DNA from: Methanobacteriota archaeon | GTDB taxonomy: Archaea; Thermoplasmatota; Poseidoniia; Poseidoniales; Thalassarchaeaceae | NCBI GenBank assembly: GCA_016845345.1 | Contig: JAERSV010000004.1 | Span: 2,083-66,082 of the forward strand | Direction: 5' to 3' | DNA length: 64,000 nucleotides | Shown: positions 1 to 64,000 of the stretch, piece by piece | How positions within the stretch are numbered: the stretch's first letter is position 1 | Layout of the letters: each line of letters opens with the position of its first letter | Notes under the pieces: model-generated | Told to the model about the DNA's origin: nothing | Database searches by the model: none | What the model saw: the letters and a program-made list of their open reading frames with translations, nothing else | Position numbers and translations under genes: made by a program

Positions 1-3000
1 TGTACCCACTGCGGGCTTCCAGATAAATCAGCATCTTCCCAACCAATGAACTCAACTGGAACCTCAGTAAGTGCAGTACTGTTTGCAATATCAATTACAT
101 CAATCGGTGTTAGCCTCTCAAGAACTCTCGGTGGCGCATGGTCGACCTTAACTTGAAGAGTAGTTGAAACAGTATCGCGAGTCATATCCTCACCCCTTCC
201 AGGAATATTTCTAACTCCTGCAAGGAAGGTCCGCGTCTCGCTAGAAGCGAGTGTGGGAGCCGCCCCAAGAGGAACTTCCAAACTGAATCCTCCTTCATCA
301 GTTAGGCTGCCATCCGACCAATATTGAACACCATCAAAGACTTCGACTGTAATTCCAAGATTTTTCGGTGCAGGCACATCGCTACCTTCGTAGACAACAC
401 GTCCAGACCAACGCAAACGATCGTTAGGCACAACCCTGCTACCGTCAAAGACTGGACCAACTCTTGGTTCCTGTACATCTTCTACCGAGTAAGTCCCAGC
501 ATCTAGAACCAAGTCATTCTCAATTCTGAATGTGTGCTCCGTGAAAATGATTTGGCGAGGCTCTGTACTTCCCAGTTGTGTGAATTCTAAGGCAATATCT
601 GACAAATCAGCATCAGGCCAATCCCACGAAAATTCAAATGCAAATGTGACCATTACCCATGGCAAACCTGTTTCATTGGTAGTGACAATTCCGCCACATG
701 AATCATCGAGTAAATTATTACAAGCGGGTGATATTTCAAGGAAATCATCATCAGTCCAGAAAGTGGAATTAATTCCGCTGAATGATAATCGCTGTTGGTC
801 TCTTTCGGGGTCTGGACCCTCAAAGTCAAAGATGATTGAAATATCAGTGAAGTCAATCAGACCATTTGCATCAACAAGCCCGAGTGTGAGGTATTGAGTA
901 GTTCCAGCAAAGGCTCTTTCCCCATCCTCATGGCCTGCCCAGTGTAAACCAGTGAATACCGAATCCATGTCTTTCCTAGTTCTGTATGTTACCAAGTCAT
1001 AGTCAAAACCCGGACCATCTGAACGAAGTAATGCATTACCTGCAACATCAGTCCCAGTGACATAATATGAAACCCGTGCCATGTTTGGATTGTTTGAATC
1101 ATCAATATATGCGAAGAATAATTTGTCAATATCGTCAGTCATATTGGTCATTGTTTGGTTGACATATTCTGCAGCATCGGCGTTACCATTGCGGTTAGAG
1201 TCGTGCTCTGCCTCAATCCAGTAGTGTAGAGTCAATACTTCTGGAGCACCAATTGCATCCTGAATTCTTATACGCACTGGTTGATCTTCGTAACCAGCCT
1301 CATATCCATTGTCAACTGGAGTCGCTTCTATCAGTGTTGGACTGGTTGCATCAACTCGTATGGTTCTCTGCCATGTGTGGTTAGTTGCTAAGACCTTGAG
1401 AGAGTCTCTAGGATTGTCGACCACTACCTCGTAGAATACTCCATCAGGGCGATTGATTGTATCCACAGGGACTGGAATAAAGAATTCTCCATATTGATTG
1501 GAGCGATCTTTTGCCTGTACGAAATCGCCCTCTGGAGTTCGCTTGATAATTGCGACATCAAAGGTAGAGTCCAGAGGTGCATCTTGAGTTCCATCGTACC
1601 AAATTGCTCCTTGGAAGTAGAGAGTTTCACCGGCTTTAATCCACTGATATTCGGGGACATCATCATGATGAACAGCACCATCATTGTCTCTTACCGCCAT
1701 CCATCCAAGTCCATAGGATTGGTTTACACGGATTCCTGGAGCATTACTTGCTCTTGATGAAAGTGACATTGGGGAGAGGCCTTGGTCATCTGTACAACTG
1801 ACTCTGAATCCAACATTGTCCTGCTCAATGAAATTAGAAGTGACGCGGAAAGCCCAATGAATCTCTAAAATTCCATTACTGTTATTGGTCCAAGTTGCGG
1901 AAGCATCTGGAATTATCCAATCCTCTGGGTCATCATCGACAAGTGTGCCATCACTATTCCAAGTCAGAGCGGGGGTTTCACTAGCAGGGTATGCTAAAAA
2001 GTCAAGAGTTGCCGTTGAAATCCCGCCAGCATCTTCACCAATTACATGTCTAGTCACAACTTCGTAGGTGTCAATTGTTTCATGTAACACCATACTTTCA
2101 TCCCAATTAATGTCAAGATTGACAGTTTGCATGACGTAAGTGATTGAAAATGAATTAATCACAATTTTCCCTGATGAGGATGAGAGGACTTGGATAGGAA
2201 TTAATTCCGTTCCAGAACCAGTGTCAGGGATTGCAGCATTTAGTGCGTTAACAATCGAACTTCCAGAAGTGCCACTGGCAGTTACCGTTGAAAGTAGAGC
2301 GTTTGCATAGGTCCATTCAGCACTGCCATCACTACCAATGTCTAACTTCACGTTTTGTGGGGCATTAGAGTACAGAGCGACCTGGAAGTCATCTACAACG
2401 GGGCTGTATGCATTTCCTCCTCCAGAGAAAAAGTTGAAGCAGAGGGAAAGATAATTCAAACCTGTTGGGAAATTAACTGTTTGACCTTGGCTTGCCAAAG
2501 TTGTAGAAGTACCTGATGTGCAACTGCTTGATGTTGTCCACTTGATTGATAATGAACTTCCACCTAGTTCAGTTGAGTTCCACCATACTTGAGCGGCAAC
2601 AGGGCCACCTGACCCTCCAAAATAGGGAGTCCTCATCCACATTAATCCCGATGATGCGTAAGAACCAGTATAACCAAGGTTAACAGTGTCAATGAGGGCA
2701 GAAACACTACTGTTCGTACTGTTGAGATACGCTCGCCATCCTAATTGGGACCCCGAATTTGCAAATGTCACTTTTGTTCCAATTTGTGCTTGTTTCCAAG
2801 TGACACCACCATCATTTGTTACTTCATATTCAACTGATGTACCTGTGGGCTTCCAAGAAATAGCTGCGGTTAGCGTAAGGTCAGGTGTTGTTCTCGTTGC
2901 AGTAATTGCTGTTGAGGTAATTATTCCAGAAGTAGTAGCGGGTGTACCCATTGAATTAACAGTTGATCTACCATTGGTGAAGATTTTGTGTGCACTTGCA

Positions 3001-4241
3001 CTTGGACACTGGGTATTGTAATAACAACTCCAAGCAAGAGTTCCAAAGCCTGTTGCTTCAAGCCCAAAGTGGGCGTGGTTCGGGAATAAAATATCTCCTT
3101 GGTGTTCAGGCCATGCCCCTCCTCGAAGGAAGATAGAGTGGTAGTTTTTAGCCTTGCAATTATTGTTACTTGAGTAAGTACAGTATACATTCACTGTCAC
3201 TCGGTCACCTGCAACATCAAGTCCTGCTGGTTGGCCTTGACCACTTGGAATCATCATTAACAATTGAGTTGAAAGCGCCTGAACCGGGCTGGAACGGTTG
3301 ACATTCCACAAGTAGTAATTGTAATTCCCGCTTACATAGCGGGTTGCTACGACATACATTTCATTGTCAACGGGGTCAAAAGCGACTCCTCCAATGTTGT
3401 AAGATGAGGCATACCATGCTTGATTACAAGACCATGAAGTGCCTGCAGAATTAACTGTCCACTTAGCGATGTAATTGTAATTCCAACTCGTTGTCCAAAT
3501 CGTACCGTTACCATCGCTAGTAATGTCTGAAACATAAGCCATTGATGAGGTTGTACAGCTGTTAAATGAAAGGGAGACAGTACCAATTAGAGAACCAGTG
3601 CTGGTGTTGTAACTCCTAATTGATGGGGCTTGATACAGGCTAGTAGTAGACCACTGTGCGACAAAAGTTTTGCTTCCTTGGTAAGCCACAGGACCAGCAT
3701 AATTCCATGAGCCTCCAGAATAAGCCGAATAACCCTGTGTGGTTGCACCAACTAAATCAGAATCAGCAAAGCCAATTGCTCCACCAGTTGTATTGTGGAT
3801 TGCGTTTGGTGCACTAGAAATATCATTTGTTCTAGTTAAATCCCAACTCGCTTCACTTTGCATTTCTCTAAGGGTTGTTTGATCGTTGCCTACATCAATA
3901 GTAGTTCGATAATCATAAGAGAAGTATGGGACGTTCATTTGTCCATCTGTCGTTGAGGGGCCGCCAAAGTCTGTATTGGTGCTTGCATTAGCCCAAGTGG
4001 TTGTTGAAGGTTCACCTGATATTGAGAAACTTGCTGCCGTTACTTCGGCGCCATAAGGCATGTTCACTCCTGCGGTTCCACCATTTCCTTGACCGGCAAA
4101 GGTGTGGGAAAAACTGGTAGTGCCATCAGCGAATTGGGTTTCAGTAGTTGCGGCGATTGCAAATGACAACGTTGTGGAAAGAAGCATCAATCCGGCTAAG
4201 AAAAACGAGGTCATTTTGATTTGATTTCTGTATCTAAACAT
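1..4241 (-). CDS. Giant secreted/surface protein (>1413 aa); 3' end runs off the window start
   Basis: Absent from the ORF track because there is no stop in the window. ATG at 4241 reads MFRYRNQIKMTSFFLAGLMLLSTTLSFAIAATTETQFADG (signal peptide). The same frame is open where I spot-checked it and at position 3. Ser/Thr/Gly/Asn-rich, with segments VEYEVTNDGGVTW and LDIGSDGSAEW. Confidence 0.85.
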   Translation of the reverse strand, partial: MFRYRNQIKMTSFFLAGLMLLSTTLSFAIAATTETQFADGTTSFSHTFAGQGNGGTAGVNMPYGAEVTAASFSISGEPSTTTWANASTNTDFGGPSTTDGQMNVPYFSYDYRTTIDVGNDQTTLREMQSEASWDLTRTNDISSAPNAIHNTTGGAIGFADSDLVGATTQGYSAYSGGSWNYAGPVAYQGSKTFVAQWSTTSLYQAPSIRSYNTSTGSLIGTVSLSFNSCTTSSMAYVSDITSDGNGTIWTTSWNYNYIAKWTVNSAGTSWSCNQAWYASSYNIGGVAFDPVDNEMYVVATRYVSGNYNYYLWNVNRSSPVQALSTQLLMMIPSGQGQPAGLDVAGDRVTVNVYCTYSSNNNCKAKNYHSIFLRGGAWPEHQGDILFPNHAHFGLEATGFGTLAWSCYYNTQCPSASAHKIFTNGRSTVNSMGTPATTSGIITSTAITATRTTPDLTLTAAISWKPTGTSVEYEVTNDGGVTWKQAQIGTKVTFANSGSQLGWRAYLNSTNSSVSALIDTVNLGYTGSYASSGLMWMRTPYFGGSGGPVAAQVWWNSTELGGSSLSIKWTTSSSCTSGTSTTLASQGQTVNFPTGLNYLSLCFNFFSGGGNAYSPVVDDFQVALYSNAPQNVKLDIGSDGSAEWTYANALLSTVTASGTSGSSIVNALNAAIPDTGSGTELIPIQVLSSSSGKIVINSFSITYVMQTVNLDINWDESMVLHETIDTYEVVTRHVIGEDAGGISTATLDFLAYPASETPALTWNSDGTLVDDDPEDWIIPDASATWTNNSNGILEIHWAFRVTSNFIEQDNVGFRVSCTDDQGLSPMSLSSRASNAPGIRVNQSYGLGWMAVRDNDGAVHHDDVPEYQWIKAGETLYFQGAIWYDGTQDAPLDSTFDVAIIKRTPEGDFVQAKDRSNQYGEFFIPVPVDTINRPDGVFYEVVVDNPRDSLKVLATNHTWQRTIRVDATSPTLIEATPVDNGYEAGYEDQPVRIRIQDAIGAPEVLTLHYWIEAEHDSNRNGNADAAEYVNQTMTNMTDDIDKLFFAYIDDSNNPNMARVSYYVTGTDVAGNALLRSDGPGFDYDLVTYRTRKDMDSVFTGLHWAGHEDGERAFAGTTQYLTLGLVDANGLIDFTDISIIFDFEGPDPERDQQRLSFSGINSTFWTDDDFLEISPACNNLLDDSCGGIVTTNETGLPWVMVTFAFEFSWDWPDADLSDIALEFTQLGSTEPRQIIFTEHTFRIENDLVLDAGTYSVEDVQEPRVGPVFDGSRVVPNDRLRWSGRVVYEGSDVPAPKNLGITVEVFDGVQYWSDGSLTDEGGFSLEVPLGAAPTLASSETRTFLAGVRNIPGRGEDMTRDTVSTTLQVKVDHAPPRVLERLTPIDVIDIANSTALTEVPVEFIGWEDADLSGSPQWV

Positions 4242-4356
4242 AGGCGGTCCCTTAGGGGACCGTTAGGGATACCATTTCAATCCTTTGCACTTAAAACTGT
4301 AACCCGATAAACCGAAACTGTATCAGTCAAGAGGCTTTCGAGCAGATGGGATTGAG

Positions 4357-5199
4357 ATGGCGGCAGGCAAAAAGCGGAAAAAATCAAAGCGAGGTTTGAA
4401 GGCATATTTTGAAGAATTTTGGGAGAATCAAAGAGACCGCCATTTGGTAATTTTGGGGATGCTGACTGTTCTCACTTTTGCCATGATTTTATGGGCGATT
4501 GCTTTCTTCTCAATGTTTTCTTCAAACGCACAACAGGAAGCCAATAGTTGGGCAGATTTAACTGCTGTAACATGGGTTGGAGTCCTACTTGCTTTCGTTC
4601 TTTTATTGTTCGTAATTCCCGAGTTTTTCCATTATCTTGGAGTGCGCAATTCTCTAGTTGATATGCTTGAGACAGACTCGCGGGCTGAGATGCAGAAAAA
4701 CAAGAAAGAATTGGATGAAGGAGCGCAATTACTCGCTGGCGCGTGGCCAGCAAAAATTGCGGCAAAGAGAGTGGAGTTAGGATTACGCCGAGATATGCCA
4801 GAAGGCATGTCGTTATCAGACACCGGAGGTGACTCATTACTTAGCACATGGTTGAATACAAAATATTCCCGATTAGCCCAGAGGTTCCCAGAATCTGATC
4901 TGCTCAAAGACGCTGGAATAAATAAATTAATAATTTTCAGTTCTCTTACTGGATTAGTCTTATTTGTATACAATGCACTGATAGGTTTAGCCAGAGAAAC
5001 GGTAACTAGTCCGCGTAATATGACAGTTGATTTCACCTCAATAATGAATGGTGGCGAATACAATGCAACATGGGCTCCACACTTTGATTTGGTTGGTGTA
5101 TTGATGATTGCAATTTTTGCGGCTATTCTTTTCATGACTGGCCCAGCATTTACTGACGAGGATGAATCAGAGAGTGACTCAATTCAAGAAGAAGAATGA
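4357..5199 (+). CDS. Hypothetical membrane protein (about 4 TM), C-terminus EEE
   Basis: 280-aa ORF with four hydrophobic segments, a basic N-terminus and an acidic tail. Confidence 0.75.
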   Translation: MAAGKKRKKSKRGLKAYFEEFWENQRDRHLVILGMLTVLTFAMILWAIAFFSMFSSNAQQEANSWADLTAVTWVGVLLAFVLLLFVIPEFFHYLGVRNSLVDMLETDSRAEMQKNKKELDEGAQLLAGAWPAKIAAKRVELGLRRDMPEGMSLSDTGGDSLLSTWLNTKYSRLAQRFPESDLLKDAGINKLIIFSSLTGLVLFVYNALIGLARETVTSPRNMTVDFTSIMNGGEYNATWAPHFDLVGVLMIAIFAAILFMTGPAFTDEDESESDSIQEEE

Positions 5200-5211
5200 A
5201 CGAGGTGGTAA

Positions 5212-6156
5212 TTGATGGCCACACCCTTCGGCTGGATTCGCGAAGCATTACTTGCCATAGGATTAATTTCGCTACTCGTAATTGGTCTGTGGGCTACTAC
5301 TGGCTCCATACCACCAATGGTAGTAGTTGAGTCATCATCAATGATGCATGATAGTGAAGGAGAAGTTGGGGCGATTGACCCCGGTGACCTAGTTCTCGTA
5401 ATGTCAACGTCGCGCCGAACTAAGATTGTCAGTATGGCAGAAGCGATGCAGGAAGGTGGTGAATGGGAAGGATGGGAGTCTCACGGCAAACCTGGAGATG
5501 TCATCATCTACAAGAAAAATGGTGGTATTGATACTCCCGTAATCCACCGTGTAATCCTTGAAGCAGTGGCTAACGATACTGTCACCCCAACTGACCGTTC
5601 ACGTCAACTTTGCTCACAAGGCAGTAGTTGGGACCCGATTTCGATTGATGCCGACGGGCAGGCAGGAACGTGTGTTCTCACGTGGGATGCACCTGGAACT
5701 ACTGTGTTGAATCAAGCCTCAATAAACTGGTCTTTTGACAATGTTGAATGCCCTTCTAACCCACATGGATTGATGGTTCAGGAGTGGGACCCGGGCCACG
5801 CGGGGTACCTTACTTTAGGTGATAATAATCGGTGTGATGTTGACCAAGGGTCAGAGGCATATCCTCTTGCTGGAGGTCTTACAGATGAGAAGGGTGATCG
5901 AGTTACTGCAGTACGTTCAGACTGGGTTGTTGGAGTAGCAGGTGCTGAACTTCCATGGCTTGGTTCAATCAAATTAGCAGCCTCATCAAATGCGGCACAA
6001 GTCACAGGTCATACTTGGAGAATGTTGGGTGCTACCGCAGTTATCCTTTTACTGGGAACATTTGTTGTTGAACAGGCAACTGAAAAATTGTTGATTGGCT
6101 CTCCAGAAATCAATCAGGCAAATAAAGAAGAGGAAAATAATTCCGAAGAAGAATAA
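5212..6156 (+). CDS. Signal peptidase I, archaeal S26/Sec11-like
   Basis: N-terminal TM, PPMVVVESSSMMH (catalytic Ser), GDVIIY, VIHRV (His), TLGDNN and a C-terminal TM; GAGGTG SD upstream. Confidence 0.88.
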   Translation: MMATPFGWIREALLAIGLISLLVIGLWATTGSIPPMVVVESSSMMHDSEGEVGAIDPGDLVLVMSTSRRTKIVSMAEAMQEGGEWEGWESHGKPGDVIIYKKNGGIDTPVIHRVILEAVANDTVTPTDRSRQLCSQGSSWDPISIDADGQAGTCVLTWDAPGTTVLNQASINWSFDNVECPSNPHGLMVQEWDPGHAGYLTLGDNNRCDVDQGSEAYPLAGGLTDEKGDRVTAVRSDWVVGVAGAELPWLGSIKLAASSNAAQVTGHTWRMLGATAVILLLGTFVVEQATEKLLIGSPEINQANKEEENNSEEE

Positions 6157-6165
6157 GCCAATGCC

Positions 6166-7653
6166 TTAGATAATCATTGGTATAACGATGATTAGAACTA
6201 ACATCCCTATCAGAATTAGGCTTGACATATTAGAAATTTTGTTGGCTGCATTCTGCACACTTATTGGGTGAGAATTAGATGAAAACTTAGCGAAGAAAGC
6301 GAAGTAGTCATGTAAGCGGTCTCGAAGCAGATGGCCTCCATCAAAAGGAAGAATTGGGATTAGATTAGCGAAGCCAAGTAATACATTCATCCAAGTTATC
6401 CAAAATAACAGATGAAGCAAAATCATCGTTCCTTCAAATCCTAGGAACGTATCACTAGTGAGTAGTTGTAATTCTTGTTGGTGCATAATTTCACCTTTGT
6501 TCTCAATTGGATTAAAGATGAGTGAAAACGGTTGAACTGCTAAACCTACAACCAATGGAAGAGGCTCTTTTGGAGCACTTGATGAAAGAGGCCCGGCGAG
6601 GCTATTTGCCCCTGCATCATTTGAGGCTAAGCCCATGACACCAAGAAAGGCATCTCCTTCTTCTATTCCATATGCTGCAAGAATCTGAGGGTCTGTGCCC
6701 AAATCAAGTTGGTATTGATATTGGTCAGCAAGTGTTAGGTTGATTTCACGTTGCTGCCGCTCACCTTCACTATCCGCAATAGTGAGAACGGTGAGCGTGA
6801 TGTTATCACCGGCTCGATGGGAGTCAAGGAACGCGGTGAAATCATCTCTGTTAGTTATTTCAGAACCATTTGCATGCGTAATCACTTCCCACGGTTGAAG
6901 GCCTGCTTCGGAGGCAGGCTGTTGGTCAATTATTCCTTCAGCATGCACCCCATTGATTGCTGGGCCAAGGGTGTTGGCAACTAATGCCATAGCGATAAAA
7001 AATATGAATCCGCCGTAGATATTTATGGCTGGTCCAGCAGCAAAAACACGTTGGCGTTCCCTTCTAGGTGCTCGCAATATTTCTCTGCCTTCTGGCTCTG
7101 CAAAAGCACCTATTGGAATCAAGCCGAGAATAAGTAATCCAAAACTTCGAACTCTCATCCCGTGTGCGCGGGTTAAAATTCCATGCCCATATTCATGAAT
7201 GACTAAGGCAACTATTAGACCGATAAGACCCCAAACTAGAGGGATTGTTGGTGACACACCGGGAATCAAAATTATTTCAGATGGTGAGGCCGATTCAATT
7301 TCAGTTGGATTCATAATTGTACCAATGAATGCAAGAACAAAGAAAACGAGGACAAATGCACTGATGAATCGACAAGTCCACAAACCTATTTCTCCAAAAA
7401 TTCTCCATGCTTTTCTCGGTTTTGAAATTGCATCCAAAACCTTCTGACCCCGATTTGTACGAACCATCAGAATGATTCCTAGCACTCTCGTAGCATCCCA
7501 TTGGTCAAGAATTCCTTGGGCTTCAAGTCGCTTGAGTAGTATGTACCATACTACAATTCCGAGAACTGACCAATGGATTTGGATTGCAATTATGCTGGCT
7601 ATCGCAATGTAGGTGAGTTCGCGAGAGCGAGATGTCCCCTCCTCACTTGGCAC
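6166..7653 (-). CDS. Site-2 protease (M50) with PDZ domain
   Basis: HEYGH zinc motif, GAFAEP, AAGP, a PDZ-like segment and NLIPILPFDGG. Start placed at GTG 7653 (the ORF extends to 7710). Confidence 0.92.
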   Translation of the reverse strand: MPSEEGTSRSRELTYIAIASIIAIQIHWSVLGIVVWYILLKRLEAQGILDQWDATRVLGIILMVRTNRGQKVLDAISKPRKAWRIFGEIGLWTCRFISAFVLVFFVLAFIGTIMNPTEIESASPSEIILIPGVSPTIPLVWGLIGLIVALVIHEYGHGILTRAHGMRVRSFGLLILGLIPIGAFAEPEGREILRAPRRERQRVFAAGPAINIYGGFIFFIAMALVANTLGPAINGVHAEGIIDQQPASEAGLQPWEVITHANGSEITNRDDFTAFLDSHRAGDNITLTVLTIADSEGERQQREINLTLADQYQYQLDLGTDPQILAAYGIEEGDAFLGVMGLASNDAGANSLAGPLSSSAPKEPLPLVVGLAVQPFSLIFNPIENKGEIMHQQELQLLTSDTFLGFEGTMILLHLLFWITWMNVLLGFANLIPILPFDGGHLLRDRLHDYFAFFAKFSSNSHPISVQNAANKISNMSSLILIGMLVLIIVIPMII

Positions 7654-7739
7654 AGGGGTTGCTCTGCTCTGTCCTCTTTGAACCTGCGCGTTAAGTGAAA
7701 TGCATAGCACTCATAGGTGAGCACTGCTTGAGAAGGGTG

Positions 7740-7928
7740 ATGACTGAACGGGAAACAGATCTGTCTGAGGCCCATAGTGTTGAGCGTAGACTATCCGATT
7801 TGAAGCGTGAAGTTGAAGCAATCAAGCGCTTGATAACACAAGCATCATTGAAGCGCTTGACCTCTGAAATTGAGCGTCAGGAATCATCAATAGACGAGGT
7901 AAAAGCAGAACTTCATTGTAAGATATGA
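7740..7928 (+). CDS. Small coiled-coil hypothetical protein
   Basis: ATG 7740 follows a GGGTG SD-like sequence; heptad-like E/K/R/L pattern; fills the gap between genes. Confidence 0.5.
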   Translation: MTERETDLSEAHSVERRLSDLKREVEAIKRLITQASLKRLTSEIERQESSIDEVKAELHCKI

Positions 7929-7942
7929 TGTAATTTGGAAAT

Positions 7943-8605
7943 TCATAGTCTGAATTTCTTAACCCATTCCTCGGGCTCTTGTTGTTTGAGAACTGCTTCC
8001 TCAGCCTCTTCGATTTTCAACGCTTCTGCCTTTTCGGACCAAGCATTTGCTTTGGAGCGTAGAGTTTCGGCAGTTTGTGTATAACTATCAGAATCACGGC
8101 AGAGTAATGATAGAAATTTGTGCAGTGGTAATCCTGCATCCCAGTCCAAGTGAGGTGTGCCATTTCTTGTCAAAGGTAGTGATGGTAGGCGTCTTGAAAG
8201 AACCGAAACAGAACCAGTCAAGTTTGAGGTTTCAACCTTGAAGACACGCCACGAATCTCCGCGCACTCCTTTCAGTCTCATAGCGTATAATGGCATCAGG
8301 CCACAACGCTCCCCCTCTTTTTGTAAATCGAGGTACTGCTCCATTGTTCTGCCTGAGAGATATACCTTTTTTTCCTTAGTTGCTTTCACTTCTATTGGAA
8401 ATGAAATATCCCCGCGTACCGCTAATAAATCACCTGCGCCAGCAACTCCACTTCCGGCTGCCCTGACTACTAAAAATGGTCTTCTGATGACTTGCATTGC
8501 TCGGGCTTTCTCAGCGGCGTTACAACTTCTAGTAACAGCCCTAACTCCATCAGGTGAACCGATCAGAACTGCGCGCAGTTCCCGCTCATAATGAGAAGCC
8601 ATCAC
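7943..8605 (-). CDS. hjc: Archaeal Holliday junction resolvase (Hjc family, PD-(D/E)xK) with C-terminal extension
   Basis: YERELRAVL, RAAGSG, GDLLA and IEVK motifs typical of Hjc. Confidence 0.8.
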   Translation of the reverse strand: MMASHYERELRAVLIGSPDGVRAVTRSCNAAEKARAMQVIRRPFLVVRAAGSGVAGAGDLLAVRGDISFPIEVKATKEKKVYLSGRTMEQYLDLQKEGERCGLMPLYAMRLKGVRGDSWRVFKVETSNLTGSVSVLSRRLPSLPLTRNGTPHLDWDAGLPLHKFLSLLCRDSDSYTQTAETLRSKANAWSEKAEALKIEEAEEAVLKQQEPEEWVKKFRL

Positions 8606-8709
8606 TCAGCACGCTCATCCATTCATTCAAGACCATGCCGGCGAGATTGATGTATCGCGCGCCGATTCTCAAAGAAATTGGCTAAATCCGGTGACATTCA
8701 CCGGAACCA

Positions 8710-9501
8710 TTGACAAAGGTCGCCGCCCCACACCTATTCGTGGGAGTACTAATCATACGGACGGCTGATTTCAAATTGGCCTATCGTTTGATGAAAGCAT
8801 TACGGAAGCGTGGAATTGAATTTCTTCAAGTTTCAGAGAATTCCCCTCTTCCTCACGATGCTTCTGTATGGCTTGGAACACCAGAAGAAGTGTTTGCGAG
8901 TAAGGTGGGTAATGGAGTCCCCTGCACATTGGAAGATGTAGCAGTTTCAATAGACCGTGCACTCCACCTTTCAACCCTGAAAGACCCAACAAGAATACTC
9001 GCTTTTGGAATCGACCCAGGGCCACGTCCAGGCTTGGCGTGGAACTCAGATGGTAAGCCACTTGGTACTGAACAAATGGAAGATGTAGATGATACAGTAG
9101 ACAGAATCTGCCAACTTGTAAAGTCCATTCCACATGCAGTAGCTGTAGTAAGAATTGGAGATGGTTCACCGACAATAGGTTCACGCCTTGCAAACATCTG
9201 TTTGGCTAGGGGTTTGAGAGTAGAGATGGTTGATGAGAGGAGAACTTCAACGGGTGTTGGCCGCCATGAGCATCATGCTGCAGCAGCACGAATTGGACAA
9301 ATTATTGGTCAAGAGGTAACTAGCAAACGCAAGGTAAAACCATCCACTGGAGAGGTTCGAGAAGTGCAACGTAAATCACGTAGAGAGAGTGAAGGAAAAC
9401 TCACCCTTCCAATTGAATTAGCACAAGCAGTTGCTGTGGGAAGACTGTCAATGGTTGAGGCTTTTGACGAGTATGAAAGACGCCGTGAAAGCCTCATCTA
9501 A
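8710..9501 (+). CDS. RNase H-fold YqgF/Tex-like protein
   Basis: FGIDPG, VRIGDG and MVDERRTS motifs; true start possibly GTG ~8739. Confidence 0.65.
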   Translation: MTKVAAPHLFVGVLIIRTADFKLAYRLMKALRKRGIEFLQVSENSPLPHDASVWLGTPEEVFASKVGNGVPCTLEDVAVSIDRALHLSTLKDPTRILAFGIDPGPRPGLAWNSDGKPLGTEQMEDVDDTVDRICQLVKSIPHAVAVVRIGDGSPTIGSRLANICLARGLRVEMVDERRTSTGVGRHEHHAAAARIGQIIGQEVTSKRKVKPSTGEVREVQRKSRRESEGKLTLPIELAQAVAVGRLSMVEAFDEYERRRESLI

Positions 9502-9568
9502 TTCAGTAAGTTCCTATTGGATGGTAACCGGCTTACTCAAGAGGCGAATCTACTTCGAAGATTACACT

Positions 9569-9643
9569 GCGGACGTGGTCTAGTGGTTATGACTGTAGAT
9601 TCCCAATCTGCAAACCCGGATTCAACTTCCGGCGTCCGCACCA
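9569..9643 (+). tRNA. tRNA-Gly(CCC), CCA encoded
   Basis: Acceptor GCGGACG/CGTCCGC, anticodon arm GTAGA-TTCCCAA-TCTGC, T-arm CCGGA-TTCAACT-TCCGG, ACCA end. Confidence 0.95.
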
Positions 9644-9680
9644 TTAACCTAGATTAATCGCGTTAAGATTGCACAAATAA

Positions 9681-10691
9681 TCAGATAATTTTGAGATCTG
9701 ATTGTTTTTTATTTGCCAACTGTTCTAGTAGATTGTCAACAACGATTTTGAAAGCATCAGAGGAATCTCCATCAGGGTCAGCCACAATGCGGTGTACCCC
9801 GTCATCTCCTCCTCTTACAATGCCTGGGTCAAACGGTAATTTTCCAAGGAATGGTACTTTTAATTCCTCGGCTGCGGCTTTGCCTCCACCACTCTTGAAG
9901 AGGTCTAGAACAACCGACCAATCTCCATCCTCATCAGTTTGAACGTTCATACTAACTCCTTGAGGTCCTTGGACTGTAATTTTTGAGGATGGTTCAGCAG
10001 TGCCACGTAAGTTGAAACCACTCATGTTTTCAACAACTCCGAGGCATGGTAGTTTGAGTGTTTTAGCGAAGTTAATTGATTTCCGACTGTCAAGCAGTGC
10101 AACATCTTGAGGAGTAGTAACTACTACGACTCCATCAATTTCTGGAAGCGATTGAGCTACTGTGAGTGGTTCGTCTGATGTGCCCGGTGGGAAGTCAATG
10201 ATTAGGGCATCTAACTCACCCCACGCAACATCACCGATGAATTGCTGAATAGCACCTAACTTGACCGGTCCTCTCCAGATGACCGGTGCATCTTCGTCTT
10301 CCAAAAGAAATGCCATTGAGATTACTTTGACACCGAATGGCCCTTCAACAGGGAATATTTGACCTTCTTCAACTTGTAAATCAGCCCCCGAAATCCCCAG
10401 CATTTTTGGGATATTTGGGCCAGTAATATCAATGTCCATTATGCCGACTTTCTTGCCTTGTTGAGCGAGAGATAATGCCAACCCTGTAGCGACAGTGGAT
10501 TTTCCTACACCACCTTTTCCAGAAAGAACCATGACTTTGTGTTTAACATTCTCAGCCAGTTGAGTCATCCTTAGTTTACGTCTCATTTGTGCATATGCCT
10601 GTTCCATTTGCGCCTTCTGTTCATCAGATGCCGCTTCTGGCTCTTGCTCAGGGGTTTTTCCGTCATGATGGGAGACCGGCGAATCACTCAT
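9681..10691 (-). CDS. mrp: Mrp/NBP35 (ApbC) Fe-S cluster carrier ATPase
   Basis: SGKGGVGKS, DIDITGPN, WRGP, DFPPGTSD, TTPQ and VENMS motifs. Confidence 0.93.
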   Translation of the reverse strand: MSDSPVSHHDGKTPEQEPEAASDEQKAQMEQAYAQMRRKLRMTQLAENVKHKVMVLSGKGGVGKSTVATGLALSLAQQGKKVGIMDIDITGPNIPKMLGISGADLQVEEGQIFPVEGPFGVKVISMAFLLEDEDAPVIWRGPVKLGAIQQFIGDVAWGELDALIIDFPPGTSDEPLTVAQSLPEIDGVVVVTTPQDVALLDSRKSINFAKTLKLPCLGVVENMSGFNLRGTAEPSSKITVQGPQGVSMNVQTDEDGDWSVVLDLFKSGGGKAAAEELKVPFLGKLPFDPGIVRGGDDGVHRIVADPDGDSSDAFKIVVDNLLEQLANKKQSDLKII

Positions 10692-10842
10692 TGATGTGGC
10701 GACATTGCAGTCATTCTTCAATCATTGTATCTGTAATTGGTCAGAATAAATTGCAAAGATTAGGAATTAGATGATGTTCGTACAAACGCAATTGCCAAAG
10801 GCAACACACCAAAAGCACAACTGCAAGCGGGGGTGAGTCAGC

Positions 10843-12975
10843 ATGGCAGGAACAGCAGTTTACATCACTTGGGTAACTGCTTCTTTACTCGGTGGAATTC
10901 TGCTGATGCCGTTTTTCCGACCTGCTGGAAAACGAGTTACATTAGCTGGCTTTGTTGATATGTTTCGCCGCTATTGGTTACATATTGCATTAGTATTCAG
11001 CATCTATCTTTGGAAAGATTTACTCGATGGTTTAGATCGTATTTTGATGGCTAATACCCACCTAGACATGACCCCCTTCGTTTACGCCATTGAAGGCGAT
11101 TTGGTTTTGTGGGTTCAACAGACTTTCCTCAATGACATGTTGACTTTTGTATTAACTCATTATTATGTAGCAGGATATATGCTTTTGACATATACAGCCT
11201 CACTTTACTTCACCTATTTTGATGACCGCTGGATGGCGGATAGAGTTCTGTTATCGATGTTCTTCGTCTATGCCTTAGCAGTCCCATTCTATCTTTTCTT
11301 CAATGTTAGAGTGACGGGAGACCATATTCCAGAAATGCAAACTTTGGCTTATCACTTGACTCCAGAGATCCAAACTTGGTTCACTAGGATTGACCCGTTC
11401 ACCAATGGCATGCCTAGTTTACACATTGGCATACCGTTCACGGTGTGGCTAGGACTACATCGCTGGGACCACGATGATAGATGGAAGAAATATCGAAATT
11501 TTGTTGGCGTATTTATTGTGGTCACTGCATTCACAATCATCTATCTTGGCATCCACTGGTTTGTTGATATTGTGGGTGGAATTATTGTTTCATTCTTAGC
11601 GGTTAACTTAGCAGATAAATATCATGCTTGGCTGTGGTATCGACTTGATGAGAGAACTTTCAATGCACGACTTGCATGGTTATTAGCGGATTTCAACAAT
11701 CCAAAACTAGTACTATCTGGTTGGATTTCTAGGTCAGTACAATGGTTGAAAACGCCATCAACAAGACAAACAGGAACTGCTGTTATGTTGCTATTAGCAA
11801 CTACTGGTGGAGTGCTGTTGTATGACGCAACCCACCAAGATTTCCCCGCAGAGGGAGTAACCCATCCCGAAGCGGCTGTAGGTGCTGATGGATGGTTGGT
11901 GGCTCTTGATGCAGATGAAAATGGAAACTTGAGTGCAGTCATTATTGATATTGAAAATGATAAGACCTATCACGATAATTTAGGTTTAAACGAAGATGGG
12001 AACCAATCTCAATGGGGGGTGTTAAATGCCTCTACAGAAGTTCTCATCTCTGAGAATCATGCTATTGTTTGGCAAGGATATCGTATAATCACTCTGAAGT
12101 TTTCAAATCCGGGAAGCCACGCATATGGTAGAACGACAGGCCCACTTTACACAGACCTCGCTCTTCTTGATGACTCGGATGATAAGCAAGCCAAGTTATT
12201 CGCGATTGATGATGGTGTGGTCATCGACTTACAAAGTACCGAATATCACAAGGAGTTCACATCAATTTCTGATGATGATGTAATTCTCATTGATGGGGGT
12301 GGGAATAGTTTAGCCTGGGTAACAGAAAGTTCACCTATGACAGCTAATATTCTCTCACTCGAGGGTGTGCAGAGTTCTCTCTCCGTCCACGTCAATGCAT
12401 CTGTTGATTCAGCAAAGGATGAGCAAGTTTTAGCGCTCACTGGCGCCATAGTTGATTATGCAAACGCCAGCATTACTGGAATTTCATTTGATGAAAATTA
12501 TCTAGTAGCGGAGGTGAATTTGTCAGCAGTCAGCCGTCTTGTGATGGTGAACCTTGACACTGGTGAACAACGTATTATTGGTGACCCGCTCTTCCCCGTC
12601 GCAAACCCATCAATCGGGCACGGCGTGGTTGCTTGGCAACATAAGTGGGGGCTAGATTCAATTGACCCAAATAATGCAGAATTAGATTGGGATGTCAAGT
12701 ACCATATTATCTTGGAAAACCATTCATACCAACTTCACACTGAGGACGAGTTAAACCAGACTGAACCCCAAGTGATGGAAGGTTACATTGTTTGGCTACA
12801 AGATAGTGGGGGCGAAGAACCACCAGAGGTGATTATCTACAGTCTTGAGGAAACTTTTGAACCATACTCATCACGCACATTACAAGTTGCAATTATTGCT
12901 TTGATTCCACTTCTGTCAATATGGATGATTCAAAGACAAAAGGAAAACGTAGATTCAATAGATGAAGAAGAATGA
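10843..12975 (+). CDS. PAP2-superfamily (IPC-synthase/PAP2_3-like) membrane phosphotransferase fused to a large extracellular beta-rich domain
   Basis: N-terminal ~260 aa multi-TM with PSLH and HWFVD motifs, followed by a TM, a ~330-aa beta-rich region and a C-terminal TM. Confidence 0.75.
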   Translation: MAGTAVYITWVTASLLGGILLMPFFRPAGKRVTLAGFVDMFRRYWLHIALVFSIYLWKDLLDGLDRILMANTHLDMTPFVYAIEGDLVLWVQQTFLNDMLTFVLTHYYVAGYMLLTYTASLYFTYFDDRWMADRVLLSMFFVYALAVPFYLFFNVRVTGDHIPEMQTLAYHLTPEIQTWFTRIDPFTNGMPSLHIGIPFTVWLGLHRWDHDDRWKKYRNFVGVFIVVTAFTIIYLGIHWFVDIVGGIIVSFLAVNLADKYHAWLWYRLDERTFNARLAWLLADFNNPKLVLSGWISRSVQWLKTPSTRQTGTAVMLLLATTGGVLLYDATHQDFPAEGVTHPEAAVGADGWLVALDADENGNLSAVIIDIENDKTYHDNLGLNEDGNQSQWGVLNASTEVLISENHAIVWQGYRIITLKFSNPGSHAYGRTTGPLYTDLALLDDSDDKQAKLFAIDDGVVIDLQSTEYHKEFTSISDDDVILIDGGGNSLAWVTESSPMTANILSLEGVQSSLSVHVNASVDSAKDEQVLALTGAIVDYANASITGISFDENYLVAEVNLSAVSRLVMVNLDTGEQRIIGDPLFPVANPSIGHGVVAWQHKWGLDSIDPNNAELDWDVKYHIILENHSYQLHTEDELNQTEPQVMEGYIVWLQDSGGEEPPEVIIYSLEETFEPYSSRTLQVAIIALIPLLSIWMIQRQKENVDSIDEEE

Positions 12976-12994
12976 TTCCAATATCTGCTTTCAT

Positions 12995-14149
12995 TCAATT
13001 AGTAATTGAAAGCATCCGATTAAGAGCCAAGATTGCATCGTCAGCAATCTGCTCAGGTACGACAATTTGATTGATTACCTCTCCAGCCACAAGCGACTCA
13101 AGAACATCAGCCAAAAATGCTGGATGAATCATGTACATAGTTGAACAAGGACATACACCAGGGTCTAAGCAGACTACTGTTTTATCAGAATATTGTGCAT
13201 CCAATCTCTTGACGAGGTGGATTTCAGTGCCTACACCAATGACAGCGCCACTTGGCGCATCAGCAACAAAGCGGCGAATCATCTCTGTTGAGCCGGATGC
13301 ATCTGAGGCATCAACTACTGCTCGCTCACATTCAGGGTGAGCGATTACCAATGCGTCAGGATTCTCTTTTCGCAGACTATCAATTTGCTCAACAGTGAAG
13401 CGTTGGTGAACCGAACAGTAACCATGCCATAATACAAACTTAGAGGAATTTAAGTCATTCCAATTTGGTTGTGACATTGGATTCCAAACCGCCATATCTT
13501 CCTCTTGGTAACCCATTGCTAATGCAGTGTTACGACCCAAATGTTGGTCAGGGAAAAACAGGACTTTACCATTTTCACCGGCTCGCTCTAGAGCCCACTC
13601 TAGTACTCCAGCGGCATTTGTGGAGGTACAAACAAGGCCACCATGATATCCAACGAAGGCTTTGAGGTCAGCACTTGAGTTCATGTACGTAACAGGTACA
13701 AGGTATGCTTCTCCTTTACTCGCTGGACTGTCTGGGTCTTCACGAGTTGCAGGGTCATCAAGTTGACATTCACTGAGAAGTTCATTCCAACATGCCTCAA
13801 CATCTGGCAAATCTGCCATATCTGCCATCGAACATCCGGCTCTGACATTTGGCATCACAACTTTTTGCTTGTCTGAAGTCAGAATGTCGGCCGACTCAGC
13901 CATGAAATGAACTCCACAGAATACTATGTATTCGGCATTTGAGTCGGCGGCTTTTCTCGCGAGAAGAAATGAATCTCCTGTTTCATCAGCATGTTCAACG
14001 ATTGAATCACGTTGATAGTGATGTCCTAAAATCATCACTTTGTTACCAAGTTGCTGTTTTGCGGACAAAATTCGTTGACGTGTAAGGTCGGAATCTGCAT
14101 CTGATTCATCATCATTGATGGAGCAAATGGCCAGCGGTAGGCTCTGCAT
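12995..14149 (-). CDS. nadA: Quinolinate synthase
   Basis: GHHYQ, GDSF, FCGVHFMAE, GCSMA, TYMNSSA, PDQHLG, CSVH, AHPEC and CPCSTM motifs. Confidence 0.96.
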   Translation of the reverse strand: MQSLPLAICSINDDESDADSDLTRQRILSAKQQLGNKVMILGHHYQRDSIVEHADETGDSFLLARKAADSNAEYIVFCGVHFMAESADILTSDKQKVVMPNVRAGCSMADMADLPDVEACWNELLSECQLDDPATREDPDSPASKGEAYLVPVTYMNSSADLKAFVGYHGGLVCTSTNAAGVLEWALERAGENGKVLFFPDQHLGRNTALAMGYQEEDMAVWNPMSQPNWNDLNSSKFVLWHGYCSVHQRFTVEQIDSLRKENPDALVIAHPECERAVVDASDASGSTEMIRRFVADAPSGAVIGVGTEIHLVKRLDAQYSDKTVVCLDPGVCPCSTMYMIHPAFLADVLESLVAGEVINQIVVPEQIADDAILALNRMLSITN

Positions 14150-14240
14150 TCAACCACTTCCGGGATATCTACCGGTTGCCGCCACCGCTTTGAATGCATC
14201 CATTATCCGGAAACCTGTCCGAAAGGGGTGTGACAGCGAT

Positions 14241-14909
14241 ATGTTGGCTTGGGAGCAAGGAAAAATCATCCATGTAGGCGCTGAGGCTGAGGTTTCGAAT
14301 GGGCTTTATTTGGGATTGGCAGCAGTGCGAAAATTGAGGCGCCCAAGGGGTTATCGAGACCCAGCTCTTGATCGCAGACTGACAAATCATAGAATGGCAG
14401 CAGAAGCAAAAATGCTAGCCCGATTGTCCAATTCAGGTTTACCGGTGCCTCATCTTTTAGCGTGCGAGATGAGCAATGGTACAATGATACAATCACTCGT
14501 CCCAGGTTCACAATTAGTTGATGTATTGAGAGATAGTGAATTTGATGTTAAAACCGTAATGCTCGAAGTTGGAAAAGTGATTCGACAACTCCATTCAGTT
14601 GGCGCTGTGCATGGCGATCTAACTACTAACAACATACTTTGGGATAATGATAATGGAATTTCTCTAATTGATTTTGGTCTGTCCCAATCAACAACAGAGG
14701 TTGAGAGAATGGGTTTAGATTTACAGGTGCTAAGTGAGTGTCTAAGTGCTAGCCACCCAGAACACGAAGAAGCTTTGATATGGGTTTTTGAGGGTTACAA
14801 TAGTGCTGAGAATCTGACCTATACTGGTTCAGATTCACCTCCTGTAAAAAGTGAAGAAGTCATCAATCGTTACAATGCTATACGGTCTAGGGTTCGTTAT
14901 CACTCTTAG
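14241..14909 (+). CDS. bud32: KEOPS kinase/ATPase Bud32
   Basis: GAEA, YRDPALD, VHGDLTTNN, IDFGL and a C-terminal RxRY; start at ATG 14241. Confidence 0.9.
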   Translation: MLAWEQGKIIHVGAEAEVSNGLYLGLAAVRKLRRPRGYRDPALDRRLTNHRMAAEAKMLARLSNSGLPVPHLLACEMSNGTMIQSLVPGSQLVDVLRDSEFDVKTVMLEVGKVIRQLHSVGAVHGDLTTNNILWDNDNGISLIDFGLSQSTTEVERMGLDLQVLSECLSASHPEHEEALIWVFEGYNSAENLTYTGSDSPPVKSEEVINRYNAIRSRVRYHS

Positions 14910-14914
14910 TTGAT

Positions 14915-15289
14915 TCAACTGAAAAGCATTGGAATGTATCTCCAACCGATAAAGGCGGAGAGTGGGCAGAGGGCGAAGTTAGCCATCATGTATCCGACTG
15001 CCGGCATATGTTTTCCAGAATCAATGAGTTGAATCACATCAAGGCTGAAGGTTGACATTGTGGTAAAGGCTCCTAGTGCTCCAGTACCAACAAGAAGAAT
15101 TATTTCAGGAGAAACTTGTTCATTGATAATTGACATCGCGATTAACACTCCTAGTAGAAATGAACCAAGCACATTCACCCCTAGTGTACTCCAGGGAAAT
15201 TCACTGGGAACCCACTCGGAAATAGCATAACGGGCCACGGCCCCAAACGCACCTCCTATTGCAACTAGGAACAGTGATTTCGGCTCCAT
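14915..15289 (-). CDS. crcB: Fluoride channel Fluc/CrcB
   Basis: GGAFGAVARY, TLGVNVLGSF and GALGAFTTMSTF. Confidence 0.93.
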   Translation of the reverse strand: MEPKSLFLVAIGGAFGAVARYAISEWVPSEFPWSTLGVNVLGSFLLGVLIAMSIINEQVSPEIILLVGTGALGAFTTMSTFSLDVIQLIDSGKHMPAVGYMMANFALCPLSAFIGWRYIPMLFS

Positions 15290-15361
15290 GTTAGGGGGCC
15301 ACTATCTGCCACTCTTTGATATTGACGAAAGAAGAACTGTCGGAACTATCAACCGCATGGA

Positions 15362-15973
15362 GTGTATGCGACAGTTGTGAAGAGGCTCCTGTTCCTTACT
15401 GGTAACGCTGGTAAATTGGCTGAGGCGAGTCACTTTTTTGAGCCACTTGGATACCAAGTGGAACAGTTCCTTGTGGATGGTGAAGTCCCAATTGTGGTAG
15501 AACCACAGTCAGATAGTTTGAGGGAAGTTGCAATGGCAAAAATTGAACAAGCAAAAGCACTGTTCAAGCAAACTGGCCAAGATGCTGCAATTTTTGTCGA
15601 AGATGCTGCCCTTTTTATCGATGAATTGAAGGGGTTTCCCGGCGTAAATTCAGCATCTGTACTAAACCAAATTGGCCTTTCAGGAATCATTAATTTGATG
15701 TCAAATACCCTCAATCGAGGGGCAGAATTTCGAGCATGTGCAGTACTATTCACTGGTGAACAATTAGTGTTTGGTGAAGGGATTTGTCGTGGTACAATAA
15801 CCACTGAAACACTTGGTGAGTCAGGTTTTGGGTATGACCCAATTTTTTCTCCCGACGGAGAGGATTCGGGTCGTACTTTTGGACAAATGGATAAAACGGC
15901 AAAAGAGGCTTTCTCACATCGGGCAAAAGCGCTTGAAAGCATAAAAAAACAGTTGGATTTGCTTGGGCGATGA
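15362..15973 (+). CDS. rdgB: Non-canonical purine NTP pyrophosphatase (RdgB/HAM1)
   Basis: TGNAGK, EDAAL, GFPG, GFGYDPIF and SHR motifs. Confidence 0.93.
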   Translation: MYATVVKRLLFLTGNAGKLAEASHFFEPLGYQVEQFLVDGEVPIVVEPQSDSLREVAMAKIEQAKALFKQTGQDAAIFVEDAALFIDELKGFPGVNSASVLNQIGLSGIINLMSNTLNRGAEFRACAVLFTGEQLVFGEGICRGTITTETLGESGFGYDPIFSPDGEDSGRTFGQMDKTAKEAFSHRAKALESIKKQLDLLGR

Positions 15974-16024
15974 GCCGTCATAGTGAAAGAGGGGGCGCAT
16001 CTGCTCGCGTGTGGAGGGGAAGGT

Positions 16025-16879
16025 ATGTCGTTTGGTCGTGTACTACTGTATCTCGCATTATTGTTCGGCATCGTCTTTCAATTATTCCTCTCCGGTGAGT
16101 GGGAAAGTGAGTTGTATGGGTACATCTTTACTGGTTCACTTTTGTTGCTCGCTGCTGGATTATTACTGACTGGTGGTAAACCAAAGAAGAAAAAGGCGCG
16201 CAAGCGTCAAGTGAGTTCTATTCCTGATGAGAAGGAAGATGAATTTCAGTTGCCTGAGGCGGTTGTTGAGGATGAGGATGGTGGAAGCCGGCGTGATAGA
16301 AAAGTCGCCGCCTCTACAGAATCTACTGACTCAGAATCCGAAAATATTGAAGATGATGTTATTCAACTCGAGGATGATGCAATTGAAGAAGAAGTACATG
16401 TTGCTGAGGAATATGTTGTTGACATAAGTGCTGAACAAGTTGAAGAGGCTGATATTGAAGAATTTGTTGAGGAGCGTCGCGGTCAACGAGCGGAAATCAA
16501 GGCTCGAATTGAGAAGCGAAGGCGAGGGCAGTTGGCTGAGATTCGTGCATCAGCCGCCCGAATGTGGTCAAAGCAAGATGAAGGTGAAGATTTGTTAGCA
16601 ACTCTAACTAAACCCGGGCACGGACTAACGGTCCTTGATGAGCCTGAACAAGTTGAACCGGGTCATCCTTACGGTGCGACATATGTTAGAATAGATAATG
16701 CTAGGATTCTCAAATTGCGAATTCCTTTGGATGCTGGATTTGTTGCCGCTACCGAATTTGAGGAAGAAGTGGAGGTGGAATTTGATGAATTACCTCCCCC
16801 ACCTGAGGGCTTGCCACTACCTCCGCCTCCTACGGTTAGCCAATCAAAGTTAGATGCGATGAGAGATGAAATCGGGTGA
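16025..16879 (+). CDS. Hypothetical protein with 2 N-terminal TM and an acidic, proline-rich tail
   Basis: ORF lies within the operon; two TM, a KKKKARKR patch, Glu-rich, LPPPPEGLPLPPPP near the C-terminus. Confidence 0.7.
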   Translation: MSFGRVLLYLALLFGIVFQLFLSGEWESELYGYIFTGSLLLLAAGLLLTGGKPKKKKARKRQVSSIPDEKEDEFQLPEAVVEDEDGGSRRDRKVAASTESTDSESENIEDDVIQLEDDAIEEEVHVAEEYVVDISAEQVEEADIEEFVEERRGQRAEIKARIEKRRRGQLAEIRASAARMWSKQDEGEDLLATLTKPGHGLTVLDEPEQVEPGHPYGATYVRIDNARILKLRIPLDAGFVAATEFEEEVEVEFDELPPPPEGLPLPPPPTVSQSKLDAMRDEIG

Positions 16880-17717
16880 TAATATGTCTGAATCTCTCAT
16901 AATTGATCAAGTTGCAGTTGAAAGCTCGTATCCTTCTGGCGGTGTTGTTGAGGTTTGGACAATCAATAGACCGGGTAAATTGAATGCACTAAACAGTGAT
17001 GTTGTTTCCGATTTGAAAGCCGCTTGTGAAGATGCTGAAAATAATGCTGATGTGAGGATTGTAGTGATTCGTGGAGCGAGTCCAGAACCCGCTGAGGAGG
17101 GTAAGCGGCAAAAACCACCGGCTTTTGTAGCAGGTGCAGATATTACTGAATTCGTCGGAAAGAACTCAAAAGATGTCCGACCAATTTTTGAGAATAATGC
17201 TTGGGAAGCGATTTGGAATTTATCTAAGCCTACCATCGCTTCTATTGATGGATTTGCATTGGGAGGAGGCAGCGAAATCGCGTTATCATGTGATTTACGA
17301 GTCGCTTCAACACGTTCAAATTTCGGCACTCCAGAAATCAACCTTGGATTAATTCCTGGAGGCGGAGCAACACAACGGTTGGCAAGATTGCTCGGCTATG
17401 GTAAAGCAATCGAAATGGTCATGACAGGTGAGATGGTTTCTGCTACTGAAGCGTATCGAATCGGCCTTGTCAATCGACTTTGTGAACCTGAGGAATTACA
17501 AAACACAACGATGCAATTAGCAACCACATTAGCAACAAAATCACCTCTAACACTCAAATCAGCTAAGGCAGCAGTAAGGGGTGCATTAGAGCATGGAATG
17601 GCAGAAGGTCTAGAACATGAAAGAGACTTATTCTGTGCACTTTTTGATACTGAAGATATGGAAATAGGTGTAAACGCGTTTCTCAATCGAGAGAACCCTG
17701 AATGGAAAGGTCTCTGA
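16866..17717 (+). CDS. Enoyl-CoA hydratase/crotonase
   Basis: AFVAGADI, ALGGGSE and PEINLGLIPGGG. Confidence 0.92.
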   Translation: MKSGDNMSESLIIDQVAVESSYPSGGVVEVWTINRPGKLNALNSDVVSDLKAACEDAENNADVRIVVIRGASPEPAEEGKRQKPPAFVAGADITEFVGKNSKDVRPIFENNAWEAIWNLSKPTIASIDGFALGGGSEIALSCDLRVASTRSNFGTPEINLGLIPGGGATQRLARLLGYGKAIEMVMTGEMVSATEAYRIGLVNRLCEPEELQNTTMQLATTLATKSPLTLKSAKAAVRGALEHGMAEGLEHERDLFCALFDTEDMEIGVNAFLNRENPEWKGL

Positions 17718-18502
17718 GTGGAGGGGTAATCTTGTCACAAAGCGATATACCATTAGTTGAGGCAAAAGACCTCGGAAAGGCGTTTGGTGATTTTGTCGCT
17801 CTGCACCCATTGAATGTGAAGGTCGCTGCTGGAGAATTTTTCGGAGTCTTCGGACCGAATGGAGCAGGCAAATCCACTTTCATCAAGTTGCTCACAGGCC
17901 AACTTAGACCAACGATGGGAGGGGCTCGAGTATTGGGAATTAATGTTAGAGCGGACCCACGCATGGTTAAGGCAAATGTTGGGATTGTACCAGAATCAGA
18001 AAGCCCACCTTCATTTCTAACAGCGGCAGAATACCTTGAATTCGTCGCTCGTCTTCGTAACTTAGATGAGATTCCAGAAAAAGTTACACATTGGTTAGAC
18101 TGGTTTGGGATACCGGACAAGCGAAACACTCTGTGCAAAGACTTGTCAAAGGGACAGCGCCAAAAAGTGATGCTCGCGGGTGCTTTTATCCATAACCCCA
18201 ATTTACTTTTCTTAGACGAACCCTTTGTCAATCTTGACCCAATTTACCAGCGAAAGTGCCGGAATTTGTTGATGGAAATAGTTGCCGAGGGAGGCACTAT
18301 TTTTCTCTGCACTCATATTCTTGAAGTTGCTGAAAGAGTATGCACAAGAGTGGCTGTTATTGACCGAGGACATGTGCTGGCTGCGGGAACCATTGATGAG
18401 TTGAAAGACAAAAGTGATGAAACTCTTGAAGATGTATTCATCAGACTTGTGGGTTCATCGTTCGAAGAAATTGAGGCGATGGAAGGTAGTGAGGAGGAGT
18501 GA
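17702..18502 (+). CDS. ABC transporter ATP-binding protein (ABC-2 type)
   Basis: GPNGAGKST, LSKGQRQK, LFLDEP and CTH. Confidence 0.93.
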   Translation: MERSLSGGVILSQSDIPLVEAKDLGKAFGDFVALHPLNVKVAAGEFFGVFGPNGAGKSTFIKLLTGQLRPTMGGARVLGINVRADPRMVKANVGIVPESESPPSFLTAAEYLEFVARLRNLDEIPEKVTHWLDWFGIPDKRNTLCKDLSKGQRQKVMLAGAFIHNPNLLFLDEPFVNLDPIYQRKCRNLLMEIVAEGGTIFLCTHILEVAERVCTRVAVIDRGHVLAAGTIDELKDKSDETLEDVFIRLVGSSFEEIEAMEGSEEE

Positions 18503-20115
18503 GAGTGCTCACCAATTATCGCCCACCTCAACTTGCAGATTCATTTTGGGTTACTTTTCGAATGATGTTCAAGGAGGAGTGGCGGCAGGCTGTTGACTTC
18601 TCTCGTAGGCGACATATTGCACTCTTTCCAGTTATGCTTGCACTATTGTCACTGATTTTGACTGTCGGTTTGAGATACCTAACTGGTGAAGTTTTGGTTT
18701 CTTCGGATTCGGGAGATCAAGCATTTACTTGGGACCAATTGAAATTATACATGCATGGTGGAATTTTTGCATTTTCGTTATCAATGGGCTCTTTTGCTTT
18801 TATTGGAAGAGTGATGGTTTCTCAACGAGCAGGTGGAAAAAATTTCCTACTTGCGATTCCCGCGGTACAACCACTCGATTTGGTAACCAATTATTTTGCA
18901 TACTATTCAAAGGAAGTTTCCTACTATGTTTTGATGTTATTAGTTCCAACAATAATAGGTATGGCAGGGGGGATTTTGCTCGAACAATTCGCCGGGCTTT
19001 CAACACCACTTGAGTGGGCCTCACTTCCAGTTGTACTGCTTGCTTTAACCACCACACTGTCCCAAGGATTAGCGCTTTCATTCATTGCTTCTGCTCTATT
19101 TAGTAAAGGGGGTAAATGGTCTTACATAATTCCAATGATTGGGATTTCTGTTGGGTTACTTGGGGCATTACAAATTGTTGACATTCAATTGCTAATTCCT
19201 GGAATGTTATACCAATTTTCACATCATCATTGGATACCATTGGTAAGTATTCCAATCTCATTTTTGCTAGCTTACATAGGTGCTCATTTAGTGCCTGATG
19301 ATTTTGAAATTCATGTCACTACAAAAAGCGAACTATTCACACCTGTTTGGCAGAGACTTCCATTCCTTGGAAACGGAACATTGCGCTTGTTAGTGGCTAA
19401 AGATTTGGTAGATTTGTGGCGTTCAAACACATTAGTGAAGATGCTCATCTCATATACCGTTCCACTACTTTTCTTGTTGTTATTGGCTTGGTTAGTTGAT
19501 TTCGCCTCATTCCCAATACCATTCAATCTACTTTCTTATGCTCCGTTTCTCGGATTTTTTGGATTCCAATTTTACTCTTGGTTAAATGGTATGGATTCAC
19601 CAGATTATCTCAATGGATTTCCTGTTGCACTTCCCGAACTATTGCGAGCAAAAATCGTCGTTTACTTTTTGATTACAACTTGGATTTCGGTCATTTTCTT
19701 GTTTGTAATGTCAATCGTTCTCGACCAATTATGGGCTTTGCCAGCCGCTCTTATCGTGATGGTTGCCAATTCAATTTACATTGTTTCTTTGACTGCGTTA
19801 TTGATGGGCCCACGCCCCAATAAGGCAATATTTGACATCTCGATTATGGTGTGGTTTTACATTGGGACAATAATTCCTCTTCTTGCCTTATTCCTCATTT
19901 CATTCACTCAAGGCGATATGACAATTTACGAGAATTGGGGTCAGATGGTTTCAGAGGAGGGGTTGAATGCAACAACTTCTGTGTTAGTTGAGGAGAATGT
20001 TGCTGGCAGAGGATTGCGAGGAATTCTTGGGGTTAGTGCAGGTTTAATCATTCTTGGAATTTCATTCTTAATGATGCTTAACAGAAGATGGGGTCGAAGG
20101 GCATTTGAAAATTGA
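18499..20115 (+). CDS. ABC exporter permease (about 12-14 TM)
   Basis: Multi-TM protein overlapping the ATPase stop codon (GTGA). Confidence 0.8.
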   Translation: MRVLTNYRPPQLADSFWVTFRMMFKEEWRQAVDFSRRRHIALFPVMLALLSLILTVGLRYLTGEVLVSSDSGDQAFTWDQLKLYMHGGIFAFSLSMGSFAFIGRVMVSQRAGGKNFLLAIPAVQPLDLVTNYFAYYSKEVSYYVLMLLVPTIIGMAGGILLEQFAGLSTPLEWASLPVVLLALTTTLSQGLALSFIASALFSKGGKWSYIIPMIGISVGLLGALQIVDIQLLIPGMLYQFSHHHWIPLVSIPISFLLAYIGAHLVPDDFEIHVTTKSELFTPVWQRLPFLGNGTLRLLVAKDLVDLWRSNTLVKMLISYTVPLLFLLLLAWLVDFASFPIPFNLLSYAPFLGFFGFQFYSWLNGMDSPDYLNGFPVALPELLRAKIVVYFLITTWISVIFLFVMSIVLDQLWALPAALIVMVANSIYIVSLTALLMGPRPNKAIFDISIMVWFYIGTIIPLLALFLISFTQGDMTIYENWGQMVSEEGLNATTSVLVEENVAGRGLRGILGVSAGLIILGISFLMMLNRRWGRRAFEN

Positions 20116-20181
20116 AAATTTTTGTGCACATATGATTCCTGAGCACTTGAAAATTTTTGTGCACATATGATTCCTGAGCAC
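20112..20181. repeat. Exact tandem duplication of a 35-bp unit, plus a partial third copy
   Basis: TTGAAAATTTTTGTGCACATATGATTCCTGAGCAC at 20112-20146 and 20147-20181, followed by GTGAAAAATT. Confidence 0.95.
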
Positions 20182-20293
20182 GTGAAAAATTGGTTGTAAA
20201 ATCATCAATAATAGATAGTTCAATTCCAAAGCCATTTTCTATAACCAAAGGTTATAGTGAAAAGACAAGGGTCGCATAAGCGGAGACGGAGGT

Positions 20294-21826
20294 TTGGACA
20301 TGGCACGAAAAGGACGTGGTCGACCACAACGCCAACGAAGAAAGCGCCAGAAACAACAATATGAGGAACTTGATAAGTACCCCGTTGCACCACCTCATTC
20401 GTTTGCAAGGATTGTTCGTGACCTTAGAACGTTGAACATTATTTATCAAGCAATAGAACCACCTCTCAACAAGAAGGAACAGGGACAATTTGAAGAAATA
20501 ATGGATATTTATGTTAGGTCTTTGACTGCAGATATTGAAGAAATTGATACTGACCCGGAGGGTTATTTGCGAGCGGCAATGGACCAAATCATCAAATCTT
20601 ATGGAATGAGAATCACAAAGAAGTCACGCTCGAAGATTTTTTACTATCTTAAGCGCGATTTGATTGGTTATGGCCGCATGGATGTTCTGATGAATGATGC
20701 AAATGTTGAGGATGTATCATTAGATGGCACAGGAATTCCGATTTTCGCATACCATCGTAAGTTTGAGTCAGTTGAAACATCAATTCTGTGGCCTACTGAT
20801 GAAGAACTTGAATCCTATGTTATCAAGTTGGCACAACGCTGTGGCAAACACATTTCTGTTGCGGAACCATTGCTTGACGCAACCCTGATGGATGGTTCAA
20901 GAATTGTCATGAAATTGGGTTATGAGATTTCAACGAAAGGTTCAACTTTCTGTATTCGCAGATTCAGAGAAGATCCATTTTCGCCTTGCGATATTGTTGC
21001 ATTCCGAACTATGACTTCACTGATGGTTGCCTACTTGTGGATTTGTTTCCAGCAAGGTATCTCAATGCTGTTTGTAGGTGGAACGGCATCGGGTAAAACA
21101 ACAACTCTGAATGCAATGGCATTGTTTATTCCATGGCAAATGAAAATCGTTAGTATTGAATCAACTCGTGAAGTTAACATCCCACAACCAAATTGGATTC
21201 CTGGGTTAACTCGACAAGGATTCGGTGGTGAATCTGATGATGGTGTGATTGGAGAATTCGAACTATTGAAGGCGGCTCTAAGAGAGCGACCTGAATACAT
21301 CATTGTGGGTGAGATTCGTGGTGCAGAAGCGTATGTTTTGTTCCAAGCCATGGCTACTGGACACTGTTCATATTCAACCGTTCACGCTGACTCGGTTCCT
21401 TCACTAGTTCACAGATTAGAGAACAAACCAATTGACATACCTCGTGTTCTTTTGCCTGCTTTGGAAGCCTGTGTGATTCAAATTCAGACCCGAATTAATG
21501 GCCGACGTGTAAGGCGTTCAAAACAGATTGTTGAGATTGTTGGTGTTGACCCTCACAGTCTAGAAGTTATTACCAATGAAGTGTTCAAATGGGACCCTTC
21601 AAGAGATGACTTCGATTTCTCTGGTAAATCATATGTTCTTGAGAAAATCATGGTTAAAATCAATTATTCACAAGAACGGATGCGTGATGAATTGCGCACT
21701 AGAAAGCGCATCCTAGATTGGATGGTTCTCAATGATATCCGAAAAGCCGATCAAGTTGCTCAAATTATCACTGAATATTATGTCAGGCCTCAAGCAGTAC
21801 TTGCAAGAGTTGATGGTCTACAGTGA
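20294..21826 (+). CDS. Archaeal type IV pilus assembly ATPase (PilB/FlaI/VirB11 family)
   Basis: GGTASGKTT Walker A, LRERPEYIIVGEIRG and AMATGH...STVHA. Confidence 0.93.
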   Translation: MDMARKGRGRPQRQRRKRQKQQYEELDKYPVAPPHSFARIVRDLRTLNIIYQAIEPPLNKKEQGQFEEIMDIYVRSLTADIEEIDTDPEGYLRAAMDQIIKSYGMRITKKSRSKIFYYLKRDLIGYGRMDVLMNDANVEDVSLDGTGIPIFAYHRKFESVETSILWPTDEELESYVIKLAQRCGKHISVAEPLLDATLMDGSRIVMKLGYEISTKGSTFCIRRFREDPFSPCDIVAFRTMTSLMVAYLWICFQQGISMLFVGGTASGKTTTLNAMALFIPWQMKIVSIESTREVNIPQPNWIPGLTRQGFGGESDDGVIGEFELLKAALRERPEYIIVGEIRGAEAYVLFQAMATGHCSYSTVHADSVPSLVHRLENKPIDIPRVLLPALEACVIQIQTRINGRRVRRSKQIVEIVGVDPHSLEVITNEVFKWDPSRDDFDFSGKSYVLEKIMVKINYSQERMRDELRTRKRILDWMVLNDIRKADQVAQIITEYYVRPQAVLARVDGLQ

Positions 21827-21840
21827 GAGAGGTGAAATGA

Positions 21841-22938
21841 TTGGCCAAGAAGGCGGAAGAGGAAAAAGTCCGCTTTGACGGAATGATTCTTTCAGGTTGG
21901 CAACGTTTTTCTAATGCTATCTTAGGCAAATTGTTGCGCAAAAAAGTTCGTGAAGATGTAGGCCTTCAGAAAACTCTATTGCAGGCTGATATTCGCATTA
22001 TGCCTGAGGTTTACAAAGCCACAGCAATCATGTCTACTGTCGTCGCTTTTGGTATTTTTATTGGAGTTTTAGTCTTAGCCTTATTGCCTGAAATCGGAGC
22101 ATTCGCGTTGTGGGAAAATATGCAAAACCCTGAGTCAATTTATCCTTGTATTGACTGGGCATTCTGGCACGCCAACGATGTTGACCCAAGTATTCCTTGG
22201 AGTGGAGAAGGCCCAGATGGGGTTGTCGTTAATTATGGTGGGTGCCCTCATTATTCAACGAAAGTAGTACCCGGATTTGCAAGGTATGGGTTGATTGCAG
22301 TTTGTGGCTTCTTTGGCCCATACTTCTCATACAAGCATTTCTTGGGAGCCGCAGAACGCCGTAAAAAAGAGCGCTCAGAAGCGCTAGAGAAGTACCTTCC
22401 ATACGCCGCATCATACACCGCAGCAATGTCTGCAGCAAACGCAACACCTGCAAACATCTTCAAATCTCTAGCGTTGAATCAGGAAATTTATGGTGACATC
22501 GCTTATGATTCAGCCATGATTTATCGTGACATCACTCTGCTTGGCATGGACTTGGTGACAGCAATCAGACTTTCAGTAGACAGGGCGGCATCCCCTTGGG
22601 TGTCAGAATTTTTCCAAGGTATGGTAGGTACATTATCGTCCGGAGGAAGTTTGAAAATTTATTTCCTAAATAGAGCAGAACATTACATGAGAGAAAACCG
22701 AACTAGATTGGGTGTTTTCCTTGAGACATTGGCAATGATGGCTGAGTCCTATGTTGTGGTTGCAGTGGCAATGCCACTGTTCCTGATTGTTATGTTAGTC
22801 ATCATGTTCTGGGTGTCTGGTGCTGGTTCTGAAATTTCTGAAGGAATGGTATATGCGGTTGTACTTGGAGTACTTCCTGTGATTCACATTTCTTACTCTG
22901 CCTTGGTTTGGTTAATGAGTAAAGAGATGGAGATGTGA
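21841..22938 (+). CDS. Type IV pilus platform membrane protein (PilC/TadC/FlaJ-like, T2SF domain)
   Basis: LPYAASY...YGDIA...ASPW...FLETL pattern; follows the ATPase. Confidence 0.85.
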   Translation: MAKKAEEEKVRFDGMILSGWQRFSNAILGKLLRKKVREDVGLQKTLLQADIRIMPEVYKATAIMSTVVAFGIFIGVLVLALLPEIGAFALWENMQNPESIYPCIDWAFWHANDVDPSIPWSGEGPDGVVVNYGGCPHYSTKVVPGFARYGLIAVCGFFGPYFSYKHFLGAAERRKKERSEALEKYLPYAASYTAAMSAANATPANIFKSLALNQEIYGDIAYDSAMIYRDITLLGMDLVTAIRLSVDRAASPWVSEFFQGMVGTLSSGGSLKIYFLNRAEHYMRENRTRLGVFLETLAMMAESYVVVAVAMPLFLIVMLVIMFWVSGAGSEISEGMVYAVVLGVLPVIHISYSALVWLMSKEMEM

Positions 22939-22954
22939 GACGGGGGGGTGAGAA

Positions 22955-24499
22955 ATGGCAAGAAGAAACAAGAAAAAGAAAATTCGCGTTGACCTTAATT
23001 TCCCAAAGGACGATAATACACGACGTAATTTCCTTGTGATTTCAATTACCTCGGCCCTTATTGGTATAGTGTTCCTTGCTTTTTGGGCTACCAATGCAAG
23101 CCTTGTATTCGGAATACTGACTCCTGCCCCAGCCAATGGCAATCCTGTATTCATCAACTCTGCCTGTGGTTTCGACCCAAATTTGGCATTGCCTGATTAT
23201 ACCCAAAATGAATCTTGTTTCTTCACCAAAGAAAGAACTTCAACCCAAACAATGGAGGTTGAGTGGGATAATGTGAAGGGGCCTGGAAGAGGACAAGAAT
23301 TCGATGTTACCGGCATTGCCCCTGAACGATTAGGAACGCTTTCTCATCCTCCTCAGGAAATGCGGATGTCGTGCGTCGCGAAAGCCGACGAGGATTTCCC
23401 GTATACGATACAAATATGGGAACCGTCCACAGGTGGTGGGCTTGGGACATCTTATTCGGTATCTGGAGTCACTAATCAAGAGGGTGATTGTTACTTAGAA
23501 GTGATGAATGCTCTACCTGGTGAAGGGTGGGAAGTTTGGCTACAATTTGATAGAAGTTATCCTCGAATGAAAGAGTTCACACTTACACTTGAAGTTGATA
23601 CATACGATGGTATCCCTGATTGGATGAACAACAAAAATCAATTTATTGGGCCAGAAGTAAACCTTGGACCCTTCAACTTAAGGCCGCTAATTTTCATCAA
23701 CTTCTTTGGATATGGATTCATTTTCCTCGTTTATCCTGGTGCTGTGTACTGGGATAAAAAGATGAAAGCAATCAATGCGATGGAAGAGAAATTCCCTGAC
23801 TTCCTTCGTGATTTGGCCGAATATTGGAAAGGAGGATTGTCAATGACTCTAGCGGTTAGAACGCTGGCAAATTCAGAATACGGTTCTTTGAATAACGAAG
23901 TTCAGAAAATGTCTCAGCAATTATCCTGGGGTGTAGCCTTTGGAGATGTGATTGTTCTCTTTGCCGAACGGGTAGGAACTCCGTTAGTGAAACGAGCAAT
24001 CAGTTTGATTGGAGAGGCTAATAGGGCAGGAGGGAAAATTTCTGATATCTTGGTAACCGCTGCTAATGATAGTCGTGAAATCAAATTCTTGGAAGGTGAA
24101 AGAGAACGGGCTATTGCCTCATATATTGCAGTTATTTGGACATCATATTTCGTTTTCCTAGGTGTTATTGTTGTTCTTGCTAAGGTTTTCATTCCCGCAA
24201 TTTCATCAGCAAATTCGGGTGATGATAGCGCTCAAATTGGAAACATGGTAATTCGTGCAATTGACCCTCTATTCTTCCTAGTTGTGTTCTTCTATGGTGT
24301 AACCGCACAGGGTCTTGGAAACGGAGCGATGGCGGGATTGATGGCTACAGGCAGACTATCAAGTGGAATGAAACACGCTGGAATGATGCTAATCATCTCA
24401 ACTATCGCGTTTAATTTCGTAGCATTCTCACCTGATTTGTTAGGAGTTCCAGGAGACATGGGTTTGAATCCTGCCCTTGGTTACTTTTCTCCAGGGTGA
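22955..24499 (+). CDS. Second PilC/TadC-like platform protein with a ~190-aa extracellular insertion
   Basis: EEKFPDFLRDLAE...YGSL...LSWG...AGG T2SF domain preceded by a TM-flanked beta-rich domain. Confidence 0.85.
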   Translation: MARRNKKKKIRVDLNFPKDDNTRRNFLVISITSALIGIVFLAFWATNASLVFGILTPAPANGNPVFINSACGFDPNLALPDYTQNESCFFTKERTSTQTMEVEWDNVKGPGRGQEFDVTGIAPERLGTLSHPPQEMRMSCVAKADEDFPYTIQIWEPSTGGGLGTSYSVSGVTNQEGDCYLEVMNALPGEGWEVWLQFDRSYPRMKEFTLTLEVDTYDGIPDWMNNKNQFIGPEVNLGPFNLRPLIFINFFGYGFIFLVYPGAVYWDKKMKAINAMEEKFPDFLRDLAEYWKGGLSMTLAVRTLANSEYGSLNNEVQKMSQQLSWGVAFGDVIVLFAERVGTPLVKRAISLIGEANRAGGKISDILVTAANDSREIKFLEGERERAIASYIAVIWTSYFVFLGVIVVLAKVFIPAISSANSGDDSAQIGNMVIRAIDPLFFLVVFFYGVTAQGLGNGAMAGLMATGRLSSGMKHAGMMLIISTIAFNFVAFSPDLLGVPGDMGLNPALGYFSPG

Positions 24500-24506
24500 T
24501 TAGTTC

Positions 24507-24968
24507 ATGAATCAGCGACAGCTTTCTCCAAATCCTTTTGCACAAGTTCATGTGTTGGAAATGCTGACTTTGTTTTGGCTATTTTTTATGTCAGCAACTT
24601 TCATCTTACAACTAGAGATTCCTGATCCTGTTTCAGCCTCTTCAGATGGTCAATTACAATTGGCTGCAGAAGATGCATTTATCCAGCAGATGGGAGTAGT
24701 AGCAGATGACACAACAAATCATACTAATCAACTTGCAGAAAGCCTTTCAGCGGGCGACTTAGATGAGACATGTAACGAATTATTACAAGGATTACCAGGG
24801 CAGGTACAGGGTAATTGTTGGGTTGCTAAAAATGAGGGTGACTTAGCGAGGTACGGCCAAGGTAGTACACCTGATGGAAGAACTCTGAGTGTTCACAAAT
24901 TGGTTGGAGATACCGGCAATGTATGGACGGTTTCTCTGCAAGTATGGTATGTTGGTGGGGGTGTCTGA
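24507..24968 (+). CDS. Putative (minor) pilin with class III-like signal peptide
   Basis: FA/QVHVLEMLTLFWLFF resembles an archaeal prepilin cleavage site with E+5/6 and a hydrophobic helix; lies in the pilus operon. Confidence 0.6.
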   Translation: MNQRQLSPNPFAQVHVLEMLTLFWLFFMSATFILQLEIPDPVSASSDGQLQLAAEDAFIQQMGVVADDTTNHTNQLAESLSAGDLDETCNELLQGLPGQVQGNCWVAKNEGDLARYGQGSTPDGRTLSVHKLVGDTGNVWTVSLQVWYVGGGV

Positions 24969-25402
24969 TGATGAGGCGAACAAAGAATGACTCAGGTCAA
25001 ATGTTGTTGGCAACTGGCATTATTTTGATGCTTTCACTCCTAGCAATGGCTTGGTTCGGTGTTTCTGTTGCTTCGCTAGGAGACCCTTATGATACTAGCA
25101 ATGGTGAAGTCTTAGAAGTAACGAATTCATTTAGGGAAGTGTGGCAACCAACTATTGAGAATCGAAGTAGTACTTTGGTAGCAGATGGTGCCGATTGGCA
25201 AGAAGCGATCGACGCGGCCGCCAATTCAACATCTGCCGACCTAATGCGTCATGGAGAGCATCGTGGCGTTGAAATCATTTTGAGTGACATCAGTGCTGCA
25301 AATAATAGCGGTGTATTCACCATTACCTGTGAGGTGGGCATCGCTGACCGTGGGGCGCGTCTGAAAACAACATCACATTCAGTGACGGTTGACCTTACAT
25401 GA
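24968..25402 (+). CDS. Putative (minor) pilin with class III signal peptide
   Basis: MMRRTKNDSG/QMLLATGIIL prepilin pattern; ATG overlaps the upstream TGA. Confidence 0.7.
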   Translation: MMRRTKNDSGQMLLATGIILMLSLLAMAWFGVSVASLGDPYDTSNGEVLEVTNSFREVWQPTIENRSSTLVADGADWQEAIDAAANSTSADLMRHGEHRGVEIILSDISAANNSGVFTITCEVGIADRGARLKTTSHSVTVDLT

Positions 25403-25403
25403 C

Positions 25404-26432
25404 TTATTCATTTACTGTTCGTAAAAGACGGGGGGCCATCATCCTCTTCCAAAGAGGAGGGAGAAGACATGGCCAAAAGATTGCAAAATAACCTGAGGGA
25501 AGATTAGGCGCATTCTCATAGGGTTCTAATTGCCAAAATGGTTTACTTGCCTCTAGATGGTGGGCTGGATGGAGAGTTAACTCAAAAAGAGTCCACCGTG
25601 AAAGTCGTTTCAGGGTTTGCCATGAATGCATTTCAGTTTGTTTTTCATCAACTTCTCTCTGTAAACCATAATGGCGGATGTAGTTGACATACTCCAATAA
25701 GAAAATGCTGATAGCGGCTTGATAGAGGATAGCAATTGCCACCCAAGCCCCTGCAAACCAGTAAACAACGCCTATGAAAACAGATTCTATAATGAGACCT
25801 TTGAATACTGGATTGGAAAAAAACATAGTTGATTTCTCTCTCTTCTGTAATCGTCTCTTTTCAATTTTCCAAGCGCTTGTAAATTGCCCAGGAACTGTCT
25901 GTAAAAGATGAAGCCACAATCCTTTACCGGCTGGTGCACTAGCAGCATCTTTCACGGTTGCAACATTTTTGTGATGATTGTAATTGTGTTCGGTAGTGAA
26001 ATGAAGATAGAAAGCGAACATTAGGTTCATTCTTGCAAGCAACCAAGGAATAGATCGGGGTTTGGTGTGTCCGAGTTCATGCCCGACAACTATCCCTGAA
26101 ACCCCACACGCGATGCCAGTAGAAAATCCAGCTAACCACAGAGTTGGGGCGTTACCAACAAGGAATACATGATACGCCAAAGTTGCGATAACAATCGGGT
26201 TTAGAAGAGCATGGAGAATGAGAATTGTTTGGAAGGGTGTATCGTTTTTTGGGGGGGATGTGGGTTTTGTGGATTGCCCAGAAAAATGGTCAATAATTGG
26301 GAATAACACCAGAGCGATGAAAATAGTTAGACCAGCGAGTGGGCCACCCACGAGATTGCCGATTATTGCTGAAATAGGAATAATAAAACTTGCAAGATAT
26401 GGATACCATGGTCTAGGTTTTGCAACAACCAT
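25404..26432 (-). CDS. alkB: Alkane 1-monooxygenase (AlkB, membrane di-iron desaturase family)
   Basis: His boxes HELGH, EHNYNHH, NYIRHYG and LHPAHH, plus D-x-ASA, HSW and APxLP-GY. Confidence 0.85.
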   Translation of the reverse strand: MVVAKPRPWYPYLASFIIPISAIIGNLVGGPLAGLTIFIALVLFPIIDHFSGQSTKPTSPPKNDTPFQTILILHALLNPIVIATLAYHVFLVGNAPTLWLAGFSTGIACGVSGIVVGHELGHTKPRSIPWLLARMNLMFAFYLHFTTEHNYNHHKNVATVKDAASAPAGKGLWLHLLQTVPGQFTSAWKIEKRRLQKREKSTMFFSNPVFKGLIIESVFIGVVYWFAGAWVAIAILYQAAISIFLLEYVNYIRHYGLQREVDEKQTEMHSWQTLKRLSRWTLFELTLHPAHHLEASKPFWQLEPYENAPNLPSGYFAIFWPCLLPPLWKRMMAPRLLRTVNE

Positions 26433-26436
26433 ATCA

Positions 26437-27072
26437 TCACCGTAATTTATACCATTCTTCGTCAAATTGCTGTCTTATTTTATCAACAAATTCTGCTTGC
26501 AGATGAGTGTCAATTACTTTCCAGTTAGAACCTTTGGCTCTAGTAATTAGCGCTGTTTGGATTGCGCGGATGCGGTCAAAAGATGCGAGGTAACGAGATG
26601 CCCCACGATGAGTATTCACTTCTCTCGCTTCTATTCGTTCTTGGTGTACATTTTCATTATCAATTGTCAATGTTAATCCGATTGCTACCCCACCTTGATT
26701 TTTCCAGTCCGCGAGAATACGATTTGATGGAATGATGTGAGCACCTTCCACGATTAAGTCAATTCCTTCCCGCCGAGCCCGCGAAATCACTGCTTCAAGT
26801 CCTGCTTCAACTGCTGAGCAGGCGTCCAGCCAATCGGTAGCGGAATCACCGGTTGCTCCGCTTGAAAAAGTAGAACGGAATAAAGCAGGGTTTGCTGAAG
26901 GCGTCGTGGCTGTACGCAGGACTTCTCTAACAGTATCGCTACCAGCAATTCTATCGAACTTTAGAGAAGTGGCAACTTGAGTAGCGAGGGTTGATTTGCC
27001 AACTCCCGAAACGCCCGAAATCAATAGTAAGCGAGGGGGACGGTTGGTTTCGCCACCTGTCATCTTGTTCAT
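26437..27072 (-). CDS. 2-phosphoglycerate-kinase-like P-loop kinase (possibly mevalonate-3-phosphate 5-kinase)
   Basis: GVSGVGKST, SDTVREVLR, IVEGAHIIP and RYL..F..IR.IQ. Confidence 0.75.
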   Translation of the reverse strand: MNKMTGGETNRPPRLLLISGVSGVGKSTLATQVATSLKFDRIAGSDTVREVLRTATTPSANPALFRSTFSSGATGDSATDWLDACSAVEAGLEAVISRARREGIDLIVEGAHIIPSNRILADWKNQGGVAIGLTLTIDNENVHQERIEAREVNTHRGASRYLASFDRIRAIQTALITRAKGSNWKVIDTHLQAEFVDKIRQQFDEEWYKLR

Positions 27073-27117
27073 CTCCTAAATTGTTAACAGACTATTTCCC
27101 GTATAGACGCTTTGTCG

Positions 27118-28536
27118 TTAACGTTGAATCGCCTTCAATTCTAGGAATTCTTGCAATCCATGAACGCCAAGTTCTCTCCCATTCCCCGACATCTTGTAAC
27201 CACCAAATGGTGCTGAGATATTGAAAGGTCCTCCATTAATACTCACTTGCCCGGTTCGCATATTTTTTGCAAAAGAAAGTGCTCTCTCCTCATTTTCAGA
27301 CCATACTCCTCCTGAGAGTCCATATTCTGAATCATTGGCTAGAGCCAAAGCCTCTTCTTCACTACTATACGTTGTGATTGTGAGGAGTGGGCCAAATACC
27401 TCCTCATTCCAAATTTTCATGTCGGGTGTAACATCTGCAAATGCTGTTGGTTTAACGAAAAATCCAGTCTCAAGTCCATCTGGCATTCCTTCACCGCCGG
27501 ATATTAGAGTTGCCCCTTCTGAAATTCCACTAGCGATATAATCGCTAACACTGGCTTGTTGCCTTGCGGATGCCATTGGGCCACAACGTGTGCTTTCGTC
27601 AAGCGGGTCGCCTGCAGTAAAACCAGCAACTCGGCCAGCAATGATTTCGATAATTTCCTCCTTTCTGCTTTCAGGAACGATGAGGCGGGTTAGGGCAGAG
27701 CAGGTTTGACCAGAGTTAGCAAAACAGGCACCAACTGATGATTTTGCGGCTCTAACGATGTTAGCATCATCCAAAATGACATTGGCACTTTTACCACCAA
27801 GTTCGAGTGTGACTCGTTTTACAGATGGGGCCGCTGCCTGACTTACTCTGACTCCTGCAGAAGTCGAGCCTGTGAATGATACCATATCGACGTCTGGATG
27901 GCTTGAAAGATATTCACCGACATCAGATCCGTGGCCGCTTACGAGATTGAATACACCAGCAGGCAAGCCAATCTCGTCAATGATATCCGCCAAAATGAAG
28001 GCATTTAGAGGAGCCTCTTTTGATGGTTTTAGTACCATTGTGCAACCTGCTGCAATTGCTGGAGCGACCTTGCCAATAATCTGGTGAAGGGGGAAATTCC
28101 ACGGGGTAATAAATGCACAGACCCCAACTGGTTCCTTGACGATTAGAGAGTTACGCATCTCTTCTTCCCACTCAAAGTTCTCTAACATCTTGGCGTACGA
28201 GCGGGCCACCACACGAGGTGTTCCAACCATTGCCATTCTACTGTAGCCGATTGGTGTGCCAACTTCTGCTGTGATAAGTTGGGCGAGTTCTTCGCCTCGG
28301 TCTTTGAAGGCCGCTGAAAGGGCGTTAAGATATCCAATCCTGTCTTCAATGGAACTTTGTGACCAAGATGGAAATACTGCAGACGCTGCATTTACTGCTG
28401 CATCCACATCAGTTTGCGAACCCACAGGAACTGAACCAATGACTTGTTCAGTTGCAGGATTAACAACTTCAATTTCACCATCACCACTTGCCGCAACCCA
28501 TTCTCCATTGATGTAGAGTTCCTCTCTGCTCATCAT
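27118..28536 (-). CDS. NAD-dependent aldehyde dehydrogenase
   Basis: PWNFP, FTGS, LELGGKS, GQTCSA and EEVFGP. Confidence 0.95.
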   Translation of the reverse strand: MMSREELYINGEWVAASGDGEIEVVNPATEQVIGSVPVGSQTDVDAAVNAASAVFPSWSQSSIEDRIGYLNALSAAFKDRGEELAQLITAEVGTPIGYSRMAMVGTPRVVARSYAKMLENFEWEEEMRNSLIVKEPVGVCAFITPWNFPLHQIIGKVAPAIAAGCTMVLKPSKEAPLNAFILADIIDEIGLPAGVFNLVSGHGSDVGEYLSSHPDVDMVSFTGSTSAGVRVSQAAAPSVKRVTLELGGKSANVILDDANIVRAAKSSVGACFANSGQTCSALTRLIVPESRKEEIIEIIAGRVAGFTAGDPLDESTRCGPMASARQQASVSDYIASGISEGATLISGGEGMPDGLETGFFVKPTAFADVTPDMKIWNEEVFGPLLTITTYSSEEEALALANDSEYGLSGGVWSENEERALSFAKNMRTGQVSINGGPFNISAPFGGYKMSGNGRELGVHGLQEFLELKAIQR

Positions 28537-28604
28537 GTGATGGGCCACGGTGCAATCTCTTATGGTTTCATGCATTTCAAGAGGGGGAACCTCAACGGCC
28601 ATTC

Positions 28605-29387
28605 ATGGCACTAAGTGTTGAACGGTTGGATGGTGGGGTTGCATTAGTTACTCTGACTGCAGAATCTGCTCAAAACGCGTTTAGTATTGAGGCCATGACA
28701 ATCATTTCAGAGACTATCAATTCACTAATTGATGATGATGAAATTTGTGCATTTGTACTAACAGGCACTGGCAATTTTTTCTGTGCAGGTGCTGATATCA
28801 ATGAATTTAGAGAATGCTATGATGATGGTACAATATCAGACTTAGTACAAGGTTTAACAGATATTTTACATCCTTTACTGGTTCGAATCAGGCAATCTGA
28901 CACTGTCTATGTTGCGGCGATGAATGGTGCGGCCGCAGGAGGCGGGTTGGGGCTTGCATTAGCCGCTGATTACCGAATTGCAATCCCACAAACCAAAATT
29001 GCCGCGGCCTTTTTCTCACTTGGATTGAGTCCTGATGGTGGCACTACATGGTTGCTGCCTCGTCTTGTTGGTATTCAAAGAGCCAAGAAATTCTTTTTCA
29101 ATAATGAAACATGGTCTGCTGAAGAAGCATTGAAACTCGGAGTAATTGATGAAATTACAAACCTAAATGATTTGATATTACGTTCTCTAAAAGTAGCAAT
29201 TTCGTGGGGTAAGTGGGCTAAATCCAGCCGAGCAGGCACGAAGCAATTACTCGACAGCCAATCCTACAATGATTTTGAAACCCAACTTCATAATGAACAG
29301 GAACGTATTGTTGGAGCAAGCCAAACAGAACATTTCTCAGAAGGTGTTGATGCATTTCTTGAAAAGCGAGACCCAGATTTTCAATGA
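28605..29387 (+). CDS. Enoyl-CoA hydratase/isomerase (PaaG-like crotonase)
   Basis: FCAGADI, AAGGGLGLALA and GLSPDGG (Asp-type, lacking the two Glu of canonical hydratases). Confidence 0.85.
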   Translation: MALSVERLDGGVALVTLTAESAQNAFSIEAMTIISETINSLIDDDEICAFVLTGTGNFFCAGADINEFRECYDDGTISDLVQGLTDILHPLLVRIRQSDTVYVAAMNGAAAGGGLGLALAADYRIAIPQTKIAAAFFSLGLSPDGGTTWLLPRLVGIQRAKKFFFNNETWSAEEALKLGVIDEITNLNDLILRSLKVAISWGKWAKSSRAGTKQLLDSQSYNDFETQLHNEQERIVGASQTEHFSEGVDAFLEKRDPDFQ

Positions 29388-29403
29388 ATATTGATTTTTT
29401 CAA

Positions 29404-29733
29404 TCAATAAAGGTCACGAGCCGCGTAGCATCGACCTATCAATTCACTGACTATTGGCAAAAGTGGGTCATCTTCATCTTTAAATTTGAAAGTGACTCTT
29501 CCTGATTTTCTGACCAACAAAGAGGTTGGTATTAGGTCGGGGAGATAACCTATTGGAAGGACAAAAACACTCACATGTGAGTGAAAAACTACAACACTAC
29601 AGAATGGCCTTCCATCTTCACGTGCAAGTCTATAATCTCCCATCTCATCTCTTCTCACCCTTAATTCGGAGGTGTGTTGTTTAACCTGTTCAACTAATAA
29701 TGACCAAAGGTAGAGCATTTTTTCATGCGTCAT
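29404..29733 (-). CDS. Small hypothetical protein (possibly YdhG/DUF1801-like)
   Basis: ORF overlaps the stop of the upstream dehydrogenase; pattern F.SV....HVS....P...KSGR..F.FK. Confidence 0.55.
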   Translation of the reverse strand: MTHEKMLYLWSLLVEQVKQHTSELRVRRDEMGDYRLAREDGRPFCSVVVFHSHVSVFVLPIGYLPDLIPTSLLVRKSGRVTFKFKDEDDPLLPIVSELIGRCYAARDLY

Positions 29734-30607
29734 TTCGTTCAACCTTCTCGCCACTTGTCCAATCGTAGAATCCCCTTCCGGTTTTCTTTCCTAGATCACC
29801 TGCTGTTACAAGTTTCACGAGTAATGGGTGTGGGAGATACGATTCATCATCAAACGAATCTGCTAAATTGTTGAGAATATCACATCGGACATCCAATCCG
29901 ACAAGGTCAGTCAATTCCAGTGGACCCATTGGGTGCTTGTACCCCAATCTCATTGCTGTATCAATATCCGAGGCTGAGGCGACTCCATCAGCTAGCATCC
30001 TAATCGCCTCATTGCCGATTACAACTCCAAGCCTGCTGGTAGCAAATCCTGCAACATCGTTGACCAAAATGCTGGTTTTTCCCATCTTCTCTGCTACTTT
30101 CTGCGCGAACGCAATCGTCTCCTCTGATACCAAATCATGCTTCACGATTTCAAGTAATTTCATGATTGGAACCGGATTGAAGAAATGCATCCCAATGACT
30201 CTTTCTGGCTTCCCAGATGCTGACGCAATATCAGATATTGAAAGTGAGGATGTATTTGTTGCTAAGATGCAATCATCTTTTGTTTCTGATGCGAGAACCT
30301 GAAATATACTCGCTTTAATTTCGAGAATTTCGGGAACAGCCTCAATCACAAGGTCAACATCAGAAACGGCTTCTACCATGTCGTTAACAGCAGTCAAGTT
30401 CGCCTGCCATTCAGCCTTCTGTTCAGAAGTTGTTTTCCCACGAGCAATCCCCTTATCCCAAAATTCGTTTATTGCATTCATGCCACGTTCCAATCCTTCT
30501 GGAAAAGCATCAAAAAGGTTGGTTTGCCAACCGCTTTGTGCACATACTTGAGCGATACCAGCACCCATTGTTCCGGCACCAATTACGGCAACAGAGCGAA
30601 TCTCCAT
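29723..30607 (-). CDS. 3-hydroxyacyl-CoA dehydrogenase (PaaH/Hbd-like)
   Basis: GAGTMGAGIA, IEAVPE, TNTSS, GMHFFNP, HPMGPL and GKKTGRGFY. Confidence 0.95.
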   Translation of the reverse strand: MEIRSVAVIGAGTMGAGIAQVCAQSGWQTNLFDAFPEGLERGMNAINEFWDKGIARGKTTSEQKAEWQANLTAVNDMVEAVSDVDLVIEAVPEILEIKASIFQVLASETKDDCILATNTSSLSISDIASASGKPERVIGMHFFNPVPIMKLLEIVKHDLVSEETIAFAQKVAEKMGKTSILVNDVAGFATSRLGVVIGNEAIRMLADGVASASDIDTAMRLGYKHPMGPLELTDLVGLDVRCDILNNLADSFDDESYLPHPLLVKLVTAGDLGKKTGRGFYDWTSGEKVERNDA

Positions 30608-30656
30608 GTAAAAGCCGAGCCACCTCGCCGCCATTACAATTGCTGAAAAATTGTAA

Positions 30657-31229
30657 TCAGCCTTCACGTCCGTAAGCGGCTAAAGCCGCCTGAAACAATC
30701 TCTGCCGCGGCACATCATGTTCCAGGAAACAAGTAAATGGGGCTAATTCCTTTACTAGTTCAATACTAGAAATATAAGCCCCATAAACAAAGGCATCTAC
30801 GTTCTCAGATTCGGGAATTTCAAAACCCAGTTTTGCCAGTCCTTTTCTTGTATCATCATCCCAAATCGTGTAGGTGTGGTGCATGAAGTGTAGGTATCCG
30901 GATATTCTTTTCAAATCTGAACTAGCATCACTAGAGAGACTCTCGAGAAGAAGTGTGTCAGGGTAACGAATTGCGTACAACATGAGCATTACCTCACGGT
31001 TTACCTCTGTTCTCCAAGACCGGGTTTCATGGCCCATCCACTCATCAATCATATCCAACATGTGTTCGGTGTAAGGTCTGTAAACACGATACAATAATTC
31101 TTCATATCCCGCATCATTTTGAGACAAATGATGGTGGTGTGCTGCGAATAATTCAGGTACACGCTCGAAGAACGGTTTCAACCGTTGGCGATTTACATTT
31201 AGCAGGGCGAATGCCTGCATCTCATTCAC
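30657..31229 (-). CDS. Hypothetical protein coupled to boxB
   Basis: GTG 31229 or ATG 31220 directly after the boxB stop, with GAGGTG SD. Confidence 0.7.
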   Translation of the reverse strand: MNEMQAFALLNVNRQRLKPFFERVPELFAAHHHHLSQNDAGYEELLYRVYRPYTEHMLDMIDEWMGHETRSWRTEVNREVMLMLYAIRYPDTLLLESLSSDASSDLKRISGYLHFMHHTYTIWDDDTRKGLAKLGFEIPESENVDAFVYGAYISSIELVKELAPFTCFLEHDVPRQRLFQAALAAYGREG

Positions 31230-31230
31230 C

Positions 31231-32391
31231 TCAGTCCTTCCACTCGCGGTATTGAATCCACTCTTCTTTGAAGTATTCATCGAGTTGTGCTACATCTTCA
31301 TCGTTAGGTAACTGGTCGTGTAGATATTGCTCCCAAGCCGCGTCATCTCCCTCAAATGGTTCTCCATGTACGGTGGTTCTGATGTCGACAAACTTTCCAA
31401 CACTGCGATGGAACTTATCCGATGGGATGAATAATTTAGGTTGCCCTTCGTGACGACCCTTGTTGATTCTCTCCATCTCTTTTGCGAGTTCATCAAAGTA
31501 GTGCATTCTGCTCTCTTCATTTAGGTGCTCACGGTCCGCAGGAATCCCTGCCTCTCGTTCGTCATATCTACCTTTGATTCCGTAAACATAAGCCCACTGA
31601 GCAGATGTTGATTCGTCAACTCCAAACAAATCAAGTCCAGTTGAGACCCACTTGTTCATGTATTTTTGAAGTAGTGAAATCGGTATTACTCCCTGCTTTA
31701 CAATTCGGCGCAGTCCATTTGCGCCGGTGCCAAGATGGAATGATTCTTCTTTTAGCATCGGACCCATGCTTGCAGCAAGTGGTTTGAAGGAAGATGTACT
31801 CAACATTTTGAGTTGGAATTTTCCATCACGGTCAATGAAGTGAGTGAAGCAGAAGAAATCAAGCCAGTTGTCAATTGGTTCATTGAAAGAACCTAGTAGA
31901 CGAGGGCGGTCTGCTTCACCACGAATTGGATTTGCAGCAGAATTGCGCTCAAGCAATTTTTGTGCTTCACGAATCCCATGTTCTCCAAAATAGTTGCAAA
32001 GGACATAAGCCATTTGCCAACCATGTCGTTGTTCTTCACACATGATTCTGAGGGCTGACTTTCTATCGTACTCAGTTGGTGCGCTGTCAAGCAAATGCCA
32101 TTGCTGTTCAACACTACCAAACTCGGTGTCGCCTTGAACACTAATCATACTGATGATTGCATCACGAACACTTTGTTGTGGGATTTGCATCCTTCGTTCC
32201 CACTTTGGCATTCCTTTGAAATCTCCGAATTCAATTTCATCTCCAGCGCTGTCCCAGTCAAACTTGATATCGAATCTATAGTCACCTAGCCAAGAAGGGT
32301 CAAACCCAATTCGTGTCTGCCATTCTCCAAATTGCTCAACCCAAGCTTGGAAATTGGGTTCGTACTTCTCTACAACTTCTGTCTCACTCAT
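31231..32391 (-). CDS. boxB: Benzoyl-CoA 2,3-epoxidase oxygenase subunit (BoxB-like; PaaA/PaaC ferritin-like di-iron family)
   Basis: VQGDTE..SVEQQ, APTEYD, EEQRH, FTHFIDRDGKFQL, MLKEESFH and QKY.NKW....LDLFG match the BoxB pattern. Confidence 0.82.
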   Translation of the reverse strand: MSETEVVEKYEPNFQAWVEQFGEWQTRIGFDPSWLGDYRFDIKFDWDSAGDEIEFGDFKGMPKWERRMQIPQQSVRDAIISMISVQGDTEFGSVEQQWHLLDSAPTEYDRKSALRIMCEEQRHGWQMAYVLCNYFGEHGIREAQKLLERNSAANPIRGEADRPRLLGSFNEPIDNWLDFFCFTHFIDRDGKFQLKMLSTSSFKPLAASMGPMLKEESFHLGTGANGLRRIVKQGVIPISLLQKYMNKWVSTGLDLFGVDESTSAQWAYVYGIKGRYDEREAGIPADREHLNEESRMHYFDELAKEMERINKGRHEGQPKLFIPSDKFHRSVGKFVDIRTTVHGEPFEGDDAAWEQYLHDQLPNDEDVAQLDEYFKEEWIQYREWKD

Positions 32392-32453
32392 GGTTTTCGC
32401 CTCTCCCCATCCTTTTTAATTCATGCTCAAACTATCCTTTTGACAGATCATCC

Positions 32454-33176
32454 TCAATTTGTATCTTCTTTTGGACTTTGGTGTCTAATACTATCAGCGA
32501 ATTCTTCTATGATATGCTTCTCAATTAAATGAACCATTTCGCAAAGTGTGGACTTTGATATTTCCATTTTTTTTGCTAGATTTGTTAGCGTGATTCGCCT
32601 CGGTGTATCGTAATATCCTTCTAGGACAGCACGGTCAAAAACTTCTCTTTGGCGAACTGTTAACAGCCTTTTATTCGTTGTTTGTCCAAATCCAAGAATT
32701 CGGTGAGTAAATTCTTGGTCTTTCAATTGTTGGACTAATTTTTGTGCGTGTTCTTGGTCTACGATTAAATCCCACTCCACCCATCCATCACGTACTTCGA
32801 AAGGTGTTTTTGGAACTGCTTCTGCCTCCATTAGCGGTCGTAGGAATCCCCCTCCTCCTTTACCAATATGCAAAAGTGCTTCCACGGCTGAATCAAATTC
32901 TTCCATGAAGGTGAATTCTTCAATTGAATCAATCGAGTTCAATGTACTCCTTATTGCGGGTGTATCAATTCCAATTATTTCGGCCATGACATTTCCTCTG
33001 CCTTTGGGTAATGGCATGTGTTCTACCACTCGTAAAATTAAGTGGGGGTGAGAACGTGTGATGATAGCAGCCCAGTGGGTTTCTGGTAGCCTAATTTGAA
33101 TCAATAAACGTTGGGCTGACACAGTTCCTTGGTATTTTTCCTTCATTATTAAGACATCCCATTTCTTATTTTTCAT
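32454..33176 (-). CDS. Bat/HTH_10-family transcription regulator
   Basis: C-terminal LTVRQREV...A...GYYDTPRRITL..LA....ISKST; its start overlaps the upstream Reeler-domain gene. Confidence 0.9.
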   Translation of the reverse strand: MKNKKWDVLIMKEKYQGTVSAQRLLIQIRLPETHWAAIITRSHPHLILRVVEHMPLPKGRGNVMAEIIGIDTPAIRSTLNSIDSIEEFTFMEEFDSAVEALLHIGKGGGGFLRPLMEAEAVPKTPFEVRDGWVEWDLIVDQEHAQKLVQQLKDQEFTHRILGFGQTTNKRLLTVRQREVFDRAVLEGYYDTPRRITLTNLAKKMEISKSTLCEMVHLIEKHIIEEFADSIRHQSPKEDTN

Positions 33177-33858
33177 CCTCTAATCTTTGTAGTACTACGA
33201 TTGCAAGCATCACGACAAATCCGAATAACACATATGGCAAGCTATTATTTTCTTCTCCGCTGTCAGTCCGAAATCCAATCTTGTTATTTTGGCTCGGTGG
33301 TCCGTCAACAGTTATTGTGAATCCATTCCATAGGTCTTGCGTACTCGGGCTAGCATCTCCATCAACTGCATTCCCATAGGTGGTGAAGGTTACCGACCCT
33401 GCATCAGGCGAGGTCCAAGTAAAGTTCCATTCTCGAACATCGTTACCTGCTGTAGTATGGGTTAATTCACCGTTTTCTACTTGGGTAAACGAATCAACAG
33501 GTGTCAATTCTCCTGAACTAGATTTCAGATTGAATCCTCCTTGGTTCTGGCCAGAAAGTTCCCCACCTCCAAGAATTGAAAGTGTCAAGTTGTATGACTC
33601 ACCTGGCGAATAATTCCCTTCAGGAAGTCCGGATAAGGTAATAGTGATACTATCATCAGCTACGCCGCCGCCGTGGCAAATGCAGCCATTATTTACAGTT
33701 GAACCGCTAATCCCATCTGATTCGGCGACAACTCTCGAGCCAGCTAAAAGCGAAAAACACACTATAGTTACGATGGCAATTTTGATTTTCTGTCGGTGAA
33801 TGTTGATTCCCCTAAATGTACGGGGGAGGGCAATAATTGCATCCTTACCCCCGAACAT
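33166..33858 (-). CDS. Membrane-anchored Reeler/choice-of-anchor-V-like protein with CxCH motif
   Basis: Signal peptide, NGCICHG, GGFNL, LTHT, W.F.W.SP, GNAVDG and a C-terminal TM. Start uncertain (ATG 33858 lies inside the operator box). Confidence 0.8.
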   Translation of the reverse strand: MFGGKDAIIALPRTFRGINIHRQKIKIAIVTIVCFSLLAGSRVVAESDGISGSTVNNGCICHGGGVADDSITITLSGLPEGNYSPGESYNLTLSILGGGELSGQNQGGFNLKSSSGELTPVDSFTQVENGELTHTTAGNDVREWNFTWTSPDAGSVTFTTYGNAVDGDASPSTQDLWNGFTITVDGPPSQNNKIGFRTDSGEENNSLPYVLFGFVVMLAIVVLQRLEDEK

Positions 33859-33864
33859 ATTCGG
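33851..33864. promoter_or_regulatory. Palindromic operator box CCGAACATATTCGG
   Basis: One of six related boxes in 33.8-40.5 kb; lies upstream of the Reeler-HTH unit. Confidence 0.8.
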
Positions 33865-33875
33865 GACGAGGGGGG

Positions 33876-34334
33876 TTAACAATGTGAAATATTTCGTTCC
33901 ATTACTTCGGCTAAAATGCAATGATTCTGAACGACCATCCAACCATAATCATGAGCATCTGATAATATTTTTTTAGGAATCTCTACCGCCGGTTCTAACC
34001 AAATAGTGCGAATATCACCCCAGCGTTCAGTCCTTGATGACAAGTCACTTATCACATCATAAATCCACTCAGAATCTAGATGAACCACGACAATTTGCAA
34101 GTCATCATCCACATCTGAAACGGTTTTACAGACCTTCATGCCTAGTAATTCAATATTGTTCTCAGCCATATCTGGATTAATCGGAGTTACATGGAAGCCC
34201 CTTTGAATTAATCCTTTCATATCACCCAATGCGGCAGAGTTTCGATTGAAGTCATGAGCAATAATCGCCACTTGGTTGAATTTCAATGATTGAGTAATTG
34301 ATTCCTCAACATCATTCTTTCTTAATGCGTGCAT
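33876..34334 (-). CDS. CoA-binding domain protein (YccU-like)
   Basis: VAIIA, GFHVTPINP, IWLEP and VVQNHCI. Confidence 0.7.
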   Translation of the reverse strand: MHALRKNDVEESITQSLKFNQVAIIAHDFNRNSAALGDMKGLIQRGFHVTPINPDMAENNIELLGMKVCKTVSDVDDDLQIVVVHLDSEWIYDVISDLSSRTERWGDIRTIWLEPAVEIPKKILSDAHDYGWMVVQNHCILAEVMERNISHC

Positions 34335-34372
34335 GTATAAGCCCCCAAACACATTCCCTAATGCCTGCTTTC

Positions 34373-34386
34373 CCGTACATGTTCAT
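34373..34386. promoter_or_regulatory. Degenerate operator box CCGTACATGTTCAT
   Basis: 39 nt upstream of ATG 34334, matching the spacing of the other copies. Confidence 0.5.
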
Positions 34387-34461
34387 TTTTTCACTTTATT
34401 GTAAGAAATATCTTCTTTGTTGAGTGATTAATTATTTGATTTCAACATATGTATTTAGGAA

Positions 34462-36618
34462 TTATTGTTGAATGACTTCAGGGAGTTCATCAAAGTTATT
34501 TGGTGGCGGGGGTGATGAGGTTGACCATTCAAAAGTAGACCCACCCCAAGGATTATCTCCAGCATCTTTACCATGCTTCATACTTCGAATGAAATTCCAA
34601 AAGAATATTGCTTGGCCGAGGAAAACAACTAACGAACCAATTGTTGACCAAAAATGCTCGTTTGCCCATCCCGTTTCTGAGCCATATGAATAAATTCTAC
34701 GCGGCATATCCCACATCCCAAACAGTGGAATAAAAGTCAAGTTTATGCCTAAGAATGTAAGCCAGAAATGCCACCATCCGAGGGTTCTATCCAACATCTT
34801 TCCAAACATTTTAGGATACCAATAATAGATCCCTCCTAGAGTCATTACAGCAACTGAACCTAATGTGTAGTGAAAGTGAGCAACGATGTAGTATGTGCCT
34901 CGAAGTTGAACGTCCATAGCTACACTTGAGAGGTAAACTCCAGTAACTCCTCCAACGAGGAAAATTCCAATCGCACCCATTACAAAAGTTAAGGGTAATT
35001 TGTCAAACTGAGGTTTTGACTTGTAGAACGTGGCGAGTAGGCTCAGATAAATTAATCCAAATGGGACACTTACAAGTTCTGTTCCAATCGTTTCGAATTT
35101 TCTGAACGTAGGATTAATTCCTGTTATGAACATGTGGTGACCCCAAACTAGGACACTAATTATTGATGCTACTACTAATGCCCAAATTATAATCCTCCGG
35201 CCGTACAATGTTCTCTTCACAAATGTAGGTACAACTTCCATCGCCATTCCTAGCCCCGGCAATAGAACGATGTACACTTCAGGATGTCCAAAGAACCAGA
35301 AGATGTGGAGCCACCAAGTAGTTCCATCAATACTCGGGTCAAAGAAAAGAGTCCCAAATACTCTGTCTCCAACGAGCATTAACACTGCTCCGAGAAGCGC
35401 AGGGAATACTGCTAGCATGAGAATTACTGTAAATAGAATGTTCCAAGAGAACATAGGCATCTGCATCAATTTCATACTGGGTACTCGCATTTGTAAGATT
35501 GTGACCAAGAAATTGATTGTGCTCCCGCTCACTGAAAGAATGAGTAGCACTAATCCTGCGCCGGCTAATGAAATTCCAGCGCCAGGGCTGTATTCAAGAC
35601 TGGTCAGAGGGCTGTAAAAAGTCCAACCCGCATCAGCCGCTCCACCGAAGAAGAATCCTGATGCGGCCACTAGTCCACCTAGCAACATCGTCCAAAATGA
35701 GAATGCATTCAATCTCGGGAAAGCCATATCGCGGGCACCGATTTGCAATGGTACGATGTAATTTGCAAATGCGAATGACATTGGTGAGATAGCGAACAAT
35801 ACCATGACAGCACCGTGCATCGTAACCGCTTCATTGAATAATCCGCCCGTCAAGAATTCGTTATCGGGAACCATCAATTGCAATCGAATTAATACTGATA
35901 AAGCTAGGCCTATTACTGAGAATAGAATAGTTGCCCAAAGGTACAGTAGTCCGATATCCTTGTGATTACATGTTGTTAGCCAATGCATCAATTCCGTTTT
36001 CCCAAAATCGTTCTTCAAGACAAGGGCGAGAATTACCCCTCCGGCCACGGCTAGTATAGCGAAGATGATTATCCACCAAGCAATATTCCCGAAGTCCACT
36101 AGAGTCCCACCACTCGAGTTTACTCCTTGCACCGAATATTCTGCTGTATTCCATGAATCACCTGAAGATTCGTTATTTCCGTCTACCGAGTTTCCTAGAA
36201 TAGTGAATGTGACATCTGCTGTGTCTGTTTCCGGTGCCGTCCATTGTACTTGCCAACTGCGTAAATCATTCCCCAGAGTCGTATGAGTTAAGTCCCCATC
36301 ACTCAATAGTTGGACATTCTCATCGGTTGCAGATAAATTACCTATATTTGCAACGAGATTAAATCCGCCAATATTTTCGCCTGTGGCATCAGGGCCGCCA
36401 CTTATTGAAATCGAAATATTGTAAGTCTGCCCAGCCTTGAATTTATCTGGTAATCCTGTCAGAGTTACTGTCACATCAGCGTCAATCGCGCCATGGCAAA
36501 CACATCCGTTTTTGACAGTATTACCACCAATTCCTTCAGGTTCAGCTACCAGTGTAGGTGCGATGAGTATCATCATCAAAATCGCAATTATGATTCCCGA
36601 GTATTTTTTTTGCATCAA
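34462..36618 (-). CDS. coxA: Haem-copper oxidase subunit I with fused N-terminal Reeler/choice-of-anchor-V-like domain
   Basis: HKDIG, TMHG, DMAFPRLN, GWTFY, FWFFGHPEVY, VWGHHM, AHFHY and MPRR. The first ~200 aa are a signal peptide, a CxCH domain and an extra TM. Confidence 0.95.
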   Translation of the reverse strand: MMQKKYSGIIIAILMMILIAPTLVAEPEGIGGNTVKNGCVCHGAIDADVTVTLTGLPDKFKAGQTYNISISISGGPDATGENIGGFNLVANIGNLSATDENVQLLSDGDLTHTTLGNDLRSWQVQWTAPETDTADVTFTILGNSVDGNNESSGDSWNTAEYSVQGVNSSGGTLVDFGNIAWWIIIFAILAVAGGVILALVLKNDFGKTELMHWLTTCNHKDIGLLYLWATILFSVIGLALSVLIRLQLMVPDNEFLTGGLFNEAVTMHGAVMVLFAISPMSFAFANYIVPLQIGARDMAFPRLNAFSFWTMLLGGLVAASGFFFGGAADAGWTFYSPLTSLEYSPGAGISLAGAGLVLLILSVSGSTINFLVTILQMRVPSMKLMQMPMFSWNILFTVILMLAVFPALLGAVLMLVGDRVFGTLFFDPSIDGTTWWLHIFWFFGHPEVYIVLLPGLGMAMEVVPTFVKRTLYGRRIIIWALVVASIISVLVWGHHMFITGINPTFRKFETIGTELVSVPFGLIYLSLLATFYKSKPQFDKLPLTFVMGAIGIFLVGGVTGVYLSSVAMDVQLRGTYYIVAHFHYTLGSVAVMTLGGIYYWYPKMFGKMLDRTLGWWHFWLTFLGINLTFIPLFGMWDMPRRIYSYGSETGWANEHFWSTIGSLVVFLGQAIFFWNFIRSMKHGKDAGDNPWGGSTFEWSTSSPPPPNNFDELPEVIQQ

Positions 36619-37370
36619 TTAACACCTCCTGCAAGTTTTGCAGAATGCCAAGCATCAAAATCATCTTTTTGAACCACTTCTAACTCGCCAATCATATCGG
36701 CGTGGAATTCTCCACAGAGTTCGAAGCATCGAATAGGGTATTTTCCGGTTTCGTCTGCATTAATCCAGCCAGTATTTGTTCTGCCTGGAATCGCATCAAT
36801 TTTGATACGATGTTCTGGTAAAGCGAATGAGTGGAAGACGTCACCCGTAGTCACTTCTATGACTACAGGAACATCGACAGGAATTACTAATGCTTCTCCA
36901 GTTGCGCTCGAATAATTGATTCCGGAATCATATTCATATGTCCAGTAATATTGGTATCCCGTGACTTTGATCGTGAAAGATTCCTCAGTTGTGTGTTCAC
37001 CGTATTTCTCAAAAAAATCAATTGAATCAAATGTTACATCTGAAAGAACTAGTAAGAACAATGTAATTACGATTGAAATTGCCATTGCAACCTTGTTGTT
37101 CCCTCTCTCAATGGGAACTACACCCATTTCAGGTTGTTCTTCTGTCTCACCTTGAACTGATGTGGTGATAAGCCAAATAAAGTAAAGATATACCCCGCCG
37201 CCGATTAGAACCCCTAGACTCCAATATGTTGTGAAAAGGTGATTATATACTTCAGCGTGTGCACCAGTTCCCCCCAGCCCATTGAACCAGTTGAAGATAG
37301 CAGCGTAAGTCAACATCAAGAGAATTGTAACTCCTATAATTATACCAAATTGTTTCTTATCCGGAATCAT
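36615..37370 (-). CDS. coxB: Haem-copper oxidase subunit II (CuA)
   Basis: GYQYYW, DVFHSF, KIDAIPG and the CuA motif CFELCGEFHADM. Confidence 0.95.
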   Translation of the reverse strand: MIPDKKQFGIIIGVTILLMLTYAAIFNWFNGLGGTGAHAEVYNHLFTTYWSLGVLIGGGVYLYFIWLITTSVQGETEEQPEMGVVPIERGNNKVAMAISIVITLFLLVLSDVTFDSIDFFEKYGEHTTEESFTIKVTGYQYYWTYEYDSGINYSSATGEALVIPVDVPVVIEVTTGDVFHSFALPEHRIKIDAIPGRTNTGWINADETGKYPIRCFELCGEFHADMIGELEVVQKDDFDAWHSAKLAGGVN

Positions 37371-37371
37371 T

Positions 37372-38181
37372 TCAGATCACCTCAACATAGACAATTAAGT
37401 AAAGTAAAATCCAAACAGCATCAACAAAATGCCAGTACCAAGTGATTGCTTGGAAAGAATCGTGCCTCTCTTTCGTAAAATAACCGTGAGAAATTAGTTG
37501 GTGAGCGACTACAAAACAGATTATCCCTACTAGAACGTGAAAGCCATGTAATCCTGTGAGAGCAAAGAAAGCCGTTCCATAGGCGTGGTCTCCCCAGAGG
37601 AATCCGGCGTGAGTGTATTCATAGAGTTGAATTCCTAAGAAACTCAATCCCAATAAAATTGTTGTTCGAAGTAATGTTTTACTCTGTTTCACATTTCCCT
37701 CTTTGAGTGAATGAAGTGCTTTATGGCCTGTAAATCCGGATGCTAAGAGGATGACAGTGTTAAATGTTACAAGTGTCATGTCATGACTGACTCCACTCGC
37801 TGGCCAAGACCCTCCCACTGCATTTTCCCAATTTATTGTGTGCCACTTTGCCCAAAACCAGAAGGCGAAGAAACTCGCGAAAACAATTGTTTCAGTAACG
37901 ATTATCCAAATCATCGCCCAACTTGCGTGCCCCCATTCCCCTGTTGAAAGGGTTGGGCGGAAAGTCCAAAGTGCAATATCCTCCTTCACCCAAGAGAAAA
38001 TCGCGTGCACGGTCAGAGCTAAACCGATAATCAAAAATGGCCAAACCAAAAGACCCGCGAGGGTTAATGCAATTCCGAGGGATAACTCCAACGGAAATAT
38101 GCTGTTGTGGACTTCTCCTAAATCGTGATTCAATCCTGAAATTGTCTTCTCGCCCTCTGCATCTGCTACTGTAGCCCCCAT
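37372..38181 (-). CDS. coxC: Haem-copper oxidase subunit III
   Basis: TETIVFASFF, NTVILLASG, FFALTGLHGFHV and YWHFVD; start MGAT at 38181 with GAAGGTGA SD. Confidence 0.93.
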   Translation of the reverse strand: MGATVADAEGEKTISGLNHDLGEVHNSIFPLELSLGIALTLAGLLVWPFLIIGLALTVHAIFSWVKEDIALWTFRPTLSTGEWGHASWAMIWIIVTETIVFASFFAFWFWAKWHTINWENAVGGSWPASGVSHDMTLVTFNTVILLASGFTGHKALHSLKEGNVKQSKTLLRTTILLGLSFLGIQLYEYTHAGFLWGDHAYGTAFFALTGLHGFHVLVGIICFVVAHQLISHGYFTKERHDSFQAITWYWHFVDAVWILLYLIVYVEVI

Positions 38182-38230
38182 CTTCTCACCTTCATGTTCT
38201 GCGAAGTGTGATTGTGGATTGAGGCGTATC

Positions 38231-38244
38231 CCGAACATGTTGGG
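38231..38244. promoter_or_regulatory. Operator box CCGAACATGTTGGG upstream of coxCBA
   Basis: 50 nt upstream of the coxC start. Confidence 0.75.
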
Positions 38245-38335
38245 AAATTTCCTACACTTGTGTCGAAGATACTGAGTGATTAGTTGGTGTCATAGTTGGG
38301 TAGTCAAATGCAAGGTTTTGTGTCGGGACAAAACT

Positions 38336-38349
38336 CCGAATATGTTCGG
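38336..38349. promoter_or_regulatory. Operator box CCGAATATGTTCGG upstream of the divergent 38392 gene
   Basis: 43 nt upstream of ATG 38392. Confidence 0.8.
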
Positions 38350-38391
38350 TGGTATCTGAATAAACGTCGACCATTTCGATAGGTTTAGTAG

Positions 38392-39000
38392 ATGAATTTG
38401 AAACCAGAGTTGATGTTGCCAGTCATCGTAATCGCGCTCGCCTTTGTATTGGCGATATCTCCAAATATTTTTCTTGAAGGTCAAAATGATTCGGTATCTA
38501 GTATAACGCGCGAAGACATTACAACCGCTCAACTCAATGCGATTGTAGATTTATCTCCTGCCACAATGCCTAGTGATGTGGCAAATGGGGCGACCGCAAT
38601 TAGAGATATTAGTCAAGCCGAATCGGGCGAACTAATTATTAGTGGTTCTTTTGAAGACGAAGTAGAGTTTGGCGATTTCAAATTAATTTCAAAAGGCTCG
38701 CGAGATATCTACATTGGACTACTTGGGATTGATGGCAATTGGTCCTGGATAATATCGGGCGGTGGAGTTGGGTTTGATGATGTTGTGGATATTGAATTAG
38801 GGGACAATAGCATTCAAGTCGTTGGGTGGGGTCACGGCAATCTTTCTTTTGGAGATAGAGAAGTTAGAATGCTCTCAAAGTATGGAAAAGATGCCTGGCA
38901 GACAGATATTTCTCTAACTGGAGAATTGAATGCAGCGTGGCGTATTGACCCAATATTACTTCCTCAAATGGGGTCTTCCCTTTGGTGCGGTTTCCGCTAA
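38392..39000 (+). CDS. Secreted/membrane-anchored hypothetical protein with beta-propeller-like repeats
   Basis: N-terminal TM; G.F...V.FG...L.S.G.RDIY...GNW.W....GG repeat; ends LWCGFR. Confidence 0.7.
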   Translation: MNLKPELMLPVIVIALAFVLAISPNIFLEGQNDSVSSITREDITTAQLNAIVDLSPATMPSDVANGATAIRDISQAESGELIISGSFEDEVEFGDFKLISKGSRDIYIGLLGIDGNWSWIISGGGVGFDDVVDIELGDNSIQVVGWGHGNLSFGDREVRMLSKYGKDAWQTDISLTGELNAAWRIDPILLPQMGSSLWCGFR

Positions 39001-39010
39001 TTAATTATCA

Positions 39011-39384
39011 CTATGTTGATTGATTCACTGAGGAGAGGACTCGCAAAATGTCTCTTTCAGTGATGATTCCAATTAATTCTTCATCGTTTTCATCCATTAC
39101 CGGAAGTCTGCGAATTCTGTTCCTTGACATCAATTGGATTGCTTACTCATGACTTTCTTAATAGGTGTAGACCATAGCCAATCAATATTTTCATCCATTA
39201 AATGTTGATGGAGCAAGCGAAGCAAATCAGACTCTGTGAAAATCCCTGTGAGAAAATCACCTTCGTCGGTCAAAATAATTGATCCTATTTTATTATTTAC
39301 CATGCGGTTAATAATCGTAGAAATTGGGGTAGAATTTTCAGCAGTAATGACATTTTGAGTCATTAATTTTGCGACTGTAATCAT
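39011..39384 (-). pseudogene. CBS-pair gene disrupted by an internal deletion/frameshift
   Basis: The frame stops at VMSKQSN* (39130). The rest of the second CBS domain (AIQLMSRNRIRRLPVMDENDEELIGIITERDILRV...*) continues in another frame to TAG at 39011. Confidence 0.85.
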
Positions 39385-39450
39385 CTGATAACCACCCTAC
39401 TCCATTTCGAAATTAGGTTTATTATTACCACTTATAAATTTAGGTTGTCA

Positions 39451-39873
39451 TTACCACTTCTGGCTGATAACGAGGTCTGGATAGTGTTTCATCATATCAG
39501 TCTGTGAAATAATGCCAACAAGAGTGGTGCCGCTAACTATCGGTATTCGTCGAAAATTGTAATCGGCCATTCGATTAATGACGCCATCAAGAGTTTCTTC
39601 AACTTGGACAGCGATCGCTGGTGCGGACATCCAATCTCTGACGATTTCATTTCCCATTTTTCCATTTTTTTTCGATACAGAACGGCAAATATCTCGTTCT
39701 GTAAGCATTCCAATTAAGTTTCCTTTATCGTCGGTTACGGGTAAGCCTCCGACAGCAAAAAGGTGCATCTTTTCAGCCGCTAAACAGAGTGAATCATCTG
39801 CTTCTACAGTAACAACATCTGGTTTCATACACTCACTTACTTCGTCAGAGGCGGACATTATTATCTTCTGCAT
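39451..39873 (-). CDS. CBS-pair domain protein
   Basis: M.PDVVTV...GGLPV...GMLTERD and WMSAP...RRIPIV...GIISQTD. Confidence 0.9.
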   Translation of the reverse strand: MQKIIMSASDEVSECMKPDVVTVEADDSLCLAAEKMHLFAVGGLPVTDDKGNLIGMLTERDICRSVSKKNGKMGNEIVRDWMSAPAIAVQVEETLDGVINRMADYNFRRIPIVSGTTLVGIISQTDMMKHYPDLVISQKW

Positions 39874-39910
39874 ATTTGACCCCAAGGGTAAGTTCTGATT
39901 GAGACGAACT

Positions 39911-39924
39911 CCGAACATATTCGG
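39911..39924. promoter_or_regulatory. Operator box CCGAACATATTCGG upstream of the CBS genes
   Basis: Identical to the 33851 copy; 38 nt upstream of ATG 39873. Confidence 0.8.
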
Positions 39925-39975
39925 GTTAAGGAATTTTTTTATATATGGCGAGATTTAGGGGATGACAGAATTGAA

Positions 39976-40470
39976 TTATACACGAATTATCGTTACTCCA
40001 AGCCAAAAAACAGTCAGAGATAATATCAAATTAATACGGCCAAAGAGTGTCATTCGACGTCGTAATGCAATTGCTTCGTTAGAATCAGGTTTTTCAACCC
40101 ATGTTGCAATTGCTTTTGGCCCAAGTTTGAAATCATGAATTGCTGCAATGATAAAGATAAGAGCCCCTCCAATCATTTTCCAAGCGATGGTTGAAGCGGG
40201 TTTTTGGGAATGTCTAGAACCTGAAGTGAACGCTTCCCAGCCCGAAATAATATCCGATAGAATAACTCCTGTAATAGCAATAGTAACGAGGCAGACCCAT
40301 CCCAACACTCTGAATTGTTTCCCGACATCATTGAGTATAATGACATACTCATCGCGCGAACGAGTTTTTTTCATGAACGGGACTAATACGAACGCATAGA
40401 ATATCATTGACCCAAGCCATATGGCGGCTGCGGTGAGATGAATGAATGTGAAGATGGGTCAAGACATCAT
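39976..40470 (-). pseudogene. CopD/DUF4149-like membrane protein with an in-frame TGA at codon 4
   Basis: Reads MMS*PIFTFIHLTAAAIWLGSMIFYAFVL...; the conserved first helix (HL.AA.IW.G) lies upstream of the annotated ATG 40407; TGA at 40459-40461. Confidence 0.7.
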
Positions 40471-40506
40471 GATGTCTCGGAGGGAACATGGTCGTTGAAT
40501 CGGTTA

Positions 40507-40520
40507 CCGAACATCTTCGC
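40507..40520. promoter_or_regulatory. Operator box CCGAACATCTTCGC upstream of the CopD-like gene
   Basis: 37 nt upstream of ATG 40470. Confidence 0.7.
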
Positions 40521-40559
40521 TTATGCATTGAGTGAAAATGATGATTGAAACCGACGTTC

Positions 40560-41417
40560 TTAGTTGCCGGTGAAGCGTGGTGTGCGTCGCTCTGAGTAGG
40601 CAGCAATCCCTTCCTTCGCATCATCGCTATTGAACAATGCTGCTTGTAATTCTCTCTCGAAAGCAAGGTGGTATTCAAATGGCATTTCTGGTCCTGATTG
40701 ACAACTACGCTTAATGTTGCCAACTGCCTTGGTTGCTTTGTATGGAAGTGTAAATTGACCAGCCCAGTCAAGAATGTCTTGACGGAAGTCAGTAGCGGAA
40801 CCATCCCAAAGATGGTTGATGAGGTTCAACTCAACACCTTTCTCAAAGGCAAGTAATTCACCCGAAACCATGTATTCAAGCGCTTTTGCCTTGCCTATTA
40901 ATCGGGTTAAGCGGGCAGTTCCACCGGTACCAGCAAGAACACCGAGGTTGATCTCAGGGAGACCCATTTTCCCTGCATCTTTGCGAGCGATTCTGATATC
41001 ACAAGCCATTGCGATTTCAAGACCACCGCCAACTGCGTGGCCATTGAGTGCTGCGATTACCAACTTTGGAGTCTGTTCTAAACGACTCAGAGTTTCATTT
41101 GCGTGAAGGCAAAAATTGTACTTGAATCCAGGCGTTACACTGTTTAGCATGTCAATGCTTGCACCAGCAGAAAAGAATTTCTCGCCATGTCCTATCATTA
41201 CGATAACATGAACATCGTCATCAAAACGGGCTTTGACAATTGCTGTGTCGATATCTCTCATCATTTCGTGAGTGTAGGTATTTGGTCCCATTGCACCTTC
41301 TTCCAAAGGAGCACCAGATGAGTCAGACGCGAGTTCAATTATCGCGATTCCATTATCGGTCACACCATAGTTCACAAGTTTGTTCGGCATTGCTTCAAGT
41401 TCTGGCCAACTAGTCAT
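40560..41417 (-). CDS. Crotonase-family protein, BoxC-like (single-domain epoxybenzoyl-CoA ring-cleavage hydrolase candidate)
   Basis: FFSAGASIDML...KYNFCLHANET resembles the BoxC N-domain; AVGGGLE and LPEINLGVLAGTGGT. Confidence 0.7.
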   Translation of the reverse strand: MTSWPELEAMPNKLVNYGVTDNGIAIIELASDSSGAPLEEGAMGPNTYTHEMMRDIDTAIVKARFDDDVHVIVMIGHGEKFFSAGASIDMLNSVTPGFKYNFCLHANETLSRLEQTPKLVIAALNGHAVGGGLEIAMACDIRIARKDAGKMGLPEINLGVLAGTGGTARLTRLIGKAKALEYMVSGELLAFEKGVELNLINHLWDGSATDFRQDILDWAGQFTLPYKATKAVGNIKRSCQSGPEMPFEYHLAFERELQAALFNSDDAKEGIAAYSERRTPRFTGN

Positions 41418-41599
41418 AGGCTATCGGCCTCGCGACTTGCGCCCAACATATCAATTGTACCCCACTCCCATAGGGAGTGTGGGAAGCAAGCAAATGGATT
41501 CAATTATTATTAGAAAAAGCCAATTTGAGTCTGAGTACTCCTTTACTATCCGCATTACTCAAGGGTGAGGGGCTTGTCGCAGTAGCCGGAGAGCGGTGT

Positions 41600-42826
41600 A
41601 TGCGCGAGGTAGTTGTAGTCTCAGCAGTTCGCACTGCAATTGGTAATCACGGTGGTGCTTTAGCGACAATTAGGCCGGATGATTTAGCCTCGCTTGTCAT
41701 CAAAGAGGCTGTTGAGCGAGCCGGAATCAAAGGAGATGAAATTGAAGAAGTCTATTTTGGTTGCACTAATCAAGCCGGTGAAGATAACCGAAACGTTGCC
41801 CGAATGGGATTACTTCTCGCCGGTTTACCAACATCTGTTGGAGGAGTCACCTTCAATCGATTATGTGCTTCTGGTTTGACAGCGCTCAATGCTGCGGCTA
41901 GAGCGATTCGCTGTGGTGAGGGCGATGTATACGTTGTTGGTGGAGTAGAATCAATGTCGCGTGCACCGTATGTAATGGCAAAACCAGAGAAGGGTTTTGC
42001 TATTGGAAATCCAGTAGTACAAGATACGACCCTCGGTTGGAGGTTTTCAAACCCACACTTAAAGGAAAATTATGGTAATGATGCTATGGGTGTTACTGCA
42101 GAAAATCTGAGGGAATTATCCACTGTTGATTTGAAGAATACCTCACGAGAATCTCAGGACAAATTTGCTCTAAATAGCCATACTAAGGCCGTTGAAGCAA
42201 TAGATTCAGGACGATTTAATGATGAAATTGTTGCTGTTGAGGTTGCTCAAAGAAAGGGTGACCCAATTATCTTCGATACCGACGAGAGGCCGAGGCGGGA
42301 CAGTACAATGGAAAAGTTGGGTGAATTGAAACCAGCGTTCAAAAAAGGTGGCAGTGTGACTGCTGCTAATTCTAGTGGCATCAATGATGGCGCCGCGGCA
42401 TTAGTCCTAATGAGTGCTGAAAAGGCAGACGAACTCGGATTAGATGTGATGGCTACTTGGCTTGCAAGTGGCGCCGCAGGTGTTGAACCGCGTACAATGG
42501 GTTGGGGGCCAATTCCGGCTACTAGAAAAGCCCTTGAAAGAGCGAATATGAAAATTTCAGACCTTCATTTGGTAGAACTAAACGAAGCGTTTGCAATCCA
42601 GGCTCTAACCTGCATTGATGAACTTGGACTTGATGAAGAAATAGTCAATGTCAATGGTGGAGCGGTTGCTCTTGGACATCCGCTTGGTTGTTCTGGAGCG
42701 AGAATAGTCGTAACATTACTTCATGAAATGGTCAAAAGGTCAGAAAATCATGATGGCGAAATGAATGGCCTTGCGACTTTATGCGTTGGTGTAGGCCAAG
42801 GCGAAGCTGCAATTTTTCAGCGCTGA
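41600..42826 (+). CDS. 3-oxoadipyl-CoA-type thiolase (PcaF/PaaJ-like)
   Basis: [41 protein letters not shown] and CVGVGQG. Confidence 0.9.
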
Positions 42827-42914
42827 AACACCCGAATGAGGGTGATGCAAAACGGCGTTAGAAACGCTTGACTGGTCGTCCCCAAAACCGATTACTGAGG
42901 GGCTATTGATTAGA

Positions 42915-42986
42915 TACGAGTGCCGAGATTTGAACTCGGGTTCAGGCGTTGGCAACGCCCGGTGATAACCACTACACTACACTCGT
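42915..42986 (-). tRNA. tRNA-Gly(GCC), CCA not encoded
   Basis: Minus strand reads ACGAGTG...GGGCG-TTGCCAA-CGCCT...CCGAG-TTCAAAT-CTCGG-CACTCGT-A. Confidence 0.95.
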
Positions 42987-43140
42987 GTTGAGCCTCGCCA
43001 ACAGCCCCTACTTCATAACCGCTATGTTTCTGGATTTATGAATTAAGCATCAAACTCATTTTCAATAAATACAAACTTAGAAGTTCAATCAATTCCTTCA
43101 AGTCAAGAACCTCCCTCGGGAATGTGTAGGGGTTAGTCAA

Positions 43141-43452
43141 ATGCGAACCATATATGTTGGAAGGAAGCCAGTACACGCTTATGTTGCCGCTGTTTTGAGA
43201 GCAATGCAGGACGGAGATCGGGATGTTGAATTAGTTGCGAGGGGAAACTCAATGAGAACTGCGATTGATACCGCTGAAATATGCCGTAGACGTAATGGTA
43301 ACATCGCAGGTAATCTCCCCCCGGAAATGTTCAACAGGGGAGTTGAAATCGGTACAGAAGAGATTGAGATGGAAGATTCTGTCCGAGTTCTTTCCTATGT
43401 CAAGATTCACTTAGAAGGCATCGGTGAGATGCCTGATGATTCCGAAGAGTGA
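43141..43452 (+). CDS. albA: DNA/RNA-binding protein Alba
   Basis: IYVGRKPV..YV.AV, LVARG....AIDTAE and VEIGTEE. Confidence 0.88.
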   Translation: MRTIYVGRKPVHAYVAAVLRAMQDGDRDVELVARGNSMRTAIDTAEICRRRNGNIAGNLPPEMFNRGVEIGTEEIEMEDSVRVLSYVKIHLEGIGEMPDDSEE

Positions 43453-43488
43453 ATGTTAAACCTCTCTTTTTGCTTTAGTTGAACATAT

Positions 43489-43851
43489 TTATTCAACCAG
43501 ATGTCGGACATTACTTTCAATCTCATCTCGTATTTCTTGATACTTTTCAAGAACTCCGCCATAAGGGTCATCTAATTTCCAATCATCCTTGAATTTGATG
43601 TTTGGGCATGAAACACCACATCCCATTGAATATATTAGGTCAAAAGAATCTGTATCTACATCATCGATATTGGTTGGCACCTGATTGGAAATATCAATTC
43701 CCTTTTCAGCCATTACTTCAATTGCTTTTTTGGCAACAGATTTCCCGGGATGTGTGCCCGCTGACTGAGCTTCTAGTCCGTGATATTTTGCCCATCCCTC
43801 AGCCATCTGGCTTCGGCAAGTATTGCCGACACAAACGAATAATATTCGCAT
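43489..43851 (-). CDS. arsC: Arsenate reductase / low-molecular-weight PTP family
   Basis: FVCVGNTCRSQMAE, SAGT, MGCG.SCP and DDP. Confidence 0.88.
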   Translation of the reverse strand: MRILFVCVGNTCRSQMAEGWAKYHGLEAQSAGTHPGKSVAKKAIEVMAEKGIDISNQVPTNIDDVDTDSFDLIYSMGCGVSCPNIKFKDDWKLDDPYGGVLEKYQEIRDEIESNVRHLVE

Positions 43852-43899
43852 AAAATTATCACCAATCTGACACTTAATTAATGATGTAGAAATACCTCA

Positions 43900-46800
43900 T
43901 CAGAGTTCTTTATGAAATTCACTATTGAGGCCGAGTTGCTCATCAAGGCTTCCACCTCGTCGCATCATTACCACGATTGCAACACCGCCACCTAACATCA
44001 CGAAACCCAAAACAATCAGCACAATCATCACCGTTGAGCCCCAATCACCTAGTGCATCTGTTGGATTTGTTAGTGGGTCAACTTCTTTATCGGAAAGTTC
44101 CACAGTTGCTTCAAATACTGGATTTGTACTTTGTAAAAAGACATCAATTCCTCGGAAATCAAGTACTAAGGTGTCAACTGGTAGGCCTTCGCGAACAGTC
44201 ACTTGGATAGAATAGACTCCATCCCCAGCAACCTCATCTCCCTCTTGACCATCGTCTCTCATAGTTTGCCATGTTGTGTCTTGACCTACTGGAGCGAGCA
44301 TTCTCAACCTAGTTTGTACGACGGTTATTGAATCGTGGTCTGTCGCATTGACAGTTAACACGTAATTTGACGAGCCGTCACCGACATCAGGAATGATTAT
44401 TTTTTGGACTTCTGAGCCATCTTTCAGAATTCGGAAATCAGAAATTACCGGCCCACTATTTTCTATTAGCAGTGCAGGGATACTTGCAGTGGGTGCATCC
44501 CACGCATCGCCACCAACACCAGCCACAGAACTTGGCAGGTTAAGATGTGTCAGAAGTGCCCACCCGCCTCCACTATCCATTACTTTGACTGGAAGATATA
44601 AGTCACCAGGGCTGACAGTTTCTGGAATAGTTACCTCTCCACTCCAATAGCCTTCACCATCATCACTGAGAGGGAACAAATCCCCACCCTCAGCGATTAA
44701 ATCAATTCCAACACTAGTAATTGTAAGGCTGTCAAATGCCTTGATAGTCACCGTCACATTTTCACCTCGCTCAGCCTGTTCTTGGCTAAGAGTGAAGTCT
44801 ACAATTCTGGGTGCTCGGTGGACAACTTCTAGCGATGCATTTTCTGTTGTGCTAGTCCAAACATCTTCTGCAGTTACAGAAACCGAAATGTTTCCAGAGT
44901 CGGTTCCAAAGTACACAAATGAGCCAGTGTAAATGTCATCATGAACGATGATGTCACCTTCTTGACCGATATCATTCAATTGGATTGTTCCAAGTCCTAA
45001 TGTTGACAAATCAACATTTACTTCACGCATATTCCAATCAGGGTCACTGATTTCAACTTCAATGTGAACCAGATTTCCGCCTTCGTTGAGGACTCTATCC
45101 TCTTGCAGTCTCACATCAATAATTGTTGGAGGTGTATTCTCACCCGCTGTCACGATATTTGGTGAAAGCACTCTTTCAAGCGACTGGTTTTCCCAGAACC
45201 AAGCATCTTCTGTAGCATTAAAATCAATATAAACTTCCCTTGAGACTTCAGCTATCAAGCCAGCAAGTATTCCCTCATTGATGACTAATCCCGAAGCAGT
45301 GCTCTGTTCACTCAAGTATGTGCCACTCCACGAAGTAACGTCCATGGTGTGCCCGTCACGAGTATAAGATTGGTAAGAATTTGCAGTTAATTCCAAACTC
45401 ATCAGGTCACCAGAGTACAGTCCTAAGTTATCCCCAATTAGAAGTTCGGCTGGAGCCAAACCGGTCTCACGACTGATGTTGATGTCCCCTAGTCCAGAAT
45501 CCTCCTCTGTGGTATTTTCCTCTACCTCGGGTATTGGAGAATTGGGTGGCCACTCTTCACCTTGGCTTGGGTCGTTACTCTGTTCATACCAAGAGTAGTA
45601 GATTGTGCGGTTAGTGTAATTCTCGTAAATCACTTCATGGTCCCATGTTTCGTTATAGGTTTGTGAAGGTCCCATCCCTTCGAGTATACCACCACCTGTG
45701 AGGTTTAGCCAATCCTCTTGATGAATACGATTTACCTCCCACATTTGGCCAGTAGAGTTAGCAGATTGACCGCTGTCTTCAATTCTACGCCATAGACCAA
45801 ATTCACCAGTGGTGGCGCCAGTAATATCCGCGTCAATGTGTATGGTGTCGGCAACCTTGGTGCCATTCTCTGTTTCTTGATGAAGAAGAATTACTTCACC
45901 ATCTATCACGATTGAACCATTTTCATCGTTGGTATCTGAGAAGAAAAATGTGCCATCACCGTATGTTTTGTCATGTTGTAAAACCATCTCTCCGTTCTCA
46001 TATCTTTCGAGAACTAATAGTTGTTCAAGGTCAACATAAATGTAAGAACCAGATGATTGAATTTCTAATTCACCGGTTGCTTGGAACTCAGTGTGTTCAA
46101 GCACCCTTGCCCCATCTACATCGTGTAATTCAACTAACAAGAGAGAAATTTCTGCGTCAATATACATCTCTTCATCTTCATCAACATTAGTGATGTTCAA
46201 GTTTCCATTTGCTTCCAATCGTAGTTGTTCTTCAATGGTTCCATCAATCATTGAGCGTAGAATGTATGAATCAACCACGGATGCTGAAATTGTCATATTT
46301 CCGTCAGTATCATCGGTGATCGTCATATTACCAGCCCCAGCCATTTCGAAGATTTGGCTAGTTAGTTCTTCACCAACCATTGTCTCATTAAGCCAAATTC
46401 TGTTTAGGTCAAGAACAATCAGAATATTTGTTCCATCCTCAGATACCTCGTCAATTGTCAAACTTCCAGAACCAAGTTCATCATGAATCAACAAGCCGTC
46501 ACTACGTTGTTGCCATCCTTGTCCATTGAATTCAAGGAAGTACTTTTCACTAGATTGATTTTCTATTTTATGCAGTAAAGACCAATCAGTTGTGACCGTT
46601 ATTTCATGGTCTGCAATCGGTTGATTCCATATGGTTACATCAACAGTTCTTGTGATTGATGGCGATTCGCCAGATTCTAACCACACTTCTATTTCAATCG
46701 AATCACCGAATGAGATATTTGAGGGGGCTATAATACGGAAGTGGGTCGAGTTTACCGGTTCTAGCGAATAATTTGCATCACCCCAGCGGAATGTCCAGTT

Positions 46801-47046
46801 TCCTAGGAAGGTGCCATTTGAATCTGAGTGTAAAACTTCTACCTTCCAATCAGAAGGATTCGGGGCTTCACTGAATTCAATGACATAGGCGTGTTCCGCT
46901 TCGCCGTTTCCATCCTCATCAAGCCAGTCAATGTGGATGGATGCAGTTGGTAAACCGACCCCATCAGCAATCACAGGTGCACTAGACGTAATCAAGAAAA
47001 TCAGAATTATTGAAAACGCTGGCCACCGAGGTGCGACTCCTGTCAT
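43900..47046 (-). CDS. Large acidic cell-surface protein (1048 aa) with choice-of-anchor-X-like motifs and a C-terminal TM
   Basis: Signal peptide, LNDIGQEGDIIVHDDIYTG and MRDDGQEGDEVAGDGVYS, and a C-terminal TM followed by RR. Confidence 0.8.
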   Translation of the reverse strand: MTGVAPRWPAFSIILIFLITSSAPVIADGVGLPTASIHIDWLDEDGNGEAEHAYVIEFSEAPNPSDWKVEVLHSDSNGTFLGNWTFRWGDANYSLEPVNSTHFRIIAPSNISFGDSIEIEVWLESGESPSITRTVDVTIWNQPIADHEITVTTDWSLLHKIENQSSEKYFLEFNGQGWQQRSDGLLIHDELGSGSLTIDEVSEDGTNILIVLDLNRIWLNETMVGEELTSQIFEMAGAGNMTITDDTDGNMTISASVVDSYILRSMIDGTIEEQLRLEANGNLNITNVDEDEEMYIDAEISLLLVELHDVDGARVLEHTEFQATGELEIQSSGSYIYVDLEQLLVLERYENGEMVLQHDKTYGDGTFFFSDTNDENGSIVIDGEVILLHQETENGTKVADTIHIDADITGATTGEFGLWRRIEDSGQSANSTGQMWEVNRIHQEDWLNLTGGGILEGMGPSQTYNETWDHEVIYENYTNRTIYYSWYEQSNDPSQGEEWPPNSPIPEVEENTTEEDSGLGDINISRETGLAPAELLIGDNLGLYSGDLMSLELTANSYQSYTRDGHTMDVTSWSGTYLSEQSTASGLVINEGILAGLIAEVSREVYIDFNATEDAWFWENQSLERVLSPNIVTAGENTPPTIIDVRLQEDRVLNEGGNLVHIEVEISDPDWNMREVNVDLSTLGLGTIQLNDIGQEGDIIVHDDIYTGSFVYFGTDSGNISVSVTAEDVWTSTTENASLEVVHRAPRIVDFTLSQEQAERGENVTVTIKAFDSLTITSVGIDLIAEGGDLFPLSDDGEGYWSGEVTIPETVSPGDLYLPVKVMDSGGGWALLTHLNLPSSVAGVGGDAWDAPTASIPALLIENSGPVISDFRILKDGSEVQKIIIPDVGDGSSNYVLTVNATDHDSITVVQTRLRMLAPVGQDTTWQTMRDDGQEGDEVAGDGVYSIQVTVREGLPVDTLVLDFRGIDVFLQSTNPVFEATVELSDKEVDPLTNPTDALGDWGSTVMIVLIVLGFVMLGGGVAIVVMMRRGGSLDEQLGLNSEFHKEL

Positions 47047-47168
47047 AGGTAGACCTTCGTTCTGTTCCCTAATGAATCCTAACCCTTCACGTTAAATTGT
47101 ATTTAGCCTATTCTTCGGCCTTGGGATGCACCATAGGCTCAAGAATCAGGTATCTCAGAAGCGTTGGC

Positions 47169-47570
47169 TCAGAAAAGTGGTTCTTCATAGCCATCATCAG
47201 TACGATTCCAAATATCTGTTGACAAATCATCGTAGATATTGAATTCAGGGGAGTCTACTTCTTCTTCTTCCTCTTCCAAGTATCCGAGTGCTTTTTGAGC
47301 TAATTCAGCCTTAAATCTCCAATAGTGAATGCGCCATTCTCTGCCATCCCAAAGAGTGGTTTCTTCGGATTCGGTAGTCAATAGGTTATAATCCTGAAAA
47401 ATATAGAACAAATTTCTGTCAGTTGGTTCCAAAGCATTATCGATGATACGGTCATAATAACCAAAAAATCCCAGCGCATGTTCAGCCATGCTCTCGGCAA
47501 CAGTCTTTTCCATTTCTTTGTCAATATGCCGTTGAATTGCGGCAGTTAATCCAGCCATCGTCATTCCCAT
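47169..47570 (-). CDS. DUF6015-like conserved Thermoplasmatota protein
   Basis: FFGYYDRIIDNALEPTDRNLFY...EETTLWDGREWRIHYW. Confidence 0.75.
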   Translation of the reverse strand: MGMTMAGLTAAIQRHIDKEMEKTVAESMAEHALGFFGYYDRIIDNALEPTDRNLFYIFQDYNLLTTESEETTLWDGREWRIHYWRFKAELAQKALGYLEEEEEEVDSPEFNIYDDLSTDIWNRTDDGYEEPLF

Positions 47571-47747
47571 GAAAATCTCTCCTGTCTGAGTGCTCGGTCA
47601 AAATGATTGCACTCGGGTACACCTACTATTTGTACACCGCAATATATCAACAATCCGGTGAAAACGACCCGTAGGGTCGGTCCAGCACCAGTTTTGAACC
47701 GGCGAGAATGCATAAAACCAAACAAGCCGAGCAGGAATTTGAGAGAT

Positions 47748-48671
47748 ATGGCAGAGGGCTCGATCGCTGGAAATTTTCTCGGCTTGGAAGAGTCAACAAG
47801 AGAAGGCGCTGATATTGCGATTCTTTCCCTACCATACGAATTGACAGTCTCATACGGACAAGGCACAGAAAACGGTCCAGCAGCCTGTATTGAGGCATCG
47901 GCTCAAGTTGAATTACACGACCCATTATTGAGTGAAGATTTACCCGCTGGTCGAACAATTTTCACAGCAGAACCTTGGGATGGTGAAGGTGGTTCATTAT
48001 CAGCACAGTTAGAAGGTATTGAGAGGTATCTCAAAGAGTGGACAGAAGGTCAGGTTTTTCCTGTCGTTTTAGGGGGTGAGCATGGTTCACTCCCCGCAAT
48101 AATGAGAGCCCTTTCTAACCACCCTACTTTAGCAGGTGATTTGAGTCGCTTAACCGTTGTACAGATTGATGCACATGCTGATTTGAGAGATGAATTAGAT
48201 GGAGACAATTACAGCCACGCGTGCGCCGCGCGACGTGCGCTAGACGAAGGTGTGGGAAATTTACTACAAATTGGTGTTAGAGCATACTCTCGAGAAGAAG
48301 AAGAGTACATCAATTCAGACTCGCGTGTCTCCACATGGTTCGCTAGGGATTTCTTGGCTCCCTCAAGTGGTGAGCAAGGATGGGAAAATTTGCTGGCGGA
48401 GATTTCCGCCCTCACTGGCCCAGTTTGGCTCACTTTCGATATTGATGGATTAAATGGCTCACTGGTTCCTCACACAGGTACGCCTGTCCCAGGTGGTTTG
48501 GCTCATTGGCAAGCAGTTGAGATAATTGAAACTCTTTTTGGGGCCACTCAAGTTGAGGTGATTGGTGCTGATATTTCTGAGATTGTGGCAGGTAGTGAAA
48601 GTAATCTAACTCAATTTTCTGCGGCGATGATAGCAACAAAAATTGTCGCCGCACATATTGCAACTTTGTGA
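47748..48671 (+). CDS. speB: Agmatinase (ureohydrolase family)
   Basis: PYELTVSYG.G...GP, GGEH, DAHAD, SHAC, TFDIDG and TGTPVPGG. Confidence 0.9.
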   Translation: MAEGSIAGNFLGLEESTREGADIAILSLPYELTVSYGQGTENGPAACIEASAQVELHDPLLSEDLPAGRTIFTAEPWDGEGGSLSAQLEGIERYLKEWTEGQVFPVVLGGEHGSLPAIMRALSNHPTLAGDLSRLTVVQIDAHADLRDELDGDNYSHACAARRALDEGVGNLLQIGVRAYSREEEEYINSDSRVSTWFARDFLAPSSGEQGWENLLAEISALTGPVWLTFDIDGLNGSLVPHTGTPVPGGLAHWQAVEIIETLFGATQVEVIGADISEIVAGSESNLTQFSAAMIATKIVAAHIATL

Positions 48672-48720
48672 TTTTAAGGAAGGCTAAGGCTCAAATCATT
48701 CCACCATTACCCGGCCATTT

Positions 48721-50097
48721 GTGCCGCGCATTACGCCAGTCTTAGTTCTAGCCGTGTTGCTACTTTCTAGTGCGCCAACGGCAGTGGCTCAACAACCTGA
48801 CATTGTTCAGGAACATTGGTATCACTCCTATCTAACATTGACTACTGATGTGCAATCATGGGCTGTTGATTATCCAGAAATTGTTTTGCTGACCGTTGCT
48901 GGGCAAACTGAACTTGGTCGGAATCTCTGGGTTGTCCAAATCTCTGATTGGAGTGTTGATACAAAACCAGATGGTGCCAAAAAAGAGATTGTTTACATCG
49001 ATGGTGGCCACCATGGAAATGAGCATTTGGGGACTGAATTGGCATTCTTGACAGCAGAATTTTACATCAAAGGTTGGGCAAGTGGAGATCAGGAAGTTAT
49101 TGATGTTCTGACGACTACAGAACTTCACATACTCATCATGCTGAATGCAGATGGCAATGATTTCGACACACGTTGGAATATCAACCAAGTAGATTTGAAC
49201 CGAAATTATGACCATTACTGGAACACCTGTCCGGTGACTCAACCGGGAAGTGATGCATTCAGTGAATCTGAAACTCTTGCGAATTCTGTTTACATGAACA
49301 CAGTCGTTCCTGACGCCGATTTGTACGTTACAATGCACACTGGGGTTTGGATAATGCTCTACCCTTGGGGCAAATGGCCAGAGCAACCTTCAGATTGGGA
49401 GTTGTATCATGGCATCAGAGAGGATGTTCATGCAAATATATCGGATATTCCAATCCAAAATGCAAATCAAGGACTGTACCCAAATTGTGGAACCAGTAGA
49501 GATTATGGATATGGGGTGATGGGCTTCCCGACATTCACATTTGAAACAGATGATGAACAATGGGCACTGGGCACTGTTGAACCTCTGTCAGACCGACTTG
49601 GTGAGGAATTGGATGTTATGCGATATCTGATTAGCAACATTTGGTATTGGCGGGCCCGACTATCCGTCACTTCGTTTGAGTACAGTGAAAATTCTATTGA
49701 ACTTAAGGTTGACAACTTGGGGAGGGCTAGCACCTCAAATGCCACAGTTCGATACATCGATGATGGCGAAGTAGTGTGGACTTCAGAATTGTTTAGCGTC
49801 AATGCAACAAATAGTTCAGAGGTTCACCTTGAGACAACGAATCTGAGCCTAACACAATATGGTCACTTCGAATTATATTATCAAAAGCGCGTCATTGATG
49901 CAAGCCTATGGGTCAATGAATCAATTCCAGAAGAGGTAATTCGAGAAGTTGAGGAGAACGGAAAAGGATTCCTTTCATCGCCTGGAATCTTCATTTCTCT
50001 CCTCGCGGCATTCGGTGCCGCTTTCGCCTCACAAAGGCGTGAAACCATGTTTTTCCACAAAAAAAATGTTGGTGACACCGAAAAATTAGCACTTTAG
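48721..50097 (+). CDS. Secreted M14 zinc carboxypeptidase with C-terminal membrane anchor
   Basis: Signal peptide, HHGNE, N.DG, DLNRNY, MHT and FTFE. Confidence 0.9.
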   Translation: MPRITPVLVLAVLLLSSAPTAVAQQPDIVQEHWYHSYLTLTTDVQSWAVDYPEIVLLTVAGQTELGRNLWVVQISDWSVDTKPDGAKKEIVYIDGGHHGNEHLGTELAFLTAEFYIKGWASGDQEVIDVLTTTELHILIMLNADGNDFDTRWNINQVDLNRNYDHYWNTCPVTQPGSDAFSESETLANSVYMNTVVPDADLYVTMHTGVWIMLYPWGKWPEQPSDWELYHGIREDVHANISDIPIQNANQGLYPNCGTSRDYGYGVMGFPTFTFETDDEQWALGTVEPLSDRLGEELDVMRYLISNIWYWRARLSVTSFEYSENSIELKVDNLGRASTSNATVRYIDDGEVVWTSELFSVNATNSSEVHLETTNLSLTQYGHFELYYQKRVIDASLWVNESIPEEVIREVEENGKGFLSSPGIFISLLAAFGAAFASQRRETMFFHKKNVGDTEKLAL

Positions 50098-50149
50098 TAT
50101 ATTTTTAGTAACACTCACCTTTGAATAGTGTCGCCCAATCGGGGTGCTT

Positions 50150-51649
50150 ATGGAACACCAAGTTGGCCCAATAGATACAGTTGAACAGACACTAATCCTT
50201 CCTCTTTTTGAGGGAGTAGATAAAGCACCAAACCGTTCCTTAACGGGGTTGGGTCGAGCAGGTCAATCACAGGTTAGATCTGCTATCGCAAGTGATGATT
50301 TTGATGGTAAATCAGGTAAAATGATTTCACTATGGAATGATGATTGCAAAGTTGTTCTAGTAGGTATGGGGAAATCCAGTGATATGAAATCTAATTCTAC
50401 AAGAGACGCCGGTGCAAACGCTTTGGCGGCTCTCAATAAATCACATGGAAAAGCCCTCACTGTTCGGTTCACAAGTGGCTGGAAAGTCTCCATGATGACA
50501 GCATTTGCTGAAGGCATGATGCTGAGAGACTACAAGTTTGACAAATATCTTTCAAAGGATGATGATGACGATGATGATGACACTCCTTACACTGTGACTT
50601 TCCAATCATCAAACCGCCATCTCGACAATCTTACTGCAGGATGTGCACGCGTATCATCAATGGCAACAGGCGTGCACATCGCAAGAGACCTTGGCAACGA
50701 GCCTGCAAACAAACTGACTCCTATGGAGTATGCCTCGCGGGCTAGAGCATTTGCCAAAGGGAAGGGAAACTTGTCAGTGACCGTATTAGAGTGGGACGAA
50801 CTTCTAGAGAACAAAATGGGCGGCCTCATTAATGTTGGAAAGGGTAGTGAGCACCCACCTTGCATGGTAATTTGGGAATTAAATGCTAAGGCCAAGGACG
50901 GTCCTTGCCCTATTGTTGTTGGCAAAGGAATCACTTTTGATACCGGTGGAATTTCATTGAAGCCAGGTGCTGGAATGGATGAAATGAAATTTGATATGCA
51001 CGGTTCCGCAACCGTGTTTGGTTTGATGGTCGCATTGCATGGTGTTGGTCACAAGGGCCACATGATGGCGATTTCTTGCATGGCAGAAAACAGTCCGAGT
51101 TCAACTGCTTACAGACCGGGTGATGTAATTCCTACATACTCAGGAAAAACCGTTGAAGTGTTAAACACAGACGCTGAAGGCAGACTGGTACTCGCTGACG
51201 GATTGTGGAAAGCAGGCGAGTATAATCCTGAATACATCATTGACCTCGCTACCTTGACTGGTGCATGTGTAATAGCATTAGGACACGAGGCTAGTGGCTT
51301 GTGGTCTAACGATGATGACTTGTTAGAAAATTTACGAAAGGCAGCGGCAGATAGCGGCGAGTTGGCTTGGCCGATGCCTCTCTTGCCAGCATTTGAGAAG
51401 CAAATGACAGGTTCAAAAATTGCCGACGTGAAAAATCTTGGAGATAGATACGGTGGCTCTAATTCTGCGGCGGCATTCCTCAAACAATTCGTTCCGAAGA
51501 ATGGGGATGGAGATGACGCAAAGCAATATCCATGGGCACATTTAGACATCGCTGGAACAGCGTGGGGCACCTCAACTAATGCAATGGTTGCCCACGGTGC
51601 AACCGGGGTACATGTACGAACTTTGGTTCGTCTAATCAATGGGGCGTGA
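50150..51649 (+). CDS. pepA: Leucyl aminopeptidase (M17)
   Basis: VGKGITFDTGG, MKFDM, NTDAEGRL, ATLTG and HLDIAG. Confidence 0.95.
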   Translation: MEHQVGPIDTVEQTLILPLFEGVDKAPNRSLTGLGRAGQSQVRSAIASDDFDGKSGKMISLWNDDCKVVLVGMGKSSDMKSNSTRDAGANALAALNKSHGKALTVRFTSGWKVSMMTAFAEGMMLRDYKFDKYLSKDDDDDDDDTPYTVTFQSSNRHLDNLTAGCARVSSMATGVHIARDLGNEPANKLTPMEYASRARAFAKGKGNLSVTVLEWDELLENKMGGLINVGKGSEHPPCMVIWELNAKAKDGPCPIVVGKGITFDTGGISLKPGAGMDEMKFDMHGSATVFGLMVALHGVGHKGHMMAISCMAENSPSSTAYRPGDVIPTYSGKTVEVLNTDAEGRLVLADGLWKAGEYNPEYIIDLATLTGACVIALGHEASGLWSNDDDLLENLRKAAADSGELAWPMPLLPAFEKQMTGSKIADVKNLGDRYGGSNSAAAFLKQFVPKNGDGDDAKQYPWAHLDIAGTAWGTSTNAMVAHGATGVHVRTLVRLINGA

Positions 51650-52097
51650 ATGTTTGGCCTCTCCACTCGTGAAGTGTCTTGACCACCTAAACATGAGTTC
51701 TTCAAATTTTGAAAAGAGCGTAGAATGGTACTCCAGAGTTTTTGGTTTCGAGTTACGTGAGCAAGGAGAGGACGAAGGAAAACCTTGGGGGGTTCTCTCT
51801 TGTGGGGACGCCCTCCTATGTATCTATGAACAGCCCGGATTAATAGTCAAAGACAGATTTGAGATGAAGGATGCTGGCCTACATTATCTTGCACATTTCG
51901 GACTTAGAATCACAGACCGTGAGGAGTGGGAGAAAACAATTGAAAGAGAAAATCTCTTCATTCTCTATGGTGGGGCCTGTAAGTTTCCACATTCTACTGC
52001 ATGGTATGTCAAGGACCCAACTGGTTGGGAAATTGAAGTTGCACTTTGGGATGATGGTGCGCCATCCTTTGACAGTGTAGCACACACTGTAGAATAA
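51639..52097 (+). CDS. VOC/glyoxalase-family protein
   Basis: LDHLN.......S..WY..VFG, HFGL and YVKDPTGWEIE. Confidence 0.85.
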   Translation: MGRECLASPLVKCLDHLNMSSSNFEKSVEWYSRVFGFELREQGEDEGKPWGVLSCGDALLCIYEQPGLIVKDRFEMKDAGLHYLAHFGLRITDREEWEKTIERENLFILYGGACKFPHSTAWYVKDPTGWEIEVALWDDGAPSFDSVAHTVE

Positions 52098-52128
52098 CAA
52101 AATCACTTTGGCATTTTGCCTGTGATTA

Positions 52129-54006
52129 TCATTCATCATCGACTACTTCGAAGTCAGCGTCAACAACATCATTGCCATCAGCACTTGCTTCTTCTGCAGC
52201 TTCTTCTGATTCCATCTGGGCTGAGGCTGCTTCGTACAACTTAGCAGAGATTGCGTGCATAGCCTCTTCCAATTCCTTGACTTTGGCTTGGATTGCATCC
52301 TCATCGATATCTTCAATTTCCTTTGGAGTGCCATCTTCAACGATGAGGTCTTCAAGTTCTGTGAGCTTTTCTTCAACAGGTTCTTTGTCTTCATCTGTGA
52401 TTTTATCTTCTGCCTCTTTCAAGGTTCTACGAGTTTGGTAGATGATACTGTCTGCGGAGTTTCGAATTTCGACTTTTGCTTTTCTTGAACTATCTTCTTC
52501 AGCGAATTTTTCAGCATCAGAAATCTTTTGCTGGATTTCATCTTCACTTAGTGAGGTTGCAGATTCAATTCGGATTGACTGTTCTTTGCCAGTTCCCAAA
52601 TCCTTTGCTGAAACGCTTACAATTCCGTTTGCATCAATGTCGAATGCGACTTCAATCTGTGGCATTCCTCTTGGAGCCGCTGGGATTCCTTCGAGGAAAA
52701 ATCGACCTAGTGTTATGTTGTCACGAGCGAATTCACGCTCTCCTTGCAACACATGAATTTCAACCGCTGGCTGATTATCGCTTGCGGTTGAGAAGGTTTC
52801 AGAGCGCTTTGTTGGAATTGTAGTATTTCGCTCAATCATTGAAGTAGTTACTCCACCAAGAGTTTCAATTCCAAGGCTAAGTGGTGTTACATCGAGTAGA
52901 AGTACATCGGTTACTGCGTCATCACCAACGATGATTCCGGCCTGAAGTGCTGCACCAAGAGCAACTGCCTCATCAGGGTTGATTCCCTTGTAGGTTTTAT
53001 TCCCAAGTTCCTTCTCAATGGCTTCTTGCACTGCTGGAACTCTAGTTGAGCCACCAATCAGTAAGATTTTGTCGATTTCAGAGGCTGAAATTCCCGCATC
53101 TTTGACAGCTTGTCGGGTTGGTTTCATTGAATTCTCAATGAGTTCGCTGATCAAATCCTCGAACTTTGCCCGTGTTAGGGTTAGGTCAAGGTGAGCAGGC
53201 TGACCATCCACCATGGTAATGAATGGAAGATTCATTTGAGCCTGGGAAGTTCCAGAGAGTTCTATCTTCGCCTTCTCAGCAGATTCCTTGAGACGGCTCA
53301 TCGCCTGCAAATCCTTTGACAAATCGATGCCACTTGATTTTTTGAATTCTGCAACGGCCCACTTGATTACTTCTTCATCAAAATCATCGCCACCGAGTTT
53401 GTTGTTTCCTGCAGTTGCTTTGACTTCAATCTGTGGTTGCCCATCTATTAGATAGATTTCAAGAACAGATACATCAAATGTCCCGCCACCCAAATCGTAG
53501 ACTAAAATTGTCTGGTCGTCTTCTTTGTCGACTCCAAAAGCAAGTGCTGCTGCAGTTGGTTCATTGATGATACGCAATACTTCGAGACCAGCAATTCTAC
53601 CAGCATCTTTAGTCGCTTTACGCTGAGCATCAGTAAAATATGCTGGACAGGTAATCACAGCTTGCTTCACTTCTTGTCCAAGATATGCTTCAGCATCTGC
53701 TTTCATCTTCTGGAGAATGAAGGCTGAAACTTCTTGAGGAGTGTATTCAGCATCATCAATTTTCTGAGTCCAATCGCTACCCATCTCTCTTTTTACAGAA
53801 AGAATGGTGCGGTCTGAGTTGGTTACCGCTTGGCGCTTGGCGGTTACACCGACCATGCGCTCTCCATCGGTTGCAAAAGCGACTACGCTTGGTGTAGTTC
53901 GCGCTCCTTCTGCATTAGCGATTACTATCGCTTCTCCACCTTCAATAGTCGCTACACAACTATTTGTCGTTCCTAAATCAATTCCAATTACTGGGTTTTT
54001 TACCAT
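52129..54006 (-). CDS. dnaK: Hsp70 chaperone DnaK
   Basis: [31 protein letters not shown] and the C-terminal DADFEVV. Confidence 0.98.
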
Positions 54007-54020
54007 TTTTTTCACTTCCT

Positions 54021-54599
54021 TCAAATTATTAGAGTCATATCCAATATTCCGTTGTTTATCGACCATTCATCAATCGCTTCAACAACCCTGCCAATGTTGT
54101 ACTTTCTTACTGGTCTTGGCCTGCCTTCAACCATTACGCTGACAACCGAGTTGTCATTGGTGAGAACGATTTCAACGCCTTCGCCACTATCATCAATCTC
54201 ATCGATTCGGCTACAATCAAGAGTCAGAATCATTCTATCACCATCAATGAAGATATCTTCTTCGTTTACTGGCACCAATTCTTCTGAATCAGATTTTGTT
54301 TCTTCCAATGTATCTACTTCAATGGATACTGGCTTTTTTTGTGGGAATTTCCCTCCCATCATTTTTGCCAAATCATTCATGGTTGCTTCTAAATTCAATT
54401 CGATTTTTTCGCCAGCCATCTTTTCTGGGTCTATACCCATTTCTTCAAATTGGCCACGAATTTGGTCCATCATACCTCGAATGGTTGCTGTATCTATTGG
54501 CATACCCATGTCATTAAACATCTTTGAGAGCTGTTCTAGGAGTTGCTCTTCCCAGTCTTCTCCGCCCGGTGTAAATCCTTTTTCTGACATGCCAAACAC
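54021..54599 (-). CDS. Small heat-shock (Hsp20/alpha-crystallin-like) related protein
   Basis: Met/Phe-rich N-terminal region and C-terminal [10 protein letters not shown] (sHSP NGVL-like); directly upstream of dnaK. Confidence 0.55.
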
Positions 54600-54809
54600 T
54601 CACTTGTTAACCTGTGGTTGTATAGTGCGAATAGCCAGCCATATATGAACCCTTGCGATTCACTACATTGACACATCAAGTATGTAAGATGCAGAATTAT
54701 CTAATCAAAATGAAAATTTCTTCTGAATATTGGCAGTTGTTGGAGTGTATTTCACTCAACTATCACCCGTCCATCGGCCTTAAGACACACCCGTCTCTCG
54801 GCTTGGTTA

Positions 54810-56420
54810 ATGGTAACTCAAGAGCATGAGTCTCTACTCAGTGAGACAGAGCGTTCACAGGGTCGTGTTGCCTTGCGGAACAATGTTGCCGCCGCCTCTG
54901 CATTAGCAGATGCTGTCCGTAGTACCTTAGGGCCAAAGGGCCTTGACAAAATGCTAGTCAGTGGTGAAGGAGGAGTAACTGTCACCAATGATGGTGTTAC
55001 AGTGCTTGAAACGGCGCAGGTTGAGCATCCAACTGCTAAGATGCTGATTGCACAATCTAGTGCTCAGGACCGAGAGGCTGGAGATGGTACTACAAGTACT
55101 GTTATCTTGACTGCAGAATTACTACAGAATGCATTAGAGTTGATTGAGATGGGAGTTCATCCAACGCTAGTTGAGAAGGGCTACCGCTTGGCAAGTAAAG
55201 AAGCCATGAATCACCTCCAAGAGATTTCAAGAGAAGCCACAGAAGAAGATTCGCTTCGCTCGGTAATGACTTCACTATCAGGAAAATCAGACGAGGGGGT
55301 TCGCCGTCATCTCTCACAACTTGCAGTCTCTGCTGCCACAGCATTAGCAACAGAGATAAATGGTAAAATTGAGGCTGATCCAACTTTAGTTAAGAAAGTA
55401 AATGATGGTGGTAGGCCTAGTACTGAAAGCGAATTAGTGTCGGGATTAGTGATTGCAAAAGAGCCGATTCACCCCGAAATGGAAATGTTTCCAGATGGTG
55501 GTAAAATCCTCATTCTTGATGGTGGAATCAGCCGTCGTAAACCCGACCTTGACATCAGTCTCAAAGTTACAGATATTGGTATGACATCAGCTCTTAATGC
55601 ACAAGAGTTGGAAGACATCAAAAATCGTGTAGATGTCATTACAGCAACTGGCTGTAATCTTCTATGTGCACGTGATGGGATAGATGATGATGCTCGTGGC
55701 ATGCTACTTGATGCGGGGATTACAGCCTACCGTAGAATTGAGAAACCGGACCTAGAATTACTGGCCCGAACCACAGGAGCATTGGTAGTTCATGAGCCCA
55801 CTTTAGCCAAGCGGGAAGACCTTGGAAACTTTACTTCACTCAACACCCAGACTTGGAATGATGTCTCACAGATGCAACTCATCGGTAGCGAAAAAGGAGG
55901 TCTCACCTTGGTTGTTCGCGGTACTACTAAGACTAGGATTGACGAAGTCTCTCGAGGATTTGATGATGCATCAGGCGTTGCCTGTGGTCTTGTAAGAGAT
56001 CCACGAATTTTGCCAGGTGGTGGTGCAACACAGATGGCTTTAGCCCGCCACTTGCGAAAGATTGCACCAACTGTTCCCGGACGAGAACAATTGGCAATTG
56101 AGGCTTTTTCCGGTGCATTAGAATCTATTCCGAGAATCTTGGCTGAGAATGCTGGGCTTTCTCCTCTTGATGAGGTACTAAGGCTCAATGCCGCACAAGA
56201 AAAAGGAGGAGATTGGATTGGGCTCAATATGTATTCGGGCGAGACAGAATCAATGTATGATGCTGGTATAATTGAGCCGTTGGCAGTTAGCCTGAATGCG
56301 ATTTCAGGTGCTATGGAAGCGGCCGTTTCAGTTCTAAGAATCGATGATGTGCTGTGGGCTAATCAAGACCCTTCAATTCCAGATTGGGAAAAAGCCGATG
56401 GGTCTGCAGGCGAAACTTGA
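54810..56420 (+). CDS. Divergent group II chaperonin (thermosome-like subunit)
   Basis: STLGPKGLDKML, TNDGVT, GDGTTS, PGGGA, LAENAG and LRIDD. Confidence 0.9.
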   Translation: MVTQEHESLLSETERSQGRVALRNNVAAASALADAVRSTLGPKGLDKMLVSGEGGVTVTNDGVTVLETAQVEHPTAKMLIAQSSAQDREAGDGTTSTVILTAELLQNALELIEMGVHPTLVEKGYRLASKEAMNHLQEISREATEEDSLRSVMTSLSGKSDEGVRRHLSQLAVSAATALATEINGKIEADPTLVKKVNDGGRPSTESELVSGLVIAKEPIHPEMEMFPDGGKILILDGGISRRKPDLDISLKVTDIGMTSALNAQELEDIKNRVDVITATGCNLLCARDGIDDDARGMLLDAGITAYRRIEKPDLELLARTTGALVVHEPTLAKREDLGNFTSLNTQTWNDVSQMQLIGSEKGGLTLVVRGTTKTRIDEVSRGFDDASGVACGLVRDPRILPGGGATQMALARHLRKIAPTVPGREQLAIEAFSGALESIPRILAENAGLSPLDEVLRLNAAQEKGGDWIGLNMYSGETESMYDAGIIEPLAVSLNAISGAMEAAVSVLRIDDVLWANQDPSIPDWEKADGSAGET

Positions 56421-56451
56421 ACGTGGTTTAAACCCACAAGGGTCCGAACCC

Positions 56452-57501
56452 TTATTCTTCTTCAGAGGGTGGATTTTTTGATAGCATGATTGCCATGGGT
56501 TTAGTACGTTCATCATTCTCAAGTGCTAACTTCATGATGACTCCCAGAGGTACTCCAAGAACCATCCCCATTAGTCCCCAAAGCCAACCCCAGAAGGCAA
56601 CTAAAAGAAGTAGCGCAATCGGTGAAATGTCAAGTCTTTGACCGGAAAGTTGTGGTTCAATGAAGCCACCCCAGGTCTGCTGATTAGCAACTAGAAGAAC
56701 AACTAACAGAGCAAGTGTTGTTGGCTCAAACAGAACAAATCCAAGAATAATTGGAGGGATGGTGGCAATGAGTCCACCAATGTAAGGCACGAAGTCAAGC
56801 AAGAAAGCGATACACGCCCACAATAACCATCCAGGGATTCCAAAGAAAAACAGAATCAGTGCTACACAAACTGATTGCCCAAAGGCTACAGAAGCTCTTG
56901 TCGCGACGTAGGTGGTCACACTCTCCCCAGAACCTTCAGCGATGTTTTCGAATCTTGCCACTTGGTCTGGATAGGCTGCTCTGAGCCGATTAGGAAGTGA
57001 TTCAGCCTCAAGGATGATGAAAATCAGAAAGATGAGCGTAGTTAAGACTCCACCAGTAAAACTAGCCAAAGAGCCGAGGAAATTCTTTGACATCGCTTCA
57101 ATAGATTCAACCCCCACTTGGTCAACTACTGAACCTAACTCAATTGAGTAACCAAAAAGTGTCAGCCCCTCAAGCCAAGCCACTTTTGCATGGAATTGTT
57201 CTGTGAGTTGGGGTACTTGGTCTGAAAAAGATTGCAAATTCGCATACAGAAGAACCGCTACTACCGAGATGAATCCAATAGTCAAAAACACCAGAATTCC
57301 ATATGCCATCAAAGGATGACCATAGCGCTTCTCAAGCCATTGTGCTGGAGGGTAAATCAGGAAGAAAAGTAGGATAGCGACTACGAATGGTTGAATCACA
57401 GATTTTAGGTGAATAAGTGCTAATACAGATACAAGTAACAGAATGGCAACATTTGCCGCTGTACTCAATTTCACGCCATAAAATCTGTCTACTTTTCCCA
57501 T
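56452..57501 (-). CDS. AI-2E family transporter
   Basis: FVPYIG, IEPQLSG..LDISP and WGWLWGLMGMVLGVP. Confidence 0.9.
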   Translation of the reverse strand: MGKVDRFYGVKLSTAANVAILLLVSVLALIHLKSVIQPFVVAILLFFLIYPPAQWLEKRYGHPLMAYGILVFLTIGFISVVAVLLYANLQSFSDQVPQLTEQFHAKVAWLEGLTLFGYSIELGSVVDQVGVESIEAMSKNFLGSLASFTGGVLTTLIFLIFIILEAESLPNRLRAAYPDQVARFENIAEGSGESVTTYVATRASVAFGQSVCVALILFFFGIPGWLLWACIAFLLDFVPYIGGLIATIPPIILGFVLFEPTTLALLVVLLVANQQTWGGFIEPQLSGQRLDISPIALLLLVAFWGWLWGLMGMVLGVPLGVIMKLALENDERTKPMAIMLSKNPPSEEE

Positions 57502-57510
57502 TCTATCACC

Positions 57511-58482
57511 TCACGCCTCAACCTCGCGTGCGCGGGTCAGGTTGGTTAACATTTCATTTACTAATTTTTCGAGACCAAATTCAGCCGTCCATCCCCAATC
57601 ATTTTTTGCTTCTGTATCATCTACAGAATCGGGCCAAGAATCAGCATATTCTTGTCTAATATCGGGTGAATAAGTGCATTCAAACGGATCGATTACTTTG
57701 CTAATTTCAGCCACCAACTCAGTCACTGAAAATGAACAGGCAGCAATATTGTAGCCTCCCCGCGCATCTGAAATTGATTCCGTCGGCGCATCCATCAATT
57801 CGAGTGTTGCTCGAATTGCATCATCCATATACATCATCGGAAGCCGAGTGTTTGGGCCAACAAAACACGAGTATTTCCCACTCATAATTGCATGGTGGAA
57901 AATATCCACAGCATAGTCAGTAGTGCCACCGCCGGCTGGAGCCTTCCATGAAATAAGTCCGGGGTAGCGAAGCCCTCTCACATCAACCCCGTGAACTTCC
58001 CAGTAATATCTCGCCATAACTTCCCCAGAGACCTTTGTTTTCCCGTAGGTCGTTGTAGGGTTTAGTGGAGTTATTTGAGGCGCGTGGTCTGGACAATCTG
58101 GGCCAAAAACAGCAATAGAAGAAGGTGAGAAAACACGTAAATCGTACACCCTTGCTAATTCCAAAACATTTGCGAGTCCACCAATATTTACTCGTTCACA
58201 CAGTTCAGGATTTTGTTCACCAGTTGCTGAAAGGATCGCCGCGAGGTGGTAGATGATGCTGACATCGTTATCTTCGATTATGGCTTTTAATGAATCTTTT
58301 TCCAATACATCAGCAGTTAGAAATCGACCATTATTGATGATAGGATGGTTTTCAATTTCACGAACATCAGAAGCAATCACCGAGTCGCTTCCATAGCGTT
58401 CACGCAGGGCCGAAACCAATTCGGTTCCAATTTGTCCAAGGGCGCCAGTAACCAGTACCGTAGGGGGTGACGCCTCGCTCAT
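57511..58482 (-). CDS. L-threonine 3-dehydrogenase (extended SDR)
   Basis: GALGQIG, HLAAILSATGE, PSSIAVFG, YGKTK and GGGTTDYAV. Confidence 0.88.
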   Translation of the reverse strand: MSEASPPTVLVTGALGQIGTELVSALRERYGSDSVIASDVREIENHPIINNGRFLTADVLEKDSLKAIIEDNDVSIIYHLAAILSATGEQNPELCERVNIGGLANVLELARVYDLRVFSPSSIAVFGPDCPDHAPQITPLNPTTTYGKTKVSGEVMARYYWEVHGVDVRGLRYPGLISWKAPAGGGTTDYAVDIFHHAIMSGKYSCFVGPNTRLPMMYMDDAIRATLELMDAPTESISDARGGYNIAACSFSVTELVAEISKVIDPFECTYSPDIRQEYADSWPDSVDDTEAKNDWGWTAEFGLEKLVNEMLTNLTRAREVEA

Positions 58483-58601
58483 CAGCGTTCGCTGTGGCAG
58501 GCGCTACTTGAAATTAAGCAAGCCGCGTTGGCCCCCAAATAGTGGGTTCTTCACTAACCTTCATAGGCTATGCCCAACGGGTCCATATCCCGTTGATTGC
58601 C

Positions 58602-60260
58602 ATGAGGTATGTTATCGTCAGCGGGGGAGTGCTTTCTGGATTGGGTAAAGGGGTCACCGCGAGTAGCATTGGAATGCTGTTGAAATCTCTTGGATATCGG
58701 GTGACTGCAATCAAAATTGACCCCTACTTAAACAGCGACGCTGGAACCATGAGTCCGTTTGAACATGGTGAAGTATTCGTCCTCGATGATGGCGGAGAAG
58801 TTGATTTGGATTTGGGTAATTATGAGCGATTTCTTGACATCACCCTAACTCGTGACAACAATTTGACCACCGGAAAAGTGTATGCGAACGTGATTGAGGG
58901 TGAGAGAAGAGGAGATTACCTAGGTAAAACCGTACAAGTCGTACCACACATCACTAATGAGATTCAAGATTGGATGGATAGAGTTGCTTCTATCCCAGTT
59001 GATGGTAACGGCGATGAGCCTGATGTTTGCATAGTAGAATTGGGCGGAACAGTAGGCGATATTGAGAGCGCACCTTTTGTTGAAGCCTTGCGTCAGTTTC
59101 AATTCAGAGTTGGAAAGGAAAATTTTGTCTTAGTTCATGTTAGTCTAGTGCCTGTGGTAGGTGTAGTAGGGGAACAAAAAACCAAACCAACCCAACACAC
59201 AGTCAAGGAGTTACGTGCCGCGGGACTTTCTCCAGACTTCCTAGTTTGTCGTTCAGAAGAACCACTCGAACAAGCAACAAAAGACAAGTTAGCCTTGTTT
59301 TGTCACGTGTCTCCATCTCACATTCTCAGTGCTCATGATGTATCCAATTTATACCGCGTTCCATTACTTCTTGAGGAGCAGAATACAACAGCAATGATTG
59401 CCGAAAAACTTGGATTAGAGATGACTGCTGACAGGCCTCAATTGGATGCATGGAGGGAAATGGCCGACCATGTGGATTCCCTTGAAAACGAAGTCACAAT
59501 TGCCATGGTCGGCAAATACACCGGGCTTACAGATTCATATCTTAGTGTAATCAAGGCTTTACAGCATTCAGCATTCAAGGTTGGAGCCAAGATGAATATT
59601 AGTTGGGTAGATGCAACCGGTCTTGAGCCGGAATCCGAATCAAAAGACCCTGAACTTTATGCCAAATCTTGGCAAGACCTGAAAGCCGCCGATGGAGTAC
59701 TTGTTCCAGGTGGATTTGGTAATCGTGGAATTGAAGGTATGATACTCGCAGCCCAGTATGCAAGAGAGAATCATGTCCCATATCTAGGCGTATGCCTTGG
59801 ATTACAAGTTGCAGTCATCGAATTTACTCGGAATGTATTAGGAAAAGCAGGTGCGAATAGCACAGAGTTTGACGAGGATACACCACACCCTGCAGTCATA
59901 TTCATGCCAGAGGGAAGTCGCACACACATGGGAGGCACCATGCGATTAGGAAGTCGCCAAACAAATATCCAAACAGAGGACTGTGCGGCTGTAAGATTGT
60001 ATGATGGAGCAACTGAAATCCACGAACGACATCGTCATCGCTACGAAGTAAATCCAGATATGATTGCAGATCTTGAATCAGCAGGACTTCAATTCGTCGG
60101 AAAAGACACTGAGGCACAACGCATGGAAATCATTGAATTAGCCGGACATAAATTCTTCTTTGGAACTCAATATCATCCAGAATTCAAGAGCCGGCCAAAC
60201 CGGCCAAGTCCGCCATTCTTTGGATTAGTTGAAGCGGCTTTTGCCAGCCAAACAAATTAG
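58602..60260 (+). CDS. pyrG: CTP synthase
   Basis: [41 protein letters not shown] and HPEF. Confidence 0.98.
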
Positions 60261-60361
60261 TTCAAACAAGTCGCGATTCTTGTTTGATTTATCCTAAATG
60301 CTGAAAGGCGCCGAGCCGATTCTGCCGAAAATCTCCAGCCGAACTGGCACAAAGGCTTTGG

Positions 60362-61495
60362 TTAATCTTGAGAGACTTTGATGAGTCTAGTAGTACGATA
60401 GCCTTGCAATACTTTGAGGTATTTTTTGTCCTTGAAATCCCCATCTAACCCCTCATCACCAGTATCAATTCTAAGGCTCGTTAGTGTTAGTAACTTGGCA
60501 GGAGTGGCTATCCCAAGAACTTGGCTAATCCCCACTTTTTGAATCACATTTGCAGAAATTTGCAGGTTCCCTCTACCAATTAAGAACCCCTGTCCTCCCA
60601 TCGGTGAGAGCATTATCAGCGCTTTTCCACTGTGATTATTGAGTAAATCCATCAAGGCTGTTTCATTAACATCAGACGCAATGATTTTTCCACCCATCAC
60701 GACATCAATTCCAAGCACAGTTTTGCTCATCCCGAGATGTTTAGCCATTCTTCTCAAGGTTCCACCAGAACCCCACACGATAGCAAGGGTTTCATCTTCT
60801 TGCATCATTTCACCGACATGGTCAGCAATTCCTTCAATGATATCTGATTCATCTGCCGCTTCCATTCGTTGTTTTGAACCTTGCATCCAGCGTGGTGAAG
60901 ACGGAGTCATGGCTTCTGCATACAGTCGGACCTTCCATTCGCCTTTGAGATAAGCATCTTCATCTAAATCCATAACTTCGGTATTTGCTATCAACAAATC
61001 ACCATCCAACCACGCTGATAAAACTTCAGCGGCGGCCTTCGGAGAGGCAGCAAAGCAACCTGAATGCATTTTGACTCCACTTGGAACCCCAATAATCGGA
61101 AGTTCTTCACAATCTAATTCTTGCAAGGTTGAAATTATGTCGCGTGTAGTTCCGTCTCCACCTGCATAAAGAAGCAAATCGATTTCTTTCTCAACCATTG
61201 CGCGTACAGCATGTTGAGTGTCTTCAGCAGAACTCGGTTCCGCTCCGAGAATAGTTTCCACATCAGCAAATTCACGAGGTAACCAAGTTGACCCCATTCG
61301 CCCTTCACACGTGAGAAAATTAACCTCTTTTTCTCCTAGTTCAACAAAACGTGACAACGTTTGGCTCATCCGTGGCCCTGCCCTATCTTCTGCACCCGCT
61401 AATCGTGCTTCTTCTGCTCTGCCATCACTACCCTTGAATCCAAGTCTGCCACCCAAGCCAGCATCAGGATTTACGAGTATGCCGACCAAGGTCAT
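60362..61495 (-). CDS. ATP-NAD kinase-like protein (AcoX-type)
   Basis: NPDAGLGG, KGSD, GGDGTTRD, GVKMHSG and GQGFLIGRGNLQ. Confidence 0.85.
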   Translation of the reverse strand: MTLVGILVNPDAGLGGRLGFKGSDGRAEEARLAGAEDRAGPRMSQTLSRFVELGEKEVNFLTCEGRMGSTWLPREFADVETILGAEPSSAEDTQHAVRAMVEKEIDLLLYAGGDGTTRDIISTLQELDCEELPIIGVPSGVKMHSGCFAASPKAAAEVLSAWLDGDLLIANTEVMDLDEDAYLKGEWKVRLYAEAMTPSSPRWMQGSKQRMEAADESDIIEGIADHVGEMMQEDETLAIVWGSGGTLRRMAKHLGMSKTVLGIDVVMGGKIIASDVNETALMDLLNNHSGKALIMLSPMGGQGFLIGRGNLQISANVIQKVGISQVLGIATPAKLLTLTSLRIDTGDEGLDGDFKDKKYLKVLQGYRTTRLIKVSQD

Positions 61496-61651
61496 GGTTC
61501 GGCGAAGTGATGTCACTTCATCAAGGCTATTGATGTGTATTTGGGATTCGGATATTTGCATTAATTTTGCTTTACAATGTCCTTTTTGTGGTTAGACAAT
61601 CGGCCAACGCATTGAAGGGGTCATTGATAATCGCGAGGTGCGGCGTGTATC

Positions 61652-63706
61652 ATGGCAAGCGGTAGTAAGAACTCTGGAAAGACAGTAGAAGATGTCTTCA
61701 AGAGTGGTATGGATGACATGATTAAAGCCCGCGAAGAGATGGAAGCCGCCGCTTCACAAGTTGATGAGTCGCCTGTAGTAGTTGAGTCTCCACCAGTTGA
61801 GAAAGACCCATTTCTTTCTGGCCCACCAATGCCTGAGCCTGCACCTGAACCAGCTCCAACTGGTCCACCTATGCCTGACCCACTGCTAACTGCTCCAGCA
61901 CCAAGTGCACCACCAATGCCCGAGCCAGCGCCTGAGCCGGCCCCTCCTAGCCCGGCTATGCCAGACCCATTGCTAACTGCTCCAGCACCTGAGCCTGAAC
62001 CGGCCCCAACAGGTCCGCCTATGCCAACATCGGCGCCACCAGCCGATATGTTCCCTCCACATCAGACTCCACCGATGGCTCCCGGTCCACCAATGACAGC
62101 CGCAGGTCCACCAGGAATGCCCCCAATGGCTGGGGCTCCTCCAATGGCTCCCGGTCCACTAATGACAGCCGCAGCTCCACCAGGAATGCCGCCAATGGCT
62201 GGGGCTCCTCCAATGGCTCCCGGTCCACCAATGCCAGCAGAAGGTCCGCCTGGAATGCCGCCAATGACGGGGGCGCCTCCAATGGCTGGAGGCCCGCCAA
62301 TGCCAGCCCCAGCACCACCTGAAATGCCATCAACCGGCCCACAATTAGGAGGCGATTCTTCGGCAATGCCGCCGATGCCTACTGCCCCTCAACCTCAACC
62401 CGATGTCGGTGAAGTCCCAGAATTAACCTCCCCAGAACTCACGCCACCAGAACCAGCGCCAAGCCCTGTTCTTGCAGAGCCTGAACCTGTGTTGGAAGAT
62501 CCACCAATCCAAAGCGTGCAGGTTTTGGTTCCGAAGGAAAAAGTGAAAGTCAAGGATTTTGATGAGTGGGAAGGCCACTTTGACAATGAATGGAGTGGAG
62601 ATGCATCAGTCTATGAAGGAGATGACGCCACACCAGAGCCGGAAGAAAAGTTCGATGACCTAGCATGGGACGCTAATGCACAACCGGTTAAAACCATTCC
62701 AAAACTCCCAACGAAATCAGCCATGGGCAAGATGAAGAAAGGTGAGTTGGTAGCGTTAGCAGAAGGACGAGGTGTAGCAAGTGACGGAACAAAAGCTGTC
62801 CTAATTGACCGCCTTCTTTCACCTGATTCCCCTGCCACTGAAGAAGAATCTGAATCTGAACCACCTGTTGTTGAAGAAAAAGTAGAATCTGAATCGCCTG
62901 CTGTGGAAATACTTGAGGCTGAACCCGAAGAAGTGGTAGCAGAAGAGGTGGAGGAGGAAGCCCTCGCTCCTGTTCAAGAAGAGCCAATAGCCGAAGAAAG
63001 TGAACCTGAAACTGTTGATTTGCTAGCGCTTACAATGCCAACTTTGACAGAAGAAGCACCTGCGCTTGAAACTCCTGCTCTTGATACGCCAGCGCTTGAA
63101 ACGCCCGAGATTGAAGCTCCAGCGCTTGAAACACCTGCAGTGGAAGAAGCCACTTTGGAAGATTCATTGTTAACTCCACCGTTGAGTCCACCTGAGACTC
63201 CACCAGATGGTCCGGGCCCAATGCCGCCAAGTGCTCCACCGATGCCTCCGTCAGGTCCACCAGATGGCCCGGGCCCAATGCCGCCAAGTGCTCCACCGAT
63301 GCCTCCGCCAGGTCCACCAGATGGTCCCGGCCCAATGCCACCAAGCGCTCCACCGATGCCACCAGCAGGTCCTCCAGATGGTCCCGGCCCAATGCCTCCG
63401 GCAGGTCCACCAAGTGGTCCAGGCCCAATGCCGCCAAGTGCTCCACCGATGCCTCCGGCTGGTCCTCCAGATGGTCCCGGCCCGATGCCTCCAGCAGGCC
63501 CACCATCAGGTCCAGGCCCAATGCCACCAAGCGCTCCACCGATGCCACCAGCAGGTCCACCAGATGGTCCGGGCCCCATGCCTCCAAGCGCTCCACCAAT
63601 GCCTCCGGCAGGCCCTCCAGCAGGTGGTCCAGGTCCAATGCCTCCAGCAGGTCCACCAGGCGGCCCACCAAGTGGTCCACCAGAGGAAGCACCTGCTGAT
63701 GAATGA
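61652..63706 (+). CDS. Pro/Met-rich low-complexity protein with a central SAP-like helix-extension-helix domain
   Basis: 684-aa ORF with no signal peptide; segment MGKMKKGELVALAEGRGVASDGTKAVLIDRL. Confidence 0.75.
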   Translation: MASGSKNSGKTVEDVFKSGMDDMIKAREEMEAAASQVDESPVVVESPPVEKDPFLSGPPMPEPAPEPAPTGPPMPDPLLTAPAPSAPPMPEPAPEPAPPSPAMPDPLLTAPAPEPEPAPTGPPMPTSAPPADMFPPHQTPPMAPGPPMTAAGPPGMPPMAGAPPMAPGPLMTAAAPPGMPPMAGAPPMAPGPPMPAEGPPGMPPMTGAPPMAGGPPMPAPAPPEMPSTGPQLGGDSSAMPPMPTAPQPQPDVGEVPELTSPELTPPEPAPSPVLAEPEPVLEDPPIQSVQVLVPKEKVKVKDFDEWEGHFDNEWSGDASVYEGDDATPEPEEKFDDLAWDANAQPVKTIPKLPTKSAMGKMKKGELVALAEGRGVASDGTKAVLIDRLLSPDSPATEEESESEPPVVEEKVESESPAVEILEAEPEEVVAEEVEEEALAPVQEEPIAEESEPETVDLLALTMPTLTEEAPALETPALDTPALETPEIEAPALETPAVEEATLEDSLLTPPLSPPETPPDGPGPMPPSAPPMPPSGPPDGPGPMPPSAPPMPPPGPPDGPGPMPPSAPPMPPAGPPDGPGPMPPAGPPSGPGPMPPSAPPMPPAGPPDGPGPMPPAGPPSGPGPMPPSAPPMPPAGPPDGPGPMPPSAPPMPPAGPPAGGPGPMPPAGPPGGPPSGPPEEAPADE
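61820..62330 (+). repeat. Coding tandem repeats (PPMPEPAPEPAP; ~60-nt units encoding GPPGMPPMAGAPPMAPGPPM)
   Basis: Visible at nucleotide and protein level. Confidence 0.8.
63190..63690 (+). repeat. Coding tandem repeats of 57-nt and 36-nt units (PPDGPGPMPPSAPPMPPAG / PPDGPGPMPPAG)
   Basis: About 10 copies of GPGPMPP, varying mostly at synonymous positions. Confidence 0.9.
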
Positions 63707-63799
63707 GGATTGATTCATTCACTTGTACGCATAAAACTGATTTTTTTTTGCGTGGTGTTGATATGGCTTCGCTAATCCCCGCAGCATGAGGAGAGTGAT

Positions 63800-64000
63800 A
63801 TGTCAATGCTAGAAGTGACTCTTGCCGACGGCACAATTCACGAAATCGCTTCTGGAGTTTCAGCTGGTGAAGTCATCCGCGACGCCTATGGCCGCGGCGC
63901 AGTTGCTGCAATCAAGGATGGCAACCCATGTGACCTATCAACTACAATTGAGGAGTCATGTACACTTGACCAAATCCCCCTTGAAAGCGAGGAGGGTGTC
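63800..64000 (+). CDS. thrS: N-terminal TGS domain, probably threonyl-tRNA synthetase (partial)
   Basis: MSMLEVTLADGTIHEI...AVAAIKDGNPCDL...LESEEGV; GAGGAG SD; runs off the window end. Confidence 0.75.
   Translation, partial: MSMLEVTLADGTIHEIASGVSAGEVIRDAYGRGAVAAIKDGNPCDLSTTIEESCTLDQIPLESEEGV

Follow-up and report, generated by a model that had tools for sequence, protein, structure and literature searches.

Does an HTH_10 protein of a marine planktonic archaeon control the genes around it through a repeated palindromic box, and what would it sense? The question arises from a 64,000-nucleotide stretch of DNA, here called the window, in which a sequence-only reading had proposed a self-contained, oxygen-responsive regulon. 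We consider it likely that the boxes are operators of the adjacent HTH_10 protein, which would activate six units, and that the system is homologous to the haloarchaeal denitrification system. The sites, their clustering, their conservation across lineages, the geometry of the promoters, and the homology of the protein are shown here; that the protein binds the boxes, that it activates, and what it senses are inferred.

Putative operator boxes and the genes they precede

All six palindromic boxes reported from the sequence are present, five of them strong and one degenerate; they are assigned no strand. Box 1 (33851–33864, CCGAACATATTCGG; 26.3 bits, genome rank 1) lies upstream of the gene pair that encodes a choice-of-anchor V domain protein and the regulator, and has orthologous boxes in four relatives from the same genus, G002, G004, G006, and G020. 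The degenerate box 2 (34373–34386, CCGTACATGTTCAT) ends 38 nt before the CoA-binding gene. Taken alone, its score (11.5 bits, rank 21) is at noise level; its position is matched in the orthologous promoters of two relatives by CAGAATATGTTCGG (G020, 38 nt) and TAGAACATGTTCGG (G006, 36 nt). Box 3 (38231–38244, CCGAACATGTTGGG, one mismatch; 18.3 bits) ends 49 nt before coxC, and its gene-proximal half, ATGTTCGGG, is invariant in an alignment of this genome (G000), G002, and G004. Box 4 (38336–38349, CCGAATATGTTCGG; 24.1 bits) ends 42 nt before the gene at 38392, the homologue of which is preceded by a box in G004 and by a two-mismatch box in G002. Box 5 (39911–39924, CCGAACATATTCGG; 24.6 bits) ends 37 nt before the CBS gene and has an orthologous box in G002. 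Box 6 (40507–40520, CCGAACATCTTCGC, one mismatch; 16.4 bits) ends 36 nt before the start of the CopD-like gene. Positional conservation in orthologous loci is exemplified by this last box, whose counterparts in G002, G004, and G006 are located 36–37 nt from the start and are followed by a conserved TTCAAC. The distances from box end to likely start for five boxes, previously given as 37–50 nt, are 36–49 nt, and the YTCAAT-like element noticed about 8 nt past the box was recovered as a YTCAAY-like pentamer at 3–4 sites.

The regulator gene is listed as a reading frame of 240 residues at 32454–33176 on the reverse strand, with a likely start at 33146, since its relatives begin with MKEK. Directly upstream, the anchor-V gene (33166–33801, reverse strand; NCBIfam NF041895, 101 bits, cut-off 42) probably starts with an ATT at 33801, 49 nt from the end of box 1; this start and a 5′ hairpin are kept in relatives, and the two genes are probably co-transcribed. 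The anchor-V protein carries a transmembrane segment at its C-terminus and, at its N-terminus, a signal or transmembrane segment. The box before this unit was correctly placed, but the label "Reeler" given to the protein was not supported by any Pfam match at E ≤ 0.01. The CoA_binding_2 protein (33876–34334, reverse strand; Pfam) starts at an ATG CAC at 34334 that is conserved in G006 and G020. The coxCBA operon on the reverse strand encodes COX3 (coxC, 37372–38183; likely start ATG 38181–38183 after GGTGA), COX2 (36615–37370), and COX1 (34462–36618), all recognized by Pfam, COX1 with 417 bits over residues 221–663. The N-terminal extension of COX1, of about 220 residues, is homologous to the anchor-V protein. 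Another COX1 was found on contig C2 of the genome, and since both oxidases are A-type, nothing marks the second one, encoded here, as high-affinity. Divergent from coxC, the forward-strand gene 38392–39000 encodes a membrane-anchored protein of 202 residues from no known family, with neither a Pfam nor an NCBIfam match, whose homologues adjoin the cox-II operon in G002 and G004. The remaining reverse-strand genes encode a single-CBS protein (39130–39384; Pfam), a CBS-pair protein (39451–39875; Pfam; likely start ATG 39873–39875), and a CopD/DUF4149-like membrane protein (39976–40472) with weak Pfam matches (CopD 31.5 bits, marginally below the cut-off of 32.1). The last gene starts with ATGATG at 40470 and contains an in-frame TGA at 40459–40461, where three relatives read TGG. 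Directly downstream of the regulator, a BoxB-like di-iron protein is encoded on the reverse strand (31231–32391; NCBIfam TIGR03225, 222 bits, below the cut-off of 499; Pfam PaaA_PaaC, 34.7 bits), preceded by a degenerate box remnant only (32417–32430). The locus is flanked by enoyl-CoA hydratase and thiolase genes.

Within the window, all five matches with at most one mismatch fall in 33851–40520, in agreement with the remark that the box was not noticed elsewhere, and the loose pattern with up to two mismatches is not enriched (28 matches versus 22.4 ± 4.9 in shuffles). In the whole genome (2,081,625 bp), the three copies of CGAAYATRTTCG and three of the five copies of CCGAA-N4-TTCGG are at this locus. 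A weight matrix was built from 26 sites of relatives, none from this genome, and in a scan of the 2.08 Mb the five strong boxes occupied ranks 1–5 (26.3 down to 16.4 bits), all inside 6.7 kb. The number of genome-wide matches above 18 bits is unexceptional (4 versus 0–3 in five shuffles), and therefore the standout feature of the scan is the clustering. The scan bears out the regulon of this genome as self-contained.

The regulator and its box in three lineages

The regulator consists of an N-terminal, tandem ACT-like sensor domain, for which there is no Pfam match, and a C-terminal HTH_10 domain (Pfam, residues 172–224, 57.4 bits, cut-off 23.1). In the structure model (pLDDT 84.9), the fold matches of the sensor include the amino-acid-binding ACT domain of prephenate dehydratase (Z 5.8) and the metal-binding domain of NikR (Z 5.5), where scores of 5–6 are within the range of common arrangements. 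The single cysteine noticed earlier is confirmed. In an alignment of 32 relatives, no cysteine is conserved in the family, and the sensor contains no cysteine cluster or other obvious redox cofactor site; nor is any histidine or methionine conserved family-wide, His34, His53, and Met54 being kept in Poseidoniales only. The protein was modeled as a homodimer with a score of 0.63, versus 0.27 for the best of three controls. Of proteins with structures solved as one-chain pairs, 20 of 30 attained the mark, compared with 1 of 23 solved as single chains. At least 88% of the contacts agree between runs, and the pLDDT of the partner is 79 or higher.

Full-length orthologues of the regulator occur in 5 of the 21 genomes of the genus, this one included, and box clusters are confined to these five: exact CGAAYATRTTCG is found 3–6 times in each of them and 0–2 times in each of the 16 genomes without the regulator. 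The 14-mer with up to two mismatches outnumbers a reversed-pattern control in the genus (45 versus 6, 14 versus 8, 34 versus 9, and 24 versus 9). The boxes of four relatives precede a four-subunit benzoyl-CoA-reductase-like operon, hydratase, dehydrogenase, MFS transporter, and CoA-binding genes, and a tryptophanase/tyrosine-phenol-lyase-like gene; boxes also lie upstream of FTR1 in G020, of FeoA in G002, and of the CopD-like gene in four genomes. A tblastn search of G000, the assembly of which is 86% complete, found none of the reductase-like, lyase-like, and transporter genes. The islands additionally hold a Fur-family gene (G002, G006) and a gene for an AbrB-domain protein (G006, G020), and a box in G025 is located 6 nt before a reading frame whose N-terminus, read by eye, looks DtxR-like. 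The proposed alternative respiratory module is upheld in that the cox operon encodes a second oxidase, but the regulon is wider, because boxes in relatives precede reductase-like, tryptophanase-like, and iron-uptake genes. Because regulator and target genes are co-inherited as a single island in the genus, their joint occurrence there does not tell which protein is the binder.

In the sister family f3, 13 of 14 genomes encode a regulator orthologue (41–48% identity). An exact box is positioned just after the regulator stop codon in 12 of the 13 loci, the thirteenth reading N there, and 10 of these 12 have a second box 14 bp upstream of the first. The box is followed by a TATA box (CAATAAGG or GTATAAGG) and, about 35 nt on, by the ATG of the BoxB-like gene. 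Eight further exact 12-mers were examined in f3 genomes, and each of them falls within a reading frame. Of 41 genomes, 39 contain the BoxB-like gene itself, and the majority of these lack the regulator.

Homology extends to Halobacteria, with 33% identity to a Natrinema protein over 208 residues (E 8e-32) and 30% to the regulator of a Halogeometricum cluster over 217 residues (E 1e-28). All six loci of full-length haloarchaeal homologues have an exact box at the same position; at L087, the one locus counted, the 14-mer ends 39 nt before the regulator ATG. Four of the six genomes contain just 2–3 exact 12-mers each (control 0). The 30 best loci of 81 sampled genomes partly overlap the six and come in part from related, non-independent genomes. 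In 25 of them, a box with no more than one mismatch precedes the regulator by up to 200 nt, and five have none in that interval. For the most part the 12-mer begins between −50 and −58; the box lies about 40–45 nt upstream of the gene. A second box, at −17 to −23, is present in many of these promoters. The homologues on Haloferax gibbonsii pHGLR1 and Halogeometricum pHBOR02 are encoded among nosZ, nirK, nor, DUF2249, and halocyanin genes, at loci with 4 and 7 boxes, respectively; they align end to end with the window protein and have a box before their own start. Judged by both protein and DNA site, the system is homologous to that of haloarchaeal denitrification clusters.

Proposed binding and sign of regulation

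The HTH_10 protein, put forward earlier as the cognate regulator, is the best candidate binder, given that the box adjoins its gene in the genus, in f3, and in Halobacteria. It is highly improbable that another transcription factor binds the boxes and that the HTH_10 gene is a mere neighbor. Such an arrangement would be compatible with the co-inheritance of the whole island, and the binder of the haloarchaeal motif is also called undisclosed (PMC10062603, PMC11218638, both in part), but the loci of the three lineages have nothing else in common, and the box is the only or nearly only good genomic site in f3 and in four haloarchaeal genomes. A Pfam search found no other DNA-binding protein in the G000 island. 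The two further HTH_10 paralogues of G000 are poor candidates, because their counterparts occur in most box-poor genomes.

We propose that the HTH_10 protein binds each 14-bp palindrome CCGAAYATRTTCGG, probably as a homodimer. The boxes would be located immediately upstream of the TATA/BRE, and the bound protein would most likely recruit the basal transcription machinery, thus acting as an activator. Its own operon would be switched on through box 1, so that the suggested autoregulation is probable and would be positive. Together with the anchor-V and regulator genes, the units switched on in G000 would be those of the CoA-binding protein, coxCBA (the second aa3-type oxidase), the 38392 membrane protein, the two CBS-domain proteins, and the CopD-like protein, six in total.

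The activator geometry, in which the box abuts the TATA region, is deduced from the spacing of 36–38 nt between box end and ATG in 14 promoters without a ribosome-binding site from five genomes (CopD-like 4, tryptophanase-like 3, CoA-binding 3, AbrB-like 2, FeoA 1, and CBS 1); where a ribosome-binding site is present, the spacing is 47–52 nt. The TATA-like element of the genus promoters is weak (A+T 0.60 at +3 to +14 versus 0.59 on the upstream side), so that the geometry depends mainly on the f3 promoters and on the assumption that transcripts are leaderless. Many genes of this genome use ribosome-binding sites, and GGTGA or AGGT precedes coxC and the 38392 gene. With leaders of 12–20 nt the box would overlap the BRE/TATA region, and the protein, bound to real operators, might mainly repress: it would block TBP/TFB or RNA polymerase for as long as no signal released it. 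The second box at −17 to −23, frequent in haloarchaeal autoregulatory promoters, would be in a repressing position, and NarO is reported as both activator and repressor (PMC10062603, in part). We nevertheless consider repression unlikely: the f3 box is followed by a clear TATA box, with the ATG 35 nt past the box end, the 36–38-nt spacing fits a site upstream of TATA, and mutations of the motif in H. mediterranei make the nos and nor promoters less, not more, active under anoxia (PMC10062603, in part).

The putative signal and related systems

The oxygen response originally ascribed to the locus comes from analogy, and the sensor is an ACT-like domain without a cysteine cluster. Our best guess, a tentative one by that analogy, is that the protein responds to low oxygen or to a redox or NO signal correlated with it. 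It is rather doubtful that the protein is instead a pathway regulator that senses an aryl-CoA, an aromatic amino acid, or another substrate or intermediate from the catabolism of aromatics or acyl-CoAs, with the oxidase as an add-on. The oldest conserved target is the BoxB-like di-iron protein, the boxes of four relatives precede the reductase-like operon and the associated catabolic, lyase-like, transporter, and CoA-binding genes, the hydratase and thiolase genes flank the locus, and the sensor resembles prephenate dehydratase. That resemblance, however, is in the range of common arrangements, the BoxB-like gene mostly occurs without the regulator, G000 lacks the reductase-like, lyase-like, and transporter genes in its incomplete assembly, and the neighborhoods of the haloarchaeal homologues feature denitrification, globin, and Usp genes but no aromatic ones.

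Control by iron or copper status, coordinating metal-rich enzymes with metal uptake, is very unlikely. The boxes before FTR1, FeoA, and the CopD-like gene would agree with it, as would the copper/haem oxidase and the Fe-S-rich reductase-like enzyme among the targets, the Fur-family genes in two islands, the DtxR-like reading frame, and the NikR match. However, each metal-transport target was found in one genome only, the island has its own Fur-type regulator, no potential metal ligand among His, Cys, and Met is conserved family-wide, and the haloarchaeal motif answers to anoxia in reporter assays (PMC10062603, in part). Against a low-oxygen cue, nirK and nor of H. mediterranei are reported to require NO and not hypoxia alone (PMC7188791, in part).

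The Haloferax motif named in the sequence-only reading is real: CGAAYATDKTYG is present in nirK, nor, and nosZ promoters (PMC10062603, in part), and its core is the same as here (CGAACATGTTCG, CGAATATGTTCG). A link of the present system to NarO was not supported: H. mediterranei has the motif but, according to part of PMC10062603, lacks NarO, which makes the short HTH_10 regulators encoded within denitrification clusters, and not NarO itself, the pertinent relatives. The H. mediterranei cluster, as partially described, encodes such a regulator without PAS or GAF domains, as this locus does, and contains 8 motif copies in 12.5 kb, compared with 6 in 6.7 kb here. The short, bacterio-opsin-activator-like E6P09_00735 was proposed there as a candidate binder (PMC10062603, PMC11218638, both in part), and, judging from neighboring species, it would belong to the subfamily of the window protein. 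The motif-to-ATG distance is 36–50 nt here and is given as 66–79 nt in the partial account of H. mediterranei. The host here is a non-denitrifying archaeon from a different phylum. Its targets are the second aa3-type oxidase and the CBS, CoA-binding, and CopD-like genes, and those of its relatives include benzoyl-CoA-reductase-like and tryptophanase-like genes, in both cases with no N-oxide reductase, unlike in H. mediterranei.

NarO, reportedly described by Hattori et al. in 2016 from Haloferax volcanii, carries a set of conserved cysteines in its N-terminal part. In the window protein there is a single cysteine, and none is conserved in its family; by this description, the regulator, with its cysteine-poor, ACT-like sensor, is not NarO-like. 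Both are of the HTH_10 type without PAS or GAF domains, and NarO is tied to anaerobic respiration genes and called a putative oxygen sensor and activator by citing papers (PMC10062603, PMC11218638, PMC7188791, all in part). Bat, the bacterio-opsin activator of Halobacterium salinarum, the regulation of which is linked to low oxygen (PMC11218638, in part), shares the C-terminal HTH_10 domain. It differs in having PAS and GAF domains, in place of which the 240-residue window protein has its ACT-like domain. Bacterial regulators of the FNR/CRP type control aerobic and anaerobic respiration and benzoyl-CoA pathways. The likeness to them is one of analogy only and lies in a dimeric regulator, a 5-N4-5 palindrome, alternative oxidases, and oxygen-sensitive aromatic pathways, whereas the window protein has an unrelated fold, no Fe-S cluster motif, and archaeal promoter architecture.

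A system of this kind is already known, and its presence and regulon in Poseidoniales appear to be undescribed. By sequence comparison, the regulator and box of this marine archaeon would constitute the same switch that haloarchaea place in their denitrification clusters, here set before a spare oxidase and its neighbors.

The boxes and their gene cluster

The sequence-only reading had placed six palindromic 14-bp boxes at 33851, 34373, 38231, 38336, 39911, and 40507, and each is present at its coordinate. The boxes at 33851, 38336, and 39911 are perfect copies of CCGAAYATRTTCGG, those at 38231 and 40507 have one mismatch each, and the box at 34373 is degenerate. All six are located upstream of proposed start codons, 36–49 nt before the likely starts, and three overlap the 5′ ends of open reading frames as mechanically listed. 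The motif CGAAYATDKTYG of haloarchaeal regulons is thus represented by six sites in the promoter regions of one gene cluster.

The genome assembly containing the window (G000; 2,081,625 bp, 91 contigs, 86% complete) has three occurrences of CGAAYATRTTCG, all at the window locus. A loose pattern allowing up to two mismatches shows no enrichment in the window (28 matches versus 22.4 ± 4.9 in shuffles); matches with zero or one mismatch number five, and all lie inside 33851–40520. The weight-matrix scan proposed in the sequence-only reading was run with 26 sites from four related genomes and zero from G000, and the five strong boxes occupy ranks 1–5 of G000 with scores of 26.3, 24.6, 24.1, 18.3, and 16.4 bits. 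Four matches exceed 18 bits, which is within or close to the shuffle range of 0–3; the evidence therefore comes from how high the boxes score and how they cluster. The box at 34373 scores 11.5 bits (rank 21) and was accepted because the orthologous promoters of the relatives G020 and G006 hold better boxes at equal distance. Seven of the next-best matches were inspected: four are inside long open reading frames and three are near frame starts (C29:60534, C59:41433, and C71:4973).

Chance or a generic repeat is ruled out as the origin of the boxes, since the five best sites of the genome fall within 6.7 kb and the box positions are kept at orthologous loci of relatives, a conservation on which the sequence-only reading had made its proposal depend. 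A conserved leader peptide (MFG...) was also considered. Every box contains an ATG, which opens the listed frame in three cases; these box-internal frames stop after 5 codons at 38336 and after 15 codons at 40507. The flanks are kept as DNA rather than as peptide, which rules out the leader. The boxes are confirmed and far from chance.

Gene calls were based on Pfam and NCBIfam. From low to high coordinates, the minus strand encodes a 207-aa protein of no family, a BoxB-like di-iron protein, the HTH_10 regulator (32454–33176), a choice-of-anchor V protein (33166–33801), a CoA_binding_2 protein, and COX1, COX2, and COX3 (Pfam scores of 417, 69, and 126 bits). Then follow a 202-aa protein of no family on the plus strand, two CBS proteins, a CopD/DUF4149-like protein, and an enoyl-CoA hydratase on the minus strand, and a thiolase on the plus strand. 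The gene downstream of the regulator scores 222.5 bits against the NCBIfam equivalog cut-off of 499.1 for BoxB (benzoyl-CoA 2,3-epoxidase) and is BoxB-like only; it occurs in 39 of 41 genomes and is therefore independent of the regulator. The label "Reeler" (PF02014), given earlier to the protein upstream of the regulator, had to be dropped: the protein matches zero Pfam families at E ≤ 0.01, and NCBIfam assigns it to choice-of-anchor V (101 bits versus a cut-off of 42).

Subunits I, II, and III of an A-type haem-copper oxidase are encoded together in the window. Another COX1, on contig C2 of G000, is matched by a counterpart in every one of 41 genomes searched (36–41% identity to the window COX1), and orthologues of the window COX1 (80–84% identity) are present only in G002 and G004 among the 41, a distribution that identifies the window operon as an accessory, second A-type oxidase. 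Residues 1–220 of the window COX1 (34462–36618) form an N-terminal extension of ~220 aa that shares 41–50% identity with its homologue, the free-standing choice-of-anchor V protein, which contains a C-x-C-H motif. In the genomes searched, the housekeeping COX1 also aligns across this extension.

Further features of the locus accompany individual genes. In the CopD/DUF4149-like gene, codon four is an in-frame TGA (40459–40461, minus strand; M M S stop), which is TGG (Trp) in G002, G004, and G006. Past the TGA the frame runs on as a normal transmembrane helix, and the codon may reflect a nonsense mutation or an assembly error, or be bypassed by a restart at the ATG at 40407. The choice-of-anchor V leader (33801–33850, minus strand) and its counterparts at loci L034, L035, L036, and L037 of relatives contain a conserved C-run/G-run hairpin, the 3′ arm of which resembles a ribosome-binding site. 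The frame apparently starts at ATT in four of five genomes, and hairpin and start codon together may be a translational control element. Two degenerate box remnants were identified. The remnant at 32417–32430, with TTAAAAAGG after it, precedes the BoxB-like gene, the conserved target in the sister family f3. The second remnant, CCCAACATATCAAT at 41442–41455, is flanked by the hydratase and thiolase genes; relatives carry a full box and the reductase-like operon at this place.

The regulator and its sensor domain

The C-terminal domain of the regulator (residues 172–224) belongs to the HTH_10 family (PF04967; 57.4 bits versus a gathering score of 23.1), and its structural matches are LuxR/sigma-4-like HTH domains with Z-scores of 6–7.5. 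The predicted structure has a mean pLDDT of 84.9 and contains beta-alpha-beta ACT-like repeats in residues 22–165. A search of solved structures by sequence gave no match at E < 0.26, and Pfam gave none for residues 1–171. The bacterio-opsin activator Bat has PAS and GAF domains, whereas the regulator has the ACT-like repeats instead. The best structural match of the sensor is the uncharacterised Thermoplasma protein Ta1207 (Z-score of 10.3, 140 residues aligned, rmsd 3.4 Å), followed by ACT-like domains with Z-scores of 5–6, within the range of common arrangements. Ta1207 is also the sole Foldseek match with usable overlap; matches to the DapE lid have an rmsd of ~15 Å.

NarO carries a conserved N-terminal set of cysteines, whereas the regulator has one cysteine, residue 212, in the HTH part, and an alignment of 32 relatives contains zero conserved cysteine columns. 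Conserved histidines and methionines are confined to Poseidoniales, and neither the model nor the conserved residues give an indication of a bound Fe-S cluster or haem. The regulator shares full-length homology, including the N-terminal sensor domain, with the short HTH_10 regulators of haloarchaeal denitrification clusters, and these, rather than NarO, appear to be its closest relatives. It is 33% identical to a Natrinema homologue over 208 aa (E 8e-32) and, across residues 23–230, 30% identical to the regulator on Halogeometricum pHBOR02 over 217 aa (E 1e-28).

The homodimer model of the regulator passes its controls (0.63 versus 0.27). Among true homodimers, 20 of 30 attain the mark, against one of 23 single chains. 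Contact agreement between runs is at least 88%, and the pLDDT is at least 79. The modelled dimer would fit a palindromic site.

Co-occurrence of box and regulator

Five of 21 genomes in the genus (G000, G002, G004, G006, and G020) have a full-length orthologue of the regulator, compared with none of four from other genera of the family, one of two from family f2, and 13 of 14 from f3. The five regulator-bearing genomes of the genus contain 3–6 exact 12-mers each, and the other 16 contain 0–2. G000 encodes three HTH_10 proteins; the two paralogues of the regulator have counterparts in most box-poor genomes.

In f3, an exact box is positioned right after the regulator stop codon in 12 of 13 loci, the 13th being masked with N there, and a second box lies 14 bp upstream in 10 of the 12 box-bearing loci. 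The ATG of the BoxB-like gene follows ~35 nt past the box end. Thirteen exact 12-mers outside the genus were inspected, eight in f3 and five in f1 and f2. Because the eight in f3 are all inside open reading frames, one of merely 76 aa, the f3 system appears to be a local one, its regulator having a single target. In genome G025 of f2, a perfect box (L076, 1534–1547) lies 6 nt before the ATG of a frame, the N-terminus of which looks like a DtxR-type metal regulator, and an HTH_10 paralogue adjoins.

Distant homologues of the regulator were found in Halobacteria by protein search; of 81 genomes sampled from this class, 69 have a homologue at E ≤ 1e-20. All six full-length loci fetched by name have an exact box at equal position before the regulator ATG; the distance, counted in L087 alone, is 39 nt from the end of the 14-mer to the ATG. 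Four of these six genomes (2.1–5.5 Mb) contain only 2–3 exact 12-mers each. Among the best 30 haloarchaeal loci, which partly overlap the six and include non-independent related genomes, 25 have a box with at most one mismatch within 200 nt upstream and five do not. Homologues in Haloferax gibbonsii and Halogeometricum borinquense are located inside nosZ/nirK/nor/DUF2249/halocyanin clusters, where stretches of ~14.6 kb each contain four and seven boxes, respectively. The homologue on Halomicrobium mukohataei pHmuk01 is split in two, and the surrounding 14.7 kb contain a single box with one mismatch. At L092 (5550–5909; Halorutilales), a homologue is divergent from a truncated globin gene, and a 395-aa open reading frame of no family has a second box 39 nt ahead of it.

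The Haloferax motif named in the sequence-only reading is found in published promoters. According to one study, CGAAYATDKTYG is common to the nirK, nor, and nosZ promoters of H. mediterranei, its mutation lowers the anoxic reporter activity of nos and nor, and NarO homologues are reported absent from this species (PMC10062603). A later RNA-seq study describes eight motif copies and a short bacterio-opsin-activator-like gene in the 12.5-kb nirK-nor cluster, and calls the binder undisclosed (PMC11218638). The published list of motif-bearing promoters in H. mediterranei has 82 entries. Another study reports a requirement of nirK and nor for NO rather than for hypoxia alone (PMC7188791). The presence of the box beside one short HTH_10 subfamily in three lineages points to this subfamily as the candidate binder of the haloarchaeal motif. 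The earlier proposal of a cognate, autoregulated HTH_10 regulator is borne out in so far as box 33851, a copy of CGAAYATRTTCG, precedes the unit of the anchor-V and regulator genes, as in haloarchaeal regulator promoters, and the association recurs across these lineages; the oxygen-responsive part of the proposal is unproven.

Targets, promoter architecture, and biological meaning

In the four regulator-bearing relatives, a box precedes the anchor-V/regulator pair and a hydratase/dehydrogenase unit in all of G002, G004, G006, and G020. Other units of the window locus are preceded by a box in some of them: the CoA-binding gene in G006 and G020, the CopD-like gene in G002, G004, and G006, the CBS genes in G002, and the homologue of the 202-aa gene in G004, with a two-mismatch box in G002. 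Upstream of coxC, G002 has a two-mismatch box and G004 has only the gene-proximal half. Additional box-preceded units are a four-subunit benzoyl-CoA-reductase-like operon (G002, G006, and G020; a contig end cuts it in G004), a tryptophanase/tyrosine-phenol-lyase-like gene (G004, G006, and G020), and genes for an AbrB-domain protein (G006 and G020), an MFS transporter (G006), FTR1 (G020), and FeoA (G002). A tblastn search of the 86% complete G000 assembly found none of these extra targets.

The reductase-like operon encodes two HGD-D subunits, two BcrAD ATPase subunits, and an 84-aa protein, and its subunit C is present in 4 of 41 genomes, namely G002, G004, G006, and G020. The enzyme of these four Poseidoniales resembles class-I benzoyl-CoA reductase (L034 3796–11896 in G020; L055 in G006; L057 in G002). 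Its subunit genes are followed by hydratase, Zn-dehydrogenase, and hydratase genes; together they resemble an aromatic pathway of the anaerobic type, although the group counts as aerobic, and all scores are under the NCBIfam equivalog cut-offs. The gene for subunit C starts with ATGTTCGGG, which equals the gene-proximal box half (L055 ~7580, L057 ~8600), ~90 nt downstream of the full box in G002 and ~70 nt in G006.

The distance from the box end to the ATG is 36–38 nt in 14 promoters without a ribosome-binding site and 47–52 nt where such a site is present. Both promoter signatures occur in G000, in which many genes have a ribosome-binding site at −12 to −6 and a TATA signal, though small, appears at −26 to −29. 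If the transcripts are leaderless, the box would cover roughly −50 to −37 and abut the BRE/TATA region. This arrangement is obvious in f3, in which the box is followed by a canonical TATA box; the TATA-like signal is weak in promoters of the genus (A+T of 0.60 after the box versus 0.59 before). The box position and the published mutagenesis favour activation. Many haloarchaeal regulator promoters, including those at L107, L109, L110, L114, L117, and L118, contain two boxes ~34–35 bp apart, at about −55 and about −17 to −23. The proximal box suggests that the protein can also repress, and the pair suggests activation from the distal site with self-limitation from the proximal one.

The targets bear on the signal in different ways. 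By analogy, the haloarchaeal context, with its anoxia-activated promoters and globin and Usp neighbours, together with the target list would point to low oxygen or redox state as the cue. The acyl-CoA and aromatic targets speak for a metabolite signal, and the iron and copper genes for a metal signal.

To our knowledge, transcription control in Marine Group II is essentially uncharted because these archaea are uncultured. In a literature search that took in few subscription journals, no paper connects the motif or the regulator with Marine Group II or with Poseidoniales. The system is of a known kind, in a lineage for which the literature searched, mostly outside subscription journals, holds no description. 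We regard it as possible, if somewhat doubtful, that the regulator–operator pair is ancestral to, or was exchanged between, Halobacteria and Poseidoniales and acts as a low-oxygen master switch in both. If so, planktonic Marine Group II would swap in a second oxidase at low oxygen, and in some species the switch would extend to a benzoyl-CoA-reductase-type pathway that is sensitive to oxygen, to a tryptophanase-like lyase, and to iron uptake. These "aerobic" archaea would then be programmed for micro-oxic or anoxic life, for instance within particles or oxygen-minimum zones, and the comparison would also identify the protein, long sought, that binds the haloarchaeal denitrification motif, an idea open to test in Haloferax genetics. 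The locus offers a concrete, testable regulon: its 14-bp site is defined, its targets are few, and it has a candidate protein. The spare oxidase and, in relatives, the reductase-like enzyme of an oxygen-sensitive type hint that some archaea of the surface ocean are prepared for microhabitats low in oxygen.
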